Source: Desulfobacterales bacterium (GTDB taxonomy: Bacteria > Desulfobacterota > Desulfobacteria > Desulfobacterales > B30-G6). Taken from it: a DNA stretch of 44,862 nt. Below are positions 1-44,862 of this stretch, piece by piece; position 1 is the first letter of the stretch, and each line of letters opens with the position of its first letter. The position numbers were made by a program, and so were the translations under genes. A model generated the notes under the pieces. The model saw only the letters and a program-made list of their open reading frames with translations. It made no database searches and had not been told where the DNA came from. The stretch lies in assembly GCA_029940035.1 (NCBI GenBank), contig JAOZRT010000003.1, positions 1 to 44,862 of the forward strand, written 5' to 3'.

Positions 1-27
1 CTACATAAATGGCGAATATTACCGTTT

Positions 28-279
28 TGACCAAAGTACAGATACCATCATTATAGGATGTCAATCAAGTATGCCTTTCAAATCAAGAATGTACCCAATA
101 AGCCATGAAATATGATATGATAGTGGCATGAGACCAACCGACCGAATGGAATGCCTGTCGTGTGGATGGAGGGGAGAGGCCCAGGATCTCAAACACCTGA
201 CGGTCAAGCTTCAGGCTTCCCCTATGAACCTGGAAGAAAAAGCCTGCCCGAAATGCAAGAGCATTGCAATAGAAAAGAT
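28..279 (+). repeat. Direct repeat copy A (conserved non-coding block plus zinc-ribbon micro-gene)
   Basis: Ungapped alignment to 3321-3572 (offset 3293). About 33 mismatches in 252 nt by manual count, and only 7 in the non-coding first 94 nt. Confidence 0.95.
113..121 (+). promoter_or_regulatory. Extended -10 element (TGnTATGAT) 6 nt before ATG; probable leaderless promoter
   Basis: TGATATGAT-N6-ATG with no Shine-Dalgarno. Same motif and spacing at 3406-3414 before ATG 3421. Confidence 0.55.
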
Positions 280-310
280 AAATCCCCGCCGCCGGAGTAA
301 GTTGCTGTGA
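128..310 (+). CDS. Small zinc-ribbon protein (CxxCGW...CPxC), 60 aa
   Basis: CLSCGW and CPKC motifs. The paralog at 3421-3600 keeps the frame and all four Cys. Confidence 0.75.
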   Translation: MRPTDRMECLSCGWRGEAQDLKHLTVKLQASPMNLEEKACPKCKSIAIEKINPRRRSKLL

Positions 311-456
311 GGCCCACGGATGATGAAATTGCCCGGGATTATGAATTGTGGATCAAGTACGCCCATGATGAAATTCCGGATGGTGAATTTTATGCAATGA
401 CCATCAAAGAGAAATTAGAGATCATTGTGGCCATTCGAAATACGCCAGTGAGATGA
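307..456 (+). CDS. 49-aa protein resembling anti-CRISPR AcrIE4 (MRPTDDEIARDYELWIKYAHDEIPDGEFYAMTIKEKLEIIVAIRNTPVR)
   Basis: Below the ORF-track cutoff. GTG start overlaps the upstream TGA (GTGA), with GGAG at 294-297. The pattern IAxD[YF]xLWxxY...ExxxxEFxA[ML][TS]xxEK matches AcrIE4 as recalled. Confidence 0.6.
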   Translation: MRPTDDEIARDYELWIKYAHDEIPDGEFYAMTIKEKLEIIVAIRNTPVR

Positions 457-488
457 CCACCCTGCCGGGCAGCACCTATAGCTTGTCC

Positions 489-863
489 TCACTTTTTAAT
501 TGTGATCCTGTCTTCCTGGTTAACCTTCAACCAGTCTTCTGGAGCTTGGATCACATACACAGCCTTCGGATAGATCGCCACATAGATTCCATTATGGTGT
601 TTTTTACAGCTATCAAATCCAGTGGTTTTACAGGTGCAAATGGTGTAGACCGCCGGAGGCTGCTCATAAGCACGTCCTGTGAATACCTGATAATCCATAT
701 CCGGATGAGGTCCGTGCACCTCCCACTGATCATCTTCGTCCATGAATAGATTCCTACGGTGTAACGCCGATCTGATTATTATTAAATTTTCCTTTTCGTC
801 ATCAAAATCCAAATAGCCCATCAAAATCCTCTCTCTCGCACTTGTCTTGGCTGGTTTTGACAT
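489..863 (-). CDS. Hypothetical protein, 124 aa
   Basis: Open frame with protein-like composition, convergent on the 49-aa ORF. No recognised family. Confidence 0.55.
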   Translation of the reverse strand: MSKPAKTSARERILMGYLDFDDEKENLIIIRSALHRRNLFMDEDDQWEVHGPHPDMDYQVFTGRAYEQPPAVYTICTCKTTGFDSCKKHHNGIYVAIYPKAVYVIQAPEDWLKVNQEDRITIKK

Positions 864-1058
864 CCCATTTTATCTGCTATTTTTGAACCACCGGAACCGC
901 AGAGCCAATATAATGATCGATATTTGCACAATATTCACATCAATGATTTCCCGCGTTGCAGTTGCAGGCAGGGTCATGGCCATCGCTATCCCCCCCCATA
1001 GGGTTACTTTTCCGAGATCTCCAGATATACGGCCTCTTAGGAAGTCTTTTCCCTACAG

Positions 1059-1087
1059 TTTGACATGAATCTGGTGGAGTTGTCAAA
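1059..1087. promoter_or_regulatory. Inverted repeat TTTGACA-N15-TGTCAAA (operator and/or back-to-back -35 boxes)
   Basis: Perfect 7-bp arms, each containing TTGACA, upstream of the minus-strand ORFs at 489-999. Confidence 0.4.
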
Positions 1088-1122
1088 AAAGAAGGGGGCC
1101 GGTATTACCGGTCACCCTTTTT
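1085..1122 (-). terminator. Intrinsic terminator, possibly bidirectional, downstream of the lipoprotein gene
   Basis: GC-rich hairpin AAGGGTGACCGGT-AAT-ACCGGCCCCCTT followed by a T tract on the minus strand. A T tract also follows on the plus strand. Confidence 0.7.
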
Positions 1123-1299
1123 GTTATCTGCGGGGGAATCTCCCCGTGTCGACCTGCAGTGCCTATCCCTTTAAAGGCGGTCAAAAGCCTCGGACATATC
1201 CTTCAGAATCTCATCCACCATTTCCATCACTCCACCCAGCAGATAAGATGAGGCCGGGGAGTTTGATCGGAATGCTTATTTTTCAATAGTTATGACTCA

Positions 1300-3204
1300 T
1301 TATTCTACCGATAATTCTTTTGGGGGATAGCGATAGAAACCAGAATCGTCCGTGGCGGTAATATAGAATGTGGAAGCCCCGGTTGGTATTTCAGGATTCA
1401 CAGTTGCGCCAGCTACTTCAAACCAGTCTGTATTGTCAAATCTGTAACGGATTCGATCAACAGGCTTATCAGTTTTAGCGGAACTGATGTAAGTAGCAGA
1501 CACAGAGGAACCATTTGTTTCCAAGGTATCCAACTGTGGTAAATAATCACCATCTATACCAAACCCAAAGTGTCTTTCAACTCCATCACCGGTCCTAATT
1601 CCGATATAAATCGGGACAACATCCTCTATAAAGATTTTATTCCCGTTGTTCAGTGGGTAGATTGGCTTCGTTATATCTAAATACCTAATATTGTAATTAT
1701 AAAGATTTACACTTGTATCATAGTATCCGTCTCCCCGGAGGAGCCGGTTGGCCATTTCACTATCATCCCAGATGGGATTCATCCAGATACCACAATGTAA
1801 AATTGGTGGGTCTTTCAACTCATTCCCATTTACGTCTTCAAAGCGTAACGTAATATGATCAATACGCTTTTGGTCATCAATAAAAACCTGTGGTATCACA
1901 TATACGTAGGTTTGTTCACTAATTTCATGTATATAAAAACTATCCTCATGTGTTTGTTTATTCTGATCATCTCCTACTGTGTATGTGACCGAATAAACGC
2001 CTTCAGGCGCCCTCTCGGGGTCGTAAATAAAGCTTCCAACATAAACAGATATGCCGCTGTTATTGAGAAAACTATCACTAACGTCTAAACAACTTATACA
2101 CAAAGGCAAATTTCCAGTCACAACATTTTGTTTATACTCACATTCATTTGTTCCTTCATTATAACCGAAATAACCATAGAACAGATCAATCTGTTCCGGA
2201 AATTCGACATTGCCGCCTATCAAACCTTGACCTTCGACCAAATCTCGCAACTTATATTCATTTAGATTCGTAGAAAAGATTAAATCATAAAAATCATAAA
2301 AGTCTTGTTCTGTTTTCCATTCTCCATCTCCATCATAGTCGATTGGATACATCACACTGCCATTCTCAAAACTTGTTATAACGTGAGGATCAAATGAATA
2401 ATATTTAGTATATCCCAATTGAAGATCAGCAATGTAGCCGTTTCTTTGACGTTCAATCTGTGTTAAAAGGTGCTCCCACGGCATTCGGCACTTAGTCCTA
2501 TCCTCGTCTGATGTAGGATTAAACGTTATAATGTCCTTCCAATCAATAATGCCATCGCTATTAATATCATCCGGGTGATTGTCTCCATCAAGATCATCAA
2601 CAATTCCATCACCATCTTTGTCCTCACCAATGAGAAACGCTTTAGCTACACATTTTAATACATTTTTTACCTCTTCCGTGCTGATTTCATCTTGTTCATA
2701 AAGGGTGCCGATAGCGTATTGAGACGCCAGCAATAACAAAGGATTAAATTTGGTCGTAAGTTTTAAATCTGATAAATCATGTGCGGAAGGAACAATAAAA
2801 TTGAACTCTATATTATTAAAGGTTGGATCCAAATCACGTTGCCCGTCATCATCAACATCAACATCATATCCTTCTGATACACTAATATAAATTGGTTCCT
2901 CAAGATGGTCTGTTGGGATATCAACTACAAATTCTCCGGCATCATCAAGCAGTTCGGCGTCTTTCGTTGAACCAATCGCAATAGGGCTTGCCTGTTCTCC
3001 GGTCTTGTTGGAATTAATCATATCTTTTGGCAGAAAAATCCTAACGTTTGCCTCGATAATTGGCCCCATGACAACTTGAGCACTAAATGATTGCGTTGAC
3101 TGGCCAGATGCACCGGATCCATCACTGCACCCCAACAAACCTAAAAAACCCAATGCAATCATAAGTCTTGTCAATGTAGGACCGTATTGAATTGCAGCTT
3201 TCAT
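1300..3204 (-). CDS. Large acidic surface lipoprotein with multiple DxDxDG Ca-binding loops, 634 aa
   Basis: GGAGG RBS, hydrophobic signal with lipobox LLGC, and a Ser/Gly linker. Motifs DVDDDG, DKDGDG, DLDGDN, DINSDGIIDWKD and DYDGDG. Visibly AT-richer than the core genes. Confidence 0.85.
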   Translation of the reverse strand: MKAAIQYGPTLTRLMIALGFLGLLGCSDGSGASGQSTQSFSAQVVMGPIIEANVRIFLPKDMINSNKTGEQASPIAIGSTKDAELLDDAGEFVVDIPTDHLEEPIYISVSEGYDVDVDDDGQRDLDPTFNNIEFNFIVPSAHDLSDLKLTTKFNPLLLLASQYAIGTLYEQDEISTEEVKNVLKCVAKAFLIGEDKDGDGIVDDLDGDNHPDDINSDGIIDWKDIITFNPTSDEDRTKCRMPWEHLLTQIERQRNGYIADLQLGYTKYYSFDPHVITSFENGSVMYPIDYDGDGEWKTEQDFYDFYDLIFSTNLNEYKLRDLVEGQGLIGGNVEFPEQIDLFYGYFGYNEGTNECEYKQNVVTGNLPLCISCLDVSDSFLNNSGISVYVGSFIYDPERAPEGVYSVTYTVGDDQNKQTHEDSFYIHEISEQTYVYVIPQVFIDDQKRIDHITLRFEDVNGNELKDPPILHCGIWMNPIWDDSEMANRLLRGDGYYDTSVNLYNYNIRYLDITKPIYPLNNGNKIFIEDVVPIYIGIRTGDGVERHFGFGIDGDYLPQLDTLETNGSSVSATYISSAKTDKPVDRIRYRFDNTDWFEVAGATVNPEIPTGASTFYITATDDSGFYRYPPKELSVE

Positions 3205-3320
3205 GAAACCTCCATGTTAAGAAAACACGGCAAATACTACCTTTTATAGGAAAATGCCCAGGGGATGGCAAGTCAGTTCCTGGATAATTACAATATCTGG
3301 AATATGTTATCAATAATTTA

Positions 3321-3572
3321 TGACCAAAGTACTGATACCATCATTATAGGATGTCAATCAAGTATGTCTTTCAAGTCAAAAACGTACCCAATCACCCATG
3401 AAATATGATATGATCATGGAATGAAATCAACCAACCGAATAAAATGCCTGTCATGTGGATGGAGGGGCGAGGCTCAGGATCTCGAACACCTAACGATCAA
3501 GCTTCAAGCCTCCCCTATGGACCTGGGAAAAAAAGCCTGCCCGCTGTGCAAGAGCATTGCCGTTGAAAAAAT
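3321..3572 (+). repeat. Direct repeat copy B
   Basis: ~87% ungapped identity to 28-279. Confidence 0.95.
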
Positions 3573-3600
3573 CAGGCACAATTACACTCTTTTAAGATGA
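3421..3600 (+). CDS. Small zinc-ribbon protein paralog, 59 aa (MKSTNRIKCLSCGWRGEAQDLEHLTIKLQASPMDLGKKACPLCKSIAVEKIRHNYTLLR)
   Basis: Hand-translated, missed by the 60-aa cutoff. Paralog of 128-310 with a different C-terminal tail. Confidence 0.7.
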   Translation: MKSTNRIKCLSCGWRGEAQDLEHLTIKLQASPMDLGKKACPLCKSIAVEKIRHNYTLLR

Positions 3601-3613
3601 AAGCAAAGGCCCT

Positions 3614-3847
3614 ATGCGTGTTGGAAACATCCGACTCTCAGACAATGCTATGTTAAGAACCACGCTTGGCGCTGTGATGATCAGCTTTTCCGCAGTGTGA
3701 GACGTAGTTTTTTTCGACCGCCATACCTCTACCATGGCGTGGGTCGGGGTGGCCCTATCCCTGGCGGCTATCTACATGGGTGCAACCAGTGGTCAAAAAG
3801 CACCTCAATCACTTCAGCATAGCCACCAGGATAAATATCTGGTATAG
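3614..3847 (+). pseudogene. EamA/DMT transporter remnant with a large in-frame internal deletion and a TGA at the junction
   Basis: Frame reads ...TLGAVMISFSAV*DVVFFDRHTSTMAWVGVALSLAAIYMG. This resembles the first and last TM helices of a DMT protein fused at 3698-3700. Confidence 0.6.
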
Positions 3848-3855
3848 TGACGTTT

Positions 3856-4473
3856 ATGATAAAACACATTGTTAAAAATTTCAGCTGTCTTTTTTCCTTA
3901 GTAATTTTCATTATATCCTGTGCGGGAACAGAACTCACCGAAAAGCCGGTTGAAGATATTTATCATGGGAAGCCCGTATCTGACATTCTTGTCATAGCGA
4001 TTACCGGAAATGAGCACAATCGGCGGGCCTATGAGCAAAAGTTCGTTGCGCGCCTCAAATTTGTTGGTGTTGACGCCATCTCCAGCGAAGCAGTCATCCC
4101 TATGCCTCCAGATTTGGAAATGGAAAGAGAGACCATATTGGATGCGGTTAATCAATACGAAAACGACGCTGTGATCATCACGCATTTGATTGACAAAAAG
4201 GTAGAAGATGTCTACACGCGGGGCGTTACCGGACAAAGAGGCTTCCATGGTTTTTATCTCAGCCGTTACAGTTATGCTTATGATCGGGGATATTCAAGCA
4301 CAAGCACTACGCTCTGGTTGGAAACGAATTTGTACCATGTAAAAACGGATAAACTTATCTGGGCAGGGGTATCAGAGTCATGGGGCAAAAGTTCCCAAGA
4401 ACAGATTGTCGATGAAGTGATCAAGGCTGTGATTGATAATTTACATGAAAATAATTTAATCGAACCAAAATAA
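3856..4473 (+). CDS. Putative lipoprotein (DUF4136-like), ~205 aa
   Basis: Signal peptide with lipobox IISC. C-terminal LETNLYxxxxxKLIW motif typical of this lipoprotein class. Confidence 0.7.
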   Translation: MIKHIVKNFSCLFSLVIFIISCAGTELTEKPVEDIYHGKPVSDILVIAITGNEHNRRAYEQKFVARLKFVGVDAISSEAVIPMPPDLEMERETILDAVNQYENDAVIITHLIDKKVEDVYTRGVTGQRGFHGFYLSRYSYAYDRGYSSTSTTLWLETNLYHVKTDKLIWAGVSESWGKSSQEQIVDEVIKAVIDNLHENNLIEPK

Positions 4474-4658
4474 AAATTGGGTGCGTTGATAACTGCAACA
4501 TCATTGGAACTATATACAATTTTCAGGAGTAGAAAACAGTTCCGGGATCGTCGTCAGACATCTTAACGTTTTTTTTCGAAACCCATTCCCAGTTTTTTGA
4601 GCAGACTGATTGATCCAATAGCCTTCCAGGACAAATCGTTCAGCGTCATGTAAGGACT

Positions 4659-5210
4659 TCAATTCAAGCTACTCAGCTCAATAGCCCCATTCGATGTTCG
4701 ACACGAAACTTTCTTTCCGCCTTCGCCCAACCTGCCACGCAGGGATGTTTTGGAGATTTCCTGGACAACGACTTCCAGGTCTTTAACCGTAATTTTCCCA
4801 TTGGAGTTTTTTGCTTCCAAATCGATGTCCAGCGCTGGATCGATTTTGAGTTCGATGGCACCGTTGCTGGTGCGAACGCGCAAGCCGTTTTCCCCTACGC
4901 CCCGCACGTCCGTTTCTATGGTGCCGTTGGAGGTCTCCAACACGACCACACCGGTGGTCCGCTCAACCCTGATGGAACCGTTGCTGGTGCGGGCGCTCAC
5001 GTATCCTGTGACGTCCTTGATCTTGATGGTACCATTACTTGTACTCGCATCGATATCACCCTTGGAATCCTCAACATCTATAGTACCATTCGAGGTACTA
5101 ATCTCGGTATCACCGTGCGATCCTTTGAGTTCAATTGCTCCATTTGAGGTTCCTACGCTTTTGACAATCACATTGAACGGCACCTTGATGTCGTAGCTCA
5201 CAGAGACCTT
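4659..5210 (-). pseudogene. DUF4097 beta-strand-repeat (adhesin-like) protein, 5'-truncated
   Basis: Repeated TSNGxI motifs. The frame starts at VSVSYDIKVP with no RBS or N-terminal region and runs into the repeat element at ~5210-5221. Confidence 0.7.
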
Positions 5211-5220
5211 CGGGTTTCGG

Positions 5221-5369
5221 ATTGTACATATCTGACATGCTTAACAGGATCTACATGATATAAATTAGGTGTAAGGTAAACGGTATAAGGTACAAGGTGG
5301 CTATACGCAAATAGCAGACAGCGCGCTCTCCATAATAATCCTGTTAATCCCGTCTAATATTTCTTCTGA
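5221..5369 (-). mobile_element. ~148-bp MITE-like palindromic element, copy 1
   Basis: Reverse complement aligns along its length with 21254-21400. Inverted arms ttaacaggat / atcctgttaa and an internal 7-mer run taaggta-aacggta-taaggta-caaggt. Confidence 0.75.
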
Positions 5370-5380
5370 TGCATTGGCAG

Positions 5381-5515
5381 TCTGTCTTCCGTTCTCTGTC
5401 TTCTGGAATTTGCGGATAGAGATTCGCCGACTACCGGTCACTGATCACCGACTTACCTTCTCACGTTCTGATATTCTGATCTCCGTCTTGTGTGACTCTG
5501 GTTTCCGTCCTCTGG
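5381..5515. repeat. Degenerate heptamer tandem repeats (tctgNNN-type and ccggtca/ctgatca)
   Basis: tctgtct-tccgttc-tctgtct-tctgg and tctgatc-tccgtct...tctggtt-tccgtcc-tctgg directly downstream of the PRODH stop. Confidence 0.55.
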
Positions 5516-5518
5516 GGT

Positions 5519-6712
5519 TCAGGTGTGAGCCGCTTTCCTGCGCTCGCGCTCCTTGACGATCACCTCGAGCTCCTTGCTCATCTGACCGGCGATGGCCGTG
5601 TTTTCTTCCGCCCGCCGGGTGAGATAGGGCAGTGTCGACTCCAGCGGCCCGAAGGGAAGGTATTTGCTGACATTGTAGCCTGCATGGGCCAGGTTGTAGC
5701 TGATGTTGTCGCTCATCCCGAACAGCTGGGAGAAATAGATGTGCGGGTGGTTGTTGGGAAGCTTGTACGCCCGCATGTGCTCAGCCATCAGCCGGCAGCT
5801 TTTTTCATTGTGGGTGCCTACGCAAATCTCGACCGCATCGATGTGCTCCATGGAAATCCTCACGGCCTCGTCAAAATCCCGGTCCGTGTCGTCCTTGGTG
5901 GCGTTGATGGTGGAAACATACCCTTGGAGAAGGGCCCTTTCGCGTTCTTTTTCCAGATAAGCCCCGCGCACAAACTTGATACCCAAATGATAAGGCCCTG
6001 ACTCCGCATCTGCTATCAATTGCTTCAGGTAATCGATGCGATCCCACCGATACATCTGCAGCGTGGTAAACACGATGGCCTTTTGTTTATTGTATTTTGC
6101 CATCATCTTCTTCGCCAGGTCGTCCATGGCACCCTGGACCCAGCTCTCCTCTGCATCGATGTAAATGGGTTTGTCCGCCTGAAATGCAGCCTCACAAATT
6201 TCCATGAGACGCCGTTTCAGGTTTTCCCATTCCTTGCTCTCAGCATCTGACAACACTTGTTTTGAAGTGACTTTTTCAAAAAGATCGGATGTCCCGATGG
6301 CGCTCATTTTCATACAGGTGCAGGGGATATCCGGGTTCGACCGGGACTGCCTGATGATTTGAATCAGTTCTTGCTTAGTGGCCTCGAAACCGTTTTCGTC
6401 CTCAATTCCTTCCACCGCATAATCAAGTATGGTGCCAATGGAAGAGCCGGCCAGGCTGTTGATCACTCTGGTATATTCGGCCTTGGTTTCCCCGCCGCAG
6501 AATTGCTTGAACACCGTGGCCTTGATCAGGGGTTTTACGGGCAGGCCTATGGCCAGGGCAAACCTGGCTGCCCGGGAAAGAAACTTCACCAGGAAAGGAC
6601 TTTTTGTCAGCCAGAAGATCAGGAAGGACAAAAAGAGTTCCCTGTCCGACTTTCTGTTAAAAGCGATGGCTGTATCTTCAAAGGAAACCGGGGTATCATT
6701 TTTCTTGTTCAT
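5519..6712 (-). CDS. Monofunctional proline dehydrogenase (PRODH), 397 aa
   Basis: Motifs QFCGGE, LDYAVEG, IDAEE, VRGAY, GTHN, QLFGM, KYLPFGP and YLTRRAEEN. Start MNKK at 6712 overlaps the upstream stop (ATGA). Confidence 0.92.
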   Translation of the reverse strand: MNKKNDTPVSFEDTAIAFNRKSDRELFLSFLIFWLTKSPFLVKFLSRAARFALAIGLPVKPLIKATVFKQFCGGETKAEYTRVINSLAGSSIGTILDYAVEGIEDENGFEATKQELIQIIRQSRSNPDIPCTCMKMSAIGTSDLFEKVTSKQVLSDAESKEWENLKRRLMEICEAAFQADKPIYIDAEESWVQGAMDDLAKKMMAKYNKQKAIVFTTLQMYRWDRIDYLKQLIADAESGPYHLGIKFVRGAYLEKERERALLQGYVSTINATKDDTDRDFDEAVRISMEHIDAVEICVGTHNEKSCRLMAEHMRAYKLPNNHPHIYFSQLFGMSDNISYNLAHAGYNVSKYLPFGPLESTLPYLTRRAEENTAIAGQMSKELEVIVKERERRKAAHT

Positions 6713-7872
6713 GACTTTAAAATTAAATCCTCCAATTTGTCCGCGTATTGTGTCAGGGGCACACACCCGTCATCTGTAACCAGAACCGTGTCCGAGTGCC
6801 GGAACCCGCCCACACCCTCGACATAGATACCGGGTTCGATGCTGATGACCATGTTCTTCTCCAGAACATGACTGCTGCCCAGGGCAACCCAGGGAGGCTC
6901 GTGACCGGTGATGCCGAACCCATGGCCGGTGCGGTGCAGGATCTTGTCAGCGTACCCGGCATCTTTGATGACCTGCAGCACCTCACGATCAACATCCTCG
7001 GCCCGAACACCCGGCTTAACCAGCGTATACGCCTTTTCCCGGGCTTCCATGGATATGTCGAATACCTTTTTAGCCCCATCCGGCACATGCCCGATGAAAA
7101 AGGTCCTCTCCAATTCTGCTGAATAACCGTTGGCCTGGGCAGTGATGATGGCCACGTTGGGTCCACCCTCCTTGAGCGTATCGAACATGCCGGGAACCGA
7201 GTGCGGCTGGGCGGAAAGGGCTTCCGGCCAGACAGCGGCCAAAAATTTGGTCACCAGCAGATTGGGGTTCGGGACCTCGAACAGCACCTTGACCATCATT
7301 TCGCGGGAACTTTCACTGTAAATCGTAGCCAGAGCCGCATCCGGCGTACACTGCTCAAGGGCTTTTTTCATGCCCACTTCGGTGACACCCGCGGCATAGA
7401 TTATACGGCCGATTTCATAGTCTGTTTTCACCAGCCGGGCTTCATCGATCAGATCGGCAACCACCAGCTTGCCGGGCATGCTGTTCTGGTGAGCGACTGA
7501 CAGGGATGACTCGATCCCCACCGTCAGGCTGTGGCCGACAACCGCTTTCAGGGTATCCACGTATCCGTTGCCTACCGGTGCCGGATACTCCTCATAGGTG
7601 CTGTATTCCACATCGATCAGAACACGCTGTCTGGCATGGCTGACCTCCAGAAGCGGTACGACCAGAACCGGGATGCCGGTCGCCGGAACCACCAGAAAAA
7701 AGGGCCTCTCAAAAGGCAGATAGGCGAAATTGGTCAGGTAATAAACATTGTCCGTGTGGGCGGCGACATATACATCCAGCCCTTTTTCAGCCATCATGGA
7801 GCGCAGGTTGGCAATCCTGAGATCGAGTTCCTCCTTTGACGGCGCCTCGGTAGCGGGTTCGGGAATGGTCAT
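6709..7872 (-). CDS. M24 (Xaa-Pro peptidase/creatinase) family hydrolase with non-canonical metal ligands, 387 aa
   Basis: Creatinase-type N-terminus (NVYYLTNF), HRTGHGFG, HEPP, EPGIY and GGFRHSDT. AGGAG RBS. Confidence 0.88.
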   Translation of the reverse strand: MTIPEPATEAPSKEELDLRIANLRSMMAEKGLDVYVAAHTDNVYYLTNFAYLPFERPFFLVVPATGIPVLVVPLLEVSHARQRVLIDVEYSTYEEYPAPVGNGYVDTLKAVVGHSLTVGIESSLSVAHQNSMPGKLVVADLIDEARLVKTDYEIGRIIYAAGVTEVGMKKALEQCTPDAALATIYSESSREMMVKVLFEVPNPNLLVTKFLAAVWPEALSAQPHSVPGMFDTLKEGGPNVAIITAQANGYSAELERTFFIGHVPDGAKKVFDISMEAREKAYTLVKPGVRAEDVDREVLQVIKDAGYADKILHRTGHGFGITGHEPPWVALGSSHVLEKNMVISIEPGIYVEGVGGFRHSDTVLVTDDGCVPLTQYADKLEDLILKS

Positions 7873-8099
7873 GCATCTCTCCTTTCACAAATAACTGCTT
7901 TTTTCGGTATGCGTCTTTTCGTAGCCAGGATCAAGTATTTGGAAATCTATCAGGATTTTTCATCAATCGCAAGGGGCGCCCGTTGCAGCCGTTGCCCCGG
8001 AATCATGTCGCCAACATTTTGTTTGCATGATATTGTAAACATGTTATGTTCACTTGAAATAAGTATTTCAAATTTTAACATTAAGAGGAAGCACTGCAC

Positions 8100-8378
8100 A
8101 TGGATACGGATCGTGATTTCGATCAATTCCGAAGGCGGGATGAAAGAAAAAAATATGAAGCTGAGGTATATTTCTCGGTTTCTAAAAAAGCATACACGGC
8201 GACCATAAAAAATATCAGCCGGGGTGGAGCCCTGGTCCGTACGGGCGGCATGCCCATCATCACCCCCGGGGAGCAGATCATCATCACCATTCCTTTCAGC
8301 AATAAAGCCCAAAACGTCAAACGCAAGGCCACGGTCATGTGGGTGGACAGCACATTTATGGGAGTCCAGTTTGTTTGA
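8100..8378 (+). CDS. Stand-alone PilZ-domain protein
   Basis: RxxxR (RRDER) and NxSxxG (NISRGG) motifs, C-terminal GVQF, GAGGA RBS. Confidence 0.9.
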   Translation: MDTDRDFDQFRRRDERKKYEAEVYFSVSKKAYTATIKNISRGGALVRTGGMPIITPGEQIIITIPFSNKAQNVKRKATVMWVDSTFMGVQFV

Positions 8379-8424
8379 CCATGGCAGGCGTCTTATGAAA
8401 CAGCACCATATGTGGCTTTTTTCA

Positions 8425-8452
8425 TTGACAAACCCCTACATGTTGTGATAAT
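8425..8452 (+). promoter_or_regulatory. Sigma70-type promoter TTGACA-N16-GATAAT with TG extension
   Basis: Near-consensus boxes ~175 nt upstream of the 48-aa ORF. Confidence 0.6.
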
Positions 8453-8626
8453 GGATTTAGTTGAACAAAATGAACAGCTCAATTGTCAACTATTGGTCAA
8501 TTAATGATGCCGTATCCATATCTGACACCGATTCATAGCAACGCCCTCCAGAACCACAATTCGTTCTTTATTTTAAATGCATTGCATGGTAACACCCATC
8601 CATCCATCATCAGGAGGAAGAAGAAC

Positions 8627-8773
8627 ATGAACAGAGTATCGTGTGTTGACAACCACGGCCGCCGTTGCGGTGCCGACAGACGTCAATTTTCTTATGCTAT
8701 GCACATTCCCGAGCGCAGAATGGATGACAATAGACGAGACATGTCCGACAGACGCAACAAGCCCAGGCCTTGA
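8627..8773 (+). CDS. 48-aa Arg-rich microprotein with repeated DRR/ERR motifs
   Basis: AGGAGG RBS before ATG 8627. Sequence MNRVSCVDNHGRRCGADRRQFSYAMHIPERRMDDNRRDMSDRRNKPRP. Confidence 0.75.
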   Translation: MNRVSCVDNHGRRCGADRRQFSYAMHIPERRMDDNRRDMSDRRNKPRP

Positions 8774-8962
8774 TGCGATCGAAACGCCGTCCTGTTTGAG
8801 CCAAAATACCATCGCTGTTGCTGACCAGGCATTTTTGGCTGTTTTGACCTATCGTTCCAAACTTCCCCCCCCCTGTCCGCGTTCAAGGCAATTTGTTTGA
8901 CAAACACTCGAAACAAAAAGTGAAAGATCAGCGTAAACACTGCTTACGTATGGGAGTATTGT

Positions 8963-10180
8963 GTGCAGCAACATAAAGGACATAAAAAAAGGGCGATATT
9001 GACCGGATTGATCATGGCCACCGTAACCGCCATGATGTCCACCCATCTGTATACGCCCAGCATGCCTCACCTGTCGGCGTATTTTCACACCACACCGGCG
9101 GTGGTCAAGCTGTCCCTGAGCCTCAATGCCCTGGCCTTCGGTTTAATGCAGCTCATATACGGCCCGGCTTCAGACCGGTTTGGGCGGCGTCCCACCATGC
9201 TGCTGGGAATGGTTGGTTTCACAGTGGTCAGCTTGGCCTGCGCTGCGGCCCAATCCATCTCTCAGCTCATCGCCATCCGTATTTTTCAGGGAGTGTTCTC
9301 TGCTGCCGAAGCCGTGCTTGTGTACGCCATCATTCATGACTTTTTCAAAGACACCCACCGGGTGAAGGCCATGGCTGTGTACGGCATGGCCATCGCCCTG
9401 GCACCGGCAACAGCACCGATCATCGGGGGGTATATCCATGTGCTGTTTGGCTGGCGTGCCAATTTCCTGTTGATCACACTTTTCGGCGCCATTACATCGG
9501 TGATTGTCTGGAGAGTCCTGCCGGAAACATCAACGCCCACTCGGGCTGCTGTCAGGCCCGGCCTGATTATCAGGGACTACATCAACCTTTTAGAAAACCG
9601 GGAATTTATGAACTACGCCATTATGACCGGAGCCGGATCGGGCACGATCATGGCCATGATCACGGCAGCCCCCTTCATCCTGATCTCCTATCTTTCCGTA
9701 CCCACCCAGTATTATGGACTTTTCATGACCGGGCCGGTCCTGGCTTACATGGTTTCCAACATGGTCACCCAGAAAATTGCAGGCCAGCTGCCTGTGAGCT
9801 TGCTCCTGCGTGTTGGCCTCATCATTTCAGCTACCGGCGCCATGGGCCTTGCCGCAACCGTGTTCAGCGGGCACCTGTCAACCATTGGGCTCACCTTGCT
9901 TTTTTCCGTGACCACCTTCGGCATGGGACCGGTTTTTGCCATTGCCCCCATGAAAGCCATCGATGCCACCGACCGTCCCACTGGTGTCGCTTCTGCCATG
10001 GCCAACACCATTCCCATGGTCATGGGCGCCCTGGCTGCCTTAAGCCTGAGCATTTTTCACGATGGCACGGCCCGCCCGTTGGCCGGAACCATTATAGGCC
10101 TGTTGCTGATTGCAACTGCTTCATACTTCATCGCGGGAAAGCGCACAACCGCCAATAGACCCTCCCCTAAGTCCGACTAA
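8963..10180 (+). CDS. Bcr/CflA-family MFS multidrug efflux transporter
   Basis: ~12 hydrophobic segments, motif A GPASDRFGRRP, LYTPSMP, and APIIGGYI..FGWRANF. Confidence 0.92.
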   Translation: MQQHKGHKKRAILTGLIMATVTAMMSTHLYTPSMPHLSAYFHTTPAVVKLSLSLNALAFGLMQLIYGPASDRFGRRPTMLLGMVGFTVVSLACAAAQSISQLIAIRIFQGVFSAAEAVLVYAIIHDFFKDTHRVKAMAVYGMAIALAPATAPIIGGYIHVLFGWRANFLLITLFGAITSVIVWRVLPETSTPTRAAVRPGLIIRDYINLLENREFMNYAIMTGAGSGTIMAMITAAPFILISYLSVPTQYYGLFMTGPVLAYMVSNMVTQKIAGQLPVSLLLRVGLIISATGAMGLAATVFSGHLSTIGLTLLFSVTTFGMGPVFAIAPMKAIDATDRPTGVASAMANTIPMVMGALAALSLSIFHDGTARPLAGTIIGLLLIATASYFIAGKRTTANRPSPKSD

Positions 10181-10239
10181 GCAGGATAACGTATTGCGGT
10201 TGGCATCATGCTGACCCGATTGAAGAAAAAAGAAATCAA

Positions 10240-10281
10240 CTCTGTGCTCTCCGTGTCGAGTGAACGAAGTGAACAGGTGGT
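10240..10281. repeat. Isolated arm of a 9-mer repeat element (ctctgtgct-ctccgtgtc...gtgaac-gaa-gtgaac)
   Basis: 9-nt periodicity in the intergenic DNA after the MFS gene. No partner arm found. Confidence 0.3.
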
Positions 10282-10488
10282 AAAATATAGTCACGCACCT
10301 AATCGCATAGCAAAGCTTGGACCTTCAGATTAGCTGAAGGTTTAAGTGGAAAATGATTAAAGAATGGGAGCCATGAGGCGAACCAGGCGTGTCAGAACCT
10401 TGAATCTCAACTCAAAATACGGGCATGCCTTTTGTGGATGGATGTAGTATACAGAAGCAGTTGACTGTTTTTAACGAAACCGATATGG

Positions 10489-11343
10489 ATGCTTCTCATG
10501 CTTAGCAGTTTTTCTCTTTTCAAATGGCGGCGGTTGTGCTCCGCAGCCGTCTTATGGATTCTGGCCGTCCAAATCACATGGGGGTTGGACCTTCAGCTTC
10601 CGGAAAGGTCATTCCAGGGAGACCTGGTTGTCGGCCGCGTAGATCCTGGATCGAAGATATGGGTCAATGGTCGTCCCCAGCTTATCGGTTCTCAAGGGCA
10701 CTTCGTGGTAGCCGTCCCCAGGGATCTTAAAAGAGACCTTCTGGTTAAGGCCCGGAATAAAAACAGCACCGCATCCCACACCATTCAAACGCTCAAATAT
10801 GAATGGCGTGTGCAGCACATCGACGGCCTGGCCGAAAACCATGTGAACCCGGGGCAGACCGAGCGCATGCAAATTGAAACGGATCGCATGAAAATCAAGG
10901 CCGTCCGCAAGACGCCGCCCTATGTTATGCCGCTGTTCCTGAAAAAAGGCTTTATCATGCCGGTGAAAGGCAGAATTTCAGGCATTTTTGGAAGTCAGCG
11001 CGTGTTGAACGGCGAGCCCCGTGCCCCTCACTCCGGCCTCGATATTGCCGCTCCCCGGGGAACGCCTGCCCGAAGCCCGGCGGACGGTATTGCCCGGCTG
11101 GTGGCTGAAGACACCTTTCTCATGGGTAATGTGCTGATGATCGACCATGGCCTGGGCGTCACCTCCATATTCATCCACCTGGACAGCGTGGCAGTCGAGG
11201 AAGGGGATCTTGTGCGCCAGGGTGAAGTCGTCGCCCGCGTAGGCCAGACCGGACGGACCACCGGACCGCACCTCCACTGGGGGGTCAGCGTGGGCAGCAC
11301 GCCTGTCGATCCTTTGCGTCTGGTTGGTCAAAAGATGCCTTAA
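10489..11343 (+). CDS. M23 family metallopeptidase
   Basis: HxxxD (HSGLD) and HxH (GPHLHW) zinc motifs, N-terminal signal-like segment. Confidence 0.92.
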   Translation: MLLMLSSFSLFKWRRLCSAAVLWILAVQITWGLDLQLPERSFQGDLVVGRVDPGSKIWVNGRPQLIGSQGHFVVAVPRDLKRDLLVKARNKNSTASHTIQTLKYEWRVQHIDGLAENHVNPGQTERMQIETDRMKIKAVRKTPPYVMPLFLKKGFIMPVKGRISGIFGSQRVLNGEPRAPHSGLDIAAPRGTPARSPADGIARLVAEDTFLMGNVLMIDHGLGVTSIFIHLDSVAVEEGDLVRQGEVVARVGQTGRTTGPHLHWGVSVGSTPVDPLRLVGQKMP

Positions 11344-11374
11344 CGCTGAATGGAAATGAACCCAGGGAATTGTT

Positions 11375-11689
11375 ATGCCAGTATATGAATACGAACATGT
11401 TGAATCACCCTGCAGCCTGGGGGATCCCTTCGAGGTAACCCAGCCCCTTGCAGAAAAACAGCTTGTTGCCTGCCCTGCCTGCGGCCGGCCTGTCAAAAAA
11501 CTGATATCCCTGGTAGGCATCAGCGCGCCGAAAACAAACAGCGAACTGCGCGATCTCGGCTTTACCAAACTCGTCAAAAAGGACGACGGCGTATATGAAA
11601 ACGTTACCGCCCGCGACGGAGAAAGCCGTTACATGCACAGAGACAAGCCGGAAACCATGCCGGACCTGTCAAAGATAATTAAAGATTGA
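11375..11689 (+). CDS. FmdB-family zinc-ribbon protein
   Basis: MPVYEY start, CPACG, KKLIS, and a GFTKLVK C-terminal extension. Confidence 0.85.
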   Translation: MPVYEYEHVESPCSLGDPFEVTQPLAEKQLVACPACGRPVKKLISLVGISAPKTNSELRDLGFTKLVKKDDGVYENVTARDGESRYMHRDKPETMPDLSKIIKD

Positions 11690-11718
11690 TATCGCCCAGC
11701 GATATCAATCTTTAATTA
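11676..11718. repeat. Perfect 20-bp inverted repeat (3-nt loop) over the FmdB-family stop codon; possible terminator
   Basis: taattaaagattgatatcgc-cca-gcgatatcaatctttaatta. Confidence 0.8.
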
Positions 11719-11753
11719 ATTGTGGTTGAAACCCCACGGGAGAAACATTTCAT

Positions 11754-12524
11754 ATGGACAAGCTGAAAGCACAAATAGCGGAAGTAGCGGACCTGATCCG
11801 CAATTCGGAAAAGGTGCTGGTATTCACCGGCGCGGGGATCAGTACCGAATCGGGCATACCCGACTTCAGGGGGGCGGACGGCATCTGGAGCAAATACGAC
11901 CCCGAAGATTTCACCATCCAAAAATTCATGTCCGACAAGAGAGCCCGTAAGTTGCACTGGGACCTTCTGTCGGACGGCGATCTCTCCATGTTCAAGGCCG
12001 ATCCCAACCCAGCCCACCACGCCATCACAGAGCTGAAAAACACAGGCAAGCTGTATGGGGTCGTCACCCAGAACGTTGATGGACTGCACCAGAAGGCAGG
12101 CCTTCCCGATGAAATGGTTTTACAGTTGCATGGTGATTTGAGCCATGCCAGATGCCTGGACTGTGGCAGCCGGTTTCCCATGCAGACCGTCGTGGAATGG
12201 ATAGGCGCCGATATCGACGAGCCTGTTTGTGAAAACTGCAGCGGCATGCTCAAGCCTGATGCAGTGTTGTTCGGCGAGCAGCTGCCTTTTGAGGTGCTTT
12301 CTGAAGCCGAACAGCGCTCCAGGGACTGCGACCTCTGCATCGTCCTGGGATCGACACTGTCCGTCTATCCGGCGTCACTTATCCCCAGGTATGCAAGTGA
12401 GGGAGGGGCCAAGCTGGTGATCATCAACCTCGGCCCCACCGAACTGGACAGCTGGGCCGATATCCGCATCGAGGGCAAAGCCGGGGAAATCATGCCGGAG
12501 ATCGTTGCCGGAGTAGGAAAGTAG
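11754..12524 (+). CDS. cobB: NAD-dependent protein deacylase (sirtuin, Sir2 family)
   Basis: GAGISTESGIPDFRG, TQNVDGLH, LHG, CxxC...CxxC, LKPDAVLFGE and IINL motifs. Confidence 0.93.
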   Translation: MDKLKAQIAEVADLIRNSEKVLVFTGAGISTESGIPDFRGADGIWSKYDPEDFTIQKFMSDKRARKLHWDLLSDGDLSMFKADPNPAHHAITELKNTGKLYGVVTQNVDGLHQKAGLPDEMVLQLHGDLSHARCLDCGSRFPMQTVVEWIGADIDEPVCENCSGMLKPDAVLFGEQLPFEVLSEAEQRSRDCDLCIVLGSTLSVYPASLIPRYASEGGAKLVIINLGPTELDSWADIRIEGKAGEIMPEIVAGVGK

Positions 12525-12633
12525 GTAACCAGGCCCAGTGAGCCCTTCAATAATAAAGGATATAGCCACATGCCCAGGAGAAAAAGCCACCCGAGTTCCC
12601 CGATGAATAGGGGTCGTTTTCGATTTTTCCAGC

Positions 12634-13446
12634 CTATTGACGGATATCATCCATAACTTCATCTGTTGAGAACAGCACCCGTCCCTCCATGCCGCCGGCA
12701 ACTGTTATGGTCTGACCGCTCACATGTCCTGCCAATTTATCGGAAGCGAGGTATAGAATGGCATGGGCTATATCGGCAGGTGCTGCGACCTTGCGAAGCG
12801 GAATGGTCTGTAAAATTTTCGACACCATGGCTTTATCGTTTAAAGCGACCTCCGCCATGGGTGTCACGGTCCATCCCGGATTGACCAAATTCACGCGTCC
12901 GCGTACGCTAAGATGAACAATTTCGTTCTTCAAGGTCAGCAACAGACCTTTAAGCCCGGCTTTGGACGTGGAATAATCACAATACCCAGCTTCGCCAAAT
13001 TCCCCGGACGTCGATCCCACTATAACCAGGGATGCATCATCCCCTGGATACATCTTCAAGTTTGCAATAAAATGTTTTGCACAGAGAAATACACCAGTCA
13101 GGTTCACTGCCAGGGTTTTGTGCCATCGATCGATAGACATTGCATGTATGGCCACTCCCTCGTGAGAGGCGATGCCGGCATTTGCCACAGCAACATCGAC
13201 TCTTCCGAAAGCAGCGTTTGCTTTTATAAAAAGAGACTCGACTGAAAATTCGTCCTGAACATCCGCGCTTACATTATTCAATTTCCCGGGGAATGCATCC
13301 AAGAGAGTTTTCAGACCCCGTGGATCACTATGGTAGCATGCTGTCACCTTGGCACCTTCTTCCAGGAAACGTGATACCACATCGAATCCAATTCCGCCTG
13401 ATGCACCTGTAATGACAATATGCTTGTCTTTCAATCCTGTTCTCAA
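12634..13446 (-). CDS. SDR family oxidoreductase, ~270 aa
   Basis: TGASGGIG, NAG and YxxxK (YSTSK) motifs. Probable TTG start at 13446 after a GGAGG RBS. Confidence 0.9.
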   Translation of the reverse strand: MRTGLKDKHIVITGASGGIGFDVVSRFLEEGAKVTACYHSDPRGLKTLLDAFPGKLNNVSADVQDEFSVESLFIKANAAFGRVDVAVANAGIASHEGVAIHAMSIDRWHKTLAVNLTGVFLCAKHFIANLKMYPGDDASLVIVGSTSGEFGEAGYCDYSTSKAGLKGLLLTLKNEIVHLSVRGRVNLVNPGWTVTPMAEVALNDKAMVSKILQTIPLRKVAAPADIAHAILYLASDKLAGHVSGQTITVAGGMEGRVLFSTDEVMDDIRQ

Positions 13447-13722
13447 CTGATAACCCTCCGCGATTTCATTAATTCGGTATATACATAGTTCTGGTCGGAA
13501 ATCATGCTGCCGAAACGGGCAATAATGTCGCCTGTTTATCATAGTGCCAAAATGACATTATTGAAATTTATTTTATAATTTTATACAAATATATAGTGCT
13601 ATATACGAATATTACACTTTTGACACAACCAAAACTACCTTGTATCTTGCAAATGAAAAAGGTAGAAGTTTAAAGGGCTGAATTTGTTTGAATAATCACA
13701 TTGGGTTGGAAGTAGCCGGCAC

Positions 13723-16700
13723 ATGTTGAAGAAAAAAAAGATAATCATACCCGGTCTGGTCGTTATTCTTCTGGTGGGCATCGCTGCCGCTGTGATCTAT
13801 TTTTTCGATCTCAACAGGTTCAAGCCTCTCATCAGTCGAACGGTCAAGCATTACACCGGCCGCGAACTGACCATCAACGGGGATATCCGACTTCTGGAGC
13901 TATGGCCCCCTACCCTTATGGCGGAAGATATCGCTTTTCAGAATGCCTCCTGGGGATCCAAACCGCACATGGTGCGGGTTAAACAGGCGGCATTTTCCGT
14001 ATCTCTTAAATCCATTCTGCGTGGTGAATTCCGTTTTTCCCACATTCGACTTCAGGGACCTGAAGTTCTTTTGGAATTCAACCAGGCAGGCGTGTCGAAT
14101 TTTCTGTTCGACATCCCTGAAACAGAGGAGGAGGTTGCCGTTCCGGTTCTGGCCTTTAACGACATTTTGATTCAAAACGGTTATTTTGAATACAACGATC
14201 AAAGGTGGGACCTGAATGCCTCCGTCCGTGTGGACGACCTGCAAGCCGACATCCCCGGTCTGGACAAATCCATACAAATCCTGTTTGAAGGCAATTTCAG
14301 AGACTTGCCGTGCTCATTGGATGGCAGCATCGGCCCCATCATAGCCTGGATACAGCCCGGTTTTATCCTGCCTGTGGATCTAAGCGGTCGTCTGGGCGGC
14401 GCCTCGGCCCAACTGAAGGGTGACATCCGGGATCCGGTGCATCTGAAAGACATCTCCCTTCACTTCACGGCTGACGGACCCTCGACCCGTGAAATGGCCG
14501 GCCTGGTAGGTAGGGGATCTGTCCCCGATCTAGGGGCTTTCACGGTCAAAGCAGAATTGACCGACCGACCGGGACGACTCGCCATCGACAAGCTGGCCGT
14601 ACAGATCGGAGCCCCTGACCTGGTATCCTTCTCTATCGCCGGCATGGTCGGCGACCTTATCGCAATGAAGGGTTTTGATCTGGACCTCGGCATACAGACA
14701 CGAGACACTGGCAACCTGATGCACCTGGCAGGCGTGCCGCCCCCCCCTTTCAAAGCCCCCCTCACGGCAAGAGTCACTTTTTCAGATACTGCCAAAAACC
14801 AGTACAGCCTTGATGACTTTGTTGTCAGCATGGGGGACAGAACCATCCAGGGCCAAATGGATCTGGACCTCACCCGGGCGCATCCTGTGCTTGAAATGCA
14901 GCTTCAATCGGAAAATACCACCTTGGGCCCCTTGGCCCTCAAAACCCGCATGAGCGGATCCCTGGACAGGGTCAGTGTTGAGCACCTGGAACTGCAGATG
15001 GGGCACGACAACCTGTTCAAGGCGTTTGTCAACGGCACTGTGGGCAACGTAAGCCCCCTTGAGGACCTCCATCTCAACTTTCACATTTTAGGAAAGGATC
15101 TGGCCCATCTGCAGAAGCTCACCAATCGACCGCTGCCAGTACAAGGGCCGTACGCCATATCAGGCACCCTCTTGATGGCGGGTCACAAGGCAATCCACGT
15201 ACCCGAGCTCAAGATCATTCTAGGTAAAAACAGTATCAACGGCTCCCTGGGGCTCGAAATGAACCACGAGTATCCAATGCTGCACGTCAATCTCTTCTCC
15301 AGCCGGCTGAACCTTGAGCAACTGTTGGCTCCAAAGATATTACCTGACAACCTGCACAAGAACCTGTCTTCGGTGGGCCCCTCCCGGCTTGAGTTCGAGC
15401 TGTCCGGCCCCATTGAGCACCCCACGCTGGAAAGAATCAATTTGCAAACCCAGGTTGAAAATCTGGCAAAGCTTAATCTCAAGGGCTCCATCAAGAACCT
15501 GCTGACCATGACAGGGGCCGATCTGCACCTTGCCGTCAAGGGAACCGACTTGACTAACCTTGCGAAAGTGGTCGGCCAAGACATTCCATTCAAAGGACCG
15601 TATTCCCTTTCGGGTAAACTGCTCAGACCTGACAAGACCGCTTTTCACATCGAAAATGTGAAAATATCAGCTGCTGCAAACAATTTTCATGGCCGATCCG
15701 TCATCAAACGCTCCAAGTCAAATATTGTTGCATCTGTGTACCTCGGCACGAAAAATATCTCCCTGGAAGCACTGAATGAGGGACAAAGCGCCGTTTTGGA
15801 CAGGCTGAAGTTAAAAAAAGATTTGGGTCCCCTGGAGATCAAGGCCAGCGCTGTATTATCCGCTACCGGCCATCGTCTTCAAAATTTTGATCTGGCGTTT
15901 GGGAAAGATGAATTCATTCGCATGCACATAAACGGATCAATGGGCAACCTAACGGGCATGCAGGGTATGCACTTTAAGTTTCAGGCATCAGGCAGGAACA
16001 TTTCCAGCATCGAGTCCATTGCCGGCCGAAGGATCCCCCTGAAGGGTGCCTATGCGCTGTCCGGTGAAATCTCCGGGCATGCGCCCCACAACATCTTGCT
16101 GCGCAAGCTTGACCTCATGCTGGCCCGTAACCATTTTACGGGGAGGGCGGACCTCAATCTGGCCGGCGAGCACCCGGTGGTGGATTCGGAAATTTTAGCC
16201 GACCATTTCTCCCTGGTCCCCATCATGCTTGAGGAAATCGACCCGTTGAAAAATATTCCCGACATGGGACCGCTCAAGCTGGCCTTCACACTTTCAGAGG
16301 CGAGCGGCGTGCCGGCCATAACACACCTGGAGCTCCGCCTGGGCAGAGAAAGCACCATCGCCGTCATGTTGCGTGGAAGCATTGGAAACCTGGATCCACT
16401 TGGTGAAGTAACCCTCGATTTTACCATCGACAGCCAAGACCTTTCCATTCTCAACAACGCGTACGGCAGTGGATTTATCAAAGGCAAACCGTTCCATGCC
16501 ATGGGCCGGCTCAATGACCCCCGATTGGAAAAAATCACCGTCACCTCCTTTGAAGCGAGCTATGGCGACAGCAATCTCTCCGGAGCCGCCTCCCTGGACC
16601 TGTCTCTTGACCGCCCTAAAATGAACGCAGCCCTTTCATCAAAAAAAATGGACTTGCGCCCGCTTATAAAAATTTTCGGAAAGAGCGACCGCCTCCCCCA

Positions 16701-17640
16701 GATGCCATCCAGGTCGGCCACGCCCAAGGACCGTGTTTTTTCCAGGGAGCCCTTTAATCTAACCGCCCTCCATCTTTTAGATATCACTGTAGCCTTTCAG
16801 GCCAGGGAGCTGCTTCTTCAAAATATCGCCGTCAACGATGTTGAAATCAGCCTGCAGCTCAGTAAAGGCGATTTGAATGTAGACCCCTTGAAATTCAGCA
16901 TAGGAGGAGGAACGGCCGAGGGCACATTTGTCCTGCAGGCCAGCAAGTCCCCCCTGTTCATGGCCACCAGCCTGGCCGTTCATCACTTCGATATCGGCCC
17001 CATGCTCGAACAGCTGGATCAGGAAAGCACCCTCCAGGGAACCTTGAACACATCCATCTACCTGCACGGCAGCGGCAACTCCGTGGCCGCTCTGATGGTG
17101 GGACTCGACGGAAAAGTGCATTTGGACATCCATGACGGCCGGATCGAAAGCCGACAACTGGCCCTTTTGGAAAGATACCTGGGCAGCAACATCCTGGATC
17201 TGATCAATCCGTTTATCAAACATCCCCCGCACACCGCCATCAACTGTCTCATCACCACCGCCACCATCAGGGACGGACTGGCCGACTTCAAGATGATTCT
17301 CGACACCGAACAGACGGCCCTGGCATCGGCCGGTACCATCGATCTAAAAACAGAACGCCTCAATATCGGCATCAAACCCTCCCCTAAAAAAGGCTTTGGG
17401 GACGTGCATGTCGGCTATATCAGTTTTTCCCTCAAGGAGCTGTCACAACCATTTGGCCTGGGGGGGACCCTTAAGAGGCCGCACCTTATCCTGGATCCAA
17501 CCCGCACCGTCTTTACCGCGGCGAAATTTTCCGGTGCCGTATTACTGGGGCCAGTGGGCATTACCCTCTTTTTCTCGGATATCTCATTGGGGAAAAAGAA
17601 TATATGTGAGGAGGCCTCCGCAGCCACGCCGGGAAATTAA
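13723..17640 (+). CDS. AsmA-family protein with internal repeats, 1305 aa
   Basis: N-terminal TM plus DLNRFKPLI..TGRELTINGDI (AsmA N-terminus). C-terminal INC...G.IDLKTE.L...GGTL..P (AsmA C-terminus). Confidence 0.88.
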   Translation: MLKKKKIIIPGLVVILLVGIAAAVIYFFDLNRFKPLISRTVKHYTGRELTINGDIRLLELWPPTLMAEDIAFQNASWGSKPHMVRVKQAAFSVSLKSILRGEFRFSHIRLQGPEVLLEFNQAGVSNFLFDIPETEEEVAVPVLAFNDILIQNGYFEYNDQRWDLNASVRVDDLQADIPGLDKSIQILFEGNFRDLPCSLDGSIGPIIAWIQPGFILPVDLSGRLGGASAQLKGDIRDPVHLKDISLHFTADGPSTREMAGLVGRGSVPDLGAFTVKAELTDRPGRLAIDKLAVQIGAPDLVSFSIAGMVGDLIAMKGFDLDLGIQTRDTGNLMHLAGVPPPPFKAPLTARVTFSDTAKNQYSLDDFVVSMGDRTIQGQMDLDLTRAHPVLEMQLQSENTTLGPLALKTRMSGSLDRVSVEHLELQMGHDNLFKAFVNGTVGNVSPLEDLHLNFHILGKDLAHLQKLTNRPLPVQGPYAISGTLLMAGHKAIHVPELKIILGKNSINGSLGLEMNHEYPMLHVNLFSSRLNLEQLLAPKILPDNLHKNLSSVGPSRLEFELSGPIEHPTLERINLQTQVENLAKLNLKGSIKNLLTMTGADLHLAVKGTDLTNLAKVVGQDIPFKGPYSLSGKLLRPDKTAFHIENVKISAAANNFHGRSVIKRSKSNIVASVYLGTKNISLEALNEGQSAVLDRLKLKKDLGPLEIKASAVLSATGHRLQNFDLAFGKDEFIRMHINGSMGNLTGMQGMHFKFQASGRNISSIESIAGRRIPLKGAYALSGEISGHAPHNILLRKLDLMLARNHFTGRADLNLAGEHPVVDSEILADHFSLVPIMLEEIDPLKNIPDMGPLKLAFTLSEASGVPAITHLELRLGRESTIAVMLRGSIGNLDPLGEVTLDFTIDSQDLSILNNAYGSGFIKGKPFHAMGRLNDPRLEKITVTSFEASYGDSNLSGAASLDLSLDRPKMNAALSSKKMDLRPLIKIFGKSDRLPQMPSRSATPKDRVFSREPFNLTALHLLDITVAFQARELLLQNIAVNDVEISLQLSKGDLNVDPLKFSIGGGTAEGTFVLQASKSPLFMATSLAVHHFDIGPMLEQLDQESTLQGTLNTSIYLHGSGNSVAALMVGLDGKVHLDIHDGRIESRQLALLERYLGSNILDLINPFIKHPPHTAINCLITTATIRDGLADFKMILDTEQTALASAGTIDLKTERLNIGIKPSPKKGFGDVHVGYISFSLKELSQPFGLGGTLKRPHLILDPTRTVFTAAKFSGAVLLGPVGITLFFSDISLGKKNICEEASAATPGN

Positions 17641-18428
17641 TGATGACACACCTTTCATATCATAAAGTCTTTGTCTGTCTCGCCTTATGGTTTTTCTTCA
17701 CGTCCAATGCGACTGCCGGCCCGCCTGGTAGAGAATGTGTCATCATTCTGCACGGCCTGGGCCGAACAGACGATTCCATGGGAAAGATCGAAAAAAAGCT
17801 GATTAACAACGGCTACCGGGTCTGGAACGAAGAATACCCTTCAAGAGAGGCAGACATCGAGAGCCTGGCCGCGAACTTCATTCCGCCGGGCATTGGTAAA
17901 TGCAGGGAATGGAATGCCGGGGCCATTCACTTTGTCACCCACTCCATGGGGGGTATCCTGGTCAGGCAGTACCTCCAGTCTAATGTGATTCCCGAATTGG
18001 GCAACATTGTCATGCTGGCGCCTCCCAATCACGGCAGCGAGGTGGTTGACCATCTCAAGGACGCCCAAGTTTTTCAGAATTTGATGGGACCGGCCGGTCA
18101 GCAGCTTTCTACGCACAGGAACAGCAAACCCAATTCCCTGCAACCCATCCCGGGCACAATTGGTGTCATAGCCGGGTCGGTCACATCAGATCCCTGGTTT
18201 GCATGGATGTTCGACAGCCCCAACGACGGCAAAGCCTCGGTGGAGAGCGCCCGGCTCGCTGAAATGTCTGATTTTCTGGTGGTCGAGCATGGCCACACCT
18301 TCATCATGAGCCACAATGACGTCATCGAACAGGTCCTGTTCTTTCTGAAGCATGGAAAATTTAAAGCCGATCGCCATGGCGATCGGCTTTATCATCAAAA
18401 TCCCCTCACCCAAACAGACGTCAGGTGA
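17640..18428 (+). CDS. Secreted alpha/beta hydrolase (lipase/esterase)
   Basis: LHGL, nucleophile elbow THSMGG, LAPPNHGS, NDG and GHTFIM motifs, plus a signal peptide. Confidence 0.88.
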   Translation: MMTHLSYHKVFVCLALWFFFTSNATAGPPGRECVIILHGLGRTDDSMGKIEKKLINNGYRVWNEEYPSREADIESLAANFIPPGIGKCREWNAGAIHFVTHSMGGILVRQYLQSNVIPELGNIVMLAPPNHGSEVVDHLKDAQVFQNLMGPAGQQLSTHRNSKPNSLQPIPGTIGVIAGSVTSDPWFAWMFDSPNDGKASVESARLAEMSDFLVVEHGHTFIMSHNDVIEQVLFFLKHGKFKADRHGDRLYHQNPLTQTDVR

Positions 18429-18463
18429 GCAATGCATAGAATCCCAAATCTGCAGCTTTGGGG

Positions 18464-19552
18464 TTAGCCGTTTTTGCGTTCAAACTCCTTCATAAACTCA
18501 CAGAGCGCCTCGATGGCTTTCAGCGGCGTGGGGTTGTAAATCGACGCCCGGCATCCGCCCACGGACCGGTGCCCCTTCAAACCGCCCAACCCGTTGGCAA
18601 GGGCTTCCTGAACAAAGGATTGTTCCAATTCTTCCGTGGGCAGCCGGAAAGTCACGTTCATCATGGAACGGCTGCCCTCTGCTGCAGTTCCGTTATAAAA
18701 ACCGCCGGCATCTATCAGGCCGTACAGCATATCTGATTTTTGCCGATTCACTGCCTCCATTTTTTCGAGACCGCCCATGCTCTCCTCCAGCCACTTCAGC
18801 ACCAACTGAACCGTGTACACCGCAAAACAGGGGGGCGTGTTAAACATGGAATTCTTGGCTGCGAAGGTGGAATACTTCAGCATGGTGGGAATGTCTTCCG
18901 GCACCATCTTCAAAAAATCTTCCCGTATGGCTACGACGCAAACCCCGGCAGGCCCCATGTTTTTCTGGGCGCCGGCGTAGAAGAGACCGAATTTGTCCGC
19001 ATCAAAGGACCGGCTCAGAATATCCGAAGACATGTCGGCGATCAACGGAACTCCCCCGGTATCCGGAAATTCAGCCCACTGGGTGCCTTTAATGGTGTTG
19101 TTCGACGTGATATGAGCGTACACGGCACCCTCACTGAAAGCGATGTTTTCCGGAATGTAGGTAAAGTTGTCATCCTCCGAAGAGGCCGCGACATTGATGG
19201 TTTTTCCCTGAATCCGGGCCTCCTGGATCGCCTTGGTGGACCAGGTTCCGGTATTGACGTAATCTGCCTGTTGCCCATCGGCCAGAAAATTCATGGGGAT
19301 CATGCAAAACTGCATGCTGGCCCCGCCCTGAAGAAATAGCACTTGAAAGCGGTCATCCAGGCCCAGGATCCGCTTGATGCGCTCGACAGCATCATTGATC
19401 ACCTCATCAAACCACTTGGAACGGTGGCTCACTTCCGTGATGGACATTCCCGAACCTTTGAAGTCCAGAAAGGAGGCTTGTATCTCCTCCAATACGCTTA
19501 AGGGAAGGGCCGCCGGCCCTGCATTGAAGTTGTGAATTCTGTTTTCCGTCAT
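18464..19552 (-). CDS. serC: Phosphoserine aminotransferase
   Basis: NFNAGPAALP, SHRS, LQGGAS, DMSSD, AGAQKN (PLP lysine) and GHRSVGG motifs. Confidence 0.97.
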   Translation of the reverse strand: MTENRIHNFNAGPAALPLSVLEEIQASFLDFKGSGMSITEVSHRSKWFDEVINDAVERIKRILGLDDRFQVLFLQGGASMQFCMIPMNFLADGQQADYVNTGTWSTKAIQEARIQGKTINVAASSEDDNFTYIPENIAFSEGAVYAHITSNNTIKGTQWAEFPDTGGVPLIADMSSDILSRSFDADKFGLFYAGAQKNMGPAGVCVVAIREDFLKMVPEDIPTMLKYSTFAAKNSMFNTPPCFAVYTVQLVLKWLEESMGGLEKMEAVNRQKSDMLYGLIDAGGFYNGTAAEGSRSMMNVTFRLPTEELEQSFVQEALANGLGGLKGHRSVGGCRASIYNPTPLKAIEALCEFMKEFERKNG

Positions 19553-19893
19553 GTGCCTATCTCCTCATATTTTTCATCTTGGATTGCTTAGTTAAAGAAG
19601 GCTATTGTACCTTGCTTGAACATGTGTCCCTATTTGAACGATCAATGCTACAATGTCAAATAAAAATAAAATCGCCGGAGGCGATTTTGCGTGACGTGGC
19701 TGCGCCATTATATTTTTTTATCACCTTTTATTGACAAAACCACAGCAGAATTTTAGTACCAAAATCATTGGAAACAGTCTGTCACCTTTCAGAACAGTAT
19801 TTCTGCCCCATATTATGGGACATGAAACACCATCCGTACTGATCCATGTTTCTAACGTGTATGGCACCTAACTTTACATGAGGTCTATTTTTT

Positions 19894-21195
19894 ATGAAAA
19901 CATATCGATACCCTTCCCAGGCGGCCGAAAAAAAACTCTCCATCATTGAAAACCGCTCCATCGGCTTCAGAAAAAAGGATGTGACGGCCGTGGCGCGCAT
20001 ATTAGACAATGTAAAGCAGAACGGTGACGACGCGCTCCTTAGCTACACCCACCAATTCGATTCGCCGGGATTGAAAAAACCCGCCATGAAAGTTAGTGAA
20101 AAGGAAATAGCCGCAGCCCACAAACAGGTTGACCGCGCCTTTATGCGAGCATTGAATCGAGCCACCCGGCAGGTGCGGCATTTTCATTGCCAGCAACCTC
20201 CTTCCTCCTGGATAAACATCGAGCGGCCCGGCACCCTGTTGGGCCAGATCGTCAGACCGGTGGATGCGGCCGGTATCTATGTTCCCGGCGGCAAGGAAGG
20301 CAAAACACCGCTGGTCTCGACCGTTCTGATGTGTGCCATACCGGCCAACATCGCCGGCGTAAAAAGGATTTGCATGGTCACCCCGCCCATGCGCAATGGA
20401 AAAGTGGATCCACACCTTCTGGTCGCCGCAAAAAAAGCCGGGGTACACAATGTATATAAAGTCGGAAGCGCCTGGGCGGTGGCAGCCCTGGCATACGGCA
20501 CGCAAACCATTCCCAAGGTCAATGTCATCGTCGGCCCCGGCAATATTTACGTAACCCTGGCCAAGAAGCTGGTGGCCGGAGAGGTGGGCATTGACATGCT
20601 TGCCGGACCCAGCGAAATTCTCATTGTTGCCGACCGGACAGCCAACCCCGCCTACATCGCGGCTGATCTGCTTTCCCAGGCTGAGCACGATCCGCTGTCA
20701 TCCGCAGTGCTGGTGACAACATCTCAAAAGGTGGCGGCCGCGGTTTCATCCGCCCTGGACAGCCAGTTGGCCGCCCTTGCACGCCGGGAAACAGCCGCGG
20801 CATCCCTGGATCACTTTGGCGCTATCATGGTCGTCCCGGACATGGCCACGGCCATTGATTTCGCTAACCGGATCGCACCGGAGCATCTGGAGATGCAGGT
20901 CGAGGATCCGCTGAGCCACATCGCATCCATCCGCAATGCCGGGGCCGTCTTTCTTGGAGATTACACCCCCGAACCGGTGGGCGATTACATGGCCGGCCCC
21001 AACCATGTTCTACCGACAGCCGGCACCGCACGGTATGCCTCAGCCCTGTCGGTGGACCACTTCACAAAAAAATCGAGCCTCATTCAGTATTCCCGGGAGG
21101 CCTTCCAAAAGGAGGCCAGGGACATCATGTGCCTTGCCGAAGTGGAAGGGCTGGGAGCCCACGCTAATGCAGTTCGCATCCGGCTGGAGAAATAG
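19894..21195 (+). CDS. hisD: Histidinol dehydrogenase
   Basis: GIYVPGG, GPGNIYV, AGPSE, QAEH, APEHLE and GPNHVLPT motifs. Confidence 0.97.
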   Translation: MKTYRYPSQAAEKKLSIIENRSIGFRKKDVTAVARILDNVKQNGDDALLSYTHQFDSPGLKKPAMKVSEKEIAAAHKQVDRAFMRALNRATRQVRHFHCQQPPSSWINIERPGTLLGQIVRPVDAAGIYVPGGKEGKTPLVSTVLMCAIPANIAGVKRICMVTPPMRNGKVDPHLLVAAKKAGVHNVYKVGSAWAVAALAYGTQTIPKVNVIVGPGNIYVTLAKKLVAGEVGIDMLAGPSEILIVADRTANPAYIAADLLSQAEHDPLSSAVLVTTSQKVAAAVSSALDSQLAALARRETAAASLDHFGAIMVVPDMATAIDFANRIAPEHLEMQVEDPLSHIASIRNAGAVFLGDYTPEPVGDYMAGPNHVLPTAGTARYASALSVDHFTKKSSLIQYSREAFQKEARDIMCLAEVEGLGAHANAVRIRLEK

Positions 21196-21253
21196 GCTTT
21201 TCTGGTAATCAGTTCGACATAAACCGTAAAAATGCAAAGGCCAAAACCAGAGG

Positions 21254-21400
21254 TCAGAAAAAAATTTAGACAGGATTTTCAGGATTACAATGAAAAACCG
21301 TGCTGTCCGTAATTAGCGTGTAGGTCTTGTACCTTATACCGATTGCCTTATGCCCATTTATATCATGTAAATCCTGTTAATCCTTTCAGATATTTACAAC
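21254..21400 (+). mobile_element. ~147-bp MITE-like palindromic element, copy 2
   Basis: Homologous to the reverse complement of 5221-5369. Arms gacaggattttcaggatt / aatcctgttaatcc. Heptamer runs at 21248 (cagaggtcaga) and 21474-21499 (tctgatt-tctgtct-tctgttt-tctga) lie either side. Confidence 0.75.
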
Positions 21401-21500
21401 CTGAACCCGGACAACCGATACCGGGCTATTCGGCATTATACTGACAACTTTTAATCAGGACTTGACCGAAGGGTCTGATTTCTGTCTTCTGTTTTCTGAA

Positions 21501-21593
21501 CTACAAGGAAGATACCGTCCCCATATCGGATCCGTATTGGAATACCGCTGCATCCCGATCATACGCTGCACACTGATTCGTGAATGCGATCAT
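21501..21593 (-). CDS. 30-aa ORF downstream of the Trp attenuator (microprotein or remnant of a deleted gene)
   Basis: Strong AAGGAGG RBS. MIAFTNQCAAYDRDAAVFQYGSDMGTVSSL, with the stop abutting a heptamer repeat. Confidence 0.45.
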   Translation of the reverse strand: MIAFTNQCAAYDRDAAVFQYGSDMGTVSSL

Positions 21594-21662
21594 GCCTTCC
21601 TCCTTGCGTTGGGTATAGAATCCTACTCCATTATCTGTCCCTAAGAACCAGGCTTTAATTCT

Positions 21663-21701
21663 AAAAAGCAAAAGCCGTGAGGCCCCAGGCCCCACGGCTT
21701 T
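21663..21701 (-). terminator. Second intrinsic terminator of the attenuator region
   Basis: AAAGCCGUGGGGCC-UGG-GGCCUCACGGCUUU followed by UGCUUUUU. Confidence 0.8.
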
Positions 21702-21708
21702 CATGAAT

Positions 21709-21745
21709 AAAAAAACCGCGGGCCGTCAAGAGGCGGCCTGCGGTT
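21709..21745 (-). terminator. Attenuator terminator (3:4 hairpin)
   Basis: AACCGCAGGCCG-CCUCUUGA-CGGCCCGCGGUU plus a U tract, 24 nt after the leader stop. Confidence 0.82.
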
Positions 21746-21769
21746 CCAATATCCTATATCAGGGTCTTT

Positions 21770-21859
21770 TCAGACGGCGGCAGCACCTCCCCCAGTGAAG
21801 ACGCACCACCACCAGTTGCCCGAAAAAAGATCTACAATTTTATATAAGTAATTGCTCAT
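21770..21859 (-). promoter_or_regulatory. trpL: Tryptophan attenuator leader peptide (MSNYLYKIVDLFSGNWWWCVFTGGGAAAV)
   Basis: Three consecutive TGG codons (21806-21814). Mutually exclusive 1:2, 2:3 and 3:4 pairings are visible. Confidence 0.78.
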
Positions 21860-21988
21860 AATGCTCTCGTACCGGTTCTCGAATAGATTATCAAGCGGTC
21901 TATAGACCCATCCACCGATCATATTTACAACTTCCAAGTTGCAACCTTGATTTTTTTTACAGTATAAAACAATAGGCTGGATCTTGCA

Positions 21989-22085
21989 CGGGTCAGAGGC
22001 TTTCATAGGCAAGGCGTCCAGGGGTGATGTCGTAGCTCTTTACTTCGAATCCCTGGCAACACCGCCTATGGAAGCCTCTGGCTCG
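21989..22085 (+). repeat. 97-nt long hairpin (REP/MITE-like element or structured RNA)
   Basis: 22-bp outer stem cgggtcagaggctttcataggc / gcctatggaagcctctggctcg, with all three mismatches G-U compatible on the + strand. Inner stem ccaggggt / atccctgg. Confidence 0.7.
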
Positions 22086-22166
22086 CCTGAAGGGTGATAT
22101 TTGGTGATTAAAGATTGGACGATTATCCTATACGGGGTTGATAAAATCATCAAATATCATGCAAGA

Positions 22167-24119
22167 CTATAGGGCGACCATGGCGACCCTGTAGCACCGC
22201 AAACAGCGCCGAGCCTCCTCCCGGGCCTCCGGCGTCGAATAGCCCTGTTCCACTTCATCGAAGATGAACTTGCGGGTATCCGGGGGAAGCATCTCCAGAT
22301 GTTTGCGCCGGTGCTTTCCTATTTCTCCCAGGTTTTCATCCGGATCATACACCTTGACGTCCTTGAACAGCTTGCGGAAGTGATCGTCGACCGTGTACTC
22401 CAGCGGCAATCCGTTGATCTGCAGGTCAATACTTTGTGCAGCCTTGCGCCCGCCGGCACATGCCGTAATGAGCGCTCCCGGGCCAGTCTCGCAGTCACCG
22501 GCTGAAAACAGCTTCGGCCGGCTGGTCTGTTTGGTCACATCATCCACGATAAGGGTATTCCAGGCGGTTGTTTCCACACCGTCCACACTTTCCAGTAGGG
22601 AGAGGTCCACCCGCTGGCCAATGGCCGGCACAACCGTGTCGCAGTCGAATACGAATTCGGAGCCTTCGATGGGCACGGGACGTCGGCGACCGCTCTTATC
22701 CGGAGCCCCCAGTTTCATGCGGATGCACTCGAGCCCGGTCACCACGCCGTTTTCCTCTATAATCCGCACCGGTGTCGTCAAAAAATGAAACTGCACTTTT
22801 TCTTCTTCGGCATCCACGATTTCAACTTCATCGGCAGGCATTTCAGCCCTCGTCCGCCGATAAACCAGGTTGACGTCCTCCTTGTCGATCCGGAAGGCGC
22901 ACCGGACACAATCGATGGCCACGTTGCCGCCGCCGATCACCACAACGCGTTTGCCTTCCGGATAGGGATCGCGGCCCTCGTTGATATCCCGGAGGTACTG
23001 CACACCCGGGATGAACCCCTTGTACCCCTTGTCCTCGCCATCAACCCGCATGGGCGAACTGTCCTGGGCACCGATGCCGATAAAAACGGCATCGTAGTCT
23101 TCCTCGAGTTGAGACAGTTTCACATCCCTGCCCACCGCGGTATTGTAATGGATGGTGACGCCCATCGCCTGGACCTGCTCTACCTCGTTGCGCAGAATAT
23201 GGCGCGGTAGCCGGTAGTCCGGTATGCCCATGGCGGACATGCCGCCCGGCTCACCCAGACCCTCGAAAATAGTGACAGCATGGCCTTTGCGGGCCAGATG
23301 AAACGCACAGGTTACCCCGGCCGGGCCGGCACCCACAATGGCCACCTTGCCGGTTTTCCCGGACGGCTCGATCTTGTAATCAGGCCCTTTGTGCATGGCC
23401 AATTCACGGTCGGCCACGAAACGTTTGAGATATTTTATGGAAACCGCATCGTCCAGGTTTGCCCGACGGCAGTTCTCCTCGCAGGGACGGACACATACTC
23501 GGCCAACAATACCGGGAATCGGGAGCCGGCAGCGGATCACATCCAGGGACTCCTCGAACTTGCCTTCCTTGATGAACTCGACATAGCGCGGGATATCCAG
23601 ATGTATGGGGCAGGCGTCCGCGCAGGGAGCCGTGACATTGGCCTGGTAATCCCCGGCCTCCACCTGTGTACCGCCGTGGACCGCCGCCTGAAAAGCTTCC
23701 GGGAAATGGGCCAGCGCATGCATGAGTGCCACAGGGCCGGTTTTACCGATGCCGCACTTCGCCGAACTGCTGACGACTTGAGCCACGGCACCCAGGTTTT
23801 CCACGTCGGCGGCTGTCCCGTCGCCGCGGCAGATTTTGTCAAGGGTCGCGGCCATAACATTGGTGCCGCTCTGGCAGGGAATGCACTTGCCGCACGACTG
23901 GTCGCGCACGGCAGCCATATAGGCCCTACAGAGGTCCACAATATTGACATCATCGGACCGGAGGACAATGCCGTCCCACCCGATGAAGGCCTTGATGGTT
24001 GCATCCTGGTTGAACTTCTCAGGCAGAGCGATTTGCGAGTTTGTCCCGGAGCTCTGTTTTGCAGAATTGCGATTGTCGGTTATCTGGTCACCCCAGGAAC
24101 TAAACAGAATCTCATTCAT
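22167..24119 (-). CDS. FAD/NAD(P)-dependent Fe-S oxidoreductase (NuoF-type 4Fe-4S domain plus GltD/SudA-like domain; SfrB/formate dehydrogenase beta-like), 650 aa
   Basis: SCGKCIPC...C cluster, APCADACP, GRVCVRPCE, GAGPAG, GIPDYRLP, GGGNVAID and EARRCLRC motifs. Confidence 0.88.
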   Translation of the reverse strand: MNEILFSSWGDQITDNRNSAKQSSGTNSQIALPEKFNQDATIKAFIGWDGIVLRSDDVNIVDLCRAYMAAVRDQSCGKCIPCQSGTNVMAATLDKICRGDGTAADVENLGAVAQVVSSSAKCGIGKTGPVALMHALAHFPEAFQAAVHGGTQVEAGDYQANVTAPCADACPIHLDIPRYVEFIKEGKFEESLDVIRCRLPIPGIVGRVCVRPCEENCRRANLDDAVSIKYLKRFVADRELAMHKGPDYKIEPSGKTGKVAIVGAGPAGVTCAFHLARKGHAVTIFEGLGEPGGMSAMGIPDYRLPRHILRNEVEQVQAMGVTIHYNTAVGRDVKLSQLEEDYDAVFIGIGAQDSSPMRVDGEDKGYKGFIPGVQYLRDINEGRDPYPEGKRVVVIGGGNVAIDCVRCAFRIDKEDVNLVYRRTRAEMPADEVEIVDAEEEKVQFHFLTTPVRIIEENGVVTGLECIRMKLGAPDKSGRRRPVPIEGSEFVFDCDTVVPAIGQRVDLSLLESVDGVETTAWNTLIVDDVTKQTSRPKLFSAGDCETGPGALITACAGGRKAAQSIDLQINGLPLEYTVDDHFRKLFKDVKVYDPDENLGEIGKHRRKHLEMLPPDTRKFIFDEVEQGYSTPEAREEARRCLRCYRVAMVAL

Positions 24120-24230
24120 AGTGTCACCACCTTTTCTCTCCCCCTAAACATCGGGATCAAATGAGCGTTTTAAATGTTAAACCTTCAAGCTGAAAATGAA
24201 GTCCCTTTTAACATCAATCCCCAGAACCTT

Positions 24231-24277
24231 CAATTTAAATGTGCACCGCACCTAAAGTGCGGAGCACATTTAAATTG
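24231..24277. repeat. REP-like palindrome A (21-bp arms, one mismatch)
   Basis: caatttaaatgtgcaccgcac-ctaaa-gtgcggagcacatttaaattg. Confidence 0.85.
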
Positions 24278-24440
24278 TGTCAAGAATTTTGTCTTTGTCA
24301 GTTTTCATCTATTATCGCATTTGCACACATATCTCAAAAGGTTGAACATTTGGCTATAAAAAAAGAAATATGGTTAATTCCGATTTTTTAATATTTTGTA
24401 CCCAACTTATTAAAAATAACAAAGACAAAATTCTTTTTCC

Positions 24441-24489
24441 CTAATTTAAAAGTACACCGCACCCTTGGTGCGGTGTACTTTTAAATTAG
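24441..24489. repeat. REP-like palindrome B (perfect 23-bp arms) over the purH-C stop
   Basis: ctaatttaaaagtacaccgcacc-ctt-ggtgcggtgtacttttaaattag. Confidence 0.85.
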
Positions 24490-25736
24490 TGTTTGAAGCT
24501 GCGCTGCCCCGTATACACCATGGTCACATTGGCTTCATTGCAGGCCTGGATGGACTGGTAGTCGTTGGCCGATCCCCCGGGCTGCACGACACAGGATATT
24601 TTTTCGTTAAGGCCCACATCGATGCCGTCCCTGAACGGAAAAAAAGCATCACTGACCATAGCAGCGCCGGTAAGGCCGCCCCTGGATTCGGCCACCTCCC
24701 GGTCGATCTCCGCCCTGGCGCCAAGGTCCTTCATATCATTGTAAGGGGTGGTATGCCTTTCGAAACAGATGCGATCAGCCAGTTTCCGATAAGCTTTGTC
24801 CCTGGCGATTTCGGCCACCCCGACCCTGTCCTGCTCGCCGGTGCCGATGCCCACCGTGGCGAGGTCCTTGACATAGATCACCGAATTCGACGTGATGCCG
24901 GACTCCACCAGCCATCCGAACAGCATGTCGGCAACCTCTTTCTCGGTAGGTTTTCTCTCGATCGTATAGGTCTCGTTTTTATATTCGCAGGAAGCGAGCA
25001 TCAGGTCATCCTTGGTTCTGGCAGCGGGTACGAAAGACCACTGAGTGATGATACCGCCGTCAATCAGGCTCTTGAACTCCACACAGCGCTGGCCCACAAA
25101 GGTCTGCAGCCGGTTGATGTTATCGATACGGATAACCCTGAGGTTTTTTTTCTTTTCGAAAACAGCCATAACCCCTTCTTCGAAGTCCGGCGCCACCACT
25201 ACCTCGGCATACTGGCTGGTGATCGCTTCCGCCGCAGATCTGTCCACGGCCCGGTTCAGGGCAATGCACCCGCCGAAAGCCGCCACCCGGTCCGCCATGT
25301 TGGCCTTTACATACGCATCCTCCAGGGAACCGGCCTGGGCCACACCACAGGGGTTGTTGTGCTTGACAATAACCGCCGTGGGTTTGTCCACAAAATATCT
25401 CAAAATATTCAATGAATTATCCGCATCGGTCAGGTTGGTCTTGCCGGGGTGTTTGCCGGATTGCAGCAATTCTATGTCCGAGGCCAGGAACGTCCCGGGC
25501 TGGATGGTTTGTGTCTCACCCAACACAAGGTTGCCGTTCACCAACCGATACAAGGCAGCCTCCTGTCCTGGATTCTCACCATACCGCAAGCCCTTGTCCA
25601 CATCGTCAATCCGCCAGGTCACCTTTTCATAAAAAAGCGTCTGCCGGTTGTTTTCGTCTACAAAGCTGATTTCCATTTTCGGCGGAAAGTGGTCGTGGAC
25701 AATGGTGCGGTACATTTTTTTCAGGTCTTCGGCCAT
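24486..25736 (-). CDS. purH: PurH C-terminal part (AICAR transformylase domain), 416 aa
   Basis: LRYGENPGQ, VKHNNPCG, AFGG, SNSV, SDAFFPF, QPGGS and RSFKH motifs. GAGGAG RBS before MAEDLKK. Confidence 0.9.
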   Translation of the reverse strand: MAEDLKKMYRTIVHDHFPPKMEISFVDENNRQTLFYEKVTWRIDDVDKGLRYGENPGQEAALYRLVNGNLVLGETQTIQPGTFLASDIELLQSGKHPGKTNLTDADNSLNILRYFVDKPTAVIVKHNNPCGVAQAGSLEDAYVKANMADRVAAFGGCIALNRAVDRSAAEAITSQYAEVVVAPDFEEGVMAVFEKKKNLRVIRIDNINRLQTFVGQRCVEFKSLIDGGIITQWSFVPAARTKDDLMLASCEYKNETYTIERKPTEKEVADMLFGWLVESGITSNSVIYVKDLATVGIGTGEQDRVGVAEIARDKAYRKLADRICFERHTTPYNDMKDLGARAEIDREVAESRGGLTGAAMVSDAFFPFRDGIDVGLNEKISCVVQPGGSANDYQSIQACNEANVTMVYTGQRSFKH

Positions 25737-25786
25737 AATAAGTCTCCTCTTGGTTGAAGTCTCCGGCTTTCCGAAGAGTAAAAGCA

Positions 25787-25970
25787 ATCACGAAAACACG
25801 AAAACTGGAAAACACGAAATAGTGAAAATTAAAAAATGAGCCGTAGGGCACGTTAAGGCAATTCGTACTTAAGATCCCCCACATCAATCCCTGAAAAATC
25901 TAAACCTGATGATTGCTCAAAAGATATATCCAAATAATTTCGTGATTTCATACTTTCGTGCTTTCGTGAT
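25787..25970. mobile_element. 184-bp element with 34-bp inverted arms built of 8-mer (cacgaaaN) repeats
   Basis: Left arm 25787-25820 and the reverse complement of 25937-25970 match at 28 of 34 positions. Lies between the two purH halves. Confidence 0.7.
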
Positions 25971-26001
25971 GAATATATCCTTACATCCGAGGCGTTCGAT
26001 T

Positions 26002-26682
26002 TCAGCCCTGGTTGTAGCAGGAACCCACATCCTGAATGGCTTTGGCCGCCAGAAAGTCCCTGATGGTGCTGTCATATTCTGCCGTGTGCCCGAACGCCTT
26101 CTGGGCCAGGCGGAAGCGCAGATCCAAAGACAGGGAGCCGCTGTTGGCCGCCATATCGGCCAGTATGTCAGTATAGTCACCGGGATCCACCACCGAAGCC
26201 ACCCGGATGAAATTCTTGGCCGAGGCCCGGATCATGCAGGGACCGCCTATATCGATATTCCCGCGTGCCTGCTCAACCGTGACGCCTTCCCTGGCAATGG
26301 TCTCCTTAAACGGATACAGATTGACAATGACCATGTCAATGGGCACGCTCTGGGTCCTGCTCAGGTCTGCCTGGTGGGCGTCGTTGTACGTTTCGGTCAG
26401 CAGCCCCAGGTAGATTTTAAAATCCAGTGTTTTAACTAGCCCCCCCTGGGTTTCCGGCTGGCCGGTGTACGCCGATACCTGGGTGAGGCTTGATGCCGCC
26501 CCATCGCCGAGGATCTCTTTCAGACGACCATAAGTCCCGCCGGTGCTGAAAAATTTAACCTCTGGATTGATTTCCGTAAGGCGGGGGATGAAATCCTCCA
26601 GGCCGTTTTTATCCGAAACGCTGATCAGCACGTTACGAACCTTTACCATCCCATCGATCTTGTCCACAACATTGATGCTCAT
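26002..26682 (-). CDS. purH: PurH N-terminal part (IMP cyclohydrolase, MGS-like domain), 226 aa
   Basis: LISVSDK, STGGT, VKTL, VNLYPF, IDIGGP, ASAKN and AFGHTAEYD motifs. AAGGAG RBS. Confidence 0.9.
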   Translation of the reverse strand: MSINVVDKIDGMVKVRNVLISVSDKNGLEDFIPRLTEINPEVKFFSTGGTYGRLKEILGDGAASSLTQVSAYTGQPETQGGLVKTLDFKIYLGLLTETYNDAHQADLSRTQSVPIDMVIVNLYPFKETIAREGVTVEQARGNIDIGGPCMIRASAKNFIRVASVVDPGDYTDILADMAANSGSLSLDLRFRLAQKAFGHTAEYDSTIRDFLAAKAIQDVGSCYNQG

Positions 26683-26764
26683 ATCCGTCTCCTTATATGG
26701 TTTTTTCTCAATGGTTTATTGCAGCAACTTGTTTTCTTTCACAGAAGTGCCTGCCGGGGCGAGC

Positions 26765-27442
26765 CTACTCATCCCCCCTGTGTTCTATCTGCAGACGCTC
26801 GAAAAAGGCCGCCATAAAAGCATGCCTTTTTTCTGCCAGGCGGGTCCCCTCGCGGGTCAGCATGCATGTTTTGATTTTGGACAACTTGACCTTGAATTCC
26901 CTGAAACCCGTGTCCTCACTGGTATAGGGCCGGGTAGCCTTCACATCCACATCCGGATTGTGCAGCCGGGCGCCTATCTCACCGGCAAACAGATATGCCC
27001 TGGCCACCCCCACGGCACCGATGGCATCCAGTTTGTCGGCATCGAACAGCACCCGGGCCTCTATCGTTTCCGGGTGGGGCGGTTTGCGGAACCTGTGGGC
27101 GTGGATGCAGTGCAGGATATTGGTTTTGCGCCCCTTGGCCATGGATAGCGGGTCGATGACCGGGCGGGCGAGTTCCACGCCTTTTTCAGAATGGCACACC
27201 TCGCCGCCCGAGGTATCCTGATAAACCCTCCCGATATCGTGGAGGCAGGCGGCCATCAAGAGCACGTCCATGTCGGCACCCTCGGCGGCGCCAATGTGCC
27301 GGCACAACCGGAATACCCTCTGGGTATGTTCCCAGGCATGGCTGCCTCTGGCAGATGCAAACATCTGTTCAGCACTCAATTTTATGTGGTCGACCAATAT
27401 GCTGGTTTCAGGTGTCAGGTTTCGGGTGTCAGGTTTGTTCAT
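26765..27442 (-). CDS. HD-domain phosphohydrolase
   Basis: H..EH..RV, LHDIGR, HRFR and DADKLDAIGAVG motifs. The start is uncertain because the N-terminus overlaps a repeat. Confidence 0.88.
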   Translation of the reverse strand: MNKPDTRNLTPETSILVDHIKLSAEQMFASARGSHAWEHTQRVFRLCRHIGAAEGADMDVLLMAACLHDIGRVYQDTSGGEVCHSEKGVELARPVIDPLSMAKGRKTNILHCIHAHRFRKPPHPETIEARVLFDADKLDAIGAVGVARAYLFAGEIGARLHNPDVDVKATRPYTSEDTGFREFKVKLSKIKTCMLTREGTRLAEKRHAFMAAFFERLQIEHRGDE

Positions 27443-27530
27443 GGCGATCAGCAAGGCGTTAAAAGTTCGATGTTGGACGTTCATTCGGTCTGACCTCTGG
27501 GGCTCTGTGGTTCTGACCTCTGGGGCTCTG
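27404..27530. repeat. Heptamer run (ggtttca-ggtgtca-ggtttcg-ggtgtca) and a 19-bp direct repeat tctgacctctggggctctg x2
   Basis: Heptamers at 27404-27435, direct repeats at 27489-27507 and 27512-27530. Confidence 0.75.
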
Positions 27531-27573
27531 GGATCCCAACCTCGAGGACCACCGCATCTCCGGCAATGAAAAT

Positions 27574-28272
27574 TTACTCCAGGTGCATGACCCCTTCAAA
27601 ACGCTCGTATTCCGTGGCCGTCGGCGACCCTCTTTCCTTCAGGACCTTTATCATTTCCGGATCATTATACCTTACAAAGGGATTGACCTTCAACTCGTCC
27701 GCAAGCCGTGACAAAACGTGCTCAGGGTTGTAGTTGGCCAGATAACCGTCGATGTCGTGGTTGTCGGGCTCCACCAAACGGGCAAACGCCATGGCATATT
27801 CCACATAATCATGACCGGCATAGACCTTGGTATCCATCGGCAGGTCGAGCAAGCGACGAATCGAGCCATGAAACGCCTGCAGGTCGCCTGAAAAACAGGT
27901 TCCCACCGTGCCGTTGAAAAGCGTGTCTCCTGTTATCAGGCAGCCATCGTAATAAAAAGTAACCGAGTCGACAGTATGGCCGGGCGTGGGGAAAACCTTG
28001 ACAATCTCATTTTCGAGGACAACGCCCCCCTCCCGGGCCAGTGCGTTGTGGTCACACAGATGGGCGCCGGATCTTTCCAGCAGGGCATGGTTCCCGGGCG
28101 TGTGATCCGGATGGTCGTGGGTGTTGGTGATGTACGTGAGATTCAGCCCGGCAGACCCGATGAAGGCCATTATTTCTTCAACAGCCCCGCCATCGATGGC
28201 AATTGATTCATTTTCGCCATAAATCAAATAACTTAAATTATCCGCTCCATATCTGAACTGTTGAATATTCAT
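27574..28272 (-). CDS. gloB: Hydroxyacylglutathione hydrolase (glyoxalase II, MBL fold)
   Basis: THDHPDH, TPGHT, TGDTLF, GHDY and E..VNPF motifs. Confidence 0.85.
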   Translation of the reverse strand: MNIQQFRYGADNLSYLIYGENESIAIDGGAVEEIMAFIGSAGLNLTYITNTHDHPDHTPGNHALLERSGAHLCDHNALAREGGVVLENEIVKVFPTPGHTVDSVTFYYDGCLITGDTLFNGTVGTCFSGDLQAFHGSIRRLLDLPMDTKVYAGHDYVEYAMAFARLVEPDNHDIDGYLANYNPEHVLSRLADELKVNPFVRYNDPEMIKVLKERGSPTATEYERFEGVMHLE

Positions 28273-28384
28273 GTACTATTTAGTATCAACCCTGCCGAAA
28301 TTTTGTCAACGTATACATTTAAAAATTCCAATTTTAGCCTTTCATGCTGCTTGACCTCTCCAGAACAATGATGCTAACAATTGC

Positions 28385-28540
28385 CTCCACATAAATCCAC
28401 ATCATAATAATTTATGAAAATTGGATTAACATTCAATAATTATTATAAAAAATTTAATATTTTTTTATTTTTTCCTTGACTTTTTTTCTATAATGTACTT
28501 TTATTATAAAAAAGTGGATTTAAGTGGATATTATTGGTGA
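28385..28540 (+). promoter_or_regulatory. MraZ operator repeats (GTGGA at 10-nt period) in the dcw promoter
   Basis: AAAGTGGATT/TAAGTGGATA/TTATTGGTGA at 28511-28540. Two reversed copies (tccac, 10-nt period) at 28386-28400. Confidence 0.65.
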
Positions 28541-28543
28541 AAT

Positions 28544-28990
28544 ATGTTCAGGGGAAGTTCATTTCATACCATTGATGCCAAGGGCAGAATCATCATTCCC
28601 AAACGATTTCGCGTCACCATAAAAACAAGCGAAAACAATGGGTTGATGATATCTCGCATGGACAACGGCCTGGTAGCCTACACCCTGTCCGAATGGGAGA
28701 AAATCGAAGCCAAGATTCTCTCCATGGCTGAAAAAAGCGACAGCATGCGCCGCTTCAGGCGGGTTTTCATTGGCGGTGCGTTCGATTGCAGCTGTGACCG
28801 GCAGGACCGCATCCTGGTCCCCCCGACACTGCGTGACTATGCTGCCCTCGACAGGGATATCGTTATCGTAGGGGTTCTGGACCACTTTGAAATCTGGTCG
28901 CGTCAGAACTGGGACAGGGAAAACAGTTTCATGGAAAAAGATATGCAAAAGGAGGACGTCCGCAACGAAATCGCAAGGTTAGGAATTTGA
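28544..28990 (+). CDS. mraZ: Transcriptional regulator MraZ
   Basis: MFRG...IDAKGRIIIP, DRQDRILVP and GVLDHFEIW motifs. First gene of dcw. Confidence 0.97.
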   Translation: MFRGSSFHTIDAKGRIIIPKRFRVTIKTSENNGLMISRMDNGLVAYTLSEWEKIEAKILSMAEKSDSMRRFRRVFIGGAFDCSCDRQDRILVPPTLRDYAALDRDIVIVGVLDHFEIWSRQNWDRENSFMEKDMQKEDVRNEIARLGI

Positions 28991-28994
28991 TCCT

Positions 28995-29936
28995 ATGGCC
29001 TATGAACATATTCCGGTCATGCTGGCGGAAGTTATCGAGTGGCTTAGCCCCAAGCCCGGAAACATATTCGTCGACGGAACCGTCGGCGGGTCCGGTCACG
29101 CCACTGCCATCTGCAACGCCATCGCGCCTGACGGAATCTTTATCGGCCTGGATCAGGACCGGGACGCCATCGACAATGCCAACCGTGTCCTCAAGGGTTT
29201 CAATACGACCGTCCACCTCTTCCACGGCAACTTTGTAAAAATGCCGGATTTCCTCTCCCAAATAAATATTCCCGCTGTAGATGGGATCCTTCTCGACCTC
29301 GGAATATCTTTTCACCACCTTGCCACATCAGGGCGTGGGTTCAGTTTCAGAAAGGACGAACCACTGGATATGCGTATGGACACCCGCTCCCGTGTGAACG
29401 CCCGGGAACTGGTCAATGACCTTGGTGAAGCCGAACTTCGCAGGCTGTTTCAACGTTACGGAGAGGAACGCTGGTCCAAACAGATCGCCCGGAGGATTGT
29501 ACTGGAAAGAAAACAGCATGCGATCCATTCCAGCCGGCAGCTTGCGGATATCGTTTGCCAGGCAGTACCCAAAGCCGCCTGGAAACCCGGTTTTCATCCT
29601 GCGACGCGGATATTTATGGCTCTACGCATAGTTGTCAACAAAGAACTGGAACGACTGGAACAATTTCTCGATACAGCTGCGGATTTTTTAAAGCCCGGTG
29701 GGCGCATGTGCGTCCTTTCGTTTCACTCTCTGGAAGACCGGATAGTAAAGCAGCGGTTCCGGGCCCTTGAAAATCCATGTACCTGTCCGCCGGACCTGCC
29801 AGTCTGCGCGTGCGGCCGGCAGCCCATACTCAAGGTCCTGACAAAAAAAACCCAGCGTCCTTCTGCAGAAGAGGTCATGGCCAACCCCATGGCCCGCAGC
29901 ACGAAATTAAGAGCAGCGGAAAAGCTATGGAACTAA
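28995..29936 (+). CDS. rsmH: 16S rRNA m4C1402 methyltransferase
   Basis: HIPVML, DGTVGGSGH, DLGIS, PLDMRM, HPATRIF and SFHSLEDR motifs. Confidence 0.97.
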   Translation: MAYEHIPVMLAEVIEWLSPKPGNIFVDGTVGGSGHATAICNAIAPDGIFIGLDQDRDAIDNANRVLKGFNTTVHLFHGNFVKMPDFLSQINIPAVDGILLDLGISFHHLATSGRGFSFRKDEPLDMRMDTRSRVNARELVNDLGEAELRRLFQRYGEERWSKQIARRIVLERKQHAIHSSRQLADIVCQAVPKAAWKPGFHPATRIFMALRIVVNKELERLEQFLDTAADFLKPGGRMCVLSFHSLEDRIVKQRFRALENPCTCPPDLPVCACGRQPILKVLTKKTQRPSAEEVMANPMARSTKLRAAEKLWN

Positions 29937-30214
29937 AAAAAGGCAAAAAGCTGAAAATCACCGGGTTGTGGATAGTTATGCTCTGTTTGTTCCTGGGTGA
30001 GCTTTTTTTTTACACATGGTGCCGCGTCAACAATGTCAGGCTCGGGTACGAAGTGGCCAATGAAACCGAAAAGCAAACCAAACTGATAGCGTATCAGGAA
30101 AATCTGAAAATCGAACTGGCACGGTTGAAATCCCCGGAACGTATTGCACGCATTGCCACGGAGCAGCTGGGCCTCTCCATGCCGCGGGCTAACCAGACCA
30201 TTATGATACCATGA
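29927..30214 (+). CDS. ftsL: Cell division protein FtsL
   Basis: Short basic N-terminus, one TM, coiled coil and SPERIARIA motif. Sits between rsmH and ftsI. Confidence 0.85.
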   Translation: MELKKGKKLKITGLWIVMLCLFLGELFFYTWCRVNNVRLGYEVANETEKQTKLIAYQENLKIELARLKSPERIARIATEQLGLSMPRANQTIMIP

Positions 30215-31962
30215 AAAACAAAGCCCGGAAATATATCAACATGCGGATCGGCATCATCGGTGTGATGTTCATAGTGCTGATCCTGGCCATCGGCGCCAAG
30301 GCTGTCTACCTTCAGCTATTCTGCGGCAGCTGGCTCTCGGAAAGGGCTGCCAACCAGTATGCCACAGACCTGGTCACCGCCGGCAAACGCGGCGTGATAT
30401 ACGACCGCAATCATCACCAAATGGCGGTGAGTATCGGAACAACATCTTTGGCCGCCTACCCTTCCCGGTTGCAGGACAAGGGTTCCGTTGCCAGGGCCCT
30501 TGCTAAAATTTTGGATCTAAGCCCGCAGAGGCTGTCCAAAAAATTGAATTCCCAGCGAACTTTTGTTTGGATAAAAAGGCACGTTTCCCCCAAGGAACTG
30601 AGTGAAGTCAAATCCCTTGATCTCAACGGCATAGACTTCATCCCTTCCTACAGCCGCTTTTATCCCAATAAAACCCTGGCCGCTCAGGTCCTTGGATTTA
30701 CCGGCACCGACGGTCATGGGCTCGAGGGGGTGGAATACTATTACGATAAAATGCTCGGGGGGCAGGAAAACAGCCTGGTAATTCTCAAGGACGCCCTGGG
30801 CCGCGGTTTTGCCAAGGAGGCAAAAACGGAAGAAACAAGGCTGACCACCGCAGATCAGGCCAAAAATATAGTGCTGACCATCGACCGTGCCATACAGTTC
30901 ATCACGGAAAACGCCCTGAATGAAGCCGTGGAACAGTTTTCGGCAAAATCCGGCATGGCCATTGTCATGGATCCTCAAACAGGCGCCGTCCTATCCATGG
31001 CCAACATCCCGTTTTTCAACCCCAACACCTTTGGACGTTTTCCCAGGGATTCCTGGCGCAACCGCTCGATCACCGACCCGTTTGAACCGGGATCGACCAT
31101 GAAAATATTCACGGCAGCCGCTGCGCTGGAATCCGGGACATGCACCCCCAGCACTATCTTCTTTTGTGAAAATGGTGTTTATCGCATCGGTCGAAACATC
31201 ATTCACGATACCCATCCACGGGGCTGGTTGTCACTCCAGCAGATCATAAAGTTTTCCAGCAACATCGGCGTGGTCAAAGTTATCGAATCCGTCGGTCCTG
31301 ATTCCCTGCACCGCACCCTGGTCAATTTCGGCTTTGGTGAAAAAACCCGCCTGGACTGCCCAGGCGAAACATCGGGCGTGCTTTCATCGCCCAAACGCTG
31401 GACACGGGTCGATACCGGGGCCATTTCGTTCGGCCAGGGCATATCGGCGTCCGCGCTTCAATTGGTCACGGCGGCTTCGGCCATCGCCAACGGCGGCAGC
31501 CTTATGCAACCCCATATGGTTGCTGCCATCAGCGATCACAACGGCCGGATCATAGAACGAACCGAACCCCGTGTCGTCAGGATGGCGGTGTCCGCCAAAA
31601 CAGCCGGCATTGTGAAACGCATCATGAAAACCGTCATCACCGAAGGAGGCACCGGTGTCAATGCGGCGCTGGAGGGCTATTCGGTTTCCGGGAAAACAGG
31701 AACGGCTCAGAAAATAGACGACAGCGGGAAATATGCCCGCGGGAAATATGTCGCCTCATTTTTGGGGTTCGCGCCGGCAGATGAACCAAAAGTCGTCATC
31801 CTCGTGGTCGTCAACGAACCTGAAGGAGAACACTATGGCGGAATCGTTGCTGCACCGGCCTTTAAAAAAATTGCACACGAAACCCTGAACTACTTGAACA
31901 TTCCGCCGATGCTGGAGCAGGAAAAACTGAGGGTTGCCATAAAAACAGAGGGCACGGGATGA
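30211..31962 (+). CDS. ftsI: Peptidoglycan D,D-transpeptidase FtsI (PBP3)
   Basis: RGVIYDRN, RFYP, GLEGVE, EPGSTMK, SSN and KTGTAQ motifs. Confidence 0.96.
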   Translation: MKNKARKYINMRIGIIGVMFIVLILAIGAKAVYLQLFCGSWLSERAANQYATDLVTAGKRGVIYDRNHHQMAVSIGTTSLAAYPSRLQDKGSVARALAKILDLSPQRLSKKLNSQRTFVWIKRHVSPKELSEVKSLDLNGIDFIPSYSRFYPNKTLAAQVLGFTGTDGHGLEGVEYYYDKMLGGQENSLVILKDALGRGFAKEAKTEETRLTTADQAKNIVLTIDRAIQFITENALNEAVEQFSAKSGMAIVMDPQTGAVLSMANIPFFNPNTFGRFPRDSWRNRSITDPFEPGSTMKIFTAAAALESGTCTPSTIFFCENGVYRIGRNIIHDTHPRGWLSLQQIIKFSSNIGVVKVIESVGPDSLHRTLVNFGFGEKTRLDCPGETSGVLSSPKRWTRVDTGAISFGQGISASALQLVTAASAIANGGSLMQPHMVAAISDHNGRIIERTEPRVVRMAVSAKTAGIVKRIMKTVITEGGTGVNAALEGYSVSGKTGTAQKIDDSGKYARGKYVASFLGFAPADEPKVVILVVVNEPEGEHYGGIVAAPAFKKIAHETLNYLNIPPMLEQEKLRVAIKTEGTG

Positions 31963-33470
31963 ATTTAAGCCGGCTTTTGCAAACCATCGGCGTACAGGCA
32001 GACTCCCCGGAGGCGCAGACGAGCCCGATAGGGTCCGTCCATTACGACTCCAGAGATGTCGTTCCGCAAGGACTGTTTGTTGCCATAAAAGGCTTTAAAT
32101 TCGATGGGCATGATTTTATCGATGACGCTGTCCAACGGGGAGCATCAGCCATTGTCGCCCAATACCCCGTTGCCGCCGATGTCCCTGTGGTCACTGTCGC
32201 CGACACGCGCAAAGCGCTCGCTTCCCTGGCCGACACTTTTTTCGGGCACCCCTCCCGGGAACTCACTCTGATCGGGATTACCGGAACCAACGGCAAAACC
32301 ACAACCGCCTACATTCTTGAGAGCATCCTGAGGGAAGCGGGGTTCAACGCGGGGGTCATCGGCACCGTCAACTACCGCTACAACCAGAAGGTGTTCGACA
32401 ACCCCGTAACCACGCCCGAATCGCTGGATCTTCAACGCATCCTGCGGGAGATGAAGGATGATGGCGTGTCCCATGTGGTCATGGAGGTTTCCTCCCACGC
32501 CATAGACCTGGACAGGATCTTCAGATGTGACCTGGACGTGGCTGTTTTCACCAATTTGAGCCAGGATCACCTGGATTACCACCAGGACATGCAGTCGTAC
32601 TGGGAATGCAAGAAAAGGCTTTTTACCGAACACCTGCTGGAAGGGAACGCTCCTGGCCGCAAGACCGCCGTGGTCAATGCGGACACTTCCAAGGGCCGCC
32701 AGCTGATCAAGGAAGTCTCCTGTCCCTGTGTGGCCGTGGGCCATGCACCGGAGAACCCGGTTCGTCCCATCGCAATTGACATGGGTCTTAAGGGAATCAA
32801 CGGCACGATCGATATTTCCGGCGACACCATCCTTTTCCAGTCGAAACTGGCCGGTCGCCACAACCTCGAAAATATACTTTGTGCGGCCGGTGCTGCCACG
32901 GCCCTCAACCTATCGCCGCAATGCATTCAGGCCGGCATTGAGAACATTTCTGCGGTGCCGGGGCGACTCCAGCGTGTCCCCGGTCCGGAGAAGCGGCCCG
33001 TATTCGTGGACTATGCCCACACGCCCGATGCGCTTGAAAATGTCCTTCAGGCCCTGAAAGCCCTGGGACCCGATAAACTGATCTGCATATTCGGCTGCGG
33101 CGGAGACCGGGACAGGACCAAACGGCCCATGATGGGCGAAATTTCAGGCAGGCTGTCCGACCTGACCATCGTCACCTCGGACAACCCGCGAACAGAACAG
33201 CCAGCAGCCATCATCACCGACATCCTTCCGGGGGTGAAAGCGGCCTGCCGCACTGAATACCATCCTGAAGACCTTCGGAACGGATGGCAGAAAAAGGGTT
33301 ATCTGGTGGAACCGGACCGGAAACAGGCCATCCGGCTGGGCATCGAGGCTGCTAAGGCCGGCGACATCGTGGTCATTGCCGGCAAGGGGCATGAAACATA
33401 TCAGATCGTTGGCGACCAAACCCTCGCGTTCAGCGATGTGGAGGAAGCGGCAGCGGTTATCGGGAATTAG
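31959..33470 (+). CDS. murE: UDP-MurNAc-Ala-Glu--meso-DAP ligase
   Basis: TGTNGKTT, MEVSSH, DHLDYH, DYAHTPD, DNPR (DAP specificity) and GKGHE motifs. Confidence 0.97.
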   Translation: MNLSRLLQTIGVQADSPEAQTSPIGSVHYDSRDVVPQGLFVAIKGFKFDGHDFIDDAVQRGASAIVAQYPVAADVPVVTVADTRKALASLADTFFGHPSRELTLIGITGTNGKTTTAYILESILREAGFNAGVIGTVNYRYNQKVFDNPVTTPESLDLQRILREMKDDGVSHVVMEVSSHAIDLDRIFRCDLDVAVFTNLSQDHLDYHQDMQSYWECKKRLFTEHLLEGNAPGRKTAVVNADTSKGRQLIKEVSCPCVAVGHAPENPVRPIAIDMGLKGINGTIDISGDTILFQSKLAGRHNLENILCAAGAATALNLSPQCIQAGIENISAVPGRLQRVPGPEKRPVFVDYAHTPDALENVLQALKALGPDKLICIFGCGGDRDRTKRPMMGEISGRLSDLTIVTSDNPRTEQPAAIITDILPGVKAACRTEYHPEDLRNGWQKKGYLVEPDRKQAIRLGIEAAKAGDIVVIAGKGHETYQIVGDQTLAFSDVEEAAAVIGN

Positions 33471-33473
33471 GGA

Positions 33474-33570
33474 TTGGTGTTTTGTATTTGGTGTTTGGTG
33501 TTGGAAAAGTTCTGAAACACTTGGCTGAAAGCAATGCCGACTAAATACAATACACAAAATACCAAACACA
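33474..33570. repeat. Palindromic element of heptamer repeats between murE and murF
   Basis: ttggtgt-tttgtat-ttggtgt-ttggtgt arm, with an inverted arm aaatacaatacacaaaataccaaacac. Confidence 0.7.
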
Positions 33571-33631
33571 TTCTGGACAAAATAGAAAAAAACATATCAG
33601 GAAATTTTAGGACAGCGCAGACAATCAGTTT

Positions 33632-35059
33632 ATGAATAAGCATCCAAAACCCATACCGTGGAAAACAGGCGATATTCTCGATGCAACGGGAGGCGACCTT
33701 GTGGCCGGCCCCGGCAACGGTGTGTTTGACAGCATCGCCATCGACTCCAGGAACGTTGCCGCGGGCGAGCTATTTGTCGCCATCGTCGGCGAGGTTCACG
33801 ACGGCCACGCGTTCGTCCACGGCGTTTTGGACCAGGGTGTGCGGGGGGTGCTGGTGGAAAATAAAAAGGCCCGGGAGCTGATGCACGGGGACCTCGATAC
33901 ACGGAGAGTCACAGTGATCGGTGTGGCCGACACCACCCGGGCCCTGGGCGATCTGGCAGCCTTCAATCGTTGCCGCACCCCTTTGAAGGTGATTGCCCTG
34001 ACCGGATCCAACGGCAAGACCTCGACTCGCACCATGCTCACCCACATCGTCGAACAGCGATACGAAACCTTGTCGCCTAAAGCGAACTTCAACAACGAAA
34101 TCGGTATGCCCCTCACCTTGCTCCGGCTTGAAGAAATGCACACGCTGGCCGTGCTCGAACTGGGGATGAACAAATCCGGCGAAATAAGGAGGCTGGCAGA
34201 AATCTGCCGACCCGATATCGGCATGATCACCAATGTGGCCCCCGCCCATCTGGAAGGCCTGGGATCCATCGAAGACATCCTGCGCGCCAAGGGGGAGCTG
34301 CTGGAAGGGCTGAACATTGGCGGCAGAACCATCTTGAACGCCGACGACTCCCGCGTGGCCGGCCTGGCGAAAAATGCACCCGGCGAGGTATTGATGTTCG
34401 GTCTTTCCGATCGGGCGGCCGTACGCGCCAGCCATATAAGCGACAAGGGACATAGACTGTCATTTCACATGGAAGTGCCGGGGGCAACCACCGAGGTCAC
34501 CCTTGCCACCCCCGGAAAATTTATGGTTTCCAATGCCCTGGCTGCGGCTGCGGCAGGATATCTGCTGGAAATCCCCCTGTCTGAGATCAAGACAGGACTC
34601 GAACGTTTTCAACCCGTCAACGGCCGCATGCACATCCGGGAATTGGCCAATGGTATCTGCCTCATCGACGATGCCTACAATGCCAACCCCTATTCTGTAA
34701 AAGCCGCCCTCGACACCTTGAAACAGATGGGGCAACAGCGTTCGAGAATCGTCGTGCTCGGCGACATGCTCGAACTGGGAAAAGATTCCGCCGCCCTTCA
34801 CCGCGACGTTGGACAACATGTGGCCCTCACCGCCCCCCACCGGCTTTACCTGACCGGCAACTTTGCCGGAGACACCGCCCAGGGCGCCCGGGACGGCGGA
34901 ATGGACCCGGATCAAATTAGCATCGGCTCCATACGGGAAATAGCGGCAGATTTGATCAGCCGGGCGGATTCCCGGGACAATATTCTGGTAAAAGGCTCAC
35001 GCGGCATGCGCATGGAGCGCATCGTCAAGGAACTGACCAACATGTTTGGACAAAGGTAG
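33632..35059 (+). CDS. murF: UDP-MurNAc-tripeptide--D-Ala-D-Ala ligase
   Basis: TGSNGKT, NFNNEIG, DAYNANP, LGDMLELG and VKGSRG motifs. Confidence 0.97.
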   Translation: MNKHPKPIPWKTGDILDATGGDLVAGPGNGVFDSIAIDSRNVAAGELFVAIVGEVHDGHAFVHGVLDQGVRGVLVENKKARELMHGDLDTRRVTVIGVADTTRALGDLAAFNRCRTPLKVIALTGSNGKTSTRTMLTHIVEQRYETLSPKANFNNEIGMPLTLLRLEEMHTLAVLELGMNKSGEIRRLAEICRPDIGMITNVAPAHLEGLGSIEDILRAKGELLEGLNIGGRTILNADDSRVAGLAKNAPGEVLMFGLSDRAAVRASHISDKGHRLSFHMEVPGATTEVTLATPGKFMVSNALAAAAAGYLLEIPLSEIKTGLERFQPVNGRMHIRELANGICLIDDAYNANPYSVKAALDTLKQMGQQRSRIVVLGDMLELGKDSAALHRDVGQHVALTAPHRLYLTGNFAGDTAQGARDGGMDPDQISIGSIREIAADLISRADSRDNILVKGSRGMRMERIVKELTNMFGQR

Positions 35060-35062
35060 CCC

Positions 35063-36142
35063 ATGCTGTACCACCTTTTATACCCGCTGCACACGACCCT
35101 GTCGGCACTGAATGTGTTCCGCTACATCACTTTTCGGACCATTTACGCCAGTCTTACGGCGTTTCTGGTCTGCTTCCTGATCGGCCCCTGGGTCATCCGC
35201 CGGCTCAAGTATTTGCAGATCGGCCAGTATATCCAGGAAGACGGGCCCGAAACCCACCAGTCCAAAGCAGGGACCCCGACCATGGGCGGCATTCTAATCC
35301 TGTTTGCCATCGTCACCTCTTCGCTTCTATGGGCCGACCTGACCAACGGTTACGTCTGGATCGCCCTGCTGATCGTTTGCGGTTACGGTCTGGTTGGTTT
35401 TGCTGACGACTACCTGATGCTGATAAAAAAGAGAAATAAGGGGCTGACAGCCCGGACCAAATTTGCGTGCCAAGTGCTCCTGGCGGGCGTGGCCGGTACC
35501 TTACTCTATATAAGCCCTGATTTTGACACCCGGGTGACCATACCTTTTTTCAAAGATATGTCCCCGGACCTCGGGTGGGGCTACATTCTGTTTGCCATCC
35601 TCGTGATCGTGGGAGCATCCAATGCCGTCAACCTGACCGACGGCCTGGACGGCTTAGCCATCGGCCCCACGGTCATCGCCGCCAGCACCTACATGGTTTT
35701 TGCTTATGTGGCCGGGCATACCAAACTGGCGGATTACCTGCAGATCAATTACGTTGCAGGATGCGGTGAACTGACCATTTTCTGCGGCGCCATCGCCGGC
35801 GCCGGCCTTGGTTTTCTCTGGTTCAACACCTACCCGGCCCAAATTTTTATGGGAGATGTGGGGTCCCTTTCCCTGGGCGGCGCCCTGGGAACCGTGGCGG
35901 TTATCACCAAGCAGGAAATTTTACTGGTAATCGTGGGCGGGCTCTTCGTTATCGAAGCCCTGTCGGTCATCTTTCAGGTAAGTTTTTTCAAGATGACCAA
36001 CGGCGGGCGGATTTTCAAAATGGCCCCCCTGCACCATCATTTTGAACTTAAAGGCTGGCCCGAGCCCAAAATCATCGTGCGTTTCTGGATCATTGCCATT
36101 GCCCTGGCTTTGTTTTCCATGAGCACGCTGAAGCTTCGTTAG
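35063..36142 (+). CDS. mraY: Phospho-N-acetylmuramoyl-pentapeptide transferase
   Basis: [28 protein letters not shown] and MAPLHHHFE motifs. Confidence 0.98.
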
Positions 36143-36174
36143 TATAATGGACAGATCAAAGGGATACAGGAACC

Positions 36175-37305
36175 ATGGCCGGTAGTACGAAACAGACCCA
36201 AGCACCGACTTATGACGTTACCCTGCTCTTTTCCGTACTGTTTCTGGTGGGAATCGGCATCGTCATGGTTTACAGCGCAAGTTCGGCCCTGGCTCTGAAG
36301 AAATTCGGCTCTGACTACTATTTCCTGAAAAGACAGGCTTTGTTCTCGCTGTTCGGCATCGTGGCGCTGGTCATCTGCAGCCATGTGCCCTTTAAGGCCT
36401 ACCGGGTATTGAGCTACCCTATTCTGCTGCTGGCCCTGGCGCTCCTCGCTGCAGTTCAGATATCCGCTCTGGGCCTGTCGGCGGGCGGGTCCCTGAGGTG
36501 GTTGCGGCTGGGCCCGTTTTCGTTTCAGCCTTCCGAATTCGCCAGGCTGGCCATGGTTATCTACCTGGCCTACTCCATGAGCAAAAAGCAGGAAATGATC
36601 AAGGAGTTCTACGTGGGTTTCATGCCGCACGTCATCGTGCTGGCCATGTTCACGATTCTGATTTTCATGCAGCCCGATTTCGGCTCGGTGGTTATCCTGG
36701 GAGCAGTCACCTGGATGATGATGTTTGTGGGCGGGGTCCGCCTGCTCCACCTGCTCTCGGCCCTGCTGTTGGTCCTGCCGGTGGCCTACTATTTCATGAT
36801 TAGCGCCGAGTACCGCATCAGGCGTATTACCAGCTTCCTGGACCCCTGGCAATACCCCACGGATGAGGGCTACCAAATCGTCCATTCGCTCATGGCTTTC
36901 GGTACCGGGGGCATCTGGGGAACCGGCATCGGCAAAGGATATCAAAAACTGTTCTATCTACCGGAGCCGCACACTGACTTCATATTTTCAGTCATTGGTG
37001 AAGAACTCGGGCTGTGGGGAGTAATGTTCATCCTGGGTATCTATGTTCTCATCCTGTGGCGGGGCATCCACATTGCCCGCCATAGCGACGATACCTTCGG
37101 TACGTATCTGGCTACCGGCATCATCGCAACCATCACCCTGCAGGTCTGTGTAAACATGGGCGTCACCCTGGGGCTTCTGCCCACAAAAGGGCTGTCCCTC
37201 CCCTTTTTGAGCTACGGGGGGACCTCGCTTTTAATCAATATGGCCTCCATCGGCATCCTCATGAACATCGGAGCCAAAAAGGCAGGGAGGCAGAATGCAG
37301 GCTAA
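36175..37305 (+). CDS. ftsW: SEDS peptidoglycan polymerase FtsW
   Basis: FQPSE, QPDFG, GYQ, LPEPHTDFIF, EELG and PFLSYGG motifs. Confidence 0.97.
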   Translation: MAGSTKQTQAPTYDVTLLFSVLFLVGIGIVMVYSASSALALKKFGSDYYFLKRQALFSLFGIVALVICSHVPFKAYRVLSYPILLLALALLAAVQISALGLSAGGSLRWLRLGPFSFQPSEFARLAMVIYLAYSMSKKQEMIKEFYVGFMPHVIVLAMFTILIFMQPDFGSVVILGAVTWMMMFVGGVRLLHLLSALLLVLPVAYYFMISAEYRIRRITSFLDPWQYPTDEGYQIVHSLMAFGTGGIWGTGIGKGYQKLFYLPEPHTDFIFSVIGEELGLWGVMFILGIYVLILWRGIHIARHSDDTFGTYLATGIIATITLQVCVNMGVTLGLLPTKGLSLPFLSYGGTSLLINMASIGILMNIGAKKAGRQNAG

Positions 37306-38515
37306 CGCCCACGTACTGAGCGAAATCCAGATTCCGGCGGCCTCCGTGAGCCGCAGCCTGGACAGAAACAATGGACAGGCGGCAGAAGGCCGTGCAGCGC
37401 ACGCCCGGATGCACCCCGTCCGGGTGGTCATTGCCGGAGGCGGAACCGGGGGGCACCTTTTCCCGGGAATTGCCGTTGCCGAGGAAGTGCTGGCGCGGAA
37501 TGGTCAGAGCGACGTGCTCTTTATCGGAACCGGCAACCCCATGGAAAGAACGGCCTTAAGCCAAAAGGGGTTCAACTTTACAGCCATAACCGTTCAGGGC
37601 CTGAAGAACAGAGGTATCCTGAATCAGATAAAAGCCCTGATACTGCTGCCGGCGAGCCTGATCGCTTCGAGCAGAATCTTAAAGGCGTTCGACCCGGATC
37701 TGGTTTTGGGGGTAGGCGGATATTCCGCCGGACCTGTGGTTGCCGCAGCCTGGCTCAAGGGTATCAAAACCGCCCTCCAGGAGCAGAATATTCTGCCGGG
37801 GATTACCAATCGATGGCTGTCACGGATCACAAATCGTCTCTACCTTTCCTTTCCGGAAACAAGAGGGATGGCGACGGCAGACAAAGCCCTGGTGACCGGC
37901 AATCCCGTGCGGCAGGAATTCTTTGCCGCCATACCGCCACGGCAACAGACGCAGGAAGCCACGGAAAAAGAGGCAGCGCCGTTTACAGTGCTGATTGCCG
38001 GTGGAAGCCAGGGCGCACATGCCATCAATAAGGCCATGCAGTCGGCACTGGCGCACCTTTCCGACACTGGGCGTTATCACTTCATCCACCAGACAGGGGC
38101 GGATGATGAAGCCATGATGAACGAAACATACGCAAACAGCCGTGCCAAGGGCACGGTCAAGGCTTTTTTTAGTGACATGGCCCGTCAATACCAGGCAGCG
38201 AACTTGATTGTCTGCCGGGCTGGGGCCACAACCGTGGCGGAAGTCACCGCCCTGGGGAAACCGGTCATCTTTATTCCCTTTCCCTATGCAGCGGACGACC
38301 ATCAGCGGTTGAATGCCGAAAGCCTTGTGCGGGAAGGCGCTTCCGAGATGATTATCGAAAAGGATCTCGCAGGTCAGATGCTAGCCCAGCGGATCGAACA
38401 TTATGCAGGTGCACCCGAAGAACTGGCCCGGATGGGCGCCCGGGCATCCCTGCTGGGCCGCCCGGATGCGGCCAAAGCCATTGTGGACGATATGTATCAA
38501 CTAATTAGCTCATAG
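37295..38515 (+). CDS. murG: Lipid II GlcNAc transferase MurG (with ~38-aa N-terminal extension)
   Basis: GGGTGGH, GGY, EQN, GNPVR, GGSQGA and RAGATT motifs. GGGAGG RBS. Confidence 0.96.
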   Translation: MQANAHVLSEIQIPAASVSRSLDRNNGQAAEGRAAHARMHPVRVVIAGGGTGGHLFPGIAVAEEVLARNGQSDVLFIGTGNPMERTALSQKGFNFTAITVQGLKNRGILNQIKALILLPASLIASSRILKAFDPDLVLGVGGYSAGPVVAAAWLKGIKTALQEQNILPGITNRWLSRITNRLYLSFPETRGMATADKALVTGNPVRQEFFAAIPPRQQTQEATEKEAAPFTVLIAGGSQGAHAINKAMQSALAHLSDTGRYHFIHQTGADDEAMMNETYANSRAKGTVKAFFSDMARQYQAANLIVCRAGATTVAEVTALGKPVIFIPFPYAADDHQRLNAESLVREGASEMIIEKDLAGQMLAQRIEHYAGAPEELARMGARASLLGRPDAAKAIVDDMYQLISS

Positions 38516-38561
38516 CTGGTAGCTCGTAGGTTCTGGCTATCAGCTATCAACTATGAGCTAA
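38505..38561. repeat. Heptamer-repeat palindrome between murG and murC, overlapping the murG stop
   Basis: ttagctcatagctggtagctcgtag-N7-ctatcagctatcaactatgagctaa. Arms match at 21 of 25 positions. Confidence 0.8.
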
Positions 38562-38579
38562 GCGAGTGTAAACGAGACT

Positions 38580-39947
38580 ATGTATCAAAAAAAATACCAC
38601 ATCCATTTTGTAGGCATCGGCGGAATCGGCATGAGCGGCATTGCGGAACTGCTGCTCAATCTTGGTTACGAGGTGTCCGGATCCGATCTCAAGACCACGG
38701 ACATCACCCGGCGTCTGGTCGAACTCGGGGGCATTGTGTACGCGGGCCATCACGAAGATCAGACCCAGGGGGCGGACGTGGTGGTCACCTCTTCCGCAGT
38801 CAGCCACACCAACCCCGAAATCGTCGCCGCGGAGCAGGCCTCGATCCCGGTTATTCCGCGGGCGGAAATGCTCGCCGAGCTGATGCGGTTGAAATACGGC
38901 GTAGCCATCGCCGGCGCCCATGGCAAAACATCCACAACCTCGATTGTCTCCACGGTGCTGGCCCGCGGCGGCCTCGATCCCACAGTGGTCATCGGCGGTA
39001 AACTGAAAAGCATTGGCTCCAATGCCCTGCTGGGCCAGGGGGAGTTCATCGTAGCCGAAGCAGACGAAAGCGACGGCTCTTTTCTGAAAATGTCACCGGC
39101 TATTGCAGTGGTAACCAACATCGACCGCGAACACCTGGACCACTATGGCGACCTGGAGACCATCAAGACAGCGTTTCTGAGCTTCATCGATAGAATCCCT
39201 TTTTACGGCCTGGCGGTTCTCTGTCTGGACAACGATCATGTTCAGGACATCATCCCCCTGATCAAGAAACGCTATGTGACGTATGGAAGGGCGCCCCAGG
39301 CCGATATCCAGGCCAAGAAAATATCTTTCAACGGTCTGCAAAGCGAGTTTACAGTCTCTTTTCGTGGCGAGGAACTGGGCCGCATCAAGCTCAATCTGCC
39401 GGGCATGCACAATGTGTACAATGCCATGGCGAGCATTGCCGTAGGGATCGAACTCAATATGTCCTTTGACCTGATCAAGGAAGCCCTCGAACAGGCCGAA
39501 GGCGTTCAGCGCCGGATGGAAATCAAGGGCGACATCAAGGGAGCCACGGTCATCGACGATTACGGCCATCATCCCACGGAGATCAAAGCCACCCTGAAAG
39601 CCCTGGCGGATGCCTGGCCCGACAGGCGCAAAATCGTGGTTTTCCAGCCCCACCGGTATACACGAACCCGGGACCTGTTCGACGATTTCACACGCGCTTT
39701 TTACCAGTCAGACCTGCTGCTGGTAATGCCCATCTATTCGGCCGGCGAAGACAGGATCGATGGTGTGGACGGGCACGACCTCTGCGAGGACATCATGGCC
39801 CACGGTCACAGGCAGGTCATCTGCGTCAAGGGCATGGAAGAGGCGGTTGAATGCCTCAAAGACAATATCACTGACCAGGACATCGTCCTGACGCTCGGAG
39901 CGGGGGATGTCTGGATGGTCGGTGAAAAACTGCTGGAGAAACCGTAA
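38580..39947 (+). CDS. murC: UDP-MurNAc--L-alanine ligase
   Basis: GIGGIGMSG, GAHGKTST, EADESD, DDYGHHPTE and FQPHRYTR motifs. Confidence 0.98.
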   Translation: MYQKKYHIHFVGIGGIGMSGIAELLLNLGYEVSGSDLKTTDITRRLVELGGIVYAGHHEDQTQGADVVVTSSAVSHTNPEIVAAEQASIPVIPRAEMLAELMRLKYGVAIAGAHGKTSTTSIVSTVLARGGLDPTVVIGGKLKSIGSNALLGQGEFIVAEADESDGSFLKMSPAIAVVTNIDREHLDHYGDLETIKTAFLSFIDRIPFYGLAVLCLDNDHVQDIIPLIKKRYVTYGRAPQADIQAKKISFNGLQSEFTVSFRGEELGRIKLNLPGMHNVYNAMASIAVGIELNMSFDLIKEALEQAEGVQRRMEIKGDIKGATVIDDYGHHPTEIKATLKALADAWPDRRKIVVFQPHRYTRTRDLFDDFTRAFYQSDLLLVMPIYSAGEDRIDGVDGHDLCEDIMAHGHRQVICVKGMEEAVECLKDNITDQDIVLTLGAGDVWMVGEKLLEKP

Positions 39948-40894
39948 TGCCGCTGGACACGACCACCAGGGAATGGTTGACAGATACCTTTGCCGATGAC
40001 GTGAGGTTTGAAGAACCCATGTCGCAGCATACGTCGTTCCGGGTGGGCGGGCCGGCCGAGGCACTCGTCAGGCCCAAGGGGAAAGGCGACCTTGTGCGGC
40101 TGGTGCAATGGGCCACAGAACATGGCATTGGCTATATGCCCCTGGGGGCGGGCAGCAATATACTGGTCAGACAAAAAGGCATCCGGGGAATCGTGATCAT
40201 GCTGGACAGCTGTCTTGCGTCCATTGTTGAAAACAAAACACCATCGGATGGCCCGTGCATCACGGCGGGTGCCGGTGTAAAACTGGCCGGCCTATGCACA
40301 TTCGCCCTCAAGCAAGGGCTGGAGGGGCTCAATTTTGCCCTGGGCATTCCCGGCACCGTGGGCGGGAGCATACGGGTCAACGCGGGCACACCTGACGGGT
40401 GCATGGGAGACGTGGTGGTGTCGGTCAACCTCTTGATGCCGGAAGGGTCTTTGCGAAGTGTGGAAAAAACAGAGCTTGTTTTCTCCTACCGGAAAATGGA
40501 TTGGCCGTCCGATACAGCCTTTGAACCGGGATGTGAGCCAATCATTCTGGAGGCGGCCCTCCGCCTCAAACCAGCTGACAGACACGGTCTCAAAAAGGAG
40601 GCCGAACAGATAATGCAGCAACGCAAAAATCACCAACCCTGGACGGCAAAAAGTGCCGGGTGCATTTTCAAGAATCCTGCCGGGGAACGGTCAGCCGGAC
40701 AGTTGATCGACATGGCCGGATTGAAGGGAAAGCGCATAGGGGATGCGGAAGTTTCTACCCTGCATGCCAATTTCATCATCAACAAAGGGCGGGCAACCGC
40801 CGACGATGTACTGAATCTGGTGGACCTCGTGAGATCCACCGTATTCCAGCGCTATCAAATTGAACTCGAGACAGAGGTCAGAATTGTTGGTTAA
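39947..40894 (+). CDS. murB: UDP-N-acetylenolpyruvoylglucosamine reductase
   Basis: HTSFRVGGPA, GSN, GIPGTVGG, SAGCIFKNP and HANFIIN motifs. Confidence 0.96.
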   Translation: MPLDTTTREWLTDTFADDVRFEEPMSQHTSFRVGGPAEALVRPKGKGDLVRLVQWATEHGIGYMPLGAGSNILVRQKGIRGIVIMLDSCLASIVENKTPSDGPCITAGAGVKLAGLCTFALKQGLEGLNFALGIPGTVGGSIRVNAGTPDGCMGDVVVSVNLLMPEGSLRSVEKTELVFSYRKMDWPSDTAFEPGCEPIILEAALRLKPADRHGLKKEAEQIMQQRKNHQPWTAKSAGCIFKNPAGERSAGQLIDMAGLKGKRIGDAEVSTLHANFIINKGRATADDVLNLVDLVRSTVFQRYQIELETEVRIVG

Positions 40895-41747
40895 ACAGAA
40901 AAAAAGAAGGCTCAAAAAGAACTACTTCAAGAACAGCGGAGCCAAGCAGCGTGCCAAAATAGTTGCGACATTGGGCAATGTGCTGAAAATAGCATCCCTG
41001 TTGACCGTCGTGGCCCTCATGAGCTGTGCCTTTGTCTTCGGGTACGACCTGTTGACCCAGTCGTCTTTTTTCAGCGCTTCGGATATCCGGGTGTCGGGTT
41101 TCGACCGGCTGACGATGCAACAGATTATCGACCACGCCGACATCCACGCCGGCCGGAACATATTCTCCATCAACCTCACCACGACGCGCAAACGGTTGCT
41201 GGCACACCCCTGGATCAAGGACGCCGAGGTCAGCCGGGAAATTCCTTCCGGGCTGGCTATCCAAATAACGGAGTATGAGCCCCTGGCCATTATCGACATG
41301 AATCACCGTTTCCTCATCGACCAATCCGGGATCATATTCAAGGAATGGGATGAAAACGACCCTTCGGACCTGCCGGTCATCGCGGGGCTGGGTATCTCAG
41401 ACCTGAAAGTCGGTGACGGACCTTCCAGCCGTTCTTTCAGCGCCATCATGTCGGTGTTGAAACTCGGCCAGAAAAACAACAGCACGATCCCCATCGATCA
41501 AATCAGCAGGATAGAGGTGGACAGGGACATCGGCCTGACCCTCCATGTGAAGGATCAAACAGGGGCAATTCACCTGGGATATCACGATTATCCCAGCAAA
41601 TACAAATTACTGGAGAAGGTACTGGTCTATTTTGAAAACAAAAACAATGATTCAACGCTGCGATCCATCGATCTGAACAACCCGAACCGTATCGTTGTCA
41701 ACATAGATACCAAAGCGTCACCCGCCACGGGTCAAAAGGAGGTGTAA
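40884..41747 (+). CDS. ftsQ: Cell division protein FtsQ/DivIB
   Basis: One TM plus a POTRA domain (HPWIKDAEVSR..P..L.I.I.E..P). Start approximate (TTG after GAGG). Confidence 0.9.
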   Translation: MLVKQKKRRLKKNYFKNSGAKQRAKIVATLGNVLKIASLLTVVALMSCAFVFGYDLLTQSSFFSASDIRVSGFDRLTMQQIIDHADIHAGRNIFSINLTTTRKRLLAHPWIKDAEVSREIPSGLAIQITEYEPLAIIDMNHRFLIDQSGIIFKEWDENDPSDLPVIAGLGISDLKVGDGPSSRSFSAIMSVLKLGQKNNSTIPIDQISRIEVDRDIGLTLHVKDQTGAIHLGYHDYPSKYKLLEKVLVYFENKNNDSTLRSIDLNNPNRIVVNIDTKASPATGQKEV

Positions 41748-41748
41748 G

Positions 41749-42975
41749 GTGCATGGGGAGGAAAATATTGTTGTCGGTCTGGATATAGGGACGACCAAGA
41801 TATGTGCGGTAGTGGGAGAGGTGTCCCATGGGGAGATCAACATCATCGGCACCGGAACAAGCCCCTCCATCGGGCTCCGCAAGGGGGTTGTCGTCAACAT
41901 TGAATCCACCGTTGAATCCATTAAAAAGGCGGTGGAGGAAGCCGAACTCATGGCCGGATGCGAAATTTCATCCGTTTATGCCGGTATCGCGGGGGGGCAC
42001 ATTACCGGTTTCAACAGCCGCGGGATCGTCGCCATTAAGGGGCCTGAAATCAACCAGAGCGATGTGGACCGGGTCATCGATGCGGCCCGGGCGGTGGCCA
42101 TCCCCATGGACCGTGAGGTCATCCATGTGCTGCCCCAGGAATACATTGTCGATGAACAAACCGGAATCCAGAACCCCGTCGGCATGGCCGGCATCCGGCT
42201 GGAGGCCAAAATCCATATCGTCACCGGTGCGGTGACCTCCGCCCATAATATCGTCAAATGCGCCAACCGTTCAGGCCTGGACGTTTGCGACATCGTCCTG
42301 GAGTCACTTGCATCGGGCGAAGCCGTACTGACCAACGAGGAAAAAGAGTTGGGCACGGGCCTGCTCGACCTCGGGGGCGGAACCTCCGACCTGGCCATCT
42401 TCTCCGGCAAGAATATCAAACACACCTTTGTGCTGTCACTCGGTGGGAACAACCTGACCAACGACATAGCCATCGGCCTGCGAGCGCCGATTATCGAGGC
42501 CGAAAAAATCAAGACCAAATACGGCACCTGCCTGTCCACCAGTATAAGCGGCGAGGAGACCATCGAAGTGCCGGGCATGGGGGGCCGTGAACCCAGAAAA
42601 CTGCCGCGGCAGATTCTGGGTGAAATCCTCGAACCCCGCATGGAGGAAATTTTCACCCTCATCCAGAGGGAGATATACCGGGCCGGCATGGAAAACAAGA
42701 TCAACTCCGGCATCGTCATAACCGGGGGCACCGCTCTTCTGGACGGCATCATCGATGTTGCCGAAGGCATCTTCAATCTCCCGACCCGGTTGGGGCGGCC
42801 CAGCGGCATCAGCGGGCTGGTGGATGTCGTCAACAACCCCATGTATGCCACCGGTGTGGGGCTCGTGCTCTACGGAGCGAGGATGCAGCCGTCCAAAAAG
42901 TTCAGAATAAGGGATAAAAACATCTTCAACGGCATCATAGGCCGCATGAAGAAGTGGTTCAAGGATGTCATCTGA
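41749..42975 (+). CDS. ftsA: Cell division protein FtsA
   Basis: GLDIGTTKI, DLGGGTSD, AEKIK, TGGTA and PMYATGVGL motifs. Confidence 0.98.
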   Translation: MHGEENIVVGLDIGTTKICAVVGEVSHGEINIIGTGTSPSIGLRKGVVVNIESTVESIKKAVEEAELMAGCEISSVYAGIAGGHITGFNSRGIVAIKGPEINQSDVDRVIDAARAVAIPMDREVIHVLPQEYIVDEQTGIQNPVGMAGIRLEAKIHIVTGAVTSAHNIVKCANRSGLDVCDIVLESLASGEAVLTNEEKELGTGLLDLGGGTSDLAIFSGKNIKHTFVLSLGGNNLTNDIAIGLRAPIIEAEKIKTKYGTCLSTSISGEETIEVPGMGGREPRKLPRQILGEILEPRMEEIFTLIQREIYRAGMENKINSGIVITGGTALLDGIIDVAEGIFNLPTRLGRPSGISGLVDVVNNPMYATGVGLVLYGARMQPSKKFRIRDKNIFNGIIGRMKKWFKDVI

Positions 42976-43070
42976 TGAAAATGAAGCCAGCAAGAAATAG
43001 TCATTCAAGCACTGGCATAACAATACCAACATTGAGCGTTGAAGTTCGTTAACCGTTCAAAGGGGGGGAA

Positions 43071-44255
43071 ATGTTTACTTACGTAGAGAATGAAAAATCG
43101 GCTAAAATCAAAGTAATCGGTGTCGGCGGCGCAGGTGGCAATGCAATCAACAACATGATCGCCAGCAACCTCAATGGTGTGAAGTTCATCTGTGCCAACA
43201 CGGATGCCCAGGCTCTCGATGTTTCACGGGCGGAAGTCCGGATCCAGTTAGGTGAACGGCTGACCGAAGGATTGGGTGCAGGCGCCAATCCCGAAATCGG
43301 CAGGGAAGCGGCCATAGAAAACGCCGACGCCATCAGGGCTTCCCTGGAAAACAGCCACATGGTGTTTATCACCGCCGGCTTCGGGGGCGGCACCGGAACC
43401 GGGGCGGCACCAGTCATCGCCGAAATCTGTAAAGAAATGGGCGCATTGACCGTTGCGGTCGTTACCAAACCTTTTTCTTTCGAAGGCAAGAAAAGAACCC
43501 GGCAGGCCACTGAAGGCATCGATGCCCTCAAAGCGATGGCGGACACCGTCATCACCATTCCCAACGATCGGCTCAGGGGCTTGGCATCTAAAAATGCAAA
43601 AATGATTGAAATGTTCAGAAAAGCGGACGAAATACTCCTTCACTCCGTCAAGGGCATCACCGACCTGATCATGATGCCGGGTCTGGTCAATCTCGATTTT
43701 GCCGATGTCAGGACCACCATGTCCAGGGCCGGCCTGGCCATCATGGGCATTGGTATTTCCAAAGGTGAAAACCGCGCCGTGGAAGCTGCGGAAAGGGCGA
43801 TTTCACACCCGCTGCTGGAAGATATCGCCATTTCCGGCGCCAAGGGCGTGCTCATGAACATCACCTGCAACAGCGACCTCACCATGGAGGAGATGACCGA
43901 GGCCTCTGAACGGATCTACAACGAGGTGGGCGACGATGCGGACATCATCTGGGGTACCGTGGTGGATGACACCCTGGATGACGAAATGAGAGTGACCGTC
44001 ATCGCCACCGGTATAGGGTCGGGGCCGGATACATCTTCATCCAACAAGGTCATGGACTATACGCCACGCGGAAAGGTCCGGGACATCACGCCCGAGGATA
44101 TCGAGAGGGGCATCGACTTCGACGAACCCACCTTTATCCGTAAAAAGGAAGCCAACAATGATGTAGGCCTGATGGGTTACAACGGAGCGGAAGGACTCAT
44201 CATCGACAACAGTGATCTAGAGGTGCCCACTTTTCTGAGGCGTAAGGCCGATTAA
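43071..44255 (+). CDS. ftsZ: Cell division protein FtsZ
   Basis: GVGGAGGNA, NTDAQAL, GGGTGTG, NLDFAD and C-terminal LEVPTFLR motifs. Confidence 0.99.
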   Translation: MFTYVENEKSAKIKVIGVGGAGGNAINNMIASNLNGVKFICANTDAQALDVSRAEVRIQLGERLTEGLGAGANPEIGREAAIENADAIRASLENSHMVFITAGFGGGTGTGAAPVIAEICKEMGALTVAVVTKPFSFEGKKRTRQATEGIDALKAMADTVITIPNDRLRGLASKNAKMIEMFRKADEILLHSVKGITDLIMMPGLVNLDFADVRTTMSRAGLAIMGIGISKGENRAVEAAERAISHPLLEDIAISGAKGVLMNITCNSDLTMEEMTEASERIYNEVGDDADIIWGTVVDDTLDDEMRVTVIATGIGSGPDTSSSNKVMDYTPRGKVRDITPEDIERGIDFDEPTFIRKKEANNDVGLMGYNGAEGLIIDNSDLEVPTFLRRKAD

Positions 44256-44378
44256 GTAAGAAATGTGAAACGATTCAGCCCTGTCGATACTACAGGGAAA
44301 TGGGAGGCGCAGGAAACGGAGGTTTAAGACAATTCGTTTCTTTTACCTTCAGTCTTCAACCTAAACAGCTAACAATAG

Positions 44379-44862
44379 ATGGCCAAAAAACCTGACAGGG
44401 ACCGCGTCCGGTTGATAGACGCGGAGACTGGTACCATTTATAAGGAGCATGGCGGGCGGATAAGCGTGGCGCTGATCTACCCGAACACCTACCATGTAGG
44501 TATGTCCAATCTCGGATTTCAGACGGTATACCGCATCCTAAACGAATTAGATGGTGTTGTCTGTGAGAGGGCTTTTTTGCCGGAAACCCCTCCTTCCGGC
44601 ACTAAAGTCCTTTCCACCCTGGAATCAGGAAAAGCCGTCAGCACATTTGACATTGTCGCCTTTTCCATATCATTTGAAAACGATTTTCCCAACCTACTCG
44701 CGATCCTAGATGCGGCCAACCTCCCCCTCCTGACCGCGGATCGCGATGGCCGCCGCCCGCTGGTTGCAGCGGGCGGCGCAGCCTGCCTTTTGAACCCCGA
44801 ACCCGTCGCCGCGTTCATGGACTGTTTTTTGATCGGCGAGGCCGAAGAGCTTCTGCCCCGGT
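44379..44862 (+). CDS. Radical SAM / B12-binding-domain protein (TIGR03960-like), truncated by the window end
   Basis: Hand-translated MAKKPDRD...ALIYPNTYHVGMSNLGFQ...CERAF...FSISFE...GG...NPEP...IGEAE. Confidence 0.85.
   Translation, partial: MAKKPDRDRVRLIDAETGTIYKEHGGRISVALIYPNTYHVGMSNLGFQTVYRILNELDGVVCERAFLPETPPSGTKVLSTLESGKAVSTFDIVAFSISFENDFPNLLAILDAANLPLLTADRDGRRPLVAAGGAACLLNPEPVAAFMDCFLIGEAEELLPR

Follow-up and report, generated by a model that had tools for sequence, protein, structure and literature searches.

AcrIE4 is an anti-CRISPR protein of Mu-like Pseudomonas phages that targets Cas8e, and its gene is followed downstream by a helix-turn-helix (HTH) gene. In the AcrIE4-F7 study (PMC8887544), the NMR structure contains helices at residues 7-12, 14-21, 29-34, and 37-48 and a hydrophobic core made up of I10, L16, W17, F32, and F48. 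The study also reports that acidic residues in helices 2 and 3 of AcrIE4 mediate its binding to the Cas8e PAM site, that E19K or D22K singly abolishes Cas8e binding, and that Y20A and D30K/E31K weaken it ~18-fold and 24-fold, respectively (PMC8887544). As the AcrIE4 reference, we used the 52-aa translation of Pseudomonas phage D3112 orf31, which scores 135 bits on the Pfam model PF25703 ("AcrF31"); the profile of its family matches PDB entry 7vzm_A ("AcrIE4-F7") with an E value of 2e-28. The AcrIE4 sequence given in a preliminary description of the locus analyzed below agrees with this translation.

In IMG/VR, we found 18 loci with AcrIE4 homologues and inspected 8 of them. At two loci (L026 and L033), the small gene that follows the AcrIE4 homologue is presumably Aca1-like; L026, the one of the two that was scanned, gave a weak Pfam HTH match for this gene (E = 0.003). 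A different small basic gene occupies the same position at two other loci (L037 and L039), while two near-identical loci (L042 and L043) encode a 63-aa protein with four cysteines (Cys4) immediately upstream of the PF25703 gene (57.6 bits). To our knowledge, the Aca proteins described so far are of the HTH type. A second point of comparison is provided by type II toxin-antitoxin systems, whose typical architecture consists of two small overlapping genes with their own promoter and terminator.

The locus reported here lies within a window of 44,862 nucleotides, the whole stretch of DNA analyzed, which starts at the first base of a contig (C150; 54,647 bases) in the 581-contig genome of an uncultured marine-sediment bacterium. 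Two small genes on the forward strand sit near its beginning: a zinc-ribbon-like gene (positions 128 to 310), which encodes a basic protein of 60 aa (net charge, +6; pI 9.6) with an invariant C-terminal tail, and an AcrIE4-like gene (307 to 456), which begins with GTG and encodes an acidic protein of 49 aa (net charge, -4; pI 4.7). The GTG of the second gene (307 to 309) overlaps the TGA of the first (308 to 310) in the sequence GTGA, and a GGAG ribosome-binding site (294 to 297, forward strand) lies inside the zinc-ribbon coding sequence, 9 nt before the GTG. All three features, the GTG-started 49-codon frame, the overlap, and the dedicated GGAG site, were seen just where the preliminary description had placed them. 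That description had also called the frame hidden, whereas an identical 49-aa protein is already annotated in the NCBI/ENA protein collections.

A word-indexed search of 5.8 billion proteins retrieved 12 relatives of the 49-aa protein (73 to 96% identity), all from metagenomes or from a metagenome-assembled genome (MAG) labelled Deltaproteobacteria. Five further family members came from a full HMM search of 1.84 billion representative proteins, giving 17 homologues; the one family member traced to a named NCBI record has the accession MBW2635834.1. Within a 13-sequence alignment of the family, 22 of the 49 residues are invariant, and the most constrained stretch of the subfamily is the H20-Y29 block, with 9 of its 10 positions invariant. 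The stop/start overlap, in the general form RTGA, is present in all copies that retain the junction (8/8; GTGA in six and ATGA in two), and GGAG precedes it in 7/8, the exception being GGAA in L016. Because three of these eight junction copies (C157, L015, and L017) are near-identical, they represent approximately five independent contexts. Across five distinct loci, the 40-codon core of the AcrIE4-like gene shows 11 to 18 synonymous versus 1 to 11 nonsynonymous differences, and dN/dS is 0.01 to 0.12 where dS is unsaturated. Thus, given the purifying selection, the retained overlap and ribosome-binding site, and the homologues found, we regard both ORFs (128 to 310 and 307 to 456) as real, translationally coupled genes. 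The frame and its zinc-ribbon partner are kept together in related loci, and the RTGA overlap indicates, at the level of sequence, that the AcrIE4-like gene is co-transcribed as well as translationally coupled with the zinc-ribbon gene.

Pairwise comparison did not connect the 49-aa protein with AcrIE4: BLASTP against the D3112 protein returned no alignment at E ≤ 100, and PDB sequences searched by phmmer and hmmsearch, with the protein or with its family as query, gave no AcrIE4 match. One match to a PEP-synthase motif in the PDB sequences (E = 1.3) was set aside as chance. Among Pfam models, PF25703 was the top match for the 49-aa protein at a subthreshold score (17.3 bits, E = 0.005, versus a gathering cutoff of 27), and it also matched 5 of the 9 further family members scanned, the best of them (P0004) at 21.1 bits and likewise below the 27-bit cutoff. 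Across 401 genomes of the phylum, PF25703 exceeded its cutoff in none; a single genome (G243) gave a match of 18 bits, also below the cutoff.

Profile methods retrieved the relationship clearly. An hhalign comparison of the family alignment with an alignment of 24 AcrIE4 homologues gave a probability of 96.8% (P = 2.6e-10); the alignment spans 44 columns, is 32% identical (~14 residues), and contains a single gap of two residues. MAFFT applied to 39 pooled sequences reproduced this register, including the gap. The preliminary description had arrived at the same picture, about 14 identities with one small gap. The hhalign score of 43.5 compares with a mean of 9.6 (standard deviation, 3.0; maximum, 29.5) for 200 column shuffles of the family alignment and with 14.6 for the reversed alignment. 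One of the 200 shuffles reached an hhalign probability of 87%, so the probability taken alone is inflated for such shallow, short profiles. In a further comparison, an HMM built from the 24 AcrIE4 homologues scored all family members tested at 21 to 34 bits (16/16), while none of 6,400 residue-shuffled, composition-matched decoys exceeded 10.2 bits on the same HMM.

Searched against 1.84 billion proteins, the family profile yielded eight matches at E ≤ 1e-3, among which two proteins are themselves members of PF25703. The first, P0042 (E = 1.4e-5; 51.6 bits on PF25703), is a 268-aa multirepeat protein that carries an AcrIE4 domain, and its best stretch covers profile positions 2 to 19 only; the second, P0044 (E = 4.8e-4; 48.2 bits), is aligned over profile positions 5 to 43. 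Two other candidates, a 372-aa repeat protein (P0043) and a 14-residue motif match (L021), were dropped as probable chance matches. The match to AcrIE4 is therefore significant by hhalign, by an HMM with decoys, and by a database-wide profile search, and we regard homology between the 49-aa protein and AcrIE4, with high confidence, as established. Within the AcrIE4 anti-CRISPR superfamily, the protein stands on a divergent branch, with ~30% identity and the same four-helix layout; it is not an ordinary member of PF25703, as it falls below the Pfam cutoff and its counterparts of the Cas8e-binding residues E19 and D22 are lysine or deleted. The novelty of this assignment is tempered by the published alignment of AcrIE4 homologues, obtained by PSI-BLAST, whose figure legend (Figure 5A) lists several metagenomic homologues, one of them MBC8457221.1 (PMC8887544); this protein stems from the MAG of a marine "Deltaproteobacteria bacterium" and has a different accession from MBW2635834.1.

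Structure prediction is consistent with this assignment. With the family alignment alone, AlphaFold2 (AF2) predicted three helices (pLDDT 76). With a pooled alignment that included AcrIE4 sequences, it predicted helices at residues 5-10, 12-19, 25-30, and 33-45 (pLDDT 85.8), which map through the alignment offsets (+2, then +4) onto AcrIE4 residues 7-12, 14-21, 29-34, and 37-49 and thus coincide with the four NMR helices. In a VIA-align comparison of the pooled-alignment model, 7vzm ranked first of 48,161 representative chains (Z = 4.6; root mean square deviation [rmsd], 5.0 Å), with 48 residues placed on chain residues 3-53 and the next chain at Z = 3.2. When the family-only model was used, 7vzm was not among the best 50 matches listed. 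Foldseek searches of the PDB with both models, and of BFVD, returned nothing at E ≤ 0.001, and a further structure comparison that covered two PDB chains gave none at Z ≥ 2. The structural match is accordingly supportive but weak, being confined to a predicted model whose alignment itself contained AcrIE4 sequences. The preliminary description had named three outcomes that would count against its reading, namely no significant profile match, no structural match to AcrIE4, and no conservation of the frame in related loci; each was checked, and none of the three was observed.

The two proteins are alike in size (49 versus 52 aa), in the register of their four helices, and in their core, in which I8, L14, W15, and F28 correspond to I10, L16, W17, and F32. 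The fifth core residue, F48, is replaced by R44, so that four of five are retained; K40 of AcrIE4 is also kept (as K36). They differ at positions through which AcrIE4 binds Cas8e. Only Y20 (Y18), the conserved tyrosine of helix 2, and E31 (E27) are retained there, whereas E19 has become a lysine (K17) that is nearly invariant in the subfamily, D22 is lost to the gap, and D30 is replaced by G26. The net charge is -4, compared with -11 for AcrIE4. The preliminary description had cautioned that the protein is less acidic and reads K-Y-A-H in place of the E-Y-x-D segment of AcrIE4; residues and charges bear this out, and given this substitution the target probably differs from Cas8e. The constrained H20-Y29 block falls on the surface with which AcrIE4 contacts Cas8e, made up of helix 3, the loop before it, and the end of helix 2. 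We infer that the scaffold and its working face have been kept but given a different chemistry, and hence a target other than Cas8e.

As to the CRISPR-Cas genes of the host, contig C199 encodes the C-terminal 193 aa of Csd1/Cas8c, followed by Cas7, an inserted RhuM/Fic gene, Cas4, Cas1, and Cas2; Cas8c was assembled only as this C-terminal part. A 724-aa Cas3 is encoded on C402, and C62 carries a Cas3-like gene limited to the HD domain. Cse1/Cas8e (PF09481), the target of AcrIE4, was not found in this 99.9%-complete, fragmented genome, using a model that was positive in only 1 of 14 control genomes, and k-mer scans of the 581-contig assembly found no CRISPR arrays. On the basis of the cas genes on C199 and C402, and with no Cas8e detected, the resident system is of type I-C.

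Our tentative best guess, which we hold at somewhat less than even confidence, is that the 49-aa protein has anti-CRISPR activity against a target other than Cas8e. In this mechanism, a small acidic helical protein would act stoichiometrically, as AcrIE4 does. Its docking face, the end of helix 2 together with the loop and helix 3 that come after it, would sit on a positively charged DNA-binding surface of the target, and DNA recognition by the target would thereby be blocked. Given the replacement of E19 by lysine, the deletion of D22, and the replacement of D30 by glycine, the target would not be Cas8e; most likely it would be the subunit that recognizes the PAM in some other type I system, for which the resident type I-C Cas8c is the obvious candidate. 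The zinc-ribbon protein would serve as the operon regulator, in an Aca-like role, or as a co-factor. We count in favor of this reading the profile homology, the fold, the mechanism of the relatives, the purifying selection, the sporadic accessory distribution, and the resident CRISPR-Cas genes. We count against it the subthreshold Pfam score and the lack of a pairwise BLASTP or phmmer match, the change of both residues whose single mutation abolishes Cas8e binding, the far lower acidity (-4 versus -11), and a structural match that is weak (rmsd, 5.0 Å) and missing with the family-only model.

Genomic context also counts against an anti-CRISPR role. In the window, the gene pair has ordinary chromosomal neighbors: genes for proline dehydrogenase and prolidase, hisD and purH, and the beginning of the cell-wall and division (dcw) cluster, which encodes MraZ, MraW, a penicillin-binding protein, and Mur ligases. 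None of the 26 window ORFs, on a contig that begins at window base 1, and none of the 16 ORFs that flank related loci is a phage, plasmid, integrase, transposase, or HTH Aca gene. The flanks of the related loci vary: a PAS-LuxR regulator, a response regulator, BT1, a dienelactone hydrolase, FolC, a HAD hydrolase, an adenylate cyclase, an RHH antitoxin-like protein, and an amidase were observed. The preliminary description had spoken of an accessory island; what we found is only a two-gene cassette of 0.55 to 1.2 kb among ordinary chromosomal genes. AcrIE4 belongs to Mu-like Pseudomonas phages, whereas the 49-aa family resides on chromosomes of uncultured, Deltaproteobacteria-labelled MAGs, its bearers being such MAGs and metagenomes. 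The family was not found in IMG/VR, where two pattern matches proved to be an unrelated IPDGEFY motif inside a NusG-like protein of 176 to 197 aa. A search of 60 related genomes, of which 3 belong to its genus, a further 11 to its taxonomic family, and a further 46 to its order, detected no true match to the 49-aa family; a weak match (E = 0.004) inside a 564-aa ORF was taken as chance. A pattern scan of the GTDB species representatives gave 26 pattern matches and no relative. The absence from IMG/VR and the lack of mobile-element or HTH Aca genes nearby therefore weigh against an anti-CRISPR protein, as does the setting itself: a chromosomal Acr beside the type I-C system of its own host, under strong purifying selection, would be atypical for Acrs.

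The partner gene differs from that of AcrIE4 as well. AcrIE4 has an HTH gene downstream, whereas the cassette has a zinc-ribbon gene upstream, and the AcrIE4-like gene is obligately paired with it. The 60-aa protein has 10 homologues, and its CxxC motifs, at residues 9-12 and 40-43, are both invariant in the 11 sequences; dN/dS of the gene is 0.08 to 0.20 among distinct loci. Pfam and NCBIfam zinc-ribbon matches (Zn_ribbon_8, DUF7129, and similar models) all lie far below their cutoffs, and a Protein Atlas search of this protein was uninformative. The 63-aa Cys4 protein of the two viral loci mentioned above was considered as a relative and is not detectably related (hhalign probability, 17.6%). 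The cassette resembles an Acr-Aca operon in joining a very small acidic protein to a small, possibly DNA-binding partner, in having its own promoter, and in its sporadic distribution. It differs in that the partner is a zinc ribbon encoded upstream and translationally coupled, with no mobile-element genes around it. The preliminary description had proposed that a CxxC protein replaces the HTH Aca as operon partner. The pairing is conserved and no HTH Aca gene lies nearby; an Aca role for the partner is unsupported, and, judged by titles and abstracts, a full-text literature search for zinc-ribbon Aca proteins returned nothing relevant.

The extent of the cassette was defined by setting it against eight metagenome loci: it comprises ~100 nt of 5' noncoding sequence, the gene pair, and a 3' region of 82 nt. 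Homology among copies, by blastn, covers a conserved 5' noncoding region (28 to 127, forward strand) with cores at 44-69 and 107-120. The 5' homology boundary falls at about 28 to 42, and the 5' core is present in 6 of the 7 copies compared (absent in L019). A promoter-like site (27 to 54, forward strand; TTGACC, 16 nt, CATTAT) was found at this end by a consensus scan, a pattern match only, with 3 such sites in the region versus 2.5 expected. The conserved 3' end (1088 to 1169, forward strand) contains two hairpins, one of them an intrinsic terminator with its stem at 1097-1113 and a T run; it is 82 to 96% identical to the corresponding sequences of C157, L017, and L018, and its folding energy is -33.8 kcal/mol (z = -2.3). 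An Rfam search of window positions 1 to 5000 gave nothing near threshold.

Between the stop of the AcrIE4-like gene and the terminator lies an optional insert of 636 bp (452 to 1087), which carries an orphan ORF of 124 aa on the reverse strand (489 to 863) that has no match in Pfam, PHROGs, NCBIfam, PADLOC, or the Protein Atlas. This insert is present in the window, L014, and L015 and absent from C157, L017, and L018; L016 and L020 have instead a small ORF that, from reading its sequence, we take to be (2Fe-2S)-like. Contigs of four metagenome runs from four studies, which may include the source sample of the window, contained the insert-less joint (450 to 1088) in all four runs. They showed four upstream continuations from 28-42 and three downstream from 1169-1171. 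Together, the two genes form a self-contained cassette that runs from promoter to terminator and recurs in several chromosomal settings unrelated to one another.

The genome contains three copies of the zinc-ribbon gene and two of the AcrIE4-like gene. A truncated second cassette copy in the window (3318 to 3600, forward strand) comprises the 5' region and a zinc-ribbon paralogue with an altered C-terminus (ORF 3421-3600), with the AcrIE4-like gene absent; it is 87% identical to the first copy at the nucleotide level over 25-279, with a zinc-ribbon dN/dS of 0.28. On C157, the AcrIE4-like gene is frameshifted by a 1-base deletion in a C run (codon 9/10), a deletion also found in contigs of three of the four metagenome runs. 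This gene differs from that of the first copy by 1 synonymous and 4 nonsynonymous changes, which fits decay, the differences being too few for a firm conclusion. Zinc-ribbon genes orphaned in this manner, in copies without an intact AcrIE4-like gene, have dN/dS values of 0.18 to 0.29. The pair is a small, patchy cassette that duplicates and recombines. That two of the three genome copies have lost the AcrIE4-like gene and kept the zinc ribbon counts against an anti-CRISPR function as well.

These properties point to another explanation, which we consider a real possibility while doubting it rather more than we credit it: the acidic AcrIE4-fold protein may bind its basic zinc-ribbon partner and either neutralize it or be neutralized by it, as a toxin-antitoxin-like pair or as a regulator and anti-regulator that spread as a small selfish cassette. 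The likeness to type II toxin-antitoxin systems extends to the small overlapping genes (a 4-nt stop/start overlap in 8/8 copies), the promoter and terminator of their own, the opposite charges of the partners (+6 and -4), the several, partly decayed copies per genome, and the patchy occurrence, with absence from the 60 related genomes. The cassette boundaries are sharp in at least four different contexts, both genes are under strong purifying selection, and copies that have lost the second gene keep the first, in the manner of orphan antitoxins or regulators. The multirepeat protein P0042 indicates, in addition, that the AcrIE4 fold also occurs outside stand-alone Acrs. Architecture, copy behavior, charges, and decay fit mutual action of the two proteins at least as well as they fit an anti-CRISPR function. 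However, Pfam, NCBIfam, and PADLOC searches assigned neither protein to a known toxin or antitoxin family (a PADLOC search of six proteins, including the pair, gave no match at all), and neither resembles a known toxin fold. A soluble, acidic, helical protein of 49 aa corresponds to no known toxin type, and anti-CRISPR activity is the sole experimentally known function in the superfamily.

It is improbable that the gene is a functionless, drifting remnant of an old mobile element, such as a degraded acr locus. Two of the three genome copies are indeed degraded, one by the frameshift at codon 9/10 and the other by deletion of the gene, and the frameshifted copy has the 1 synonymous versus 4 nonsynonymous differences described above; the intact copies in five loci, however, have the low dN/dS of 0.01 to 0.12 and 22 of 49 invariant residues, and their start overlap and ribosome-binding site are conserved. 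Least probable of all is that the AcrIE4 likeness reflects convergence or chance between short acidic helical peptides, a view to which the absent BLASTP alignment, the subthreshold Pfam score, the empty Foldseek searches, and the inflation of hhalign probabilities (87% in one of 200 shuffles) lend some color, but which is opposed by an hhalign score far above all 200 shuffles, by the failure of any of the 6,400 decoys to come near the real HMM scores, by the bridges that P0042 and P0044 form to PF25703 at database-wide significance, and by the retention of four of five core residues with all four helices in register.

Whichever activity the 49-aa protein has, its subfamily keeps the AcrIE4 fold while the binding face is rewritten, in a different phylum, in a host with type I-C cas genes, and with a zinc-ribbon partner in place of an HTH protein. 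If, as we tentatively prefer, it is an anti-CRISPR protein, and if Cas8c or another effector is inhibited, one tiny scaffold would have been retargeted across CRISPR types, and guilt-by-association searches would gain, in the zinc-ribbon gene, a new type of Acr-associated gene to look for. Should the 49-aa protein instead act on its partner, this would point to a cellular origin of the Acr fold. A broader, speculative proposal, which we think unlikely at present, is that acting as a phage anti-CRISPR is not an intrinsic property of the AcrIE4 fold, which here would be the acidic half of a chromosomal, self-spreading two-gene cassette and would either act on its partner, in an addiction-like or regulator/anti-regulator pair, or brake the host type I-C system. 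If that were true, phage AcrIE4 and the cellular cassettes would share an origin, and the cassettes would offer a first view of the source of an Acr fold.

The cassette copy on C157 (1861-2185), another contig of the same genome, and the copy in the window (128-453) are mosaic with respect to each other, with a dS of 0.75 between their zinc-ribbon parts and of 0.04 between their AcrIE4-like parts. In L015, a metagenome contig, a 5' half of the C157 type is fused to a 3' half of the window type. This join and the mosaic copies suggest that copies have recombined or undergone gene conversion with each other, or that the assembly is chimeric.

The cassette also varies by an optional insert (452-1087), which lies between the AcrIE4-like gene and the terminator and carries an orphan 124-aa ORF (489-863) on the minus strand, opposite to the AcrIE4-like gene. 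This ORF is present in the window, in L015, and in a second metagenome locus (L014) and is missing from C157 and from metagenome loci L017 and L018; it had no match in Pfam, PHROGs, NCBIfam, PADLOC, or Atlas. The cassette form without the insert co-occurs in all of the metagenome runs compared (4/4). Between the two cassette copies of the window lies a minus-strand gene (1300-3204) for an apparently secreted 634-aa protein, which matched no family (Big_9 was weak, at an E value of 0.12). It is bracketed by two direct copies of the cassette 5' region (28-127 and 3318-3420).

Two related loci have other neighbors. Just 3' of the frameshifted C157 copy is a gene for a 50-aa ribbon-helix-helix antitoxin-like protein (PF20605, 31 bits) at 2350-2502 (2108-2260 of locus L002), followed by a 127-aa ORF without a family match; the two may form a separate TA-like pair. 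Two short minus-strand ORFs (498-916) adjoin the partial cassette of metagenome locus L020. By eye, they resembled pieces of an IS200/RayT-type transposase with a DnaA-like helix-turn-helix; the one that was scanned (501-719) had no Pfam match at an E value of ≤0.001. On C199, a further contig of the genome, the type I-C cas operon (locus L007) is split at cas7/cas4 by a RhuM/Fic-domain gene (2336-3361) and a second small ORF (about 3424-3939), both on the minus strand; some of the bases there are given as N.

The order of the window's gene pair is resembled in two near-identical IMG/VR viral contigs (L042 and L043), where a gene for a 63-aa Cys4 protein (1240-1431) lies immediately 5' of an AcrIE4 homologue (1498-1632). 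The Cys4 protein is treble-clef-like (DUF2116, E value of 8e-4) and shows no detectable kinship with the window's zinc ribbon (hhalign, 17.6%).

Finally, a 268-aa metagenome protein, P0042, retrieved by the profile of the window's AcrIE4-like family, has a bona fide PF25703 domain at its C terminus (51.6 bits) and at least one further degenerate AcrIE4-like repeat upstream. AcrIE4 domains are thus also found as tandem units within a larger protein. The N-terminal motif of P0042 resembles the window's AcrIE4-like subfamily, and its C-terminal half resembles classical AcrIE4.

Follow-up and report, generated by a model that had tools for sequence, protein, structure and literature searches.

An intact-looking tryptophan attenuator that has very probably lost its trpD-paralog cargo in a Desulfobacterales genome

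In the Escherichia coli trp leader, trpL, a leader ORF with consecutive Trp codons is combined with mutually exclusive 1:2, 2:3 and 3:4 hairpins and a U-run terminator, and the leader stop codon is placed so that the terminating ribosome blocks segment 2. The enterobacterial his attenuator is built from a longer chain of alternatives, in which helices A:B, C:D and E:F are set against B:C and D:E. A further variation is known from Sinorhizobium meliloti, where trpL is reported to give rise to a trans-acting sRNA, rnTrpL, and a peptide, peTrpL (PMC6614838, PMC7298713). For Desulfobacterota-type lineages, we found no description of Trp leader-peptide attenuators in the literature outside subscription journals: passages from PMC545781 mention neither tryptophan, leader peptides nor T-boxes and describe no Trp attenuator in this lineage, those from PMC4833913 contain no description of Trp leader-peptide attenuators in this lineage, and those from PMC5343134 discuss trp attenuation for gammaproteobacteria only.

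We analysed a 44,862-nt stretch of DNA from a Desulfobacterales assembly, referred to throughout as the window, in which a leader ORF, a 1:2 hairpin, two tandem terminators, an AAGGAGG Shine-Dalgarno sequence and a 30-codon ORF follow one another on the minus strand between two genes that served as syntenic anchors. An initial annotation, made from the letters of the window, had described the AAGGAGG sequence and 30-aa ORF followed by repeats and the convergent hisD, and all of these are present. No Trp-pathway gene stands behind the attenuator, only the 30-aa remnant. The features of the locus, several of them predicted, are as follows, in order of coordinate.

19894..21195, plus strand: hisD (TIGR00069, 539 bits), convergent, syntenic anchor
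21256..21475, no strand assigned: dispersed intergenic repeat with up to ~37 matches in its own assembly, outside the switch
21501..21593, minus strand: remnant ORF of 30 aa, MIAFTNQCAAYDRDAAVFQYGSDMGTVSSL, corresponding to TrpD-paralog codons 1-2 (MI) and the last 28 codons
21599..21605, minus strand: Shine-Dalgarno sequence AAGGAGG, once that of the trpD paralog; relatives G002 and G001 share both this RBS and the ATGATC start
21663..21701, minus strand: terminator 2 (segments 5:6) with tail UUUUGCUUUUU; hairpin 21701-21671, -25.0 kcal/mol
21688..21725, minus strand: alternative helix 4:5, in which the 3' arm of terminator 1 and its U-run would pair with an A-run and the 5' arm of terminator 2
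21709..21745, minus strand: terminator 1 (segments 3:4) with U7; hairpin 21745-21714, U7 at 21715-21709, -19.6 kcal/mol
21764..21828, minus strand: hairpin 1:2, the Trp codons being paired with segment 2; -34.1 kcal/mol
21770..21859, minus strand: leader peptide ORF, ATG at 21859 and stop at 21770, 29 codons plus stop
21866..21871, minus strand: -10-like hexamer TACGAG, 17 nt after the -35-like hexamer and 6 nt before the ATG
21889..21894, minus strand: -35-like hexamer TTGATA (alignment A1), starting 35 nt before the leader ATG
21970..22110, no strand assigned: second dispersed intergenic repeat with up to ~45 matches in its own assembly, outside the switch
22167..24119, minus strand: NuoF-4Fe4S/GltD-like NAD(P)-binding oxidoreductase of 650 aa, upstream neighbour and syntenic anchor

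The leader ORF encodes MSNYLYKIVDLFSGNWWWCVFTGGGAAAV, a 29-aa peptide whose Trp-Trp-Trp codons lie at 21814-21806 on the minus strand and whose stop codon coincides with the 3' end of segment 2. RNAfold paired segment 1, GGUGGUGGUGC, with segment 2, GUGCUGCCGCC, so that the UGG run of the leader is itself buried in the 1:2 hairpin, with a further 5-bp stem inside and an extension outside. Folding of the 211-nt region gave -96.6 kcal/mol as against -65.1 +/- 4.5 kcal/mol for 200 dinucleotide shuffles (z = -6.95), none of which folded as well (0/200). The stem of terminator 1 has a single A.C mismatch; terminator 2, which was absent from the initial annotation, is the stronger of the two and has a counterpart in all 34 rows of an alignment of the family (A4). 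The WWW leader, the full pairing of segment 1 with segment 2 and the terminator ending in U7 that the initial annotation had pointed out were thus all recovered. Its alternative pairing of segment 2 fared less evenly: GGGGGAGGUGCUGC does pair with GCAGGCCGCCUCUU in segment 3, the fold before segment 4 amounting to -21.3 kcal/mol, but shuffled versions of the upstream part fold comparably (z = -0.4; 93/300 as good), while the equivalent fold in 17 relatives had z values from -0.6 to -4.6.

Taken with its conservation in relatives, this anatomy supports a ribosome-mediated Trp attenuator, in agreement with the trp-attenuation logic proposed initially; a chance ORF beside chance hairpins is ruled out by the conservation of the same architecture before a TrpD gene in other genomes. 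The likeness to E. coli trpL (RF00513, Trp_leader) extends to the Trp-codon leader, the U-run terminator and the position of the stop codon, and may extend to the 1:2, 2:3 and 3:4 alternatives. The element is not a member of RF00513, however, scoring 16.7 bits (E = 1.3, at 21706-21817, minus strand) against a gathering threshold of 41; a search of the whole window against Rfam returned no match at the gathering threshold and, at E <= 10, only this sub-threshold Trp_leader match and chance matches. The window element departs from E. coli trpL in its number of Trp codons (three), in a further terminator for which a 4:5 relay is proposed, and in a leader that is probably leaderless; and where E. 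coli trpL is followed by trpEDCBA, relatives carry one divergent trpD paralog as cargo, which in the window appears to have been deleted.

The deletion became evident on comparison with relatives. A DNA search of 41 genomes, comprising the window's own assembly (G000) and 40 relatives, matched the leader in G002 and G001 of the same genus, G004 of another genus and G024 of another family, with the Trp motifs NWWWC, NWWC, NWWWC and YWWWR, respectively. In these two same-genus and two more distant genomes the same leader precedes a TrpD paralog of 357-373 aa, and in all we found TrpD downstream of the leader in G001, G002, G004, G024, G042 and G098; looking for homologous leaders and for what follows them, as the initial annotation had suggested, identified the missing gene. 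The leader region matched G002 at 80% over query positions 1-238 (C11:46477-46712), and the remnant matched 1.2 kb further on (47944-48056). The gene in the interval is listed as an ORF of 381 aa, or 373 aa from the aligned ATGATC start; the equivalent G001 gene is listed at 389 aa, or 366 aa from its aligned ATGATC start. Both are TrpD by TIGR01245 (287.6 bits in G002 and 299.4 bits in G001; cut-off 199) and by Pfam PF00591 and PF02885. The G002 protein ends in ...LIAFTNQCAAYDREASIFQYGSDMETASSF, which is the 30-aa ORF of the window barring its first residue and a few substitutions, and in an alignment with the paralogs the window peptide occupies the final 30 columns.

The junction could be placed within a few nucleotides. 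It reads AAGGAGGAAGGC-ATG-ATC|GCA-TTC in the window; the G002 gene starts with AAGGAGGAAAGT-ATG-ATC-AGG and near its end reads GAT-TTG-ATC|GCA-TTT, and the G001 gene starts with ATG-ATC-AGA. The two TGATC copies are 1029 nt apart in G002, which is 343 codons and in frame, and the junction falls inside this 5-bp TGATC microhomology (21592-21588), the RBS, start codon, codon 2, last 28 codons and stop having been kept. The attenuator thus stands without a gene because a trpD paralog was deleted (~1029 bp, in frame), and we regard the window as very probably holding an intact-looking Trp attenuator whose cargo is gone, the scar itself being most likely non-functional. Deletion of the regulated gene was among the explanations offered initially, with the corollary that a full trp gene in relatives would mark a deletion scar, and a full TrpD does lie between leader and remnant stretch in both G001 and G002.

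The order of GltD-like gene, leader, TrpD and hisD is whole in G001, and its first three members are found in G002 and G004; the leader-TrpD unit of G024 has a different and divergent upstream gene. That TrpD in the relatives is a later insertion is unlikely, given the TrpD C-terminal homology of the window remnant and the occurrence of the gene in other genera and families. The ancestral unit would have lain between the GltD-like oxidoreductase gene and convergent hisD; from its promoter it would have run through a WWW leader of 29 codons, probably leaderless, and two terminators in tandem to a Shine-Dalgarno sequence and a monocistronic, divergent TrpD paralog. An in-frame deletion of ~1029 bp between the two TGATC microhomologies would then have left codons 1-2 and the last 28.

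Loss of the paralog is readily accommodated by the rest of the genome. Canonical trpD genes, scoring 412-425 bits, are found in G000 (C22), G002 (C307), G003 (C113) and G004 (C112), and leader-linked paralogs, with 286-324 bits, in G001 (C145), G002 (C11) and G004 (C14); G000 has the canonical gene only (412.8 bits). Its trpG, D, C, F, B and A genes are on contig C22 and its trpE is on C526, with TrpE (507.7 against 517.7 bits) and TrpF (188.4 against 215 bits) slightly below their curated cut-offs. The G000 trpE gene has a WWW leader of its own, MHKPMNTHNVNWWWQADITGSADGSFCV, and two terminators, and two terminators likewise accompany the YSYYYWFYY leader of a DAHP synthase gene found on C440. 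The complete canonical trpE/GDCFBA set indicates that loss of the paralog causes no Trp auxotrophy, and an ordinary microhomology deletion that removed a dispensable second copy of trpD accounts for the attenuator without a gene. In G003, which belongs to the same genus, only 47 nt separate the GltD-like gene from hisD, and leader and paralog are both absent; this whole loss, together with the internal deletion in the window, indicates that the paralog was lost twice in the genus.

Upstream of the leader, the -35-like hexamer is TTGACA in four aligned relatives, so that the TTGATA of the window is a C-to-T change, and the -10-like hexamer follows the pattern TAnnAn in all five sequences of alignment A1, its final base never being T. 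Of the 21 WW loci, 12 have a TTGAC(A) that begins 35-37 nt upstream of the leader start codon, as do 7/7 loci of the trpD-paralog type, and no Shine-Dalgarno sequence precedes the leader ORF. This spacing and the missing Shine-Dalgarno sequence suggest that transcription starts at or beside the leader ATG, meaning that the leader ORF may be leaderless, or nearly so, in the window and in most family members. We put this forward as a hypothesis because the -10-like hexamer never ends in T and a consensus promoter scan of the window returned no site, that is, no canonical sigma-70 promoter.

The window element has counterparts throughout the order. A covariance model (R1) built from five leaders, with 165 positions and 51 pairs, gave matches at E <= 1e-3 in 115 of 151 genomes from the order, although weak matches need not be attenuators since the model holds two generic terminators. 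Among the best 30 R1 loci, 19 have a WW or WWW frame. We scanned for the first downstream ORF in 26 loci, leaving aside the window, the identical locus L023 and two loci that lie at the ends of contigs: anthranilate synthase I followed in nine, ADH synthase in eight, TrpD in four, DAHP synthase in two and an IS110 transposase in one, and the remaining two, which had no assigned family (L026 and L035), were recognised by eye as one DAHP synthase and one ADH synthase. The same architecture stands before trpE in many genomes, and the downstream genes indicate that it serves aromatic-pathway genes across the order; copies without cargo are exceptional, namely the one in the window and another that an IS element has interrupted. 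The result is a lineage-wide attenuator family, serving trpE, the trpD paralog, ADH synthase and DAHP synthase, that lies outside every Rfam model and in which most leader ORFs begin at or beside the likely transcription start. The window scar is a member of this trpL-like family, with an ordinary deletion as its origin.

If terminator 2 acted independently it would halt all read-through, and its presence therefore calls for an explanation. We propose a relay, inferred from the arrangement of the segments, in which the family's two terminators act in series and their arms are able to cross-pair, so that the ribosome signal would be passed along the chain: 1:2, 3:4 and 5:6 would form in the terminating state, and 2:3 and 4:5 in the read-through state. 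With charged tRNA-Trp plentiful, the ribosome would reach the stop codon that closes segment 2 and block that segment, so that 3:4 and 5:6 would form and transcription would stop; the position of the stop at the 3' end of segment 2 is what implies that an arriving ribosome blocks segment 2 and lets terminator 1 form. With the ribosome stalled on the WWW codons, segment 2 would pair with segment 3, and segment 4, freed together with its U-run, would pair with segment 5, so that neither terminator would form and the polymerase would read through. In G000, such read-through would yield only the 30-aa remnant and an untranslated tail toward hisD.

The predicted 4:5 helix of the window (-22.1 kcal/mol) is comparable with both terminators and far exceeds shuffles of segment 5 (-11.1 +/- 2.6 kcal/mol; z = -4.2; 0/300 as good). 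Automatic scoring of 4:5 and 2:3 covered 17 of 22 sequences (the window, G004, G049, G044 and G122 went unscored, and the window was scored separately), and in these 17 loci the energy of the 4:5 helix lay between -13.2 and -25.9 kcal/mol (z between -1.5 and -5.6). In alignment A4, whose 34 rows hold 33 distinct sequences, 92.9% of the cells of the 12-pair 4:5 helix are paired in the distinct sequences, as against 50-58% when the partners are slid. Double changes occur in only two of the 12 pairs (four cells), column shuffles already leave 91.2% paired, and the two arms have a common palindromic CCGCGG-like core; what supports 4:5 is conserved complementarity on this core, not covariation. The folding and covariation analysis recommended in the initial annotation therefore yielded strong folds and conserved pairing but weak covariation of 4:5. 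The relay recalls the his attenuator in its six segments, whose neighbours pair alternately and pass a stall down the chain; it differs in that only the last his helix terminates, whereas 3:4 and 5:6 in the window are both terminator-like with U-runs and the signal is Trp.

We considered whether the paralog could be missing from the assembly, or from its bin, while the organism carries the full gene at this locus. The assembly is fragmented (581 contigs) and multi-copy repeats flank the locus, which would favour such an artefact, but the whole-genome search of G000 gives one TrpD only, and independent contigs cross the junction unbroken. Part of the stretch occurs in 20 sequencing runs, which come from 16 studies, and seven of these runs contain at least half of the sampled words; contigs X1-X4, from four runs of four studies, all bridge 21588-21592 with no joint or loose end reported; one of these runs may be the source of the assembly itself. 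X1 (21474-22400), X2 (21557-22148) and X3 (21498-21806) show no difference, and X4 (21501-22230) shows 7 differences over 730 nt and comes from a strain ~1% divergent. Rare variants are lost from contigs, and an intact allele may exist as a minority; even so, a junction bridged by contigs of four studies indicates that the deletion is not an assembly error, and we consider an artefact highly improbable. It is just as hard to credit that the hairpins are merely tandem terminators of the upstream GltD-like gene, with a WWW ORF there by chance. Terminator 1 is the first minus-strand terminator predicted after the GltD-like stop (22167), and GltD-like transcripts may well end at terminators 1 and 2; yet leader, hairpin 1:2 and both terminators accompany TrpD in G024 behind a different, divergent neighbour, the architecture recurs before trpE, and every trpD-paralog-type locus has its TTGAC(A) at the spacing given above. 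Loss of the Trp codons or of the 1:2 pairing in most homologues was not observed.

A function retained by the orphan unit in its own right, be it a trans-acting leader RNA or peptide, a Trp-starvation micropeptide or hisD antisense, deserves more attention, though we judge it improbable. The orphan has not decayed: leader ORF, both terminators, RBS and remnant frame are intact, the blemishes being the A.C mismatch in terminator 1 and the C-to-T change in the -35, and it has accumulated 9 lineage-specific substitutions as against 11 in G002 and 14 in G001, both of which keep the gene. This lack of excess is compatible with a recent deletion and with retained constraint in equal measure. Favouring function further, the deletion is exactly in frame with RBS, start and stop kept, the same allele occurs in the contigs of four studies, including the divergent one, no minus-strand terminator is predicted from the remnant to hisD, and trans-acting products of an attenuator have a precedent (PMC6614838, PMC7298713). 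The S. meliloti system is likewise a Trp attenuator, one that could in principle act elsewhere through its terminated RNA or peptide; it still heads trpE(G), whereas the window orphan has a simple deletion origin. Against function, the remnant consists of the two ends of TrpD only, and neither it nor the 67-aa and 80-aa minus-strand frames and the 60-aa plus-strand frame matched Pfam at E <= 1; 25 of the 26 other loci have an aromatic-pathway gene and one has IS110, indicating that free-standing copies do not recur as a selected state; in G003 the leader disappeared along with the gene; and hisD is equally convergent in G001, where the gene is intact. Four outputs had been proposed initially, and while the deleted gene stands, the trans-acting sRNA or peptide and the hisD antisense found no support, nor did the microprotein, whose 30-aa ORF is the fused start and end of TrpD. 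It accordingly seems decidedly doubtful that different strains have retained the switch as a stand-alone Trp sensor, acting through a ~150-nt leader RNA or the 29-aa peptide in trans or through Trp-starvation read-through antisense to hisD; if it were, hisD antisense would link two PRPP-consuming pathways. With deletion as the preferred reading, the in-frame scar remains of use as a natural minigene, in which attenuation could be measured free of cargo effects; some 60 nt separate the tail of terminator 2 from AAGGAGG.

The paralog that was lost is itself unusual. Those of G001, G002, G004, G024 and G098 score 287-329 bits against TIGR01245, above its cut-off of 199. Where the canonical TrpD of G000 and the solved chain 9ucw_A read GTGGD and KHGN, which we take to be conserved TrpD motifs with catalytic meaning, the paralogs of G002, G001 and G024 read DTGVNGT/ETADKGT and RYGN/RQGN, and they have an extra insertion of 12-14 aa. 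The paralog may therefore not be an ordinary anthranilate phosphoribosyltransferase, and a TrpD paralog that lacks GTGGD and KHGN and stands under its own Trp sensor suggests a putative Trp-linked function.

In relatives, TrpD paralogs linked to the leader lie at these three loci:

L002, 1959-3080: leader-linked TrpD paralog
L003, 1757-2857: leader-linked TrpD paralog
L005, 170-1243: leader-linked TrpD paralog

At all three loci, the paralog is without two motifs found in canonical TrpD, GTGGD and KHGN, and carries an insertion of 12-14 aa; it nevertheless exceeds the cut-off of the TrpD family model TIGR01245. Its role may differ from that of a standard anthranilate phosphoribosyltransferase.

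Besides the attenuator in the window, the same genome (G000) has two further leader-peptide attenuators with tandem terminators:

C526:1690-1809 (locus L046/L059): WWW leader and tandem terminators, ahead of trpE
C440:962-1112 (locus L047): YSYYYWFYY leader and tandem terminators, ahead of DAHP synthase

The WWW attenuator ahead of trpE lies where a cluster of ORFs ends that, judged by eye, look like aromatic-pathway genes.

A two-terminator architecture was also found ahead of ADH synthase (TIGR01949), which catalyses the first step of the alternative pathway to 3-dehydroquinate, at eight loci (L025, L028, L030, L031, L033, L034, L042 and L043); the stretch searched at these loci held no WW frame. 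At locus L032 (G158:C1:3088036-3088164 and downstream), an FWRWW leader and two terminators are followed, 307 nt further on, by an IS110-family transposase in place of a pathway gene; here, too, an attenuator locus may have been disrupted.

On either side of the orphan attenuator are copies of dispersed intergenic repeats, which belong to two families:

21256-21475: family 1, up to ~37 matches in the window's own assembly
21970-22110: family 2, up to ~45 matches in the same assembly

Both are also abundant in three genomes of the same genus and one of another (G001-G004). One repeat copy lies between trpB and trpA (G000:C22, 5347-5474), and in G001 the leader-trpD unit is bordered by repeat copies on either side. 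In G003, one same-genus species, the matched parts of the convergent GltD-like gene and hisD are just 47 nt apart (G003:C129:35241-35287, locus L052/L056), with no leader, paralog or repeats between them. Within the window's species, the 317-nt spacer that separates hisD from the remnant ORF and bears repeats is polymorphic, because it is missing from a variant-strain contig of sequencing run X4, in which 21183 is joined straight to 21501.
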